This document shows positions 1 through 64,000 of a stretch of DNA of 64,000 bases, in pieces. The DNA is from Perkinsus chesapeaki ATCC PRA-425 (Eukaryota; Protista; Perkinsozoa). The stretch spans positions 62,001 to 126,000 of the forward strand of contig JAAPAO010000002.1 of assembly GCA_013115145.1 (NCBI GenBank), in the 5' to 3' direction. A program made the position numbers and the translations under genes. Below the pieces are notes generated by a model. That model searched no databases. It saw only the letters and a program-made list of their open reading frames with translations, and had not been told where the DNA came from. Numbering within the stretch: position 1 is the first letter of the stretch; every line of letters starts with the position of its first letter.

Positions 1-280
1 GTCAAGCTTAACGTTGTGCATATCAGGAGGGGCAACGAATTAACATAATCAAGTCTCACAAGCCTTTCATTCTTTATCTCTTCGCTAATGTCGTGTGACG
101 CTCTCAATGGCTGTATGAATACATCAATCACGGAGTCATGACAATTGCTGGCTCTGTACAGTGTAATCCCCGCCCTTTATATCACCTCAATATCTCCTGT
201 TGTAATGGGGTTAGCGATGGTGCCTGTGCGGTAGGGGCCCGCGCAGGCACTGTGGCTACGGCAGTTGGAGCACCTGCCAT
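1..280 (-). CDS. Partial hypothetical protein (5' exons only; gene runs off the left edge)
   Basis: ATG at 280 on the minus strand gives MAGAPTAVATVPARAPTAQAPSLTPLQQEIL, then a short GT..AG intron, then RASNCHDSVIDVFIQPLRASHDISEEIKNE and a further GT donor. No family recognised. Confidence 0.4.
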
Positions 281-705
281 ATTGAAGCGGCAACAAGGAG
301 CTGCAACGAAATAATGACAATGCTCGAATAGACTGAAGACTGAAACTCAGCACAATATTGTCAGAAACGATAACGGCAATAACCGCATACGCAGCGACAA
401 ACTGTCGGCATGTATAGGAGTTCCAACCCCAGAGGATATTAGCAGCACCTTAAGGACCCGTAAGCTCCCTGTTATAACAGCGCCTAGAAGAAATAGAAAC
501 AACTCGCAATTCTCCCACGTACTTCACAAAGGAACGACGCGACCAAGGGCGGGCGAAAGGTATGTGCGCACGTTAACAGTCAAATCTTGCCGTCTACTTT
601 TGTCATTCTGTTATGCCGTTACAACATAGAGGGGATAATCATCGTGTAGTGACCATCAAGAGTATCAAGCATGGTGGTCCTAGATTCCCAGGTGTGACCT
701 CATTC

Positions 706-3700
706 ATGATTGACCAGTTGTCTGGCACTGTACCCGTTTCAGGTTCTTGGTTCGTCTCGTATTGCTGCCTTCTCGTTGCTCTCGTCATCGGGGTAAGTAA
801 TTGTTTCTTGCCTGCCGACTACATCAAAACCTCTCAATATGCGTCTTGATCTTGCATTTAGCCAAAGGGATCGCTGATAGGGGGTCCGCCGGAATCACGT
901 GAATCACGGTTAAGCCCGCAAAACAACACTACTCACAAGCACCTAAATTGACATTTGAAAGATCTAGTAGACATCGTGTGTGACAGTCATGCATTTCCTC
1001 TTGCTTTAAGGCGATTCTCAGGCACACTGGGTGGCTATCGGCGGGGAAGAGTTCGAAAATACTAATCTGCCGAACACAACTTTCTCTGCACAACGTGCCG
1101 TTAACGTTGTGAAGGAACTGGAGGCATGTGGGGTAGGCGTAGATAGGATGCGTCTTCTGGTAGATTTCCGCACTTACCTATTTGTCAGAACCGTGAGTCT
1201 GGAACTTATGCAGCCGAGGTTTGTGCGCCAAAGGCCATCCTTAAAGAGGTAGAGAGCATTGGCTTCTCGGAGGAGGATATCCAAATCGATAACTTCCACT
1301 CCAATGGATCCTTCTACATGTCCTTCCTCGGTGGCGTTATCGGCAACTACCGTAATATTACCAATATTGCATTCCGCCTAAACTCCAAGAAGGAGAAGAG
1401 AACGAAAGGCCGACGTTGTGCAGTTCTGGCCGCGGCCCACTACGACTCTGCCCTGGGTGTCCCAGGGATTAGCGACAATGCTATGCAAGTCGGATTGCTA
1501 ACCGAGCTTATGCGTGTGTTCAAGGCCCGAAACCTAATGTCAGACAGCGAAATAGATTTAATAGTCAACTTCAACGGGGCCGAAGAAACGCTAATGCACG
1601 CAGCTCATGGTTTTGCAAAGAGCAGCAAGTGGGCGCGGGACGTCTGTGCCATTGTTAATCTAGAATGCAATGGTGGACATGGCCGTGAATTACTCTTTCA
1701 GGTAGAACAGCTGTGTAGATTTGGTAAGGATATTCTTCGTTCAGGTGGGTAGCCATGCCCTAGTGTCTCAGTATAAGAGGGCTGCTAAGCGTCCAGCTGG
1801 CAGTAGCTTCATTCACAGCGTCTTCCAGGCGGGTGTTGTGCCGGGCGATACAGACTACCGTGTACTTCGTGACTTTATTCTGGAGAAACAGGGGCTTCTC
1901 GTCCCTGGGGTGGATTTCGCCACCATTGGCAATCAATATGTCTATCATACGAGTCTTGATGACTTTGCACATGCATNNNNNNNNNNNNNNNNNNNNNNNN
2001 NNNNNNNNNNNNNNNNNNNNNNNNNNNNNNNNNNNNNNNNNNNNNNNNNNNNNNNNNNNNNNNNNNNNNNNNNNTCCCTGGGGTGGATTTCGCCACCATT
2101 GGCAATCAATATGTCTATCATACGAGTCTTGATGACTTTGCACATGCATCAGTCCAATCGATGCAAAGATACGGCGAGACCATCGTCGACCTGCTGGCGT
2201 TAATGACAAATGAGGGAGTGGAGAAGCCAGTAGATGCTGAACCTCCAGGCGTCTACTTTGACTTGCTCGGTAAATGGTTTGTGGTCTATTCGACGCGTGT
2301 GGCTTATGCGCTGCATATCATTTCTGCATTGATCGTCCTCATGTTATCGTTATCAAATCTTACAGTAATACCACCCACTGGTTCTGAAGTGCCCGAATTT
2401 CCTTCTTTCAGCTCTCTCCCCGACCGTGGCTCATCGGAGCGTTCTTCTTCGCCGAATTATGTGGTGCTCTGGGTTACGGATCAATAGCTATGTTCATCAT
2501 CCCGAGAGGATACAGGCTAGCTTATCAGAATCACACGTGGCTGACGGTGCCGCTTTTTCTGTTCCCGGCGGTTGCGGGATACCTGTTTGCCAAGAGAAGA
2601 ATAGCTGGGAAAAGCGACGAGGTAGCACAATTGCCTCTGGCGCTCCATTTGGAAGATCTTATCTCCTGCAGAGCTCACCCGGAGATATCTTTTGGACCTG
2701 TCGACTGGTTGCAGCCATACTTTGCCTTGGGCACACCGTACTAGTTCCAACGTCAAGTTACCTGTCCTTTTTATGGTGCACTTTCCCTTTGATGTGAGGA
2801 AGAACCTGTTTGAATCCTGCAGTACAGCCAGGTGATCAGATACGTCTACACTGGACGATATTTTATGTCATTCGTTGCTGGCTACACTATCCCGATTGTG
2901 GTCACCTTGCAGTTGATGCCGGCTGCATTCGATTTGTTGGTAAGTGCCCCCCATCATTCGATCCCGTTTATCTGTTGTGATAGGTTCCGCTGTGTGCACG
3001 CAGCGGAGCGCTTATCCCGCCGGAGGTTATCGTCGGTCTGTTTGTATTTTCGCCCGTCATACTATGTATCTCAGCAATGGGCGATATACCTTTCGCTCTG
3101 GCACGCAGAATCGGAGGAACACTAGGGCTTGAAAGGGCACTTCTGGCCGGATTTGGTGCAGCGGTGGTCGGAACTGTTCTATTCGGTGGAGATTACCTAT
3201 TCCCTTACAGCCCTGATAGGCCTAAGAGAATGTTTACTTTTCATGTCAACCATGTGGATTCAAAAGAGTCCTTCTTATACATGAGCCCTTATGACGTGAA
3301 CCGCTTCGAGCCGATCCCTGGCGAAATCTTCAGGACTTCAAAGGGCCTCTGGGATGTCAAGGATACGGAGGCCATCTATGGCAATGGAGCGCCGTACTAT
3401 TTCCCACTCCAGTCTGTGATTAAGGAAATGAGACGAGTCAAGGTAGAGCATCATGGGAACTGGAGCGACTTCGAAGTTTACACTGAGAAGCCAATCGAAC
3501 TGGATACTGGTGTAGTCCGCACCACGATTGTCGCCAAGGCAAAGAACGCCCAATATATGACCATGGCAGTACCTCATGACGGACTCGTGGGCTTCCCTGC
3601 TCTTAGAGGCAGGCTCCCACCTGTAAGGACCGACTGCAACTGTCACTGGCTCAACTTCGACCAGGGGGGAGAGCACGACAGTGTAGAGTGGCGTGCTGAG

Positions 3701-3883
3701 ATAGACTGGGATCCTCAAGAGTTTGCTTCTGGAGTACAGCCTCGTGTCGAAGTATCTGCTTTTTGGTTGGAGAATATCCCAACGGCTGTCCACGACTTGG
3801 TGGAGCCGTTGCCCGACTATGTCGATCGTCTTAAATTCCAAGGCAGCCACACTCACGTGAAGCTCCGCCTAGACGCACACTGA
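706..3883 (+). CDS. M28-family metallopeptidase, ER metallopeptidase 1 (ERMP1)-like, multi-pass membrane; multi-exon
   Basis: Exons carry M28 motifs AAHYDSALGVPGISDNA, VNFNGAEETLMHAAHGF, IVNLECNGGHGRELLFQ, PGDTDYRVLRD and YVYHTSLDD, followed by several TM segments and a C-terminal lumenal domain (ORF 3077-3883, PDRPKRM...HV). The start is approximate. The gene spans an N gap. Confidence 0.85.
1902..2149. repeat. 75-bp exact duplication flanking an assembly gap (N run about 1977-2074)
   Basis: tccctggggtggatttcgcc...gcacatgcat occurs at 1902-1976 and again at 2075-2149, on either side of the Ns. Confidence 0.9.
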
Positions 3884-4005
3884 CTATGTCCAGGATAGGT
3901 CACTAAGCTTATAAACCCTTACAATCGTAAATTTCTGTTTTCCGACACTTGGCTTATCTTATGTACGAAGCTACATTTCTGAATGTTGCGTTCTAGTCGG
4001 CCAAG

Positions 4006-5274
4006 ATGTCACATAGGGTTATGGATTTTTTACACGTGCCAACTTCACCAGACGCGAAACCGGACATTAGTCTGGTTCGGCCAAAGGGCATCGCGGACTT
4101 CCTCTCGTTCATACCAGTATCGGCAAAAGTCGAGGACGACTCCGACGAACTGCAAGGCATCGCTGACATTGCAACATCTGCCATGACAATGCTACAAGGG
4201 ACATTAGCAGTTACGAGCATGACCGTGCCTGCAGGTCAGTTGGACGGTGTTAGGCTAACGCCGGTTCGTAACTTTTGTCAATTGAATGTAGCTCTCTCCC
4301 TATGCTCTGCCCTATCGCTTCTCCTTACGTACTTCTTCCCAGGGATCTAGGAAACGCATCACGGTCTGGATATAGTCCAGTTAACAGTGAATTCAATTCA
4401 GTAGCGCTCGGTAATGTTGGTCTATTTTAGGGGCAATGATTGCGATGGCTCCGCCCCCACCTCCCCCAAGTGTTCTGAGGACCATGCCGCCTCCGGTCGC
4501 TCAAACATCAGTTGCGCCCGAGTGCGAAGTTGAACCAACTCAACGAGACGACTCTAGGGCGTGGTTCCTACTGTAAGTCATACTTATCAACTGTTCCTCC
4601 TGCAGCTCACGGCGGTATTTCATTATAGGAGGGCAGTACAGACCCTGACAGCAGCCCACGTAGGGGTTGGTCTCGCTCAAGCATACACTATGGACCTCTA
4701 CAGTGGGCTCTACAATGGGCTCCTGGGGCTCCTCGGAGTGGTCAATGCATTACCAGATAGACGTAGGTAAAACGTAGTTACTTCAGCAAGTCGTGTCATT
4801 GTCAGACCCCGATCGGCTCAAGACATATGTGGTGTTCGCCTTCCTACAAGGCTCCGCCCAGGCTCTTCAGCTACTGTCGGTCCTTTTCATGCCCACCCCA
4901 TTCCCACTCACTCTGACCAATTCCCTCATCATACTCGGCCCGGCGGTACCCTGTCATACCGCTAATTCGTCCCGCCATTTCTCAGGTCAGTTTTACAGCA
5001 TCGTACTTTTCCTGGCAGTATGTGTGTGAGATGCGGCAGCTGTCCACTGTCAAAGGCGCGGCTGCCAATCAGCTACTTTGGGCGGCTGCTGCGTAGAGAG
5101 CTTGAAGAAGAATGATACGTTTATTATTTTTCCAGTTACGGACAGCCAACATCCGTGCCACCCCTGGAAGTGAGGCAGAGAGCTCTGGCGAGAGTGTCCG
5201 GCGGTCCTAGGCCGGGAAACCTTCCTGTTATCACAGAAGACCCGGAGGATACCGCCTCAGTGCATAGCACTTGA
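4006..5274 (+). CDS. Hypothetical membrane protein (multi-exon; may be two genes, the second starting MIAMAPPPPPP near 4435)
   Basis: ORFs 4006-4350, 4561-4770 and 4793-5029 have hydrophobic segments separated by short GT-AG introns. The last exon ends PGNLPVITEDPEDTASVHST* at 5274. Confidence 0.45.
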
Positions 5275-5559
5275 ATTTCATGATTTATATTATTGGATCT
5301 TGGGTTATATTATAGTTAACAGCAGCTCCGGATATTTACTGAACTGTAACGGCTCATTGGAAAGACCTATTCGGTACGAGCCAAACTCCTAATAGAAGAG
5401 ATACTAGTTTGTAAAATCTGTATTTAACATTGAGTCTTAGATGCGCACACACATCAGTCATATGACATGACTAAAATCTAGGTTTTACTAGCAGTCACCG
5501 GAAACTGAATGTGGTAGTCATTACTGTTGGCCACCCTAGGACAAGCGATAGTTGCATAG

Positions 5560-7932
5560 TTACGAGAACCCAACAGCTGTCTTGAGTCCTCTCCACCTGG
5601 TCACTCTCTGAACGCTACAATAATTGTCTTCTGTAAATGTTGAAATTACTACAAATGATTCAAACGTATCAATCACGCCACCCACGACGTCGACTTCGAT
5701 CTCGTGACCGCTCCCGACTCGGACTGCGAGTGGTACTTCTTCGAGACCTCCGGTGACGGCGACGGATCTCGGGAGATCTCGATCGCTTCCTGGACCGCCT
5801 TCTGTCCCGACTAGTGCTCCGAGTCCGACTCCTTCGACGACTTTTCTCATGCTTCCGTTCTCGCCGCTTCGGGGTGATAACTTTGGGCGGTGCCAAGTCA
5901 ACCATCAAACTTGAAATGTCGGCTACCACTTGTACCCGGTCGTTGTTGACAGTAGCGACCGTATTAGGATTCTTGCGTTCTCCTCCACATTTTGGACCGC
6001 TCACTGGTGCTGATACGCCGAAGCTCAAGGTAGAGGTCGGCTCTGTCGATTCCATGGGTTCACCATCGACGTCCTCTTCGTCGGGATTGTCCTCCAAAGT
6101 CTCCCAATTGTCCGCTACAGCCTCAGACGCCTCATGCTCTAACGGCTCACCATCGGACATATCATCATCTTGTTGACTGAGCTCCGAGATATCATCATCA
6201 GAAACATCAACACCATCGAGCTCTTGTCGATCATCTGTAACTTTTGCAAGCCATCGTTTCAACTGCTTAAGCTTGGCCTCTTGGGTCCTTTGTCGCACTG
6301 AGATTCCGTGCGACTCGCAGACCTAGGCGGAAACACGCAGGAGCACAGAGAGTTGCCCAGGCCCTACTACTACCTTGTCGAGCTGGCCATTATCGTATCC
6401 CTTCCACTCCTCCATTAGCGCCAGATCCTTGTCCGTGAGTACTACGCCTTCATCCTCTGCGTCATTTGAAGGGCCCTCTAGTTCCAGCAGGATACCGTGG
6501 ATGAAATGAAGATCGAACAGCTCCTTCGCTGCCCACGATTCTGCGCATTTTCGCCAGGCCTCGACCAATTCGGGTGTCTTCTCGAACAGCACAAGAGCAA
6601 ATAAGTACTTCGATATCAGCGGGTAAGCGATTCACACCGACGAAAATCTGAGAACGCGCGAGACCCCAAAAATTGCCTCACACGCCTAGAGCCCACCAAG
6701 ACGCACACTTCCCGTGCCCTACCCCTTCTCCTGCTATCTGGGCAGCCGCTGATGGCAGTATCTTTTCCAAGGCCGATCTAAACTGCCAGCCCGCCTTAGC
6801 CGTTGAGGCTCCTGCATTATGCAGCAGATCGTTCATGAGGTAAGCAGATGATATAGTTTGCAATGAAGTTTCCGAGAGCGGTTTCGACGAGCCTTCCGAC
6901 ATATCTGCCAGTTACTGAAATGCCGCGAAATAGGGTGGTACGCAGGGCTTACTGGGGTAAATCTGACTGATCAAGTCTTCAGCTGCCCTCGATCTATCCA
7001 TGCACCAAACCATCGCCTGTTCTATGCTCTTTCGTTTAGTACTAAGATTCGGCAGAAGATCCTTGAGCAAGTGGGTACGGTCCTCCTCTGATAGGACGGT
7101 GGATTCAAACCTGAAGGCCGAAGGGTCTCTTGAGCTTATTGCGGGATAACCCTACTTATCGTTCGCTTTCGCTACACCTTCCGAGGTCTCTTGAGCTGTA
7201 GTTTCGGACCGGCCCGGTGGGACCCACAAATGTCCTTTTCCATATATCATGAATGGCTTTGTAGAATATTGCGCCTGACGCAATAGGAGCTACCTATCTC
7301 TATGTAATCTAATTATCACCTGAGTGTCTCCATTGAGATAAGCACAGACTCGCCACCGGTAATATATATTCGCGGGTGAGTTCACAGGCTCCAATATGAA
7401 CTGCAATCGCTTGTCTCCCGCCCTGGCCAGGGTCTCCAAGTACCTTTACTACTGGTCAAGATTTATTAGCAAATTTTCGGTTACTACTTTTCAAACTCTC
7501 TCCCGTGCCGGGCAACATACTTGCTGACCTTATCAATGTACCTGGTACCACCGAAGATGAATGAATTGTTACATTGAGTTCGGCTACATCATAAGATTGT
7601 CCTCTCCTGTTTCCGGGTCTTTCTCGTGTGGTACTTTTACGTTGACCCTCTCAGCATTGGCCGCAAGTTGCTTAGCTTCGGCACGGCGAGCAGCCTAACG
7701 TCATCAAGGCTCAGAAAACAAGTCGGGCGAGATATAACGGTGGCATCGCGGCTGCTGAGTTAGACCACAGAATAGGTGTTCTCCGTGGCCAGTTTACCGC
7801 GGTGGCATCGAACTACAATATTGCGGCAACTACCTGGCGTCTGTGCTTCTCCTTGAGTTCTTCTAGCATGTCGTCCATCGCCTTCATTTTCCGACCGCCG
7901 CCGGGCATCCACGGTCGAGACATGTCAGTCAT
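5560..7932 (-). CDS. U2SURP: U2 snRNP-associated SURP/CID/RS protein (SR140-like)
   Basis: Spliced translation: MTDMSRPWMPGGGRKMKAMDDMLEELKEKH; SURP (YIDKVSKYVARHGREFEK...NSPANIYYRWRVCAYLNGD...HLWVPP); CID (DLLPNLSTKRKSIEQAMVWCMD; YLMNDLLHNAGAST; WRKCAESWAAKELF); an acidic DVDGEPM segment; an RS-rich tail (ORF 5669-6298). The 3' end is approximate. Confidence 0.8.
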
Positions 7933-8048
7933 TTTCAACAATCACACACAGAGGACCATAGTGGGCATGACGCACTTGGAGAACTCGAGGAAGTGCAAGA
8001 GAGCAAGATTCCCACGCAATTGCGACCTCAACCCTCCTCAATTGTCGA
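7933..8048. promoter_or_regulatory. Putative 116-bp bidirectional promoter/5' region
   Basis: Head-to-head ATGs at 7932 (-) and 8049 (+). Confidence 0.4.
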
Positions 8049-9065
8049 ATGGGTCAACGATTGCCTCTCCCGCCTATAGAGCACCGTGCTCGGCAAATCG
8101 TTTCGCACTACCATATAGGAGCTGCAGAGCTAGAGAAGTTATGGGAGGTGTTCACAAAAATCGATAAGGACCGTAAGCACCATGGGAGCCCGTTGCATCC
8201 ACGTGGCATAATTTACTATTAGGCAACGGATTCTGGACGCTCACGGAGTGTTTCATCCTTGTTAAAGAGCAGGCAAACTCAACTATGGCGCCTTTACTTC
8301 ACGCATTATTCTACTTTGCGGACCGTGGCAATGATGGTGAGATTTGCTCTCGCAGCTACTTGATTAATTACGCAATTGATACGTCACCCTGCCTTCCTTC
8401 TAGGTAACCTGTCTTTTGACGACTTCCTTGTATCATTCACAAGCTTTTGCGCCCTTTCTAGAGAAGAAGTTCTCCAGTTTTTCTTCATTGTAGTTGACAC
8501 CGACCGCAACGGCTATGTACGCCTGGATTTGGCCGCGTGGGTATATAAGAATCCTGCTCACCAGGTTTCTAAAGACGAGCTCATGAAACTCTTCGAGTAT
8601 CGTCCACCAGGCGTGGATAGCGCACCGGTATTCCCGCTGAACAACAAGCGCGCGTTGAGACTTTTCCGCAACGGCGACTGGGATCGCTTGTAATAGAGTA
8701 GGCACTGGAAGGATTCGGAGTCGAAGCATGGTATAGGCACTTCGATGATTTCGCCGAGCTCTCCGATTCCTTCCCGAACTTAACATTCCCAGCTTTCCAT
8801 TTACAAGAGCTTTTTCGGAAGAAACTGCTTGGTAGGTCTGATCTCTCTCGGTAACCTTGAATAGTCCTCCGGCGGGCGCTAGAGGTCACAATTCTTGAGA
8901 CTCTCCGCGAACAGCGGTGAAATCTTCATGCTCTTAGGGTTGGAATTCTGGGAAAATTGGGATGATGAACGAGTACTGAAAATACAGCAGGACACTGAAA
9001 TGGGGAGCGACAAGATCGAAACAGACAAACCTGGCCGCACAACAATGAAAGAAATTTTAGAGTAA
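8049..9065 (+). CDS. EF-hand calcium-binding protein (calcineurin B-like fold); multi-exon
   Basis: MGQRLPLPPIEHRARQIV...LEKLWEVFTKIDKDRNGFWT, FADRGNDGNLSFDDFLVSFTSFC, FFIVVDTDRNG, then FPAFHLQELFRKKLLGLEFWENW. The 3' end may extend to about 9345. Confidence 0.7.
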
Positions 9066-10889
9066 CCCCTCTGTTCCCGCTAACTGTGCGTGCTAAGAGT
9101 CGCAACACAGATACTCAACTCGAAAAGTTACAGAGACCGTTAAACCTAAAGGCGACGAGCATGACGGTAGGATTCGACGTATAATCGCATCGTTATTGTT
9201 GGGTTAGACGAAGAAGGGCAGAAAACGGCTAAGGAATCAATGATTCAGCGGAAAGATGAGGATATGGCCAAGAATCCTATGCTGAATATCATTCGAAACC
9301 CCATGTGTTCGTATCATGTAATCTATCGCACAGCAGTATCTTAGGAAATTGTTTACTGCTCATCGGTCAATTCCGGGCAGTGCGACCTAGAGATGACACT
9401 TGTTATCAGGTGCCATACGTAACGGAAGAGTTCCGCAGGGTGCAGGCTGAAATAAGAAAGTAAGCATCCGTTGTTGCAATTACGAATCCCGTTCCCGGAA
9501 CGGATTGCAATTTTCCGTCAGGAAGGAGAAGGAAAAGGCAAAACGTAAATTACTTGCGGAACTCAACGTAGGAAAACTTTCGCGAATGAGCACATCTCGT
9601 TGTTGGCAGATCCCGGTTGGTGCCGGCATGGATGATTATAGCATTTCTGGTGTTAGTGAAGAATGGTCCCCTGATGTCGTATTCTAGCTTAACCCACTCT
9701 TGTGTTACCCAATGAGTCTTTGTAGAAACTTTGGCCATGGCGGAAACTAGAAATTTCAACATAACAGTTCTTGAATACTTCCACAGTATGGCCAAGCAAA
9801 ACGTATACGCCCCGCCAGCCTTCGAACGCGACCCATGCTCTACAAGTAGTGCTCATGTCAAACGGATATCACACATGAGGACATTTATTCGCTCATTGGA
9901 TTTCAGGTCACATAATCATGGTTACCTTGATCTCCGTAATAATAATTTCCGCACTCACAACCACATGCGTCGTCGTGGCTGCCTACAGCGAAGTCCTACG
10001 AGTTGGAATATTGTAAGCACGCCAATGACTTTTAAATGTTGTGATCTCATGCCAGGTGGGCTATGGCGCTAGCGCTCGGATACTGCGCCAATCCGTACAC
10101 GGCACTGCGAGTCCCGTTTTAGAGCAACAAGTGCAACGCACATGTAGCTCGTTCTGTAAGTTCTCCAATGGAGTTCTACAATCTGTGCTAAAAGCACGGT
10201 GAATCATTTCCGCCGTAGTACGGAGAAAGATCAATCGCCAATATTTGGTAGATAATTTGGTAGATAAGTTGTAGTCAAAAGCATTCGTTGTTTATCATGA
10301 TGCTCAGTGCATCTTAAGTGCTATTTATGGCCAAGTGTTGTTGTGTTGTATTAAGCAACTATAAACCATAACACAAAAGCTAGTAGATCCAAACGTGGAA
10401 ACCATGTCCAATATGAGTAACTACCTAAAAAATACGACTCGTCTAGAGTTGAAATAGGGTAGGCTCCTCGGGCTTTAGAAAGTAAATGAAATCTGTTCAA
10501 ATAGAATCGATAGACGATGGTGGCACGTCAAAAAATATAATGAGTCACTTTGAAGGCTATCACACGAAAGGAGCACGTTGTCGACTCAAAAATCCTGGCA
10601 CGAGCGATATCGAGAACCAGGAAGTCGATTCCCCTTGATGCCGTAGCAGTAAATATAAGAGGGGATAAGTACAGAAATAGGACTCCTATTCTATTCTACT
10701 TTGGCACACTGGATTTCACGAAGCGCAGTTGGGAAGCTAGGACTACACTAATGGCGAGAGCAAAAACGAATACATATAAGCGATTGAGCAAGCGATGGCA
10801 ACGTGGATAAAAATGTTGCCTTATACGGCCATTACTAGTTCTATACAGTAAAAAAATAGACTTATCGAAAATCTCATATGAGAGGGCTT

Positions 10890-12374
10890 CTATGAAGCAG
10901 TACTAGGAGGAGAACTATTATCAGATGAAATAGTGTTGCACAATCCAAATGGATGACTGGGGATACCTAAGAGGGAGATCGAAATCGTATCCCGACGAGG
11001 ATACTCACCAGAGTAAGAAGGGGCGTAGTTGCTGAGCTGGTGAACAGCAAGACTGCTAGATTGCTGGTCCAAGGGAACTGGGGTAAAAACTGGACTAGTT
11101 GAAGGCGTATCTGCAGTGCAAACGTCGACAACTGAGAGACAAATTAGATATCCAAGCATCACCAGAGTATAACAGTTGTTGCTGAAGGCCAGACGCCCAG
11201 GATGCGGCAGGGCTCCTTTGAAGATCGTCCATAGAGAAGAAGTTGGGAAGGGACCTTGGAATGACTAAACGAGCTCTACCATAGCAAGCATATAACAAAC
11301 AGTAATGTTACGCATGGGGCCTAGGGCCTGGACTGGAGGGTTGTCGATAGGGACAGGTGCGTGGGTATTTTGGGGCCAGATGCGACTAGTAGGTGTGATG
11401 AAGTCTTGCTGATGAGAAGTATTCATATGAACCCCAAGCACGGAGCTGACCACATCACTTAGGTGCATAGCTGATATAATAATGAGCCCCAACCCTATGT
11501 GAGTTCACCTACCTTGTTGTTGCCTGGCAGTTAGAGAACGGATGGCATCGTCTCGAAGTCTTTGAGCGATTTCAGTGACACGCGCTGCTTCATCCGGCGG
11601 AAGAGTCTGCGGCTTCAGCGGCATTGCCACGGAAGGGCTTGCTCTCTGCTTATCTGACGAAGAACACTTTAGTTGGCCGGTGAGCCTCGGGCACTCAAAC
11701 CTTTCTTCTTTTGGCCTTTGCTCGACTTCTTCTTGTTCTCCTTCTCACCAGCTTTGTTCGGGTTCTTAGCCCAAGTGGCACCGATCGTCCATCCCGTGCC
11801 GAAGCGATCATATGCTACTATCTGTGGGCAGACCCTTGCACTATGGCTCCGACAGATTAATTATCACCTGTTGCCTGTCGGCATGACGTTTAACATGTAG
11901 CGCACAGCTGGTGTGCGCGAAACGGACAAAAGCGAAACAACGAGATCGGCCCCACGAGTCGCGCACCACCTGAGGGTCACGCAGACCCAAAGATGCCGAT
12001 TATTAAAAAGACTACCTTTGTGGATTCTACGCACCCGTCCTCACAGCAAGACTTCGGACTATATTTAGTCACTAACTGAACCAAATCCGCTTCGGAAATT
12101 TCGCGAGGAAGTCTCACGAACATTAAAGTACGCGTCGCTGAACCTGACTTGGACAAGAGATCATAGCGGTCCAAACAACGATACGAGGCGTAAATCGGGC
12201 AGCACAAGAGGAAACTATAAATTCTCTTGGAATTGTCATTCACATAGCCTCCGCATGCAGTGGGGTTTACGTCCAATGATCAGACTCACCTGGTCTATCC
12301 CCCCGATTCTCGTGGTCTTCAGATAGGTAGTCCCATCCATGAGAGCGCGGAGCTGATGATCTACTACGGACCAT
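10890..12374 (-). CDS. RRM-domain RNA-binding protein with low-complexity C-terminus; multi-exon
   Basis: RNP2-like TLMFVRLPREISEADL and RNP1-like VVRDSWGRSRCFAFVRF are joined across an intron, followed by WTIGATWAKNPNK and a Lys-rich segment. The 3' end is uncertain. Confidence 0.7.
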
Positions 12375-12701
12375 AAAAGCGCTGGGTAGAATAAGAGCAA
12401 GTAACGACTCACTAAAACGAGCAGTCAAGATGGAGGAGACAGACCAACACAACGCCAAAACCCGAGTAATTGTCACGAGGCAATCGTTGCAAAGACCATA
12501 GCAGGCACTAGCTTGCTACAGCACTAGGAAGTAACGACTACGAATGAATGCTCTCTGGTAACGATGAGGTAACGTTCCGTTGCGATCAATGGTTCTCTAG
12601 GGTAAATGGTACTACAAGTATAGTTAGCACAGTGAGCTGTCTAATGGAACAGAGAGAGGTACATTTTCAGTTCAGCAATAATCCAATATACGAAAGCGAT
12701 A

Positions 12702-13661
12702 TCAGCACTCATCTCGGACTTCATGAGGCCACTTAGCATTTCGTAAGCCTTCCACGGAGCCAAACATAAGACCAACATAAGGCACGACTTTACAGAGTTC
12801 AGGAACTATGCCTCTATAAAGCCCCTTCACGCCGTCTGTTCCTATGATATGCTTGAAACAATGCCATGCAGTGGCAAAGCGCTTAGGTCGACCGTGAAGA
12901 CCGTCCATTTGCATCTGGCGCCGAACCAAGTCGATCGGAAAACAGAGGGAGCTGGATGTGAAGCCGCTTAGACAGCCGCTCGATATTGCCAGTATAGGCG
13001 GAAGGTCGTCTTCACCTGTGTATTGCTTGTACAAGCTCTTGACCGTGCCGAAGACCTGATCACAAAAATGCCTACTAGGAGATTCTCACTGAACTACCTC
13101 GAAATTGATTGCGAAGGTTGGCATGACGTAGCACAGAGTGGGCACTATACCTCGGTAAAACGCCCGGAAGCCTTCCTCTTTGTTAATTAGCACGAGACAA
13201 TGACCAATGCCTTTGTAGTGGGCCGTTTTAGTTTGAGTGGCCAGTCGAGCCTTCACGACATCCAGAGGGTAGCACGTTATGCAAGCACATGCCCCTGCGG
13301 AGGCTCCGGCGGCCAAGTCGGCGAATCTCCAGTTCAGCGGGAAGAAACTCTTTACCCGATCCTGGACCAAAAAAGTGATACCGGCGTAGGGAAACCTATG
13401 CAGGCAACTGGCACCATTCCCCTTCCACATAGAGAAGAAGCCTTCCTCAGTTATCATCTTAGCAACGGACTCTAAGAGCCGCGTGTTGTTGGGTGATCCT
13501 TGAATGTAAAACTTATGTGGCCGCATCGACTGTACTTGCATCAAGATTGTTGTCCGACTGAGGGGGGCAGTGCAGGACTTGGCAATACATGCACCCAGAC
13601 CTCCCGAAAGAAAGGACTTCGTTGCTTTCCACGTTTCATCATCAATTGGGAGGGTCGTCAT
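12702..13661 (-). CDS. Mitochondrial carrier family (SLC25) protein; two exons
   Basis: Three Px(D/E)xx(K/R) signature repeats (APLSRTTI [degenerate], YPLDVVKARL, FPIDLVRRQM) plus GFRAFYRG and GLYRG motifs. One intron at about 13050-13096. Confidence 0.92.
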
Positions 13662-14167
13662 ACTCTTCGAATTCGAAGTGCGGGTTCAGTCACACCTTGC
13701 TTTATCGATCACCATGGCGCTCGCGATTGCTCAGCGCGGTTTGCAAGGTGTAGGCCTCGTTCTTGCCTTTCTTGCGTTGCGGTCCTCGTCTCGGGTCTTT
13801 TGCATTAGGCCCCGGTGTTATTTCGAATCGGGTTCCTTTTGTGTGATGGTTCTGAGCTCTCGCGTTAAGTTCCCACACACGGCCTGTCTTCTGGTGTTTA
13901 TTTCGCGTGTCGATTAATTACCCAAGAGAAGACGAAATACAATATACGACTTGTAAACCGTTTCCTGTTCCGGTTCTGCCTCCTTGGCATATCTACTAGA
14001 GACGCTCCCTCTACCGCGGCTCATTGGTAGGGAGAACCCGTATCACTCGACATGCCGGGTGGCGAGCGTTTCATATTAGTCCCCTCGTTTATACTCCGCG
14101 ATTGGTTGGTTGCAATCAACAGAAGGAACCCCAATTCACTGTATGGTAACAGTGCATCGATTTATTA

Positions 14168-17100
14168 ATGTCCACCGGGAGCCCCCCAGTGAGCACCTGT
14201 TGCAGCGCAACCGATGTTGCAAAGTCATCACATCCGTTGGACCCTGTGGTAGCTCCATCAGCTCATCCCGAGTGGGGCTCTAATATAACCACTCGATGGA
14301 ATGAAGAAGGTGGCATGTATTGGATTGAAGAGGAGATGAAGTCCAAGTTATCGCTTGTACCACTCACTGACCAGGTAGGGTATCTGCTTGCCTGCGTATA
14401 GCGCAGTTGCCAGGCCGCATTGGAAACGATTGCTCTCTTGGGGCGTCGTTTACTCGAAATGGATGTACATCAGCTTGAGCGGGCTGTGTATCGTCTGGGC
14501 ACAGACAGGTGCCGAGAGTTCCTTGCAATCACTGAGAAAAAGATCCAGGAAAATGTACCGTTTGTTCATATGCACGTGTCTTCCCATCTATCCTTCAGGC
14601 GCCAGAAGACGCGCTCTTTCTCTACACACAGGACGGCAGCAACCGCGCTCGAACCCCAGGTGGAGTATTCTGGAAGATCATTAAAACAAGCAAGGGCGTC
14701 AATCCAGAGGACAAGAGGTGACCTGTCAGTGGAAGTAGGAGACACTTCGCCCACTTTTCGTCAGTTTCATCTATCGAGGCAACACTACGAGGCAGAATAA
14801 GATTCGCAGAGACAAAGCGGTAGGCTGAAACCATGTGTCCCATTGGTCCTACTGTTGGAGCTTCAGCGTATCGATCTCATATTCACCAATCTAAACAGCT
14901 TCGCACCAACCGATCCAAGAGTTCGGGCGGTAGGTCACCGAGATGGTTGGAATCCGTATCTTGCGCTATTAGATACGCGACATCGTAGCCAGCCTCGGCA
15001 TGACCGAGACCACAATTGCAGAGCGACTGATCGAGAAAAAAGTAGATGAGCTTATGCGCCTCATGTGGTGCATCTGAGTATCCCTAGGGCGTCGACTTCG
15101 CCCGCGCCTTACTAGCCCAGAGCCTGGAGCTCTACTCTGACGCCTCCAAGGATCCGTCCCAAGTCGGAGAGAACATCTTGAGAAAGAAGGCCAGTGTAGA
15201 GATTGGTGACGCTGAGGATGTGCAAGTGAAGCGTAGGCATTCAGACCTTATCCTTCTTTGTGATTCGCGCAATCCAGGTACTCCGGGCGGCGTATTCGCC
15301 CAGCTAATTAAAGCCGATGAAAAGTAAGCATTCACATTACTTTTTACCAGGCGTTGGTTCTCCTCAGTATCAGTATTGAGGATAAGAGCTACATATTCGC
15401 TTTGTCCCGTGGAGGCAAGACCGTTACCAACCGACATCGCAGAGGCAGAGGCAGACCGGCCATGTTTACTAAGCAGTATCAGGACGCCTCGTGGAAGGCC
15501 TGTGGTGGAGTGGGCACACCTGGAAGGTCGGTGCTCCAACGATCTTTATTCGATCACCATGACTTTGCAGGTTTATTGGTGACATGGACTATCAGCAGCG
15601 CGGCGATGCCTTACCGGCCAGTATTCCTCCTCCGGAAGGAAATATGGCTGGCTTCATGATCCTCCCTGAAGGTGCTTAACGGGGGCTCCAGGATACTCAA
15701 TAATACTTTTGATGGTAGATGCTCCAGAACGAGTGATCGTCCTCGAACTTGCCGCTGGACTGGGAGTGAATATGTCTCTGATCCACGTATTATTCAGCTC
15801 GCTATCGAGGTGCATATTTCATGCTCCTAGGTACATTTCCTTGAACGTCTTGTCGTAAGGAAGGGGGTACCAATCGCGGTGGAGCTCTACGAGGCTACTA
15901 AGGTAATCGTCCTGCTAAGGTGCCACTAGGAGTCTTCTGTATGGCAGAGGATTGAAAAGGAGTGCGGGGGTCGCCTCGGTGGGGTGGTGACAAGGCTGAT
16001 CAAGGAAGATGCCAGGTGCGCCACTTTGCCGGGCGCTAAAGAAAGATTGCATTCGCAGGTTCACGGAGGAAGACGTAGCATTTATATACAACGTTGCACC
16101 GGCACAGGAGGCCAGTGCTGCCGCGCAGTCCAGTCCTATGAGAGAGATCATAAATACAGCCGAAGAATCAGTAAACCGCTCTCACCGCGTTCGCTCGCGG
16201 ATGGATCTCGTAGGCACGCTTCAAACGCTTGTTGGCTGAGATGGAAGTGATGAACCGAATCTGCGTTGGGCTTAAGATCCATGACCAGCTCATGGCGGAG
16301 AGAATGATTCATAGGAAGGGACTCACGTGAGACTCGGGCGATATGACGTCTATTGTGCTTTCTGCGATTTACTACACAGGCGTCCGTCAGGTACACAAGC
16401 GCACTTTACGAAGCTGTGATGAAGATTGAGGATGCCGGGGGTATGTTGAGCGATGACGGTACGAGAAAGAGAACCCCTGCAGCAGTCTTTATTAAGCTTT
16501 TCAAGGAACAGTAATTGTAAGCCATACGGTGGTGTTATTATTTTCTGGTATTAGAGCCACGCCTGAAGAAATAGACTTTGTCCTGTCGGACACCATGTCT
16601 TGGTGGAAGAAGCCATTGGATCTCGGGGCCAATGCCGCGGCTATGGTCAGTGATCATGGTGCGTCTTGTGAGTTTACTCGCCTACCTCACAGTTGGTCTG
16701 TTCAGATGACGACGATCAGTACAACAGTGAAGTGGCCCGCACCTTGGCGGAGGTAGGTTCGAGTAGCTTTCCCCTCTCTGCGCACGCCCTTCACAGGGAA
16801 TCCTGCTTGAGCTGGAGCGTCTGCGTCTGCCTGCATCGGACTGGATTATCGTCGAGCGAGCTGTTGAACGTGTCGGGCCTTCTGTCTGTCGCCGCATGCT
16901 CTCCCGAACTAAACGCTTCTTCGAGCGCGACTTCAGGGTAAGGTGGAAAACACACGGGAACTACCTGCCTGAGCTGCTCTTAGGCTAACGGTGGCTCAAC
17001 TTCCCCGCATATGGAAACTCCTGGGAGAGTTTGGGCTGGCCTTCTGCTTCACAAGGCTGGGTAGTCCTCATCAGGCTTGGTAGCTTGTGGCTCCTATAGT

Positions 17101-18854
17101 CCTTTCCATCTCAGGGTGTCCCGCGAGGACCTCAACTACATATTCGGTGTAGCTACAGTGTCAAGAGCAGCAAAGGATCCAGGCGCTCCATCAAGTGGCG
17201 GACTTGTAGTTCCAGATGTGGTCGAGTGAGCCTCCCCGCTCCCACTGTTTTCATCCATGTCTTTAGGCCCCCGTCCAAGTCACACCAGCAGCTAGCCAAA
17301 GCCCTCACACTTGGGTTGTCCATGCTGACTATCACAGCCAACGATCTCGAGGTCACTGGCAGGGTCGTTGAACGACTTGGTACTGATGTTGCTCGGTAGC
17401 GACCATTCTTGTCGACCCCGGTTATCCAAACCCTTTCTCAGGGATATGCTTTCCACGACACAAAGGATTGAAGAGGACGGCGGAGAGATGTCCCGTGATG
17501 GAACTCGAAGGAAGACTCCATTGAACGTGTTCCTTAGTCTGCTCAAATTCAAGCGGGAACGTTTCGGGTAGCTGTTGGAAGTGTCCGACTATTTTCTGAT
17601 GTTCCGAATGTTGTAGAGTGACAGACGAGGACATTCGTTACATCTTTGAGCACTCCAAGAGGCTTCGTCGAGATACTATCCGGGAGGACATGCACTATGT
17701 AATGCTTGCTTGGATCGATCTCTTCGTTTACTATCATTCTCAGGCCCCTTCATTATTCACGCCGATCCGGCCATTCTCTCAACTCGAAAAATCTGGCCGG
17801 GACAGAGACACGATCGACTTCATAAAGGTGAACTGCGAAACAATGGCTTCGTTGTACTTGGCATTATTTCTCCAGAGCTTTCTGGTTCCTGCCCTGCCGT
17901 GCCTTGAGTACATACCTATCCAGGATCCAAGATTGGACACTGTCATCGCAGGAACGGTGTTCCTCGGCCCCGCCAAGATTAGGTAAGGAAAGATCTCTGG
18001 AAATGGGTAGCTTGCTGATGTGCGCAGTATGGTGGAACGGGCAGTGTATACCTTCGGCTCGGACTGGGTGCACGAGACTTTGCAGAAGATCAACGATGAT
18101 ATGATGGCCGCGGAGGATTCTGACGTGAGCTCTTCGCTTGTTTGAGAAATGACCATGTTATCAGTTTTCCTGCACTAATGCTTTCAAGAAAGAAATCAAG
18201 GGGCACGGTACCATGGCGCAATATGAATTTGTGGTTGCTCAAGCGTGCGAAGCAAATGTGAGAACGCCCTACTGCTTGTAGACGCATTCGATCGCCTGCA
18301 GGTTCCTAAGCCGGACGAGCTATCAGGTTTCAAAAAAGTGGACTTGGCGCCACGAGTGAGTTTTGCCATTCGCTGGTTCAGTTGTTAGTCAATTACGTTT
18401 GCCATTAGCCTATTTCTACGTTCCGTAACTCACACGGCAAGGGCAAGGGTAAGGGAGGAAAAGGCAAGGGGAAGGGGAAAGGCAAGGGCGATGCTGGAAA
18501 AGTGAGGTCGGATAAATCCTGGGTGTCTAAGTGGGTCTTTCCTAGGGATGGGCGCGGGGCCGTTCCAACTGGAAGCACAATTATCAAGAAGAAGATCGCC
18601 CGGCTCCTGTACTGAGCAGGAAACGTGAGAGTCCTGAAAGAATGGATGAAGATGGATTCGTAATCCTTCCGAGGGTCAGTCGATTGCAGCTTCTCGATCA
18701 GGTTACTGTCAAACAACGCCGCGGTGGGCGTAAGTCTCTAGAGGCTGAAGGCGTAGAAATACGACCAGCCTTGACCATCACCAAATACGCTGACCACCTG
18801 GCGTCGGCGGATCAGGCTGAATCAGCGCAGCCGTCTCCGAACACACGGGAATGA
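14168..18854 (+). CDS. Multi-exon protein with at least six tandem PHAX RNA-binding (RNA_GG_bind)-like repeats and a GK-rich tail
   Basis: Repeated signatures RTPGGVFWKIIK (about 14650), KRTPGGVFAQLIK (about 15279), RLGGVVTRLIK (about 15972), RTPAAVFIKLFK (about 16470), ETPGRVWAGLL (about 17014) and KTPLNVFLSLLK (about 17512). Most are preceded by a RAVxxLG-type helix and followed by an (E/D)(E/D)xxFIY-type helix. A single gene is inferred; not every junction was resolved. Confidence 0.7.
18436..18489 (+). repeat. Gly-Lys coding low-complexity repeat (GKGKGKGGKGKGKGKGKG)
   Basis: ggcaagggcaagggtaagggaggaaaaggcaaggggaaggggaaaggcaagggc is read directly from the sequence. Confidence 0.85.
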
Positions 18855-19121
18855 ATAATTGAAGTCGGTCTTTACTATCACGTATTATTTGCATGGTAAC
18901 GAGCAGTGGTGCGATTGCTGGTGATTTTGGACTGTCTGTGTGCCTCAGAGCCCGCAACTAGGTCGGAGACTGGAACGAAGGCATGAGAATAGATTGTGCA
19001 TGTTTCAATAGGGCAACAAGAAACGAAGAGACTTCAATGGCTTCGCGTTGTCAATTTAACGAGGGTGATGGCGCTGTACGGAAGCTGCTCACCAGTTGAT
19101 TGTTTTTCTCACACCACGAGT

Positions 19122-22038
19122 ATGACCAGGTCGTCTAGGGCATCAGATGCCTGGTTTGTGGCTGTTAAGTCTGGCTCAGTGAAGCGAGTTAATGAACTAC
19201 TAGATTCCGGAGAGGCATCGCTTGAAGTAAGTGAGTCTTAAATATGACACCCAGTAGCTCTGGCGTGCTAGGCAGTTGACAATGAAGGGTGGACAGCGAT
19301 TCACCATTGTGCAATGCTGGACTATTCTGAAATGCTGGAGTCTCTTGTTGCAAGGAAGGCAGATGTCAATGTCAGTAACAAAAGCAAGAGTAGGAACTTG
19401 GCCGCAAGGCGCGCCGTGATATTGATACGGAAATTAGGGACACCGCTTCACATTGCAGCCGACTGGGATACAACAGATTGTATGAAAATTTTGGCGAACA
19501 ACGGGGCGAATATATCGAGGAAAGATTCGTGAGAGACCAGATATGTGGGCTCATAGGAATCACTCTTGTCAGGGCTGGGCGGACTCCGCTGCAGTATGCT
19601 TCAGACGACGCGCGAATGATCCTGAAGAAAATCGCGCAGGTGCGCCTGAAAGAACCGCATCACTTCGTCACTAGTGAGTTCGGTACTGTCTTCAGGCGAC
19701 GGCCGAGTCACACTCAATCTTCGAGAGCGTTCTCGAAGACACACATGTTAACGGACAACTTTTCCGCAGCCAGTCTCATGATGGCGACTCTTTGAAGCCA
19801 ACCACTCCGAAGTCCCACTTGGTAACTTAGTGTATTGAATGAGTACCAGAGGCATTCTCCTTTGGCAGGAGCTTCCAAGAGCTGACAAAGCCTCAGCGCT
19901 TCAATTCCATAGCGACAAACCAAGGAAGACATCGGACCCGACTCTAATGGCCTCTACATCATCTACGTATAGCGCTCCCCCATCTAAAAGGAAGTCTAAT
20001 CGTGCTCCTAGAATAGATCGCAAGCAGCATTTGGAGAAGATGTTCCAGGCTTCGAGGGTGGGCCAGCTTGCCTTACATACCTATTGAGCATAATAATGGG
20101 CAGATGGGAGACCTTGACAAGCTCACAGAGCTGATGAAGAAGCAAGAAATTGACTTGAACATCCAGGATAAGGAAGGATGGACTGTCATGCACCATGCTA
20201 GCTTCATGGGCCAAAGCAACATAATACAGTAGGAACCAATTACGCGAGCGTATTAAGCGGAACACGAGTTGATGCCTGTCAGATACCTGCTGGAGAATGG
20301 GTTTGATATAGGAATAAAAAATAAGGTATTGCTCTCTCAAACGGCGCCCGATATGCCCAGTCTGACCTCAGTTCGGTCGCACACCACTACATCTCGCAGC
20401 TGAGTGGGACAATGATGATGTTGTGAAGCTATTGCTCGCTCGTAAGGCCGATATAAACGAGCCTGACAACGACGGTTGCACCCCCTTGGAATGCGTAAGT
20501 TACTCCGAGCCTTGCTTTACCGGGTACGATTTTGGTGATATCTCGCAGGCTGGAGAGGAATGTAGGATACTGATGGAAGATCAGTCATGGTTGAAGAGGG
20601 GCTCTTTGGGCACAGATGATCGGACCGTTGTAGCTACTGACGCGGCTTCACGAAATGGTTATAATGAATGCTACGTGAAATGCTGAGCATCTTTACTCTA
20701 GGATCGGTCGACCCCAACGCTATTATGAACTTCTCGATAGCCGGAGAGATATTAACGGGGAGTGATTGGGAGGTGGGTGTAGAGGAAATAGAGGAAGAGA
20801 AACTGCTGGGATCAGGTGAGGCTTCCTTGATGTCTGCGGCGGTTCTTTCTCTTTTTATTCCATAGGTGTCACTGCTGAGGTCTATAAAGGAACTTGGCGC
20901 GGCACCGATGTTGCCATTAAGAAGGTCAACTGGGCGATGGTGCGTACAGACCAAACGGCTTTTTTCCGAGTGCCGGTAACCACTCTCCGTGTAGGCCTCG
21001 GAATACGAAGCTACGAAGGCCGCGCTCGTCACGGAGCTTAATCTGATGTTGAAGTTGAGGCACCCTGGGATAGTCATGGTTATGGGGGCATGCCTTACCT
21101 CCCGTCCGCTACGACTGGTATGCACACTTCAATTGGCAATTGGCTCTAAATTAAGCACTGCAGATCTGCGAACTTTGCAATGGAGGAGCTTTGGACACCC
21201 TTCTATACAAGCATCCCGAAGTTGACCTGTCACAGAAACAAAAGTGGAAGATGTGCATGGATGTGGCTCAGGCGATGAACTACTTGCACACGTCGAAGCC
21301 CATGATAGTAGTACCTGGGCAAGCTCTCTCCTGCACTACTGGTGATCAGGTTCATAGAGATCTAAAGAGCCTAAATCTTCTTCTAGCAAATCCGGTAGAT
21401 TAGGTTCTTCACGGGAAAGACCAATTTTTTGGCGTAGATTGCCAACAGCTACGACACACCTGTCCTAAAAGTGTCCGACTTTGGTCTTAGCAAGCTGACT
21501 GCTCAGGGAGGAGGATTCATGTCGAACAATGCCGGTAAGGGTGGACCCAGCAAGCTTTCGGTCGAGTGCTCACCTCAAGGCACTTACACCTGGATGGCGC
21601 CGGAGCTGCTCGAGCGACCGGACTTTTACACGGAGAAGGTAGGGAACCCCGTTTACGCCGGAAGGTGTCCTTCCTCCGTAAATATACCTCACATAGGTTG
21701 ATAACTACAGCTACGGTATATGTATGTATGAGATACTAGCCAGAACGATGCCGTTTTCGGAGAAAGGTTCGGATTATAATAACGAAGTGATGTGGATTCA
21801 CTGCCTTCAGGTTACGAGTCTCTATCAATCGCATTACATGTAGCAAAGGGCCTCAGGCCAGATGTGTCCCTCATTCCGGCTGGCACGGCAAGAGCAATAA
21901 TCGAACTTATGGAGAAGGTGGGACACATAACTTTAACGCTGATGCATCCTCATCACTCAGTGCTGGCATGGTGAGCCGCAGGAGAGGCCGAGTTTTACAG
22001 CCATTATACAAGGTCTCCGTGAAGCTGTTCCAGCTTAA
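19122..22038 (+). CDS. Ankyrin-repeat protein kinase, tyrosine-kinase-like (TKL) group; multi-exon
   Basis: ANK repeats (GWTAIHHCA, GTPLHIAADWD, GRTPLQYA; second cluster GWTVMHHAS, GRTPLHLAAEWD, GCTPLEC). Kinase motifs LGSGVTAEVYKGTWRGTDVAIKK, HRDLKSLN, DFGLSK, GTYTWMAPE, GLRPDVS, CW..EPQERPSF. Stop at 22036-22038. Confidence 0.85.
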
Positions 22039-22140
22039 CACTCCCCCCATGTTTGTCAAGTGTCTTACCAACGTAAACTATTCTAGATGTTGCGTTCTTG
22101 TCTGGGAGAAGCAGGCCTGTCAAAGATCATTGGTTAAAAC

Positions 22141-22782
22141 ATGCAATGGTTAACACGCAACGTTTCCGAACAGCCCCGAAGATTTGAAGGCACTCGAGAA
22201 AAACGTGGCATTTTCGTAACTGGCTTGGACCTGGGCGAGGACGATAGAAGGTGGGTACCATACTGTGATACCATATTAGATGTTCCTGCTAAAGGTTTAG
22301 CTTACCGCTCGTTGTCAAGCGGGAGCAGCCGAAGATAAAATCGGTCGACTATATGGAACATATCCTTGCGGTTAGAGACTCGACTTTTCCACCGGCATTC
22401 TCGTGGCTCCTCTCAGAAGCAAGACACAAGCTCTGTCGATGAATTAGAAGAATTGCGGAGACTTATATTTGGGACCAGGAGAAAGCTGGATCGATCTCGG
22501 AGTCAATTAGATGGTAATGCGGTTGATGTTAGCAGACAGACTGAACTCTCCAGCAGGTCTGCGCAAACATGTTCAATCGATGAAGTCTCTCCACAGTTCT
22601 ATTGCACCGAGTATAGTCCCGCAGAGAGTAGAGCAGCAGGGACGTCTTCTCCAACGGTAAATGGGAAAATGGACGCTCAATCTTTTTTATGTATGGCGTC
22701 AGGATCGCGTCGTGTCCTCATATTCAAAGGCACCCGCGGCAATCGCGCGATAGAGCTAGCAGACGGGCATCAAACAGCGTAA
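22141..22782 (+). CDS. Hypothetical protein (two consecutive ORFs, possibly spliced)
   Basis: ORFs 22141-22338 and 22366-22782 have plausible composition (VDELEELRRLIFGTRRKLDRS). No motif recognised. Confidence 0.3.
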
Positions 22783-23148
22783 ATCATGGATTGCAGCAAC
22801 ACCAGGGCATTCGCTAGTGCCGGAAAAGCTATGTGTTGAGTTCCTGTAGTTGAGGAGTTAACAGTAAACCAAGCGCATCCAGTATTCACGGGTTCTACAT
22901 TTTCCGGACTGCCAACGCAATATACTCCTCAGAGCGCTACATTTGATCTCAAGTAATTTATGTTAGTCTACGGCCTGCAATTACAACTAATAAATATAAC
23001 AGTAAACCATTAATGGGACTGACACTATTATACGTATTCGGTAACCGGAGCAGTATTATACCAACACGAGGTTGGATCCTGCTAGCGGAATGATAACTCA
23101 GAAGGTGCCGTAGAACGACAGCATGCATGATAAATGGTGTAACTGGAG

Positions 23149-26100
23149 TTAAAAGACCTCATCGTCGTCGGAAAAGTAGTCCTGATCTAATTCTCCTTCC
23201 GAGTTGATATACCTATCTCGTTGACGGTCGAGGCGGTTCTGGGAATGACATTTCCACGGCAAGATTCAATGGTGTCCAATCTTACCCGATGGTCAATTTT
23301 CTCTAGGGCTTCAACCAAGCCATCTTCGCCAAGCTCATCGTCGTCAGTGATGATTGGCTTGCCAGGAACAGGATGACTAATATGGCCTGACCCGAACCAT
23401 AAATTCACCCCCGCCTACCGCTGGGCTACTACCGATATCCAGACCGAGCTCCCTGTTCCTTTGGCCCTCAAAGAGAGCTTGCTTCTGCCTATGGAGCGTT
23501 TGGCATAAAGTGTAGCTAGTGGGATCAACGCGTTGTTCGAAAGGCTGTGCATAAGTGAAAGGGTCATATTCCCCCGTCATATCATCCATAGACGACATGC
23601 TATCGACGGAGCGTCTCCTCATAGGCTTGCGTTTCGGTTCATCTGGTCTTGGCGTACCTAAGCATGTCCGATTCCAGCAGTAGTGGGCACAGCATGTACC
23701 ACTGACCCCCAATTTTGATATCATTGATATCCCAGCTGACATCTGAGTCACTATCGGACAATGGCTGAGGAATCATGTGTCAGACAGATAGCAACCTAGA
23801 TGAATAGTACCAGATCTCCAGGATCTCCTTCGGCAAGACCGTCCATTAGAAGATCTTGCGACTTGTCAGTGTACTGGTGGTCCTTCATGAACTGTTGGAT
23901 TGCCTTGAACCTTCGCACGCCGTCCTTCTTGAATACGATGTCGTTCGTGCCATCATCCTTTGCTTCCTCTTCGTCATCACTTTGCGCCCTGCTCCTCGAT
24001 CCCGCGACCTTACTCCGAGGGTGACACGGAGACTTAGTCGCCCCTCGGCAATAACGGCGACTGCACTCTTTAGCAGTTTTCGTACCCACTGCTTTAGCCA
24101 CCCGCTTCCAGAACCTGTGAATTCACGAACTGACTGATTTTCCTCATATTATGGATAACAATACACATTCCCACAGAACGCTCCCATTCTCTAGAGCCTC
24201 CCCTTATTACCCAGCTGTGATATGGCCTTCGCTATCAACCGCCTTATATAACATGTCAATCTCCTCCTTGGACCATTCATCTCTGGCAGGCTCTGCTTCG
24301 CACACTAAACTCTCAGTGCTAGAGGTTCGCTTAGGCCGAGCTTTCGCCTTTGCTTTGGATTTGGCCTGCGAATGCCCCATTGTACAATCAGCCACGATCC
24401 CATGTGTCACCTTTGCTTTAGGCTTCTTCTCGGCCACGCTAGCCACAGTCGATTTATCCTCTTCCACGGGCGCAGGCTTATCCAATTTGAGGATCTCTTC
24501 ACCTACTAGTCTCCCAATATCAGTAACGCTAAGAATGTCTTCGTAGGAATGATCGCCATGCACGAACCTTCACAAGGGCTCTTGACTAGGGCTCGGCGAA
24601 GCGGGAGATCTTACACCACGAGTGCAACGTCCTCCGACTTATACTGTCCAATCTCTGCGACACTGCCTTCAATCCACCCCTCCAGGAACTTCCGCTCGAT
24701 CCTCATCCCAACCAAAACCTTGACCTCTACAAGGGCGTCGATTTATACAAAAGACTGCTCAGGACTGTGGATTACCTCCCACTGAGAACGGTTGGAAGTT
24801 TCTGGGTACTTTCAATCGTTTTTTCTTCCGCCCTTTAGTAGCTGGAGGGGCCTAGGGGTGAAAGTCAGCCCACCATCGAGTACCCTCTATTACCTTCTGC
24901 AGCTCAGTGACAGACTCAATAACCTCGAAAGAGTTAATCCACTCGGCAATCGAAGCGTTCGACCTTTTCTCCGGTGGCCGTTCATCCCTCACGAAATCCG
25001 CCCCCTCTATTTCCTTCAGACTCTTGCGTCTAGTCGGACTAGCCGTCACATTCGAGCGTCCCCTATTTGTTTGTATGCTAGGCTGTCGTGGGGCAGTTTC
25101 GCCGTGGCTACCACCGACACTATTGTTTCTGCTAACCGTTCTCGACCCTGGTCGATTGTGCGTTGAGTGCACATGCAACATATATTGGTCGAACGACAGT
25201 TCGGCGCTTTTCTCCGTGCCCGTCGAGCCCCTATGCGGGGCAACAGCAGGAGGCAATACCGAGGTCGCCGAAGGCCTCGGTCGTTTTCTCGCCAGGGAAG
25301 ACCTTCGGGATATGTGACTATCCAGGATGCGCGGTGATGGTAGCTCTTCCAGCCAAGGCGGAATACCACTGTCAGAGCTCCCGTAAGGGCGAGAGAAACT
25401 AACAGGCAAACTAAGAAAGGCCGGCAAAATATGCAGGAGGAGAAGTCGCAGAATATGCCAAATACTTTGCCGTGGCACGCGTGCTGTGGTAACATTGCAC
25501 GCATGCGCACCGACACAATCCCACCTTAAAATGCATTTCCATCTGTCCCATGGCAAGCCGTCCTCGAAAAGTTCCATAACCCGTTGGTGAGGTCGTTCCT
25601 TACTCCCCCGAGAGGCAGCCTCGCAAGCTGACTCGGCCATAGCTTGTACGTAGGGTCCTCGAAGGCGGACCACCGAACCTAAACCAGGCTTCCCCAGAAT
25701 GCTTCTAGAGAATGCCGCTACCCCCTCTTGTGACAACCATCTTCTCCTTGAGTACATGGACAATTTCGCTGGTAGCCCAAATGCAATGGCTTATAGCCTT
25801 CTTGCCGCTAGCATCCCATTCAATTTGCTTTCCTTGGATCACCGGCACCAGTTTCCCCTTCTGGCGAGCGAACACCAGTGCCCAGTTATACTGAGGGGAG
25901 CAGCAATCATCCACTATTAGTCACTTGGTCGCCTACAGCATACCAAAGGGAGCTGCTCCGTATCTGGGCTCATCTTCTGAGCACAAATGGTACACCGTCC
26001 ATGATGAAGAGGCTCGCAATTGGCATGAGACTAAACGAGTTGCGTATGTTCCACAGAACTGCGAGATCAAGCCCCGTCCCGTATTACTGCGTGTCGACAC

Positions 26101-26437
26101 GTTACGCACTTGTTGATGACATCACCGCCCTTCCCGCAAACAATGCAGAAGTTATAGTGCATTGGCACTTTATCCTTCGCATGCCGTTCTTGAGCGCACG
26201 TATCGCACATCCAACGCCGAATTTTCCTGGGATCGCATCGGAGAGGGGGATAGGTGCATTGTGGATGACATCGGAACCCACAGCTGTGGCACCGTAGAAT
26301 CTAATAAAGAATTCACAAAGCCCGCACAGAGATCCTACCACTGGGCACTTGGCGTCTGTCAAACCCCAACACCGCTGACATTGAATAACCCGTCCTAGCT
26401 CTCCTGCCTCCGCGGTGAGAGGAGGGCCGATGGCCAT
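23149..26437 (-). CDS. KNL2/Mis18BP1-like centromere protein: SANTA, Tudor-like and SANT/Myb domains; multi-exon
   Basis: SANTA: YNWALVF..VIQG..IWATSEIVHVLKEKMVVTRGG|SVVRLRGPY..VMELFEDGLPWDRW (43-nt intron). Tudor-like: VGMRIERKFLEGWIEGSV..HGDHSYEDI. SANT: EWSKEEIDMLYKAV..FWKRVAKAVGTKTAKECSRRY. The 5' start is tentative. Confidence 0.65.
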
Positions 26438-26746
26438 TGCAAAGATATGACCACCTTGCAGGTGAGACAATCTGAATGCTTGACCAGACGTTGAAGGTAG
26501 TCTGGAGCCAATAGCCTAGAAAGCTTAAAGTACTTCTATTAGCATTCCGAGCACGACTCTTTAATAGAGTCTTGGTCCCATGCGGCCTAGGCTATACCTG
26601 TGCTCTTACGGCAATTAGCGCCGCACCTCTGACTCTTCCTTTGACAACAACCAAACTCGAGAGTCACGAAAATGAAACAGTCGTGAACGACACACACCCG
26701 GCGAAAGCCGTCACTCTGTTTAATCCTACACGACAAAGCATGATGC

Positions 26747-28195
26747 TTAGTTACTAATACTAGAATCGGTGGTCCGAGTATCCTCCAAGCCGGCCAAAAA
26801 TCGTCGTATTGCTCGGCAAAGAAGAGGCTTCACTTTGGAGAAGATGCCCACAGGAAAAGGCTTGTCATTATATCTGAGAGATACGAAGTCGTTGACAATT
26901 ACGTTGATCGTTGCTCGGCACCTGATCAAGCACTGCCACATGATCCATAGCGGATAAGGTGGTTCGGCCTGAAGAACGCAGCACGCCCAGGTGCAAGGCT
27001 TGTATATCGCTCGATCGGCAAGCTCTCGGTCACACCATATTCGTCGGGCAGTCGTCAAACAGAAGCTCCCAACGAGCCGAATGACTGCACCTGGCAAAGA
27101 ACACGATGAGAGAGGATATCGATACCATAGCAGCACGGTCTCCCGAATATCGTTCTATCGATTATCACAGATCTTTCAAAGCCCACTTGACGCGAACTTT
27201 AGAAGAAGGGCTCAATGCTTGCTGAAGATGCAAACACTCACCGTCAGAAGTTCGAATCATGCTGTCCATGGTCCAATTGATAACTTCGCCTTGAGAGAGG
27301 TAGATGCCCATTCTAGAAGCGGCACCGCCTCCATCACGCACCACTGTTTTACCAGTAATCAGCATGCGTGTGCGACCATCACAATGTTCGAAAACAGGAC
27401 TCCAGCTGAACTAAGAGCGCGAGCGCTTGAAACACGCAGTGCCTGTCATGTCTCACCAAGTCAAGGGCCCTCTCCTGGCCTCTCTTGCAGTGCCAGCAAT
27501 ATCCATCTGTCATCCGACCGCACCCAAAGTGTGCCTAATCCACAATGGTCGCGAAGCTAGCCTTCGAATAAAAGCTTCGTTCCTACTGCATAGCGGCATC
27601 CAGCGCAGTAGAGAGATAGTCCATCGCCAGCCTTCCCACATTCACAGCAGTAATCATAGTGGATTGGCAAACCACACCGCCAGTAGTTCTCCTGCGCACA
27701 GCCCTCACAGACCCAACCTCTGTGGTCGCATAGGGCGGTATTGAGTTCAGGGAAAGTGCACTTTTGATGACATCGAAAATCACAGAGACAGCATCTGATG
27801 ACCTGAAATTAGAAGTCAGCGAACGACGGTGCAGCAGTTCAGGTATCGTTATACTTTCCCTTGCCTCGCTTTCTGATTACGGCAAACTTGACATACACGA
27901 CCAGAGTGGCGGTATTCTTCAAGTTTTTCCAACTTCGTTGACTGGACGCACTCTTTTCCGTGTCTGGTTAAGCTCGTCGGTGGCCTGCCCAAATTCCCCT
28001 GTCGTCCTTTGAGCCGTTTTGGCAACGGCAGCTTCGATATTTCGTCCTTTCCAATCCTCGACTTCCTCCTGTAGGGTGTTTTTAACTTTATGGGCCGAGT
28101 ATCTAACCGTTTTGGCTCGCTGAGTTCAAGGTTGACCATTAAGTGCAACTCTGCGAAACAAGCAACACAACCCGGCCGCCTCTGCTCGGACCCAT
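26747..28195 (-). CDS. Tandem (double) PHD finger protein; multi-exon
   Basis: Spliced: CQVCRNQKARQGKVIRCCLCDFRCHQKC...WVCEGC, then CCECGKAGDGLSLYCAGCRYAAHFGCG...YCWHC. Two C4HC3 patterns. Confidence 0.7.
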
Positions 28196-28582
28196 TCTCC
28201 TTAAACGAAATAATGTGTAATCTCTTAGACGGGAATCAACATGATTACGAATATATGCCCCACTCCCCAACCCCGACCAACGCAAAAAGATGGCAACTTA
28301 AACTCGATTAGTAGTTGTAGTAGTCGAGAAGGATTCAGTAGTCGTACTTCACTATGGAGACCTCATATGGCGACTCCGTATTATTAATATGTAAATAAAA
28401 TCTTTTGATGGTTGTATTCACGAAGAGAGTGTCCCAAAAGCCCACATTCTAGTTGTGGCATACTTGTGGGACAGGCTCTTGTTGAACATAGGAAAGGCGA
28501 TCAGTTGCGTGATACTAGGAAGCCATTTAAGTGCACCTGAAAAGATGGTTGCTCAATACGACAGAATAGCAGAAAACTACCT

Positions 28583-31500
28583 CTAACTTTTGACAAGCCT
28601 ACACACGCTCTTATGTTTCGGCCAATCTTTTTTCTGGCAGGTGACGCCGCAGTAATACACATGCTTGCATCTCGAACAGGCTTTTGCATTGTTGGCCGAG
28701 CGGCATACAGAGCAGCGCTGCATGGCGTGTGAAGCATTAGGAGTACTGGGCGCTGTGGAAACTGCTGACGGCGCGCCAGTGCTACCACCAAAAGGATTCA
28801 TAGGATTTCCACCCATCCCGAAACCACATTTACCAATTCCCATCAACGAAGCCAGACCCGCTAAGTTATTCATATCGTTCATCATGTGATCAAGTCCGCC
28901 GAGCCCACTGAGCACGTCATTAACCGTCGGTGCCTTATGCCCTCCAACGGGCTCGCTCCCCGCGGTAGAATAGAGAGGGAAGATAATAACCGGCTTGAGG
29001 CACCTCCTCCATGAGGGAGTCGAAGGCAAAATCTTGTAACGTAACCACGAGCGCCAGAATATGTCGGCTTCCTTGCATGACGATTTCTTGTGAGGTTTAA
29101 GAGAGCCGCAAACGCACGCTGTGTCCTCTGGAACGCCTCGACTAATAGCGGCGAGGGACTTGGCGGCAGGTATGTATTCCTGCTTCCAGCACTCCACGGT
29201 ATCCTTCTCAGCAGTGATATGCCTCAAGCCGTCACCTATGCCATTAACCGTCAGGGAGAGGTCGCTGAGGTTAGCATCGTCGGAGGTGACTACACCACCC
29301 CTGAGAACAGTACCATAATTACAGTCGTAGTCCACACAGGTTGCCAGAACGAAGATGATCTCAGTATCTCTGCCGCGACCAATACTGAACAGCGACCGAT
29401 CATATCCATGATCAGGGGATGAGACATCCTCATTCGTGGCAAAATAGAATTGGAATAGAGCCTCGCGTAGTAGGAACCTCGTGGTGATATTAGTGCGAGC
29501 ACTCGGTGGGATCATGCGGCCCCTCAAGCTCGGGTTGGCCCAGATGAACGGTGAGCCCGGCACCCCATTTCTGAGGGCGTCTACAAAGGTATCAGGTACT
29601 CTCGGGATATCCGTCACCGCGTTAGTTGCTATGCTGACATTGCATCGGGGAAGTGCGTCAGCAGCACCGCGACCGAGGGAGGAACATGCCGTCGCCGGAA
29701 TCATCACCTCCACCAAAGCGGCTTCCCTGCCTTTACGTAAGCGAACATCTTTCTCTGCAGCGTCAACAGGTAAGGATAACGAGACTAATTTAGCAGTACC
29801 CAGGCGCACATCAATTGTATTGCTGCATGTGGAGCTCTTTTCCGCTTTAGGGTTGCTACCGTCTTTGAGCTTCTTCGCATTTTCAGAACCACTTAGTTGC
29901 AACATAAATTTAACCACCCCATCGGCCAGCCATTCCCTCCTGGTGACTTTCACAGCGTCGCTGTCGTTAGCATCAGGGTGCAGGGCGACAGTACACCCTC
30001 TGAGGTTCTCAGGGGCCGATACACCCACGAGTGAGACCGGTACCGATATCTTGTTGTAGGGGGGGTCAAGACATTGTAGTTCGATTGCGGCCCTTGTACC
30101 TTCAGCCAAGGCCTGTTTAGCTGGAGCAGATACCATCGAATGATAAAAGCCATCTTCCATGAAGTGTGCAGGGAACTTCTGCAGTGACTGCCCGAGACGA
30201 ACCACCAGGTTAACGAGGTGGTGGTCTGGAGAGGGCGTCATTGCCCTATCTTTTGTCCAATCCCTACAGGTTTTAACGGTTATTTCTGCGAGATCCAAGA
30301 CTCTTTCCGCTCTAGGGTTTTCACTTTTAAATCCACTACGAAGCGTCTCCGCATATACTTCAGCATGCATTCCATTAAGGGCGGAATCACCAAAGAGTCG
30401 TTTCATACCCGATGGAACTTCTATCATAACGCCATTCAACCGAAGCGTGGCTTCGACCAGTCTCACTGCCGTGCCAGGACCGGCCTCTAAGTGTCTGGTC
30501 TCGCTACAACAAAATGTGATGACTTCTCTGAGTGCTGTCGCAAGGTTGGGAGAATCACCAAGAGACACTCTGTCAAAATCCCTCGCACACCTGCGCCAAC
30601 GGATAGGCAACGGCGCCGTTATAGTCATGTAGGCTCGAGCGTTATCAAAGTGACCTCGGATAAGCATTCCAGAGAGACAACGGGTCGGCGCTAGAAGCTG
30701 AGTCCAAGTGAGTGTCACCAACGGACATAGAGTCCAATCGAACGCCCAAAACGAAAGCAACCAGCCATATCGGAGCACCACAAAGACACCGTTCAATAGA
30801 TTCACCCACTTTGACCGATAGAGTCTTCATAACGTCTGTTGCAATAGTAGCCCGCGGGTTATCAGTGGTCTCGGCCAGCAGCGGACTACAACAGAGTAAG
30901 AGAGGTAGCGCCCCAGTATTATCGCTGATGTTGGAAGTGTCGATGTAGTCGAAGCGCATGGGAGCATCAATTCGGATAAATACCCGCTTGACGTCCTTGA
31001 CTTTCCCGAACACAGACGGATACCAAGCTATGGGTTCAGGGTGCAAAGCGTCACATAGAGCAAATCCATCACCGCAATGCAGGACCAATTTATGCTTCCG
31101 AGTTTTAAGGGCAATCGCTGTGGCTTCAGATCGTCTCGCGAAAATCTCGAAGCACCACTGGGGCGCTTTGATAGGCCCGTGCACCGGGCGTATGAACTTG
31201 GTCTCAGGCTTCTCCATGCCCTCAAAAAGCGCTCGAAGCTCATGCGAGACCGAGTTGTACGGATGCGCATGGTAGTGAATCCTCCATATCTTGGCAATAT
31301 GATGCGCAGGTGCATTCTCCAAGGGAGTATCCAGGGCCTTTTGCAAGTCGATGACGTCAGGGAAGAAGGTGGGGTTCACGCAGCTCCTGGATCCAATGGC
31401 ACTCGGAGACAATCTGCGATCGATGGAGCATATCTTAGATAAGGCTACAAAACCCTCATCGAAATACTTCTCAATAGCGGTAGCATAGTCGTCCCGGCCA

Positions 31501-32180
31501 GCGAGGTCAGTATAGACGGAAGCTGCTGGGGGGAGATCACCAATCTTGCCCAGAGCTTCTGAAAACCGATGCCGAATAGCTCTCACACGGTCGGCTGCAC
31601 CAGCGACACCGAATGCGCCGTCTTGCAGACCCTTCTCCCACCACTTCATCAACTTCAAGAGGGAACCAATGTCACCACTGACGTACACACCGTGCTTCCC
31701 CAGAATGTTTTCACTCCACGCGTCCATGTGCTCCAACATGTTCGTGACTTCGGTAATAGCAGTGGCCAGCTCTTGGCTACAAGCCTCGCTAACGAACATA
31801 CAGTTAAGCAGTTCCCACGCGACCACTAGGTTTTCAAAGGGAACCTTGGCATCATTATGATTGAGAATGAGGTAGGAGTGGAGAAGCGAGCGAGCGATCA
31901 GACATGGTTCAATGTCGCACCCGACGACGTGCAGAGGAGTTTCTCGCCACAAAGGATCCTTGCCGCAGCCGTCCGCAGTCTGGTTTAGATGGAACGTATA
32001 AGTAATAGAGGATAGGTCACTGCATCCAAGCAACAGGGCCCGCGTGGGTACCGATGCATTGCGTGACGTGACACAAAGGTCGCGAGGTGGCACATTGGCA
32101 TAAGGATAGAGATAAGTGAAGCGCCCCACAATAGGGCATGATGGAGAGAAAGTCAGGCGGATATCAGGAGTGGAAGCCAT
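28583..32180 (-). CDS. DUF4470-domain / MYND zinc-finger protein (about 1180 aa), two exons joined by a predicted 46-nt intron (30698-30743)
   Basis: N-terminal YPYANVPPRDL..LLLGCSDLSSITYT..VVGCDIEPCLIARSLL; central FDYIDTSNISDNTGALPLLL; C-terminal MYND CSVC..KACSRCKHVYYCGVTCQKKDWPKHKSVC. The GT..AG intron joins ORF 30645-32198 in frame to ORF 28583-30805 (AFVLG|LLAPTRCL). Confidence 0.8.
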
Positions 32181-32665
32181 AAAGATTCCAATGCTCACCG
32201 CACTAACTGAAAAATATCACTGTCAGTGGGTTCCTACTAGGAACATCTTAGCGAGTTTCTACCAAGGAAGGTGTATCCGTTACTGTGCCGAAGAACACCT
32301 CCATCAAAAGGACCGGAACCAAACCCGGCATACTGCTATCACTACTGACGGTTTACACGATCAACGCCCCTAAGGAATAAGGGTCTCTATTGCCCTTGTT
32401 CGAAGGTTAGACGAAAACACTTGAGCGAAGTTCAACCCAATGAACTGTGACCCAATGCTGCCCCTACTCTTTAATTTAATATAAACGCAAGAACGTTCGT
32501 GGAACAAATCGCTCGAGCGAATGCCACATAACAAATGGTGGCAACTTGAAATACCGAAACCGGAAACCCGGTACCGATAATTCCCAGAAACTAATAGGAA
32601 TCTGAAACTCTACGTAAGGCAAGTGATAGCAGTAGGCTATATGAATGATAGGGACGATGGTCGGG

Positions 32666-35265
32666 CTATCGCTGCTCGGTCTGCCAGTGCGGATTCTCCC
32701 ACCACAGGGGCTGTTGCTTGTCTGAGAAGGAAAGCGATCCGCTACAACGGGCTAAGTGCAAAAAGGTCCAGACTCACCACTCTCAATAGGCTTCAAGTAG
32801 GGGCGACCACGAATGTGATCCGCAAACTTCTCCGCCATCATCAACGTCGGTGCGTTCAAGTTACCCGACGTCATTGAAGGCATTGCGCTAGCGTCCACTA
32901 CTCGAACCTAAGATGCACTATATGCACTAAACGGTTTACGTTTGGAAACACACATTTGACGCTCCATAAAGGCGTCCGTGCTCATCAACGACCTTCCCCA
33001 TAGCTGCGGTGCCTGCAAATACGATACCATGGAGCTGCTAGACTTTAGCCGGGCAGCGCTTACATGACAAATGATATGCCGAATGACTGGAGTTTTTGAT
33101 CCACTCGTCGCAAGCTTCATCACTGTTGAGGTCGAGGTCCGGGCCCGGAGCTAAACGGCTCTCCATGTAACTGCGAATAACTAGTATATACCGACAATTC
33201 AAACGAGATCAAATGTAGGGTTCCAGAAGGATCCACGCGGGAACGTGTCCCGCTCTTACTAGTCTTTGAACGCGGGCTGTTCCATAATTTCAATAGTTCT
33301 CCGCAACCCCTCCCGCATGTCTTTCATATCCTCCTCGACAGCTAGGAAGTTAGGATCGATCAGGGGCTCATCTCGAGGGTCCTTCGACACCAACTTGATG
33401 GAACCCCGCGACTGGGGACGCATAGTTCCTCCATGAGCTTGGTAGCCATGATGTGGCAAGAAGTCGAGCTGACCCACCACGCAGCCAGGAATGAAGTGGT
33501 ACTGGAAGTCCGGGTGTCGGATACCCGCTCGTGTTCGTATGAAGCCACCGGTGTCGAAGTGGTTCGATGCTGCCAATCCCGTACCCTTGAGGAACCATTC
33601 TATTCCAGTGAGGGCCTTAAGATGAGGATATCGCCACGTGGCCACCGGGTAGAGGCTGACGGGCTTCGAACAGAGGTATTGGACATAGAACTCCAAATGA
33701 TCCTGTAGATTTTGCCCGACATTTTGACTGGCTATCACTGGGTCAATTGACAGAGACCTCAAGTCATCTGGATCACCTACGCCCGACAAGTTCAGGACCT
33801 GTAGAAACTATGATATCAGAGTCGTCGAGGCATACGTGATTTTACCTGAGGAGTTCCCACTGCTCCCATTGCGAGGATTATCTCTCGGCTAGCTTTCACG
33901 TACCGCAGTTCACCAACATGGTCGATGTACCTATCATACGGCTTCCGGTGATAGTTCAAGTCCCAAAATTAGATGCTACTCGACTCCAACGCAGCGCTTC
34001 TCAGCGCCATCCGGAGATGGCTCCCATACCAGACGATTCACCATCGCTTGTGTAATAACCGAGCCTGATGAGGCCAACATATATCACTTTCACTGGCTCT
34101 ATCGAGACTCACAGTTGGGCTTCTTGGAGGCCTCATTCAGGTATGCTAGACCAGCATGACATCGCTTCCCATCTGCGGTGACCTGACACAACCGCAGGAA
34201 ATCAACTGTATCTCAGTTCTGCTTACAGTCATATCCATTGGGCCGAATCCTTCCTGTTGTTTGCCATTCATATCTTCGGTGTAGGGATACCCAGCCTGGA
34301 TACCAGCGTCGACGAATGCCTTGAATAGCTCATTCCCAGTTGCGCCCCGTCTAACGTACACAGGGCCGCTGCCACCGCGATAGCTACAGAGGGAGATAGT
34401 AGCGGAATAGAGACCAAGCTTACAGATTCTCGCCGAGCTCGTGCGTGGTAGACTTTTTGAAATACGGCAGAACTTCGCTATAAGACCACCCCGAACAGCC
34501 TGAACCAGCCAACCAGATGAAACGGTGGTCCGCCAGGAAGCGGTCTACCTTCCTCAGAAGCCCATCGTTCGAAGTCTAGGGCGTGACCGCGGACGTAAAC
34601 CATCGCATTAATTCCGGATGACCCGCCTGAAACAAGCAACACTAGTTTTGGCACTGACCCGCTGTACAGGCAAGATAACACATTAACAGTATAAATGACA
34701 TTGCTAGTACAAACGATGCAAAGGGTGTTATCTGCATCGCGGCGGTTTCGATTTTTATGGGCTGGCGTCGATATGAGCGGAGACCAATTGTGTACGGGTT
34801 CGATACTTCAGGCGTATGGCTCAAAACGTCGGAAAGAACAGCGAGGGCAGTGACAAGATCCAGCCCGAATGTATCCTTGAGCGTCATCACGATTGCATAC
34901 CTTCACTAATAATATTACCAGTCATCTTTCCCCTAGGTTCATGTAGGCGCCGGTTATTCATGTGTTTCTGTGGTACTGTATGATAGTCCCAATTATATTT
35001 CCTGTTCGCCAAGTTGAACGTAAGAGCAGCAGGCATGGCAGCCTTCCACCAATCCCAGGTGCCCTTGTGCCACCGTCCTGCCTCGATCACAGCCACCTAC
35101 CAAGCTAGCCTACCGCGACCCCCAGACAGATAGTACCTTAACGTCGGGATCCTCGGAAAGCCTTTTGGCCATGACGCAGCCAGCTGATCCAGCCCCAAGC
35201 ACAATATAGTCGAAGTGAGTAGCTGCAGCTACGGAAAGGCACCGGAGGGAGGATCGCGATAACAT
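32666..35265 (-). CDS. CHDH: Choline dehydrogenase (GMC oxidoreductase), probably mitochondrial; multi-exon
   Basis: [95 protein letters not shown]-terminal WQTEQR*. The N-terminus [11 protein letters not shown] resembles a presequence. Confidence 0.9.
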
Positions 35266-35568
35266 GTCGAAAAATGCCTGCCCAGAATTTCCCAACGATG
35301 AGCTTACCACACACCTCGCCCGTTTGTCATACAACACACAAATTTGTTCTCTGTGCAACGTGCTGACAGCTTGATTTCATCAATCAAAGATACAGTCATA
35401 TTTGTTCACTCGCTTTGATGCGACTGGGAGCAACAATAACGGTACAACAAGAAAACCGTGAATCCACTAAAACCCAGTAACCAAAACGAAAAGGAATTAT
35501 ACGTGAGGGTACCTTACAAACGCTTTGCAATTTTTGAAAAGCGAACAACGAACAACGAGTTCATTCAA

Positions 35569-36537
35569 CTACGAGCAGGCATGCACCTCCGACTCTGCGA
35601 GGAGCTGCTTAGTATGCTCCGGCCTTTCGGGTGAAGCATCAGATCCGCCACGCTTACCCAGGCACCCACAACAGAATACGAGCTTCAAGGCCCTGGCTAG
35701 CCTAGCTACGGATTCGCATACCACTCTCGTCACGAAGTCCGTTGAGCCTCTGTACTGGAGTAAATCGATATTCAGTGTGCCGTCCTTATTAGTAAGATCC
35801 CTTAGCATCAGCCAGGTAACAGCGAAGCTCGCTATGGAGCTTGTTGATGCAATCATGATAGTGACGACAATCTGGTACTTGGCAGCCGTGAGCGGGTCAG
35901 CACCTCCTAGAAGCTGTCCGGCCATCATACCAGGAATAGCGACAAGGCCGACTACTGCTAACGTGTTGAGAGTTGGCATCATACCGACGCGAACCGCCTC
36001 CCTATGAATTGGCAGTATAACCTGCTTCGGGTCCGCGGATAGCTCCATCTCAGCCAAGATCGCTGCCTTCTTGTCAACTAGCTGAGTGAGCAACCTATCA
36101 GATGCTAACGATATTGCACTCATGCCATTGTTTGTAAGCATTCCAAGCATGGGGAGATAGTACCGAGGATGCCACCACTCCGATCCCAGTGACAGGACAA
36201 AGTTAGTCATGATTAGGGCCATGGGAAAGCAGCTGGTTGTCATCGCTACTATAACGGTGGTGATGAAACCAGGATACGTGTGTTTAGGCCTTTGGTATGC
36301 CTCAAAGGACGCCACGCCGAGCATGAATATAGTCATTAGGACCACAGGCCATATCTGATCGCTGGAGAAGACCGTAGCGAATAGCAGGCCCAGCAGGAGA
36401 AGCTGGCAGACGCATCTAATGGCGCCAACAACCACTCTCCAGTGAATGTCCAGCTTCATGTAAAGAGATATTATGACGTTGACCGAAAGACATGCCGCGG
36501 CTATGCCGATTCCGCCAGGTGATATAGGAGCTGGCAT
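35569..36537 (-). CDS. UPF0014/YbbM (FetB, STAR2/ALS3-like) ABC-type permease; intronless
   Basis: 322-aa ORF with AIRCVCQLLLLG, PRYYLPMLGMLTNNGM, GMMPTLNTLAVVGLVAIPGMMAGQLLGGADPLTAAKYQIVV. Confidence 0.88.
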   Translation of the reverse strand: MPAPISPGGIGIAAACLSVNVIISLYMKLDIHWRVVVGAIRCVCQLLLLGLLFATVFSSDQIWPVVLMTIFMLGVASFEAYQRPKHTYPGFITTVIVAMTTSCFPMALIMTNFVLSLGSEWWHPRYYLPMLGMLTNNGMSAISLASDRLLTQLVDKKAAILAEMELSADPKQVILPIHREAVRVGMMPTLNTLAVVGLVAIPGMMAGQLLGGADPLTAAKYQIVVTIMIASTSSIASFAVTWLMLRDLTNKDGTLNIDLLQYRGSTDFVTRVVCESVARLARALKLVFCCGCLGKRGGSDASPERPEHTKQLLAESEVHACS

Positions 36538-36802
36538 AGAGACTGGAGTACCCTAAATGTAAGTATCACTGTTGAATGATGATAACCTTAAGCATAAAGC
36601 TGCGGCGCTTCATACTATAAGGTACCGAAATACTTCGATCCTTGTGTAATGAACCCGACGTCGACGAATGTCTTGGTGCCTCGAGGTCAGAGTTAATCGA
36701 AGCTCTCACAAACGCAACAGCGAGCAACCGAAAGACACGAATCATCAGCATTACCATGAACTACGAAAAAGATGAGATTAACCGTGGGAATGTCGACTCT
36801 AT

Positions 36803-40254
<3,452 letters not shown>

Positions 40255-40705
40255 AAGAGCTAGTACGACAAGGCAAACAGCGTTCCAGCTGCCGGAGACC
40301 CCGACAACCACTACGCGACGCTGATGTACAGAGATCTACGGGAGTATTCACGCAGTAATGCAAGCACAATACCGGTTGTCACAAAATTTTCGATAATGCG
40401 ACGATTATGGAGAAGTGAGTTCTTCCGTTAATGAGTGTTTTAACGCGCGCGACATCGTCGTTTAGTTGTGCGCTTTTGCTGATGATCATTTGAGTGGGGA
40501 CCCGTTTTCGCTCCAAGCGTTTTTGCACTAATAATTTGTTAGTATACAGACTATGCTCGCTCCTTCATATACTCCTACGCCAACGGGTGTATCTGTTTCA
40601 ATCAGCTTGTGCTTGCGTATCTGGTGTAATATTTCGGCATTTCTAGGTCGAGCCCGGGCTTATACATTCGCTGTGGGTTAAGGTGGATGGAGTCAGATTA
40701 TTTAT
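40255..40705. promoter_or_regulatory. Divergent strand-switch region (putative bidirectional initiation zone)
   Basis: Separates a 17-kb all-minus gene block from a plus-strand block of at least 22 kb. AT/T-rich, with no ORF of 60 aa or more beginning inside it. Confidence 0.4.
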
Positions 40706-43257
40706 ATGGCCACACCTGAAAGGCACTGGAGTCCAGGGCTCACATGGTGTTGTCTCGCCCTGCTACTTCAGGGTGCGTCATCTCTTCTCCTGCCAGGGAT
40801 TGCCCCGCACGACTACAAGGAAGGGGAAGAGGTCCCTTTTTCCGTGAATGAGATGACAAGCGTACGTTGGAGGTCTTCAATGCTTTATGCTTGATGTCAT
40901 TCGTAATCAGGTTCGTACCCAACTCCCGATGGACTACTACAAGACCCACTCTGCCGACTCTCAGTGCAGAGTCGTCACGGTAAGTACCATACGTTGATCC
41001 ATAGGCCGGCCGTCACTGTTAGTTTACAGGATAAATCAGCTGAAGTCAATGCCAACCTTGGGGAACTTTTGAGCGGGCAGATGATGTCACCAACCAGGTA
41101 TGTACATGGCAGGCGATCACCTCTGTGAAGCTGATTACTCGGAATAGTTACAAAATCCAAATGCTTCGTCCAGTAAGCTGCCAAATTGCATGTAGAGATA
41201 AGCTCACGCCCGAACTGAGAGATACGGTCAAGCAGATGATTCGGGATCAGTAATGGGCTGGGAATAAACCCGATTATTATTTCCTTTTTCTCTAGGTACA
41301 CGGTGAACATGAATATAGATCGGTTGCCTGGTGCCGTCAAGTTCACAGTGAGAGATCCTCAGAAGAAGGCTCCAACCGCTGATAATGGTAATCCAGACAT
41401 ATTCAGCTGAATCAACTAATTCCATCCCACTTTGCTCTGTCAGATCAGGAGAACCAGGTATTTGTCATGAGTGGGTTTCCTCTCGGAGTTCAGCTGGTAC
41501 GTCGGTAGACTAGCTCGTGATATAGGGCGTCTTGACCTTTCAGAAAAACCAATACTTTTTGCATAACCATTTGAAGTTTAAATTGGAGTATCACCGTCCG
41601 GAAGACGTTGATGACACTGCCCGATCGGTCTACAGAGTGGTGGGATTTGAGATCGAGCCTAGCAGCTTGAAGCAGTTTGTGAGAGACGGAGGTGACTCAG
41701 CCGTCTGCCAGAGCGATGGTGCCACTTTGGAGCCTCTTGACATTGATAAGGCTGATAGCATCACGTAGGTCATCCTTTCAGATTGTGTGGGGGGGGGGTC
41801 ATTGGTCCCGTGGGTTAGGTACACCTATGACGTTGAGTGGACGGAGAATCCGGACAAGGAATGGGTCACTCGTTGGGACATCTACCTCCAGATGTCACCG
41901 GGCTCTGGTCAAATTCACTGGTTCAGTATCATCAACTCCGTCTTGATCGCTTTATTCCTCTCTGCTATGGTTGCCATGATTCTCATAAGAACTCTCGCTC
42001 GCGACATCGCTAAGTACAACGAGTTGGTCGGTGAGATGACAGCCGAAGAGGCTCAGGAGGAGGCAGGCTGGAAGATGGTTCACGGCGATGTGTTCCGTCC
42101 TCCACCTCACCGTCGTCTTCTGTGTGTTTGCGTCGGTAGCGGTGTGCAGCTGTTGCTCATGTGCGGACTGGTGCTCATTTTTGCCACTCTCGGGTTTTTG
42201 AGTCCCGTCCACCGCGGAGCCCTACTACAAGGGATGGTCATACTATTTGCCTTCATGGGCGTTCCAGCTGGGTAAGGACCGCTATTCTTCAATCTCCAGG
42301 CAATCTTTCCTCTCAGGTACGTTTCCGGGCGTCTTGGCAAGACCCTCGCTCCGACGTCATCGGAACATCACCGCAGCACCACTATGCTAACGGCGTTCCT
42401 TTATCCTGGTGGGGTTTCCGCTTGTACCTGGGCTTCTGAGGTTCATGCCAGGTTCGCTTTTCGTCGTGTTCTTTTTCATCAACATGCTGGTGTGGGCCAA
42501 AGGTTCGTCTGGTGCCGTGCCTTTCACCACCATGTTCGCTGTAAGTCAATCACCGAGCTGACGTCGTTCTATATTTTCTTCGCTCTTAGATGCTCGTACT
42601 CTGGTTTGGCATTTCGGTCCCCTTGGTTTACCTGGGCGCCGCTGCAGCTTACAGGCGAGACCCTATAGGATTCCCTTGCAGAGTGAATTCGATCCCCCGG
42701 CCGATCCCACCACAGCCGTGGTTCCTTAAACCGTGGCTGCTCTGCCTTGTGGGTGGAGTCCTGCCATTCGGTGCGGTTTTCACTGAGTTGTTCTTCATCA
42801 TGAGCTCATTGTGGCAACATCAGTTCTACTATCTCTTTGGATTCGTAGTGCTAGTATATCTGATCCTCATAATTACATGCGCGGAGGTCTCTATAGCTCT
42901 GACCTACTTCCAGCTCACAGCCGAGGACTACCGGTGGTGGTGGCGAAGCTTTTTCGTTTCGGGTTCAAGTGCGCTTTATGTATTCGGGTGAGTATAGGCG
43001 TCGTTTAGAGTTCCTTGGAACCATATTTCACAGGTACTCGCTCATGTACTTGGGCACTCGGCTTCAAATAGTTGATGCGGTATCAATAGCGGTCTACATT
43101 GGGTATATGGGAATGATATCGTTTGCCTTCTTCTTACTAACAGGATGTAAGCCCTGCCTCACTCTTATGTGATGGGAGACTTTTCGTTCCAGGTATTGGA
43201 TTCGTTGCGACATTCTTCTTTGTGCGAGCAATCTATGGCTCTATCAAGGTAGACTGA
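40706..43257 (+). CDS. Transmembrane 9 superfamily protein (TM9SF2/4, EMP70-type); multi-exon
   Basis: Signal peptide plus LLLPGIAPHDY, YFLHNHLKF, TRWDIYL, IHWFSIINS, GWKMVHGDVFRPP, PRPIPPQPWF, DYRWWWRSF and C-terminal YGSIKVD* (KxD/E motif). Confidence 0.93.
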
Positions 43258-43517
43258 GGAATGTATTTTTAAGTGAAGTGCTTCCGAGAAATTGAGGCAA
43301 TACTTGAGGGCTAAGGATAAAATCTTATTATTCTTTTGTAACTCCATTCACGTCTTTTGTTAATCTTAATCGGGGGATGTAGGTAGAACACTATTGTTCA
43401 TGTCATTCACAGGAAACCAATTCAGAAACGGGTGTTGTTTTCGGAGATTGACTAAACACCACCTTAAGATAGTTCGTCGCTGATTTTGAGTCTGACAGCT
43501 CAGTCCTTCGTTATGTG

Positions 43518-45813
43518 ATGGGCGCCGAACCAGTTAACCACTTCCACACCTCCGAGAAGCCCGGTCCAAGACGTCCTTCTCTGGCATCGTTCTACTCTGA
43601 AGAATCATCCCTAGGGGAAGGTTCACTGAGCTCGTGGCGGAGGCTTCTCGGCCAGCTCTGGGGGGTAGGCTCACGCCGTGTGTGACTGAATGTATCGTAG
43701 ATTGGTGGAATACATTCCTGGCTCTGTTAAGGTTCGACAGAAAATCCTAGCAGCCAGAGACAAGCGGAGGCTTCAGCTTCATCGGCCGCGGTATCCGAGA
43801 ATTCGCCGGATGGTATAACCGAATGCTAGGCTAACGCCCTCCTCGGTATCATTAGGTTCATGACCCTATGTTCGATATACTCACGGGAGCTGTTAACCTG
43901 CTCAACTCTCTCTTCATCGGCCTTGCAATGTGCGTTGTGACTGTTGTCGCATCGATTTTCGTGTAGGCAGGTATTATCCCGACTTCACTGAAACTCTAAA
44001 ACCGGTGTGGATAGATACGATTCAAAGGATGCTTATCCTTTGTTTGGTGAGAAGCACGCATTCGTATTCGGCGCACTGCTGCCTCAGATAGCGGAGTTCT
44101 TCGCCCGTGTGCTTGCCGATGAATGGATATGGTTCCTCTCCTTCGGCAATTGTATAGACGCGTTCCTTGTGTGGGTTCCTGGGGTAGCTGTAGAGTTGAG
44201 CGCAGCAGATATCCCTAATATTTAGTTCCTCACGGTATGGGTCCTCCGACCTTTCTTGAAGATCCGCGCCAGCATGCTCGGCAACCTCATGGTTCTGAGG
44301 CTTCTGCGTGTTCGCGAGCTCGTAAAAGGAGTCCGCACCTTCAATGGGTTTCGGGAGCTCTGGATCATGGTTCAAGGCTTGACGGATTCGGCAAGGATGC
44401 TGTTCTGGACATATGCTATAATTGGCCTGGTGCACTTGCTATTTGGACTTCTTGCACTACAAGTCATTGGCCACAACGAAGCGTTCGAGTTTGATGACTA
44501 TGTGCGCGTGTTTGCTGCAATATCAGCATCCTGGCGAGCTCGTCTCAGGTCCAGAGCCTTTTCGGTTCTCTAGGAAACTCTATGTTCACGCTCTTCCAGG
44601 TTATGACCCTTGATAGCTGGGCGGGAAGTGTGGTACGCTCGTCTGTTTGCGCACACATCCGCTTCATTAGAGTGCTCTTCAGGTCCGCCCTATTATGCAC
44701 TCATCTCCATTGGGTCTGGTACTAATCCTGCTGTTTATAGGCATATCTTCATTCGTCCTCTTCAACTTGGTTACAGCCATCATTGTCGAGCAGGCGTTCT
44801 CTGCTGTCGCGGCTGATGAAGAGCTCCTTGCGAGTACGCGGCATTCCCACCAAAGGGAGACTATTGATGGGCTGAAGAAGCTGTTCGATGAGCTTGACGA
44901 AGACGGAAGCGGTGAATTGTCCGCCCAAGAATTTACAGATGTGTTGGACGATCCAAAGTTCATCCAGCGTCTCACCATGCTTGATTTCGATGTCTCCGAG
45001 CTACCTGAGCTCTTCACTCTCTTCGACTCGGGCGACGGAATGGTCAGCACTGAGGAATTCTGCGACGGCATGATTCAGGTCGGCGACAGTGTGACGCTTG
45101 GTTTTCGTGACACGCGTGCTGTCTCCCTAGCCGTTCGGAGGAGACTGCTTCACTACAGTCTCTAATAGCCGAGAGACGGTTGAGACCGCTTTGAACAGTG
45201 TCTTGATCAGTTACAGAGTTATATCAAAAGCAAGGATATGTTCAACTGTGTTCTACACACACAACTGCTGGGCAAACTAGTGGATGAGTGTGGCTCGGAG
45301 TAGGGTTGCTGCTAGCTCGTGGCGATGGGGGATCTATCAGGCAGTTAGAGTCCCGCGTATATAAGCCCTTGAAGAGATGTGTGCAAGACGACATCCCTGA
45401 GTTGATGCTTGAGATCGAAGAAGCCTTAGAGGACCTCGCTGCCTTGGGCGATCTTGCTAAGGTACAAGGTCTAGTTGGATCGCCGGTACTTACCCCAGGT
45501 TGCAACGGTCTCGGGGAGCCTAGATATGGTTCACAAGGCAAACGTTTTCCCGCCCGCACCGTCTGCCCCTCCAGTGGCCACATCGCCTTTGTTCGTTGGG
45601 GATGCCGACGGAGACAGTGATAGCTCGAGTGACGTGTCTAGCTCACCGATCAGCTCCGAGCGCTTCGACAAGGAAGTTCAAGTCTCTTTGAGGAAGCGTG
45701 GTCGACACTGCTCGGTAAGGTTCAGGGTTGCGCGCTGGTTTCCGATAGTGTCGGGCGTGAATCGAGCCGGTTTTCACCAGGTGAGCGACACTTCGTCATC
45801 AGTGAGCGCATGA
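43518..45813 (+). CDS. Single-domain (6TM) voltage-gated cation channel with C-terminal EF-hands; multi-exon
   Basis: S4 VLRLLRVRELVKGVRTF, linker FRELWIMVQGL, pore SMFTLFQVMTLDSW, S6 FVLFNLVTAIIVEQA, EF-hands DEDGSGELSAQEF and DSGDGMVSTEEF. The 3' exon structure is approximate. Confidence 0.85.
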
Positions 45814-45924
45814 TTTTGATTCAGAGGTGTTATTTCTGGCGTACATTGTTTTTTACTGCGTTGTGTTGGGGTGCTTCAACGGCTGTCTATCTGCGCGTGG
45901 AATAGTTGGCTTCGATTTTCCAAC

Positions 45925-48214
<2,290 letters not shown>

Positions 48215-48944
48215 ACGATTGTGCAAATTGGGTGTTTCGGTTTGTCTGTAGCTAGGCACGGCGCGGCATATCTCTCTTAAGTAATCGATACATTACATAC
48301 CTTTCTATAATAACCTCTAAACTCTGTAATGTATCCCATGGAAACGAGACGTTTTGACGGCTAAGTGCCATTACTCTCGAGTGTCTTGCTCATTCCTAGT
48401 GATGGCTGAAGATGTTTACCATAGCATGATAGGTGTGCTGCCTCTGTTATCATTCTAATATTTTCTGCCGTGCCTCGCGACAGCCATAAAGTTAACATCC
48501 ATATTCGCACAGTGCGTATGCCAGGAGCATATGCTAAAACTGTTCCTCGTTTTTACTACACTCGTTCTCTTGTGTACCAACAGACTACTTTCTTCATCGC
48601 TGGTCTCGGCAGCAACCCCCGATGGTGTCTTTTCGGTACCGCAGCTTCGTGCTTAGAACGATTCGTGTCTGTGTCCACCCGCAGTCTTTTTGGGCATAGT
48701 CATGATCCACAACGAGGATACATATGTTCCTGAGCTGGAGTTCTCTTCTTTATTACGGGAACTTCAAATATCTATTAGGTTGCTGCACTAGTCGCCTCAT
48801 GTAATAGTTTATTGTTATTTGGACCTAGTCTAGTAGAAATCCTTTTTTCATCACTTCATCACGTGCCTTTGAGTTGTGCACTGACGCTTCGCGCGGCTCT
48901 TGTATCCTCTCGGTTTCAGTTAGCAGTTACCTGTTAACCCATCA

Positions 48945-51900
48945 ATGTTCAAAGTTACGCTAGCTAATGGCAAATCCAAGCCGGATGACAGCGTCTACTC
49001 CTCAAACCCCGGGGCTGTCGGATTCCTATTAGCTGCGGCTCACGATGGCGATGTGGATGCTATGCGCCAGGTTTTGTCAGAATACCCGAATCTGACTGTG
49101 GACAGCTGCGACTACGATAAGCGCACGCCGCTGCACCTCGCGGCTGCTGGGGGCCATGTAGAGGCCGTAAGGTTCCTTCTCGATGAGGGAGCTTCCCTTA
49201 CCCCTGACAGGTTGGGAATGCTGGCGCTGCATGACGCCGTTATGAACAACAACGCGGCTGAGATACGCTCTATGCTCGCCGAGGCTGATCTAAAGTGTCC
49301 TGGCGGGGTTTGCTATCTGCCGCCTGAGAAGGCTCAGATGCTGAGAAATGCTGATGTTTCCGAGGGCCATGGGATGAGCCTCACTACCGAGGAGGTCGAG
49401 ACCAAGATGACTCAAGTGTTTTCCATAATATCGAAGGAAGGTGTGTTCGCACCTGCTCGTCTGTGGTTCGAAATCCAGTACTATTTCACAGAGCTTGGCC
49501 TCCACCCTAAGTATTTCATGCACTGCACAAGCGCTCAGATAGCCAGGCATATACACTGCCTGATGGCCGCCAAAAAAGTCGCCCAGTCTACGGGCTCCTC
49601 TAATATTCACTTTGAGATTGAAGATGAACAGTCTGGCTTTTTCCTCACCACGATCGACGACAGCCGTGTGACCGCAACGGAAAGGATCCTTGCGGACTAC
49701 TTGGCCAATTGTGGTTCTGGCGACTCCTTCTCGGTCATTTTTATCAAGTCTGAGCACCCTCCCGTCGCTGATGGGAAGGCTCCTTTGGGAGTGTTTATGG
49801 TCGACAAGACCAGGTTCGAGACTCATGTTGGTGTGGGGGACATCGCCGAGGAAGAGGATCTCCAACTGGTGGCTTCTCCCTTTTTCCTGCAGCGCAAGTC
49901 GCTGGACTCCCAAAAGCTGTACCAAAGTCTGATGCATGAGATTATGAAGACCAGGAACGCTGTGGTTAAGCTGGTCAAGGCACCGGAGCACATGGTCCGT
50001 CAGAAGGGCAGCCATGTTCTTCAGTTTGCTTTGTATGACGTGGAAAGAAAGGGCAAGGCGTTCTTCTCTGAGTTCAGCGAGTGCCTCCGCGCTCACGGTG
50101 TGGTTCCTCAACGTATGTACATCGAGTCCTTCGCCAATGGTGTGGTGGCCTACCATTGCTACCTAGGACCCGAGTACAGCCCTGAGGTGCTGCAAGACCT
50201 AGTTAAGACGCTTCGTTATGTCAGCCACTTCAAGCATAGTCCGAAGCGTTCCGCTCTGGTTTGGGAACTTGTCCTCAAGAAACAGATCACTCCTGCACAG
50301 GCTGTCTTCTTCATCACTGCTGTGAAGTTCATATTCACGTTCTTCCCCAAGGAGACTGCTGAGTATCTAACTCTTGCTGAGTTTACGAAGGCTAATACAG
50401 AGATGAAGCGCAAGCTCGATGACTTGTTCTTGCAGACCATGTCAAATGCCATCACCTTCGAGAGAATCTATGACACACTGGTATCCCACTACGAGATCGC
50501 GTGCCTGATGTATGATGACTTCAAGAAGGTGGCTAAGGGTGAATGTGAGCCTTTCTACAACACTGAGCTTGCAGAAAGGATTGATGACGAGGTGGCCCAC
50601 AGGCTCGAAGCTAAGATCCTAAAGACTGCGCTCAAGCTTACTGCTCATCTGCGCATGACTAACTTTTTCAAGACTGGCACAGCTGCCGCCATTGCCATGA
50701 GATTTGATGGACAGCTTCTGGAAGACCGTCCTCGCTCTCTGTTCCCTGTTATACCCTATGCAATTTATATGATTACTGGACGTGGCTTCTATGGCTTCCA
50801 TATAAGATTCCGCGATATCGCGCGCGGTGGCATTCGTATGATTCGCTCCGCTAGCAGGCAAGTCTACAGCAGAAATGCATCGTCTCTGTTGGAGGAGAAC
50901 TATAACCTAGCCTTCACTCAGCACCTCAAGAACAAGGATATCCCTGAAGGTGGATCAAAAGGAACTATCCTTCTGGACCTTGGTGACCAGAATCTCGACA
51001 CTAATGGCCGCGACTCTTTCAACAAGTACATAGATGCACTGCTAGATTGCATGATGCCGCAGGAGACGGGCATATACTCCCACTTGCCCACCCCCGAAAT
51101 ATTATTTTTCGGTCCCGATGAAAATACGGCTGGTTTCATGGATATGGGCGCCTACAGAGCCAAGGCCAGAGGATACCCCTATTGGAAGGCTCTCACCACC
51201 GGCAAGTCTACAAAGCTTGGCGGAGTGCCCCACGATCGATATGGTATGACAACCAACAGTGTGCATCAGTACGTTGTGGAATTGTTACAGCTGCTGGATG
51301 TTGACGAGACCAAGATTACCAAGGTGCAGACCGGCGGTCCTGATGGTGATCTAGGCTCCAATGAGATTCTCATTGCTAAAGACAAGACCGTTGCTGTGGT
51401 AGATGGCTCTGGTGTCGCCTATGACCCTAATGGTCTCAACCGTGAGGAGCTTGTACGTTTGGCGCGTCTGCGCATACCAATAAGCAACTTCAATAAGAGC
51501 AAGCTCTCTGATGATTCTAAAGCATTTTTATATAATATCACAGATAAGAACATCGACCTTCCCAACGGAGAGCACTTCAAGACCGGTGTTGAACTCCGCA
51601 ACGTCTTCCCTCAGCTGGAGTACTGCTCGGGAGACCTCTTCGTACCATGCGGCGGCCGCCCGGCTACTGTTAACATGGGTAACGTGCATACTATGTTCAA
51701 CTCCAAGAAGGAGCCTAAGTTCAAGTACATCGTCGAGGGAGCCAATCTGTTCTTTACCGATGATGCTCGTCGCGTATTGGAGCTGGCTGGAGTCCACTTG
51801 TTCAAGGATGCCTCGACCAATAAGGGCGGTGTCACTTCCAGTAGCATGGAAGTCTTCGCTGCCTTGTGTATGGACCCGAAGGAACACGATGAGCTGCTGA

Positions 51901-52421
51901 CCATTCCTGATCCCACTCTTGCCCCACCGGAGTTCTACCAGCAATATGTTAACGAGATCTTGGCTGTCATCAAGCACAACGCGTCGATGGAGTTCAGCGG
52001 TATTTGGAAGGCCAACCATGAGACCATGGCCGCTGATGGGAACGGCTACGTTTTGAAGATCGATGCCACTCAGCTCTTATCTAAGAAGATCAACAGTTTG
52101 AAGGAGTACACAATGAAGGTTTTCAGCGAGAACAATCCCGAGAACGACTGGCTGGTCCGTGCTGTACTCCGTCGTGCGATTCCTCGTTTGCTTTTGGTCC
52201 ACTGCGGAATTGATAAGATCTTGGAGAGGGTCCCGGAGGCCTATATCCTTGCGGTTTGTGCAACTTGGATCGCCAACACATTCGTTTACAAGTACGGCTT
52301 GGAAGCTAGCGAGTTTGCTTTTTACCAGTTTATGCGCAATCTGGAAGAGCATGCTCAAGGAGAGACGACACCGACTACCATGGCCCTAAGGAAGAGTGTT
52401 CCCTCGACACATCTCTTGTGA
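48945..52421 (+). CDS. Large NAD-specific glutamate dehydrogenase (GDH2-type) with N-terminal ankyrin repeats; intronless, 1158 aa
   Basis: GFHIRFRDIARGGIR, KNKDIPEGGSKG, FFGPDENTA, GGPDGDLGSNEI, FVPCGGRP, IVEGANLF, KDASTNKGGVTSSSME. N-terminal ANK DYDKRTPLHLAAAGGH. Confidence 0.93.
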   Translation: MFKVTLANGKSKPDDSVYSSNPGAVGFLLAAAHDGDVDAMRQVLSEYPNLTVDSCDYDKRTPLHLAAAGGHVEAVRFLLDEGASLTPDRLGMLALHDAVMNNNAAEIRSMLAEADLKCPGGVCYLPPEKAQMLRNADVSEGHGMSLTTEEVETKMTQVFSIISKEGVFAPARLWFEIQYYFTELGLHPKYFMHCTSAQIARHIHCLMAAKKVAQSTGSSNIHFEIEDEQSGFFLTTIDDSRVTATERILADYLANCGSGDSFSVIFIKSEHPPVADGKAPLGVFMVDKTRFETHVGVGDIAEEEDLQLVASPFFLQRKSLDSQKLYQSLMHEIMKTRNAVVKLVKAPEHMVRQKGSHVLQFALYDVERKGKAFFSEFSECLRAHGVVPQRMYIESFANGVVAYHCYLGPEYSPEVLQDLVKTLRYVSHFKHSPKRSALVWELVLKKQITPAQAVFFITAVKFIFTFFPKETAEYLTLAEFTKANTEMKRKLDDLFLQTMSNAITFERIYDTLVSHYEIACLMYDDFKKVAKGECEPFYNTELAERIDDEVAHRLEAKILKTALKLTAHLRMTNFFKTGTAAAIAMRFDGQLLEDRPRSLFPVIPYAIYMITGRGFYGFHIRFRDIARGGIRMIRSASRQVYSRNASSLLEENYNLAFTQHLKNKDIPEGGSKGTILLDLGDQNLDTNGRDSFNKYIDALLDCMMPQETGIYSHLPTPEILFFGPDENTAGFMDMGAYRAKARGYPYWKALTTGKSTKLGGVPHDRYGMTTNSVHQYVVELLQLLDVDETKITKVQTGGPDGDLGSNEILIAKDKTVAVVDGSGVAYDPNGLNREELVRLARLRIPISNFNKSKLSDDSKAFLYNITDKNIDLPNGEHFKTGVELRNVFPQLEYCSGDLFVPCGGRPATVNMGNVHTMFNSKKEPKFKYIVEGANLFFTDDARRVLELAGVHLFKDASTNKGGVTSSSMEVFAALCMDPKEHDELLTIPDPTLAPPEFYQQYVNEILAVIKHNASMEFSGIWKANHETMAADGNGYVLKIDATQLLSKKINSLKEYTMKVFSENNPENDWLVRAVLRRAIPRLLLVHCGIDKILERVPEAYILAVCATWIANTFVYKYGLEASEFAFYQFMRNLEEHAQGETTPTTMALRKSVPSTHLL

Positions 52422-52594
52422 GTGACATACATCTAGCTGAGCAGCGATAGACCACGAGATTATCATCTTAAGCAGCTTCTTTATTTTTTGGTTGATGAGT
52501 AGAGTGTTGAACTTTCTTTACTGCTTGAGATCATTTCTCTACGTCTTTGTCGGTGATTAAGATCATTGTCAACACAAGCGAAGATCTGTGTTTG

Positions 52595-52652
52595 CGAGAC
52601 AGTTGTACTTCATTAGAGGGGAGTTCGAGACAGTTGTACTTCATCAGAGGGG
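52595..52652 (+). repeat. 27-bp direct repeat, two copies, period 31, one mismatch
   Basis: cgagacagttgtacttcattagagggg + agtt + cgagacagttgtacttcatcagagggg. Confidence 0.85.
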
Positions 52653-52812
52653 GGCACAAGAAGATTGGAACGTGGTTGTTCCGAGCAGCCTACACCCAAC
52701 AGCTTTACGGCGGGCCTATCGATTACATTGGTTCAGTTCGCTACACGTAGAGCTCCGCCCACTGACCGGTAATTACCATATTTTTGCTTCCGGCGTCGCA
52801 CGGGCTTTCATA

Positions 52813-53868
52813 ATGCCATCGGATGCACATTCCATCGCCAGCAGAATAGCACGGCAACTCCATGAATCGCTTCAATTATTGACAAATGCGCTTTTCGAAG
52901 CACGGGTGTGCTTGGAAAGCGAGTCTGGTCCGTATTGCGAGCTTCATGATATGTAAGTGAGCGATTAAAAGTTTACTGTTTCTGAGTGGTCTTCGTGCCA
53001 GGTATGCTCAGCTTTGCTCCTACGCACGGAGCGCAGAAGGTAACCAGAATGTCATCGTCAAGAATCAGCCGCTGCTGATCCTTTCGGACACTATCGTCCA
53101 GTCGTTGCAGAGGGAGCCAACAACATCAAAGTACAATGGAAGGAATGCTTTTACGTACGCCATTCCTGTTGGCTCAGTTACAATAGCTTCGTAGATGAAG
53201 TTCTATCACCGGTGTTCATTTCTCCAGACGTCAAGCTTGAAGGTATCGACAGCGACGGCACCTGGCGGCTCACGTGGACCCCTCCAGCTGAGCGGCTGCT
53301 CAGCGTTGCGTTGTACACACTAGGGTATCATGCGCGCTCGGCAGATGAGATTCTCCAGGTACTGGCTTCCTGTTCAGCGAGTTTCATTGGTTGTCAGGCT
53401 CATTTTAAAGGACTGGGGCATTCTTCTACTTTCATACAACAAAAGCTTAGGACAGAACTGGCGGGTCCTGGTCCGGCATCCGAGTCGTTGAGGAAATGGC
53501 AACAAGATCAGGTGGCTCCGTGGTCAGTACAGGAAGATGTTGCACTCCAACTTGGTGTGTCGAAATATGGTTCCTACACCACCCTGTCTTGGCACCGCGT
53601 TGTTACATCAACAGATATGCTAGATCGGCGTGATCCTGTTAGCTGCTGTTATCGCTGGTTTGGAGTCCTCTTACCTAAATATTCTGGGAAGAGACAGAAT
53701 GCTCTCTTGAGCTACAAATCCTATATACTTGGTGATGCAATAATAGGACAACCACGTGGACCTCAAGGTGGCGTGAAGCGAAAACTGTCGGAAATGGAGT
53801 GCCTCCAAGACGGAGGCGCTCTTGATAGTGATTCTGACTCTTCGACCTTGCAGGGCACAGATACCTGA
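52813..53868 (+). CDS. Hypothetical protein; multi-exon
   Basis: MPSDAHSIASRIARQLHESLQLLTNALFEARVCLE is followed by short introns and long ORF 53212-53868. No family recognised. Confidence 0.5.
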
Positions 53869-54373
53869 GCATGCATTTCTGTCAGAATTTTGGGTGTAGA
53901 GTTCGGGAGCGTTCAAAAAATGGGCTCACGACGTCCCGTCCAAGAAACTAGTAGTTACTGATAGACTGGAACAGTATTATACATTAGTAGATACTAATAT
54001 AATATTGAATAACCTGACTGGCCGCTTTTGACCCGGCGTATGCGTACGGTGACGTGGCGACCGCGTCCTTTGTGCGAGGAGGCGCCGCTCACGCCAGACA
54101 TTACCTGTGGACGCATATATCGGAGAATGTTCCGTAAAGAATGTACCTACAGCGCGGAAATATCGGATATAGAATAGGGTTCATATAACCAACAGTACAG
54201 TACTAATCTATATTCATTCTGTATCCATGACGTACGATTAATTGCACGCGAGCGCATGGATATTTTTGGGCGCAGCGACATTTCTCTTAGGTGTTCACGT
54301 ATAGCTCGAAGTGCTCGGTGCAGCATCAACTTCTGCCTCTTTAGTTGTAATAGTTGATAACTTTCTAGTAAAT

Positions 54374-55888
54374 ATGAATCACACATGTGCTATCTTGTCG
54401 GTCGGTGCTTCGCTATTCGGGGCCCTTCTATTTGGGCTCGCTCTTGGCTTCTCTGGGCCTGCTATTGATACCATGAAAGATACGGTAACAACAACGGATG
54501 GAAGGCATATTGAAATAGGTGCAGACTCTTCTCTCTTTGTATTCCGTACTGAGACTGAGGCATCCCTCTTCGGGTCAATGGTGAATATTGGTGCCATTGT
54601 TGGCGCCCTTGGCGGCGGCCCGGTGAATGAGAAAGTTGGCCGTAAATGGAGCTTAATTGGAGCATCACCTCTATTCTTATTAGCTTTCCTCTGGATTGGC
54701 CTTGCGAGGACTGCATGGCAACTCATCGTTGCCCGCGTTGTCACTGGTATAGCGCTGGGAATGACTTCGTTCAGTGTCCCAACATATATCGGCGAAGTGT
54801 CGCCTACTAAGTATCGTGGTTTGCTGGGTGCCTGCAATCAGCTAGGTATCACCATTGGCATTCTTCTGGCATACGTTCTTGGGTTGGCATTCCGTTCTCA
54901 AGCTGGTTCCACCGACCCTAACGCCACATCCTCTACATTCTGCAACTGGCGCCTTCTAAGTTTCATTTACATCATACCTGCAGCCTTGCTTGGTATATGC
55001 ATGTTCTTTGCGCCCGAGTCTCCTCGTTGGCTCGCGGAGAAGTCCCGTACTGAAGAGGCTAAGGTCGTATTAAAGAGACTACGTGGTGTAGATGAAAGCG
55101 ACGAAGGCTTGAAGGGAGAGTTTGCGGCTCTAGACGCTATTCAGGCCAAGAAGGATGTCGCCGGCAAGGGCTCTATTAAGAAGACTCTTAAGGCCCTCAA
55201 CCACTGCAGAATACAGTTCTTCATAGGCATCATGCTTCAAGTGCTCCAGCAATTCTCTGGTATCAATGCAGTTATTTTCTACCAAACTTCGATCTTCCAG
55301 GCAGCTGGGGTCGAAAGCCGTGACGTTATATCACTGACTGTTATGGCCGTTCAAGTCATCGTAACATTTATTGCCGTTATGATTGTAGACCGCGCTGGGC
55401 GAAGGATTCTTCTTATATCCGCTGCTACTGGAATGTGCCTCAGTGCGGTTTGTGAAGGATTATTCTTTTACCTCAGAGATGTTTCTGGTAATGAGAATGT
55501 TGGATGGTTGGCCATCACAGCTGCGTACTGCTATATCGCATCATTCTCGCTTGGAGTTGGCGCTATTCCGTGGCTTATTATGGCTGAGCTTTTCCCAGAC
55601 GAAGTTAGAGGTTTGGCCTCCTCCCTGGCTACTATGGTTAATTGGTTGTGCTCTTTCCTTGTCACACAATTCTTGAATGACATCCGTGAGGCGATTACAT
55701 TCTATGGTGTCTTCTGGTTGTTCGCTGGGATATGTCTTATTATGGTCTTGTTCGTCATGTTCTTGGTGCCGGAGACTAAAGGACGAACTTTCGAAGAGAT
55801 CCAGGCATATTTCCAACGTAGGTATCGGATGGGTAGTAGTCCTGATACTCCTGCTCAACCATCTGGCTCTGTCTCACCGTCCAAGTGA
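54374..55888 (+). CDS. MFS sugar porter (hexose transporter, GLUT8/ERD6-like); intronless
   Basis: VGRKWSL, YIGEVSPTKYRG, PESPRWL, QQFSGINAVIFY, DRAGRRILL, GAIPWLIMAELFP, VPETKGRTFEEI. First ATG at 54374. Confidence 0.95.
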   Translation: MNHTCAILSVGASLFGALLFGLALGFSGPAIDTMKDTVTTTDGRHIEIGADSSLFVFRTETEASLFGSMVNIGAIVGALGGGPVNEKVGRKWSLIGASPLFLLAFLWIGLARTAWQLIVARVVTGIALGMTSFSVPTYIGEVSPTKYRGLLGACNQLGITIGILLAYVLGLAFRSQAGSTDPNATSSTFCNWRLLSFIYIIPAALLGICMFFAPESPRWLAEKSRTEEAKVVLKRLRGVDESDEGLKGEFAALDAIQAKKDVAGKGSIKKTLKALNHCRIQFFIGIMLQVLQQFSGINAVIFYQTSIFQAAGVESRDVISLTVMAVQVIVTFIAVMIVDRAGRRILLISAATGMCLSAVCEGLFFYLRDVSGNENVGWLAITAAYCYIASFSLGVGAIPWLIMAELFPDEVRGLASSLATMVNWLCSFLVTQFLNDIREAITFYGVFWLFAGICLIMVLFVMFLVPETKGRTFEEIQAYFQRRYRMGSSPDTPAQPSGSVSPSK

Positions 55889-57018
55889 TCACCTATTGCG
55901 TGAACCTATTCAGCTTCTATGGAATGCTGAATGACTTTTTGCCCATCGGTCTTACTGACCTTAATGGTGGGATATCCTGCTCTTTGTAGTGGGGCTGAAC
56001 TATTATCGTTCTCATCACTATTACTATTGACAGCACCGTTATGAATACATTAAAACCTAAACCTGCTAGTCTCAGTCGTATGTTAGAATCTTTACTTTTT
56101 TTCTTCTGAGGTTATCAAATAAGTAATGAGCACTTGGTATCCGAATGCTGAGAACTGTGACAGCTCTCTATAGCCCGTACGAGGACTATTGTAATTGGGC
56201 TAGTTATAGCTGTAATGCTAAGTCAGCATGGATACTATGACAGTGCTCCACTAGTCAATCCATCTTGTAGAATGTTCGGAAGATCTTAAGATCTTTTGTC
56301 ATCTCCTCGACAACTAGGATTGTCCAATATAAGCTTCATTGTTGCGCTTATCAACAGTGAGCCGGCACAAGAGTTCAGTTTTCTTCTCTGCAGGTCGTAG
56401 CCAATCTAGTGAACTCCGACAAAGGCTTCTTGCGTAAAGTTGCGCTTCTCCGCTCCGGCATCATCAATGCGCTTCCTTATTGCTGGAAAGTCGACCGACT
56501 CTGAACGTACGAACTCCGAGATGCACTTCTAAAGCGGTTGAATACTCCATCAGGCACAAATTCTACCGCGCAGCTCATCAATTTGAATCGGCAACGATTA
56601 TGGCAAACAGTGTTGCATGTCCTGTCTGACGCGGAGAATAACTCTTCCATGTTTGGAATCAGATGTGCTGAAATCTTGCCTCATAGAGAATAGTAGGCGT
56701 TCGCTGATTTTTTCTCCTGGAGTTCTCCTTAACTTTAAGTTTCTGTCATTATAGATGTTTGCACTTTGTTGCAGTCAATTCACGCATAACCTTCCGAAGG
56801 TGATCTTCGCCGCATTCAGCAAGTACAATTTCGTGTAGCCGGGCCACACCATTCCGAACCATTTATGGTCAGTCTTCATCCTCCTGTATGACCTCTGTAT
56901 TGATCTTTTTAGTGGCGTATACTATATCCAGAGATGTTGGGTTCAGTTATTCAAACGGGTATCATCAAGAGTTCGTCGGCCTCTCTCCCGATAGTATCAA
57001 TTCATATCGTTCTGAGTG

Positions 57019-60000
57019 ATGAGAACTCACGATTTGTGGCACGACCGTGTCCCTGACAGAGAAAAATATGGCAACGTTGTCTGGTCCGTCGCGTATCGAC
57101 CAGACGGAGAGCAGGTGAAACATTCTTCAAGTACTCTCGGAGCCTACTACGTGCTGCTTCTTAGTTGATAGTCGCAGCAGGAAATCGCGTCCTTGTGTAT
57201 GATGCCAATGACGGGGACCTGGTCCATAGCTTAAAAGGGCATAGAGATACTGTTTACTGTGTCTCGTACTCTAAGCAAGGGCAGTAGGCATTATCTCACT
57301 CAGCGACTATCCATGCCGTAGTCGTCGCTTCTGTTCACTGTAGGAAATTCGCGTCGGGCGGTGCTGACAAACAAGTCATCATTTGGACCAGCAAAGGTGA
57401 AGGCATTCTGAAGTAATGCATAACCGAAGCCTAAAACCTACCTGTATCCACCATCTCTACGATCGACTTCATCCCCAGATATAATCATAACGATTCCATT
57501 CAATTCCTGGCTCACAATCCGGTCACGCAGCAGCTCGCAAGCGGTACTCACAACGACATAGGGATGTGGAGTCCGGAACAGAAGAGCGTGCAGAAGCATA
57601 AAGTTGCCTGAGCTAAGGCTCAACCTGTACTCGAATCTCTCTACAGGTACCCGCCAAAGTGTTGTGTATGTCTTGGACGTCCGATGGCCTTCATCTCGCT
57701 TTGGGATTATTTAACGGCTATGTGTCGATCAGAGACAAGTGCGTGATCCTCTTCATATGTTCTCACCCTTCGTAGCGATTAAGCTTGATGTGTGCAGGTT
57801 TTGTGCAGAGAAAGCTCGAATTGTTCGGTCTGAGCCAGTGTGGTGCTTAGCTTGGAACCCATCACCGTCCAAATCAGAATCGGCGGAAGTAAGATGTGTT
57901 GAGTGCTCGTCGTCTTACTAACCCAGGTGCTCGCCGTGGGTTGTTGGGACCAAACACTTGCCTTCTACAAGCTATCCGGGCAAGAGCTAGGCAAAGAACA
58001 CAAACTTGGTTTCGATCCTTGCTCGATGGCGTTCTTCCCTAGTGGAGAGTAACCGAGTCATGTATCCGCAGTTGATTGGTGGAACTTGCTTTCACCATCA
58101 GTTACTTCATTGTGGGCGGGTTCGATGGAAGGACCCAGCTTTGGACGAGGGACGGTGTGTTGCTCGGAGATGTGGATCACGTTGACTCCCCCGTGTGGGC
58201 TTTGGCGGTACTCAGTGCATTTTGAATTCTCCGCGATTCACTTCGGCGTCAGGTTAGACCAAAGGGTGTCTATGGCTTCGCGGTTGGGACCGATGACGGT
58301 GATGTGGCGACACATCAGATCACCTTTGCAACGGTATCCTATTCAAGCATAGTTCACGCACGTTCCTTGGCGAGGTCCACGGCCTTCACCAAGACCGCTA
58401 CGCATACAGAGATAATATGACGGACGTGGTTCTGCACCACTTGGTATCAGACGAAAAGGTCCGTCCATGCCTGTGTGTATAGTCCTGTATGGTCCTCCGG
58501 TATGCGGCGAAATTTTAACACTGATTAGGTTAGAATCCGTTGTAAAGATTATGTAAAGAAGATAGGCGTGTACCGGAACCGTTTAGTTGTTCAGCTGCCA
58601 GTAAAGGTAAGCCTGCGGCGGTTCACGCACAGGCTCTCGACTTCCTTGTCGATGTGGCGTGTTGTAGTATTGCTCAGGTGCTGGTCTACGAGGTATTGGG
58701 CGAGGACCCTTTGGATATGCGATACCAGCCTGTTGACAAAATCCGCCAAAGTTTCGAATGTTCGCTTCTCGTTGCGACTTCCAAACATTTCATATTGTGC
58801 CAAGACAAGAGACTGCAATTGTAGAGCCATCGGAGCGCATACTTCTATCAAAACCGTGAGGATAGATACTCGATCACTGGCACTCTTGAGAGAGAGTGGC
58901 ATCTCGAGAGTCTCATTCGCTACATTAAAGTTGCCGGAGGAGTCCCGGGGAAGGAGGGCATCCTTGTTGGCTTGAAAAACGGCCACGTACGAAGTCGCTG
59001 TGCGAAGAGATCTAGCAAATGAGAATCCAGGTTGTGAACATTTTCATCAACAACGCCTTCCCAACAACGCTAGTGAAGCAGTCGAGTCCTGTACGCTGCA
59101 TCGACCTCTCGTGTACTGCCAACTTCCCCAGCCATCTGATGCTGCGTTGTTGTCACAGGTGATCGGAAGAAACTCGCGATAGTGAATGAGAGTGCGACGC
59201 TGCTAGTCTATGACTTGGAAACGCATCAGCTGCTGTGAGCCGCAGCGTTCAAAGCTGGTAACTCACCTGTGAATGGCTCAGATATCAGGAGGCGAATGCC
59301 AACTCGGTTGCGTGGAACCAGGAATTTCCGGATATGGTGGCGTACTCAGGGAGCAACGTGCTTAGCATAAAGACCGGCAGCTTCCCGAGCTACCCACAGA
59401 AGCTTCAAGGCTTCGTAGGCTTGCTGAACAGGCGTCTTCGGTTGTCGCCGCACTCCAGGTCGTGGGCTTTAAAGGAAGCAAGATCTTTTGTCTCAACTTG
59501 TCATCGATGGACACAATAGAGATACCCCAGGGAGCATCGCTTTACCGGTAGCATGCCATCTGTAGCGAAGTCGAGGCACCCCACAAGGTACATGTCGGTC
59601 CGAAACTACTCCGCTGCATACACTGTAGCCTGCTTGGGTGTAACTGATGATGACTGGCGACACCTCGCTCTTCATGCTCTCAAGGATATGGTATTCGATG
59701 TTGCACGAAAGGCATTCATCAGAATACGTGATGTAGGGTGATAACTAAATATCCTTTTACACCGGAGTAAGCTGCTCAAAAGATACGATACGTTGATCTT
59801 CTCAACCGATTGCTCCTACAACTTACAGCTAATAATGGTATAGCAGTATCAGACACAACACTTCTAAGCATGCCAGGGTGATCAGTATATAACAGTATGC
59901 TGAGCGGAGATGCGCTATTAGTTTTCTGGAAGAACTTTCGAAAAGGGACTGGAGTGACGAAGACCGGGCTTTGGTAGCCGCGCACGCTCTAGCATTTGAA

Positions 60001-62616
60001 GGGCGGTTTAATGAGGTCGGTGAGATGCTGGTCTCCGGGTATAATCTGCAATTGCAGGCTGCCGTATTATTCGGTCGTGCCAAGCAATATCACCTTGCGA
60101 CGGAGATGTTTACGGACCTTAAGCGTTGGGAGGACGCTAAAAAGTGGGCGGATTTGAACGAGAAAGCTATACAAAATGGCGAGGTGAGCTAAAGCATCCG
60201 GCTGTCTGCTGTAGCACTCTTCCAATCGACGTTCATAGATCAAGGCTTCACGACCCGACGAATCTAAAGTACCGCAAGAAGAGCTTGATAAAGAGAATTC
60301 ACCTACTGAAGATAGCCCTGCAAACCAAACACAACCTGTGGTATGTACGTGTTACGACTGAGTGGCTTATGAAACGCGTCAGGCATCTTCTACCACTATG
60401 GGGCTGATGATTAAGCAGGCTGAGTCCAGCGAAGAAGATGGAGATTTGCGTGCAGCGGCTGATATGTAACATCAAAGGTATGGTTAATGGTCATCTGTAC
60501 TTGAACAGGTACCTCCGCGTAGGACAAACTGAGCGAGCTGCTGCGATCTACATGCGCATCGGGGCACTAGACCCTCTTATCGAAATTGTGCGCTCGTGCG
60601 ATCCAGATAATGAGCGAGACGAAAGTATTATGATACAAGCGGCTGCCTGCTTCGTGAGGAAAAGGGCATTATTGAATCCTTCATGTTATCTTCCGGACAG
60701 ATAAAGCATGACCATTACATGTTTGCCAAAGAAGCGTTGACCAGGGCTGGTGACTATGAAAGTCTTGTTCGCCTTCACGTGAACGAGAACAGGTAAGCTA
60801 GGTTGTACTTGTGTAGAGGCAGAGAATGCACCTAGATGGGAGGAAGCCTTTCAACTGGCACGCGAGCACCCCGACCTTGCTGAAGAGATTTATTTACCAT
60901 GGGCTAACTGGCTCGTTAGTAACGACAGGTAAGTACGCTTTTGTGGAACTTACCACTTTCGAACTGAGGTACGAGGAAGCGCAGGAAGCTTTCCAGAAAG
61001 CCGGTCGTTCTGATTTGAGCTCCAGCATGTTACGTCAATTGATCGACTTGTCGGCGGAACAAAAGTTGTACAAGCAGGCTGGCATGTAAGGTGACATCTG
61101 CCGTTTTCCTGTATTGCATGTATCTCTATAGATATGCGTGGAAGAGAGCTCGAAACGCAGCTTTGAATGATAGCGTGGATGAGAGTGTACCTTACCGTGT
61201 GCAGTCTGACATGTGGGAAGCCGATTCTAATTTAGTGGCAACTCTTATCTGTCAGATACTTGGCCTATGCTGACGTGGTTTCTCATATAGAAGGTCCCCT
61301 TGTACTTACACCAATAGATCAGACCATGAACGCATGCGTTTTTATCATAAATACGGCGAGTCAAATAGAAGAGCTGCCGTTGGGGGTGAAGCGCTCCAAC
61401 GTGTAGCAAATCCTCCGCACCTTGCCATCGAAACGTGTACTTGTCGTCAGACTGTACGTTCTAGCAGATATTGCAATCCAGCTGCAATGCTTCAAAATCG
61501 CTCGTAAGGAAGACGCACTTCTCGAGATCCCTCATGTTCGAGTCATTTCAGGCGCAGCATACGACCGCCTGCAGGCGGTCAAGTTACCACGACAGCTGCT
61601 AGTGAAGGCACAATATGCTGTGCGCCTTATCGGCTTTGATGACCCTACGGCTCCCTGTTTCAGGCGCTCAAAGCTCGAGCAGCGTCGCTCGTTGACAACG
61701 AAGACTTTTCACACATATGTGGACGTTGTGGTTCGACGTTACCATTTCTAGCGACCTTTAATGGTAAGCCTCTGGGCATCAATGAATCTCTCGAAACAAT
61801 CCATAGGCTCTTCCTCCACGGAAGTAATCGAGCCTGAGCACTGCGCCAACTGTCTTCACCCCATGGTGAGATACAGTTTAAGCTTGAGTCTCGCCTATCA
61901 TACCAAGTCGCATTTTTTTACTGTATATAGATACGGTCGTCTATTGGATGGGAGCCACTCCCGCTGCTCGAGTTTGTAAGCAGTATCTCAGCATTCATCC
62001 ACTCTAGCTTGACGCCAGGTGGCTGCCGACGAGTCGCTCAGTGTTGACGACGTGATTAGTCTTGTTGAGTCTGAGCCTCGCTATTCGGCCGCGTTGAAAA
62101 CAAACGAACCCTCCCGTGGCAAAGAGTCCCGTAGAGTTCCGCTGGTGGGTCACGTAAATCAGAACTCCTTTCAGGTGATCAAAACGCTGACAGATTAGAC
62201 CTCGACGACGAGGGTGAAGAAGGTTCCCCGGTGTACGATGTCGACTCGGAGTTACTAAGGACCATTGTCGGTGGCTAACCTTAACTCTCTAATCAACTTC
62301 GATTGTAGGTGAATAGCGTTCGTAAACTCGTCCCTGGAGAACCCTACGAACCCACTCGCATTCCCTCGGAGATCTTGCGTGAGCTTCGCCCCGAGGAAAT
62401 TCTCGTTATTGATCAACAACGGAACGGGATGGGAGTCAGGTGAAAAGATGACCAGCTTTAATTATAGAGATTCTCTCATATAGATTCTACAAGAACATGA
62501 TGCCCGAGCTCCCCATATCAGCCTGCTGCATATGTGGCAGATTCTTCAAGCTGGTTTGCCTCGAGGAGGCAGGATTTTCTGGCAGAGGCGGCTGCCCATG
62601 CTGTGGTGAGAGTTGA
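57019..62616 (+). CDS. IFT122: Intraflagellar transport protein 122 (IFT-A; WD40 + TPR-like + C-terminal Cys motifs); many exons
   Basis: [73 protein letters not shown]; [15 protein letters not shown]; NSVAWN; YLPWANWL; [11 protein letters not shown]; C-terminal [21 protein letters not shown]. Confidence 0.93.
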
Positions 62617-63211
62617 TGAACAATGCTCAAGACGAGTTATGTATGGTGATCAGTTCTCGGTCCTGGAGACATGGCCAGTCATGGAGCATAAAATCTGTCG
62701 ATTATTTCGGATTGGCAATTTGCTGTTGTGTACACTCAGTGGTCAAAAAGGTATAAAGAGTCACTAGTTTTAACGCAAGTGTCAATGTGTCATGATCGCG
62801 AATGTGTCATTAAATTATTGCAACGCAACTTTCGGTGGATTCAAGTTCCAATACGCATTTGGATGACAAAGCATGATTAACATAAATGGAAGAAAGTTAC
62901 GAAGTAAATGACGGAAGAATTTGCGAGAAAATACGCTTGTGGGAATGAGACACGACACTCACAGCTTCAGAGGCCGAGCATGAGATGCGACTCAGTATGT
63001 GATTTTCAATATTGGATGGAAGTCCGGCTAACTCGCCAAGCCAACGGCGCAAGTTTTCAAAAGCTGGTTCAACTGTCGTTCCGCTATAAGGGAAAGCCGA
63101 GGTCCACAGGAAGTACTTTCCCGAGTAAGCTCGATACCTGCAAATCAGAATCCTTGGGCATTGGATAGAACTAACCCGATTATCACCGCAGTAAGAAGGC
63201 ATTATTAATGA

Positions 63212-63688
63212 TTGGAAAGTCAAAACGATCCACGAAAATGGACGGCCCCTGAATTGGGAAATGAAAGATTCAGAGGGATGGATAGTCTCACTCCGCTCAG
63301 TCGTTTGCGTTCAGCTGATATCATCCTGTTCCATAGATCTGCCAGCTCAGTCAGCGGTGTGGTATCTGAAAAATTGCTGAGTCTACGCAGAAGGTCAGAA
63401 AGGCCGACGCTCACCTCTGCTGAGAGCATGATTTATAATTGCGTGGTATTGCTCCATGCGCTGGATAAAGCTCGAAGCGTCGGACGGGGTAAACGTAGGC
63501 TACCCGGGAAGATCGTTTTATCAGCAATAGCAACGCGGCGCACCACTGGCCCACCTTCGCGGTTCTTCCAGCGAACTCTGAGAAACCTTGTACAGCTCGT
63601 AAACCAACCCAGTCTGCTAGGGCCTCCTCGAGTTCATATGGGATTTTTATACGAGCCTCACGGAGATGAACCTGTGGAGCTCAGTTGA
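63212..63688 (+). other. Unassigned 158-aa ORF
   Basis: ATG-initiated ORF with no recognisable domain; coding status unclear. Confidence 0.2.
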
Positions 63689-64000
63689 AATACTAGCGCT
63701 AGAGTACTTTCTACATGAAGCGCCTCATGCGCGACAACGAAAACGATCGCTGGGTCTTCATACCTACGAGAGACAATGCTTTAATCACTCCAGCTACGCT
63801 CTATCAACGTACTGTAACAGTCGTTGAGTGATTCTCGCGGAGCGGTTAGCCGCTGTCCTGTAAACGAACGTGTCAAACCTCTTCGCCTTCCATTTCCCCT
63901 CGGCAGCTTCAACGGCTGCTGTGCTATAGCCAAACCCCCTGTATCTGAATTACGGTGAGAATATACCCCATCCGAAGCATTCGATGACTGCTACGGTCTC

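Follow-up and report, generated by a model that had tools for sequence, protein, structure and literature searches.

What is encoded by positions 14168–18854 of the 64,000-nt stretch of Perkinsus chesapeaki DNA analysed here (the window): one protein that repeats, many times over, a domain best known from the export adaptor PHAX, or something more ordinary? The PHAX RNA-binding domain (RBD) is familiar as a lone module that binds ssRNA weakly and without specificity. To our knowledge, the recognition and export of short capped RNAs outside animals are little understood, and we know of nothing on this subject for spliced-leader (SL) RNA in alveolates.

The final splice model of the locus was built manually and checked against the P. 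marinus and P. olseni orthologues:

14168–18854, plus strand: whole gene, 32 exons, 31 GT-AG introns, 1,089 codons and a stop
Exons 1–8, plus strand: 14168–14374, 14414–14554, 14599–14717, 14765–14819, 14867–14929, 14973–15041, 15088–15232, 15278–15323
Exons 9–16, plus strand: 15368–15526, 15571–15671, 15719–15786, 15831–15902, 15948–16015, 16059–16170, 16214–16326, 16391–16510
Exons 17–24, plus strand: 16555–16645, 16693–16752, 16797–16937, 16984–17060, 17115–17225, 17267–17395, 17442–17567, 17617–17698
Exons 25–32, plus strand: 17744–17827, 17876–17982, 18028–18124, 18165–18257, 18302–18355, 18409–18501, 18546–18659, 18702–18854

Intron lengths in this multi-PHAX gene run from 39 to 64 nt, with a mode of 44. 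None of the 31 junctions breaks the open spliced frame, and the protein has 1,089 aa. Most splice junctions up to ~18700 are matched by P. marinus and P. olseni protein models; those at ~16511–16800 lie outside both Perkinsus models, and the last junction is unsupported. Compared with this genome, the P. marinus protein matches in 11 colinear pieces at this locus and nowhere else. The motifs listed in an initial annotation of the interval were all recovered where it had placed them, on the plus strand and in one spliced frame, and the unit that it saw recurring after removal of short introns has its spacing accounted for by the 31 introns of 39–64 nt. An ORF-maximising splice model, whose exons were too long and read through a stop, was dropped for the manual model; the P. 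marinus and P. olseni proteins led to two 27-nt introns being replaced by introns of 39 and 45 nt. Family scans, searches and structure models were run exon by exon or on database orthologues, and the joined translation was used for frame continuity and for unit-versus-unit and unit-versus-local-profile comparisons only. Judged from its sequence, the locus is very probably one gene encoding one protein of multiple PHAX-type domains.

Seven units can be delimited within the spliced frame:

14414–14819, plus strand: PHAX unit 1; loop RARTPGGVF, closing helix PEDKSFIY; core exon 31.5 bits against PF10258
14867–15422, plus strand: PHAX unit 2; loop VKRTPGGVF, ~30-residue insert ahead of the loop, closing helix IEDKSYIF
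15671–16089, plus strand: PHAX unit 3; shortened loop GGRLGGVV, closing helix EEDVAFIY
16214–16585, plus strand: PHAX unit 4; loop RKRTPAAVF, closing helix PEEIDFVL; core exon 39.2 bits against PF10258
16729–17145, plus strand: PHAX unit 5; loop HMETPGRVW without basic residues, closing helix REDLNYIF
17283–17653, plus strand: PHAX unit 6; loop RRKTPLNVF, closing helix DEDIRYIF; core exon 36.4 bits against PF10258
17924–18257, plus strand: unit 7, degenerate PHAX-like; acidic (pI 4.6), N-terminal helices kept (ERAVYTFG), TPGGVF loop gone

Against Pfam PF10258 (PHAX_RNA-bd; gathering cut-off 25 bits), three single exons pass the threshold: 14599–14715 (31.5 bits), 16392–16508 (39.2 bits) and 17443–17565 (36.4 bits). 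The hmmscan comparison suggested by the initial annotation, done here per exon, places units 1, 4 and 6 above the cut-off in this way, and a six-frame genome search with PF10258 agrees with the three exon-level matches. A longer version of the unit 1 helix exon (14402–14554) scored 14.9 bits over PF10258 profile positions 7–38; the final helix exon (14414–14554) gave no PF10258 match at E ≤ 0.001. The remaining units were compared by hhalign with a canonical PHAX profile, which gave probabilities of 98.8%, 96.2%, 96.5% and 88.8% for units 2, 3, 5 and 7, the last over 60 columns. As a control, 1000 composition-matched shuffles were scored against a profile of units 1/4/6 and an independent non-Perkinsus PHAX profile. 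Units 2, 3 and 5 outscore all 1000 shuffles on both profiles: unit 2 reaches 31.8 bits against the canonical profile (top shuffle 5.0), unit 3 reaches 14.7 bits (shuffle maximum 5.5), and unit 5 reaches 40.2 bits on the internal profile, where shuffles peak at 4.0, and 6.5 bits on the canonical one, where they peak at 5.1. Unit 7 is marginal, its score being reached by 1/1000 and 10/1000 shuffles on the two profiles. Among the orthologues, the P. olseni sequence scores 55.8 bits for unit 6, and P. marinus XP_002777834.1 carries four PF10258 stretches in Pfam (140 bits).

Units 1, 2, 4 and 6 keep the basic loop (R/K)x(R/K)TPxxVF; changed versions stand in unit 3 (GRLGGVV) and unit 5 (METPGRVW), and unit 7 has none. 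A closing helix of the ...IF/IY type is found in units 1–6. Profile comparisons together with the shuffle controls show six genuine PHAX-type units and one decayed seventh. The initial annotation had proposed at least six tandem PHAX-like domains, and the Pfam exon matches, hhalign and shuffle controls give six. The closing helix of its second repeat, which it had left untraced, can now be placed at ~15380–15403 (IEDKSYIF). Its seventh copy exists, but as a complete, degenerate unit and not a partial one.

Structural comparison was made on AlphaFold models of orthologues, with that of the 80%-identical P. marinus orthologue standing in for the window protein in the fold match; mean pLDDT was 56–58, a low to moderate confidence. 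The models of two orthologues each contain four blocks of one helix pattern. The sole confident Foldseek fold matches (probability 1.00, E 0.12) were 2w4s, from C. parvum, and the PHAX RBD 2xc7. Unit 1 of the P. marinus model superimposes on 2xc7 with Z 8.5 and an rmsd of 7.6 Å over 99 residues, and unit 4 on 2w4s with Z 10.9 and an rmsd of 0.9 Å over 70 residues (31% identity). The structure prediction called for by the initial annotation yields matches to solved PHAX-type folds for units 1 and 4, the only units matched individually; units 2 and 3 have a like helix pattern in the same model, and for units 5–7 helix patterns only are available, from the model of the metagenome homologue P0002.

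Outside the units, the protein comprises an N-terminal peptide, linkers and a tail:

14168–14374, plus strand: N-terminal exon, acidic (pI 4.6); Trp-rich/acidic stretch, then MKSKLSLVPL
15423–15670, plus strand: basic linker with the motif YQ..W..PG.[FI]G; 80% identical to P. marinus
17654–17923, plus strand: linker 6–7, starting APSLFTP..PF; 94.8% identical to P. olseni
18302–18854, plus strand: basic tail, pI 10.0; (GK)n at ~18436–18500, then a mixed-charge C-terminus; stop at 18852–18854

The N-terminal exon has no Pfam match; about 30 of its residues are identical in an alignment of three Perkinsus species. After the Trp-rich acidic stretch comes MKSKLSLVPL, a match to the class-1a pattern of nuclear export signals; the two together span aa 44–66. 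We treat this pattern as a lead only, because of its nine matches in the whole protein eight lie inside folded units. A profile of the PHAX Trp-helix/export-signal/cap-contact region, built from 17 metazoan PHAX proteins and metazoan-only, found no match in the window protein or its orthologues; the motifs concerned are short. Neither the basic linker (Pfam) nor the basic tail matched a known family. The linker motif YQ..W..PG.[FI]G recurs in the metagenome homologues P0001 and P0002, and linker 6–7 is the best-conserved non-domain segment; its APSLFTP is unchanged in P0001 and P0002 as well as in the P. olseni model KAF4671420.1 (P0006). The tail, 67% identical to P. olseni, contains the GK-rich run that the initial annotation had noted after the units.

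Four Perkinsus database entries are orthologous to the window protein, at 78–80% identity. Each is partial or merged: XP_002777834.1 (P. marinus) covers units 1–4, XP_002764441.1 (P. marinus) units 3–4 and KAF4704367.1 (P. olseni) units 1–2, and in KAF4671420.1 units 5–7 are joined to the neighbouring ankyrin-repeat kinase. The whole seven-unit protein is absent from every Perkinsus model retrieved, and the P. marinus entries bear the automatic UniProt name 'Phosphorylated adapter RNA export protein'. Between species the units are 80–92% identical and most linkers 54–67%; unit 3 is 92.5% identical to P. marinus, and units 5 and 7 are 91.8% and 89% identical to P. olseni.

More distant relatives came from two metagenome ORFs (JGI/IMG), P0001 (797 aa) and P0002 (527 aa), which are 27–33% identical to the window protein and preserve the unit order. 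P0001, taken as one uninterrupted ORF because it comes from an unannotated metagenome contig, contains five clear units and a degenerate one (four PF10258 stretches, 211 bits). Its units are one-to-one orthologous to units 1, 2, 4, 5, 6 and 7 at ~27% overall identity, and unit 7 has a one-to-one partner in P0002 as well. Unit 3 is present in the Perkinsus sequences, with no one-to-one partner in P0001 and none found in P0002. Both ORFs share the linker motifs and the degenerate last unit with the window protein, but neither has unit 3 or the KG tail, and both stop at most ~15 residues past unit 7. Because ORFs only 27–33% identical keep the units in order, the array is old and its units are individually conserved. 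The amplification proposed by the initial annotation, if meant as a recent one, is contradicted by one-to-one orthologues of six of the seven units in a 27%-identical relative; these alignments indicate that the array is not a recent amplification. Two metagenome contig scans gave no match to the P0001/P0002 loci, and looking up P0001 in the ESM Atlas gave nothing beyond generic clusters of single-domain PHAX, all scoring below 0.9.

A profile search of 1.84 billion proteins found arrays of at least four PHAX units in this lineage only. Proteins with two or three PHAX domains (P0003, P0008, P0011, P0032, P0041 and P0043, for example) occur on bacteria-like metagenome contigs and in one marine eukaryote transcriptome, and a Chloroflexota MAG encodes a single-domain relative that shares the C-terminal region of the bacteria-like multi-PHAX proteins. 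These two- and three-domain proteins have PF10258 in tandem, as does the Perkinsus array, but with other flanking domains and no unit-by-unit relation to it. The RBD also turns up in unrelated architectures: P0103 combines it with CCHC zinc knuckles, P0143 has it together with a U-box-like end, and bacteria-like proteins carry one to three copies. Of the multi-copy versions that the initial annotation wanted sought, those with at least four units are thus confined to this lineage, while those with two or three are not. The separate single-domain PHAX, also to be sought, did not appear: an exon-by-exon search of this genome, with the best candidates scored, detected no second PHAX-domain locus, although such a search could miss a divergent single-domain PHAX split by introns. 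A fourth genomic PF10258 candidate (C1103, 17.9 bits), in an ORF that is rich in K/E, resembles a coiled coil and has no loop motif, was rejected as spurious. A literature search turned up nothing about PHAX proteins with several domains, about the PHAX of Perkinsus or any other alveolate, or about 2W4S. The initial annotation's statement that it knew of no described protein with this architecture needs qualifying, as databases do contain Perkinsus fragments with several PF10258 matches. The array is a real and new variation on a known domain family; database entries show it in fragments that are labelled hypothetical or carry automatic names.

How might such a protein work? It is best read as a single polypeptide with a short acidic N-terminal peptide, six PHAX-type RBDs, a degenerate seventh and a KG-rich basic tail. 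By analogy with a single PHAX RBD, each unit would bind a few ssRNA nucleotides weakly and independently of sequence. Units 1, 2, 4 and 6 probably contact RNA, because they keep the basic (R/K)x(R/K)TPxxVF loop; together with the basic tail, they would confer high-avidity, multivalent binding, and it is likely that the protein is a multivalent RNA binder. Units 3, 5 and 7, in which the basic loop is gone although their conservation is the highest, probably serve a structural purpose or bind partners. With no other PHAX-family protein detected in the genome, this one is most likely the lineage's handler of short capped RNAs; its cargo would be RNA polymerase II products such as snRNAs and SL RNA, and it might take part in their nuclear export. 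Perkinsus uses SL trans-splicing (PMC3101222), as the initial annotation had supposed for this lineage. We lean towards this account as the best overall explanation, including a probable role in handling small capped RNAs. The narrower designation of a specific snRNA/SL-RNA export adaptor is tentative and rather doubtful. More speculative, and in our estimate unlikely, is that in Perkinsea the canonical single-domain PHAX was replaced by this ancient seven-unit array as the sole PHAX-family protein, with binding units 1, 2, 4 and 6 and non-binding units 3, 5 and 7 forming a multivalent adaptor that packages and exports abundant SL RNA and snRNAs.

Other readings place the boundaries of the gene differently. 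The public Perkinsus models are fragmentary (one of 550 aa ending ...FKEQ, a 362-aa partial and one starting inside unit 5), as they might be if the region contained a number of independent genes with one or a few domains each, wrongly joined in our model. That is extremely improbable: the stop of the P. marinus model sits within a 44-nt intron, beyond which the next exon gives the closing helix of unit 4; the P. olseni model begins at an internal Met inside unit 5; the coding pieces are separated by just 39–64 nt, every gap being GT-AG; and P0001 has its units in one ORF. The spliced frame is open, the introns are uniformly short, and the gaps leave no space for a promoter between one unit and the next. 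The opposite error, of ending the gene too early, is raised by KAF4671420.1, where units 5–7, ankyrin repeats and a kinase domain stand in one model. The array could then be the N-terminal RNA-binding arm of a larger protein running into the downstream ankyrin-repeat kinase (from ~19070), with RNA binding regulating or localising the kinase. The two coding regions share a strand and are ~215 nt apart, and the parent molecule of 2w4s, with its domain at residues 387–459, was named 'Ankyrin-repeat protein' by the depositors. Yet bypassing the in-frame stop at 18852–18854 needs atypical 32-nt introns, against 39–64 nt in all 31 of the model; P. olseni conservation breaks off after ...DHLA and restarts at AWFVAVK, with a bridging peptide that resembles translated non-coding DNA; the kinase has possible starts of its own at in-frame ATGs (19069 and 19123); and P0001 and P0002, both ending within ~15 residues after unit 7, have no ankyrin or kinase part. 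We consider such a fusion quite improbable.

The function could also be broader than the one preferred above. The spread of the PHAX RBD over many unrelated architectures (P0103, P0143 and the bacteria-like proteins of one to three copies) means that the domain alone does not imply export, and the window protein carries a long basic KG tail with no detectable cap-binding-complex/CRM1-binding module, as judged by the metazoan-only profile. These features would suit a general RNP scaffold or RNA chaperone that is no export adaptor but serves, for example, to store mRNA, control translation or survey nuclear RNA. Such a protein would employ the PHAX RBD as an all-purpose ssRNA-binding module, much as vigilin employs KH domains. 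Against this, the array is the sole PHAX-domain locus detected and hence the only candidate seen if Perkinsus needs PHAX function, and its N-terminal peptide, which is invariant in three species, contains a Trp-rich acidic stretch with an export-signal-like pattern behind it. A general scaffold is conceivable, though we rate it below the preferred reading.

Perkinsus is an oyster parasite described in the literature as culturable and transfectable, and the conserved seven-module array is a concrete candidate for study there. Its repeats appear to divide labour, four keeping the basic loop and three having lost it while being the most conserved. The present gene model could correct fragmented and kinase-merged Perkinsus annotations. 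If the more speculative replacement of single-domain PHAX by the array is right, small-capped-RNA export would have been solved in this lineage in a way different from the metazoan one.

PHAX and the window protein share an RNA-binding domain family (PF10258), the (R/K)RTPGGVF loop and the closing ...IF helix. In PHAX a single RBD sits in a mostly disordered chain of ~400 aa, in contrast to six units plus one in 1,089 aa here. PHAX acts as an adaptor through its motif for ARS2 recognition, its ST2 phosphorylation cluster, the W118 helix that carries the export signal, and a cap-contact segment; in human PHAX, residues 112–162 comprise a Trp helix that binds the cap-binding complex and runs on into the export signal for CRM1, together with the segment that contacts the cap (PMC12350170). 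The metazoan profile of this region detects no counterpart in the window protein. A single PHAX RBD binds ssRNA weakly, over a few nucleotides and without sequence preference (PMC12350170). Among solved structures, the top match in both structure and sequence is the C. parvum 'novel RNA-binding domain' 2W4S, also from an alveolate; it is one crystallised domain (residues 387–459 of the depositors' 'Ankyrin-repeat protein'). Vigilin, which binds ssRNA through 14–15 KH domains in series, is unrelated in fold and family; it serves as a working analogy for how serial, weak, non-specific ssRNA modules could together give avidity.

Judged from its sequence, the protein encoded by the PHAX-array gene (1,089 codons after splicing, the window protein) comprises six genuine PHAX-type RNA-binding units (units 1–6) and a seventh that has kept its helices and lost the loop. 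The region is eukaryotic in character and contains many very short introns. The gene model was built by hand and then corrected against orthologues; an automatic model that maximised ORF length was poor and was dropped. The gene and its neighbours are arranged as follows:

12705–13661, minus strand: mitochondrial carrier gene (Mito_carr matched by two exons, E 1e-41 and 4e-22), upstream of and divergent from the PHAX-array gene
14168–18854, plus strand: PHAX-array gene (ATG 14168, stop 18852–18854; 32 exons, 1,089-codon open frame)
19069 to ~21400 and beyond, plus strand: ankyrin-repeat protein kinase gene, directly downstream of the PHAX-array gene

All 31 introns are GT...AG introns with a pyrimidine at −3 and range in length from 39 to 64 nt (43–49 nt in 25 of the 31). 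Because these gaps are so short and regular, there is no space within the gene for separate promoters or intergenic regions. Perkinsus orthologue models support most of the splice junctions up to ~18700, and three junctions were corrected from them; the junctions near 16511–16800 lie outside the range of the P. marinus and P. olseni models, and the last junction is without orthologue support. Three of the introns are divisible by 3 in length and free of in-frame stops:

17699–17743, plus strand: frame-keeping intron
17828–17875, plus strand: frame-keeping intron
18660–18701, plus strand: frame-keeping intron

Introns of this kind keep the frame if retained, which accounts for a 122-codon ORF across 17618–17986. 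All three segments are missing from the P. olseni protein, which is why we call them introns. The spliced translation, joined in our own scripts, served as a frame check and for unit-to-unit comparison; searches, family scans and folding were run on single exons or on database orthologues.

When the genome that contains the window was searched in six frames with Pfam PF10258 (PHAX_RNA-bd), three matches exceeded the 25-bit cut-off, all of them inside the PHAX-array gene:

14623–14718, plus strand: PF10258 match, 29.3 bits
16386–16508, plus strand: PF10258 match, 38.4 bits
17428–17550, plus strand: PF10258 match, 35.8 bits

Per-exon hmmscan agreed: the core exon scored 39.2 bits in unit 4, 36.4 in unit 6 and 31.5 in unit 1; the unit 1 helix exon, in a previous version, had matched PF10258 profile positions 7–38 at 14.9 bits. 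The remaining exons, scanned singly against Pfam, were unrecognised, being too short or too diverged. A script-built profile of units 1, 4 and 6 detected unit 2 at 34 bits, unit 5 at 35 and unit 3 at 16, and it gave a weak match to the start of unit 7. With an independent profile of ~126 non-Perkinsus PHAX domains taken from the large protein search described below, units 2, 3 and 5 scored 31.8, 14.7 and 6.5 bits, and none of the 1000 composition-matched shuffles of each came up to its score (shuffle maxima 5.0–5.5); 10 of 1000 shuffles reached the score of unit 7, and the linkers, N-terminus and tail gave no signal on this profile. For the weak units, profile-profile comparison of small orthologue alignments with the canonical alignment (hhalign) gave probabilities of 98.8% for unit 2, 96.2% for unit 3, 96.5% for unit 5, and 88.8% over 60 columns for unit 7. 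The initial annotation had claimed at least six tandem PHAX-like domains, a count borne out by the PF10258 scans, profiles, shuffles and hhalign, and every motif it listed is present in the six-frame translation and the DNA. A fourth PF10258 candidate in the genome (G000:C1103:9884-9976, L004 1501-1593; 17.9 bits, E 0.096) lies in an ORF that is rich in K and E, resembles a coiled coil and lacks the loop motif; we rejected it as spurious.

The core exons of units 1, 4 and 6 were made into a profile, and a search of 1.84 billion representative proteins with it yielded 789 matches at E ≤ 0.001. The top-ranking matches carry several matched stretches, and the database records among them are from Perkinsus:

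P. marinus XP_002777834.1, 550 aa: units 1–4 (Pfam: 4 stretches, 140 bits)
P. marinus XP_002764441.1, 214 aa
P. olseni KAF4704367.1, partial model: units 1–2
P. olseni KAF4671420.1, 1,147 aa: units 5–7 merged with ankyrin repeats and a kinase

Over 553 aa the window protein shares 80% identity with the P. marinus fragment, and over 485 aa it shares 78% with the P. olseni fragment. The source genome is accordingly that of a Perkinsus-like species separate from these two. On the 41.7-Mb assembly, the P. marinus protein aligned as 11 colinear pieces at the PHAX-array locus and in no other place. The P. marinus model stops without the closing helix of unit 4 because its stop falls in an unspliced 44-nt intron, and KAF4671420.1 is incomplete because its start was placed at a Met within unit 5. 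Between Perkinsus species the units are 80–92% identical and most linkers 54–67%. Units 3, 5 and 7, which are without the basic loop, rank with the best conserved (92.5, 91.8 and 89.0% identity), and linker 6–7 is also highly conserved (94.8%), opening with APSLFTP..PF, which is invariant in the metagenome relatives P0001 and P0002 as well. In the N-terminal exon, some 30 residues are the same in all three Perkinsus species. The protein is basic in units 1, 4 and 5 and in the tail, and acidic in unit 7 and at the N-terminus.

P0001 (797 aa) and P0002 (527 aa), both from JGI/IMG metagenomes, are colinear with the window protein at only 27–33% identity. Pfam places PF10258 in four stretches of P0001 (211 bits), and the canonical profile recovers five. 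By pairwise unit scores, window units 1, 2, 4, 5, 6 and 7 correspond one-to-one to P0001 units 1–6, and unit 3 has no partner in P0001. By this one-to-one orthology the array is an ancient one, not a recent amplification, and its unit positions are retained individually. Two metagenome contig scans found no locus for P0001 or P0002.

AlphaFold2 models of the P. marinus fragment and P0002, of limited confidence given their shallow alignments (mean pLDDT 56.4 and 57.6), each contain four blocks of one common layout, in which three helices lead into a loop, in many cases with a small hairpin, and two short helices follow. Foldseek with the P. marinus model returned a probability of 1.00 for 2w4s and 2xc7 alone (both E 0.12). 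The first, a C. parvum 'novel RNA-binding domain', matched with a TM-score of 0.74 on the target (rmsd 1.6 Å), and the second, the PHAX RBD, with 0.64. VIA-align, which places each PDB entry once and so limits individual matches to units 1 and 4, paired unit 4 with 2w4s (Z 10.9, 70 residues at rmsd 0.9 Å) and unit 1 with 2xc7 (Z 8.5, 99 residues at rmsd 7.6 Å). The parent protein of 2w4s is named 'Ankyrin-repeat protein' in the PDB, a curious parallel to the ankyrin-kinase merger in P. olseni.

That merger raises the question whether the PHAX-array gene continues into the downstream kinase as one fused protein, as KAF4671420.1 would have it. Such a fusion is improbable. The in-frame stop could be avoided solely by 32-nt introns, below the 39–64 nt range of the gene, and conservation with P. 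olseni is lost between ...DHLA and AWFVAVK. The kinase gene could moreover begin at either of the in-frame ATGs 19069 and 19123, and the distant homologues P0001 and P0002 terminate after unit 7, both within ~15 residues of it. The P. olseni merger is probably a prediction artefact.

Among the best 150 representatives of the 789 matches plus one cluster member, 138 carry a single PHAX domain, and arrays of at least four units were seen only in Perkinsus-lineage proteins and their metagenome relatives. The other multi-domain proteins in this set have two or three PHAX copies and include a group of bacteria-like proteins that have their C-terminal region in common and one MMETSP marine eukaryote transcript. 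The initial annotation knew of no described protein with this architecture. In the paper library searched there was likewise no paper on PHAX with Perkinsus, multi-domain PHAX, PHAX in other alveolates, or 2W4S, and no published description; the seven-unit architecture is nevertheless already in databases as fragments, hypothetical or automatically named.

In five metagenome-derived proteins (P0008, P0014, P0024, P0032 and P0041), one or two PHAX_RNA-bd domains precede a common C-terminal region of ~130 aa that carries no annotation; one of these proteins, with a single domain, is from a Chloroflexota MAG. Prokaryotic PHAX-type domains with a conserved partner domain may merit separate study. 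Some eukaryote-like sequences carry the PHAX RBD joined to CCHC zinc knuckles (P0103) or to a U-box-like C-terminus (P0143), which shows it to be a mobile RNA-binding module. The two apparent domains of P0007 (nematode Dictyocaulus viviparus KJH44137.1) arise from exact internal block duplications and very probably reflect an error of assembly or gene modelling, not a true tandem.

The window's genome yielded no second PHAX-type locus with PF10258 or the core-exon profile (exon-wise search, best candidates scored). Perkinsus uses spliced-leader (SL) trans-splicing (PMC3101222), as the initial annotation had supposed for this lineage, and short capped RNAs are abundant there because of it. In the N-terminal peptide of the window protein, a Trp-rich acidic stretch leads into MKSKLSLVPL, a sequence compatible with the class-1a export-signal pattern; we treat this as a lead only, since the pattern occurs nine times in the protein. 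An export role is predicted tentatively, and we consider it possible rather than likely. Canonical PHAX, which has a single RBD, is defined beyond it by an ARS2-recognition motif, the ST2 phosphorylation cluster and a cap-contact segment, and its W118 helix binds the cap-binding complex and runs on into the CRM1-binding export signal (PMC12350170). The W118 (Trp)-helix/export-signal/cap-contact region, as profiled from 17 metazoan PHAX proteins, has no detectable match in the Perkinsus-type proteins. The window protein is probably this lineage's PHAX-family RNA handler and would act through multivalent, sequence-independent ssRNA binding.
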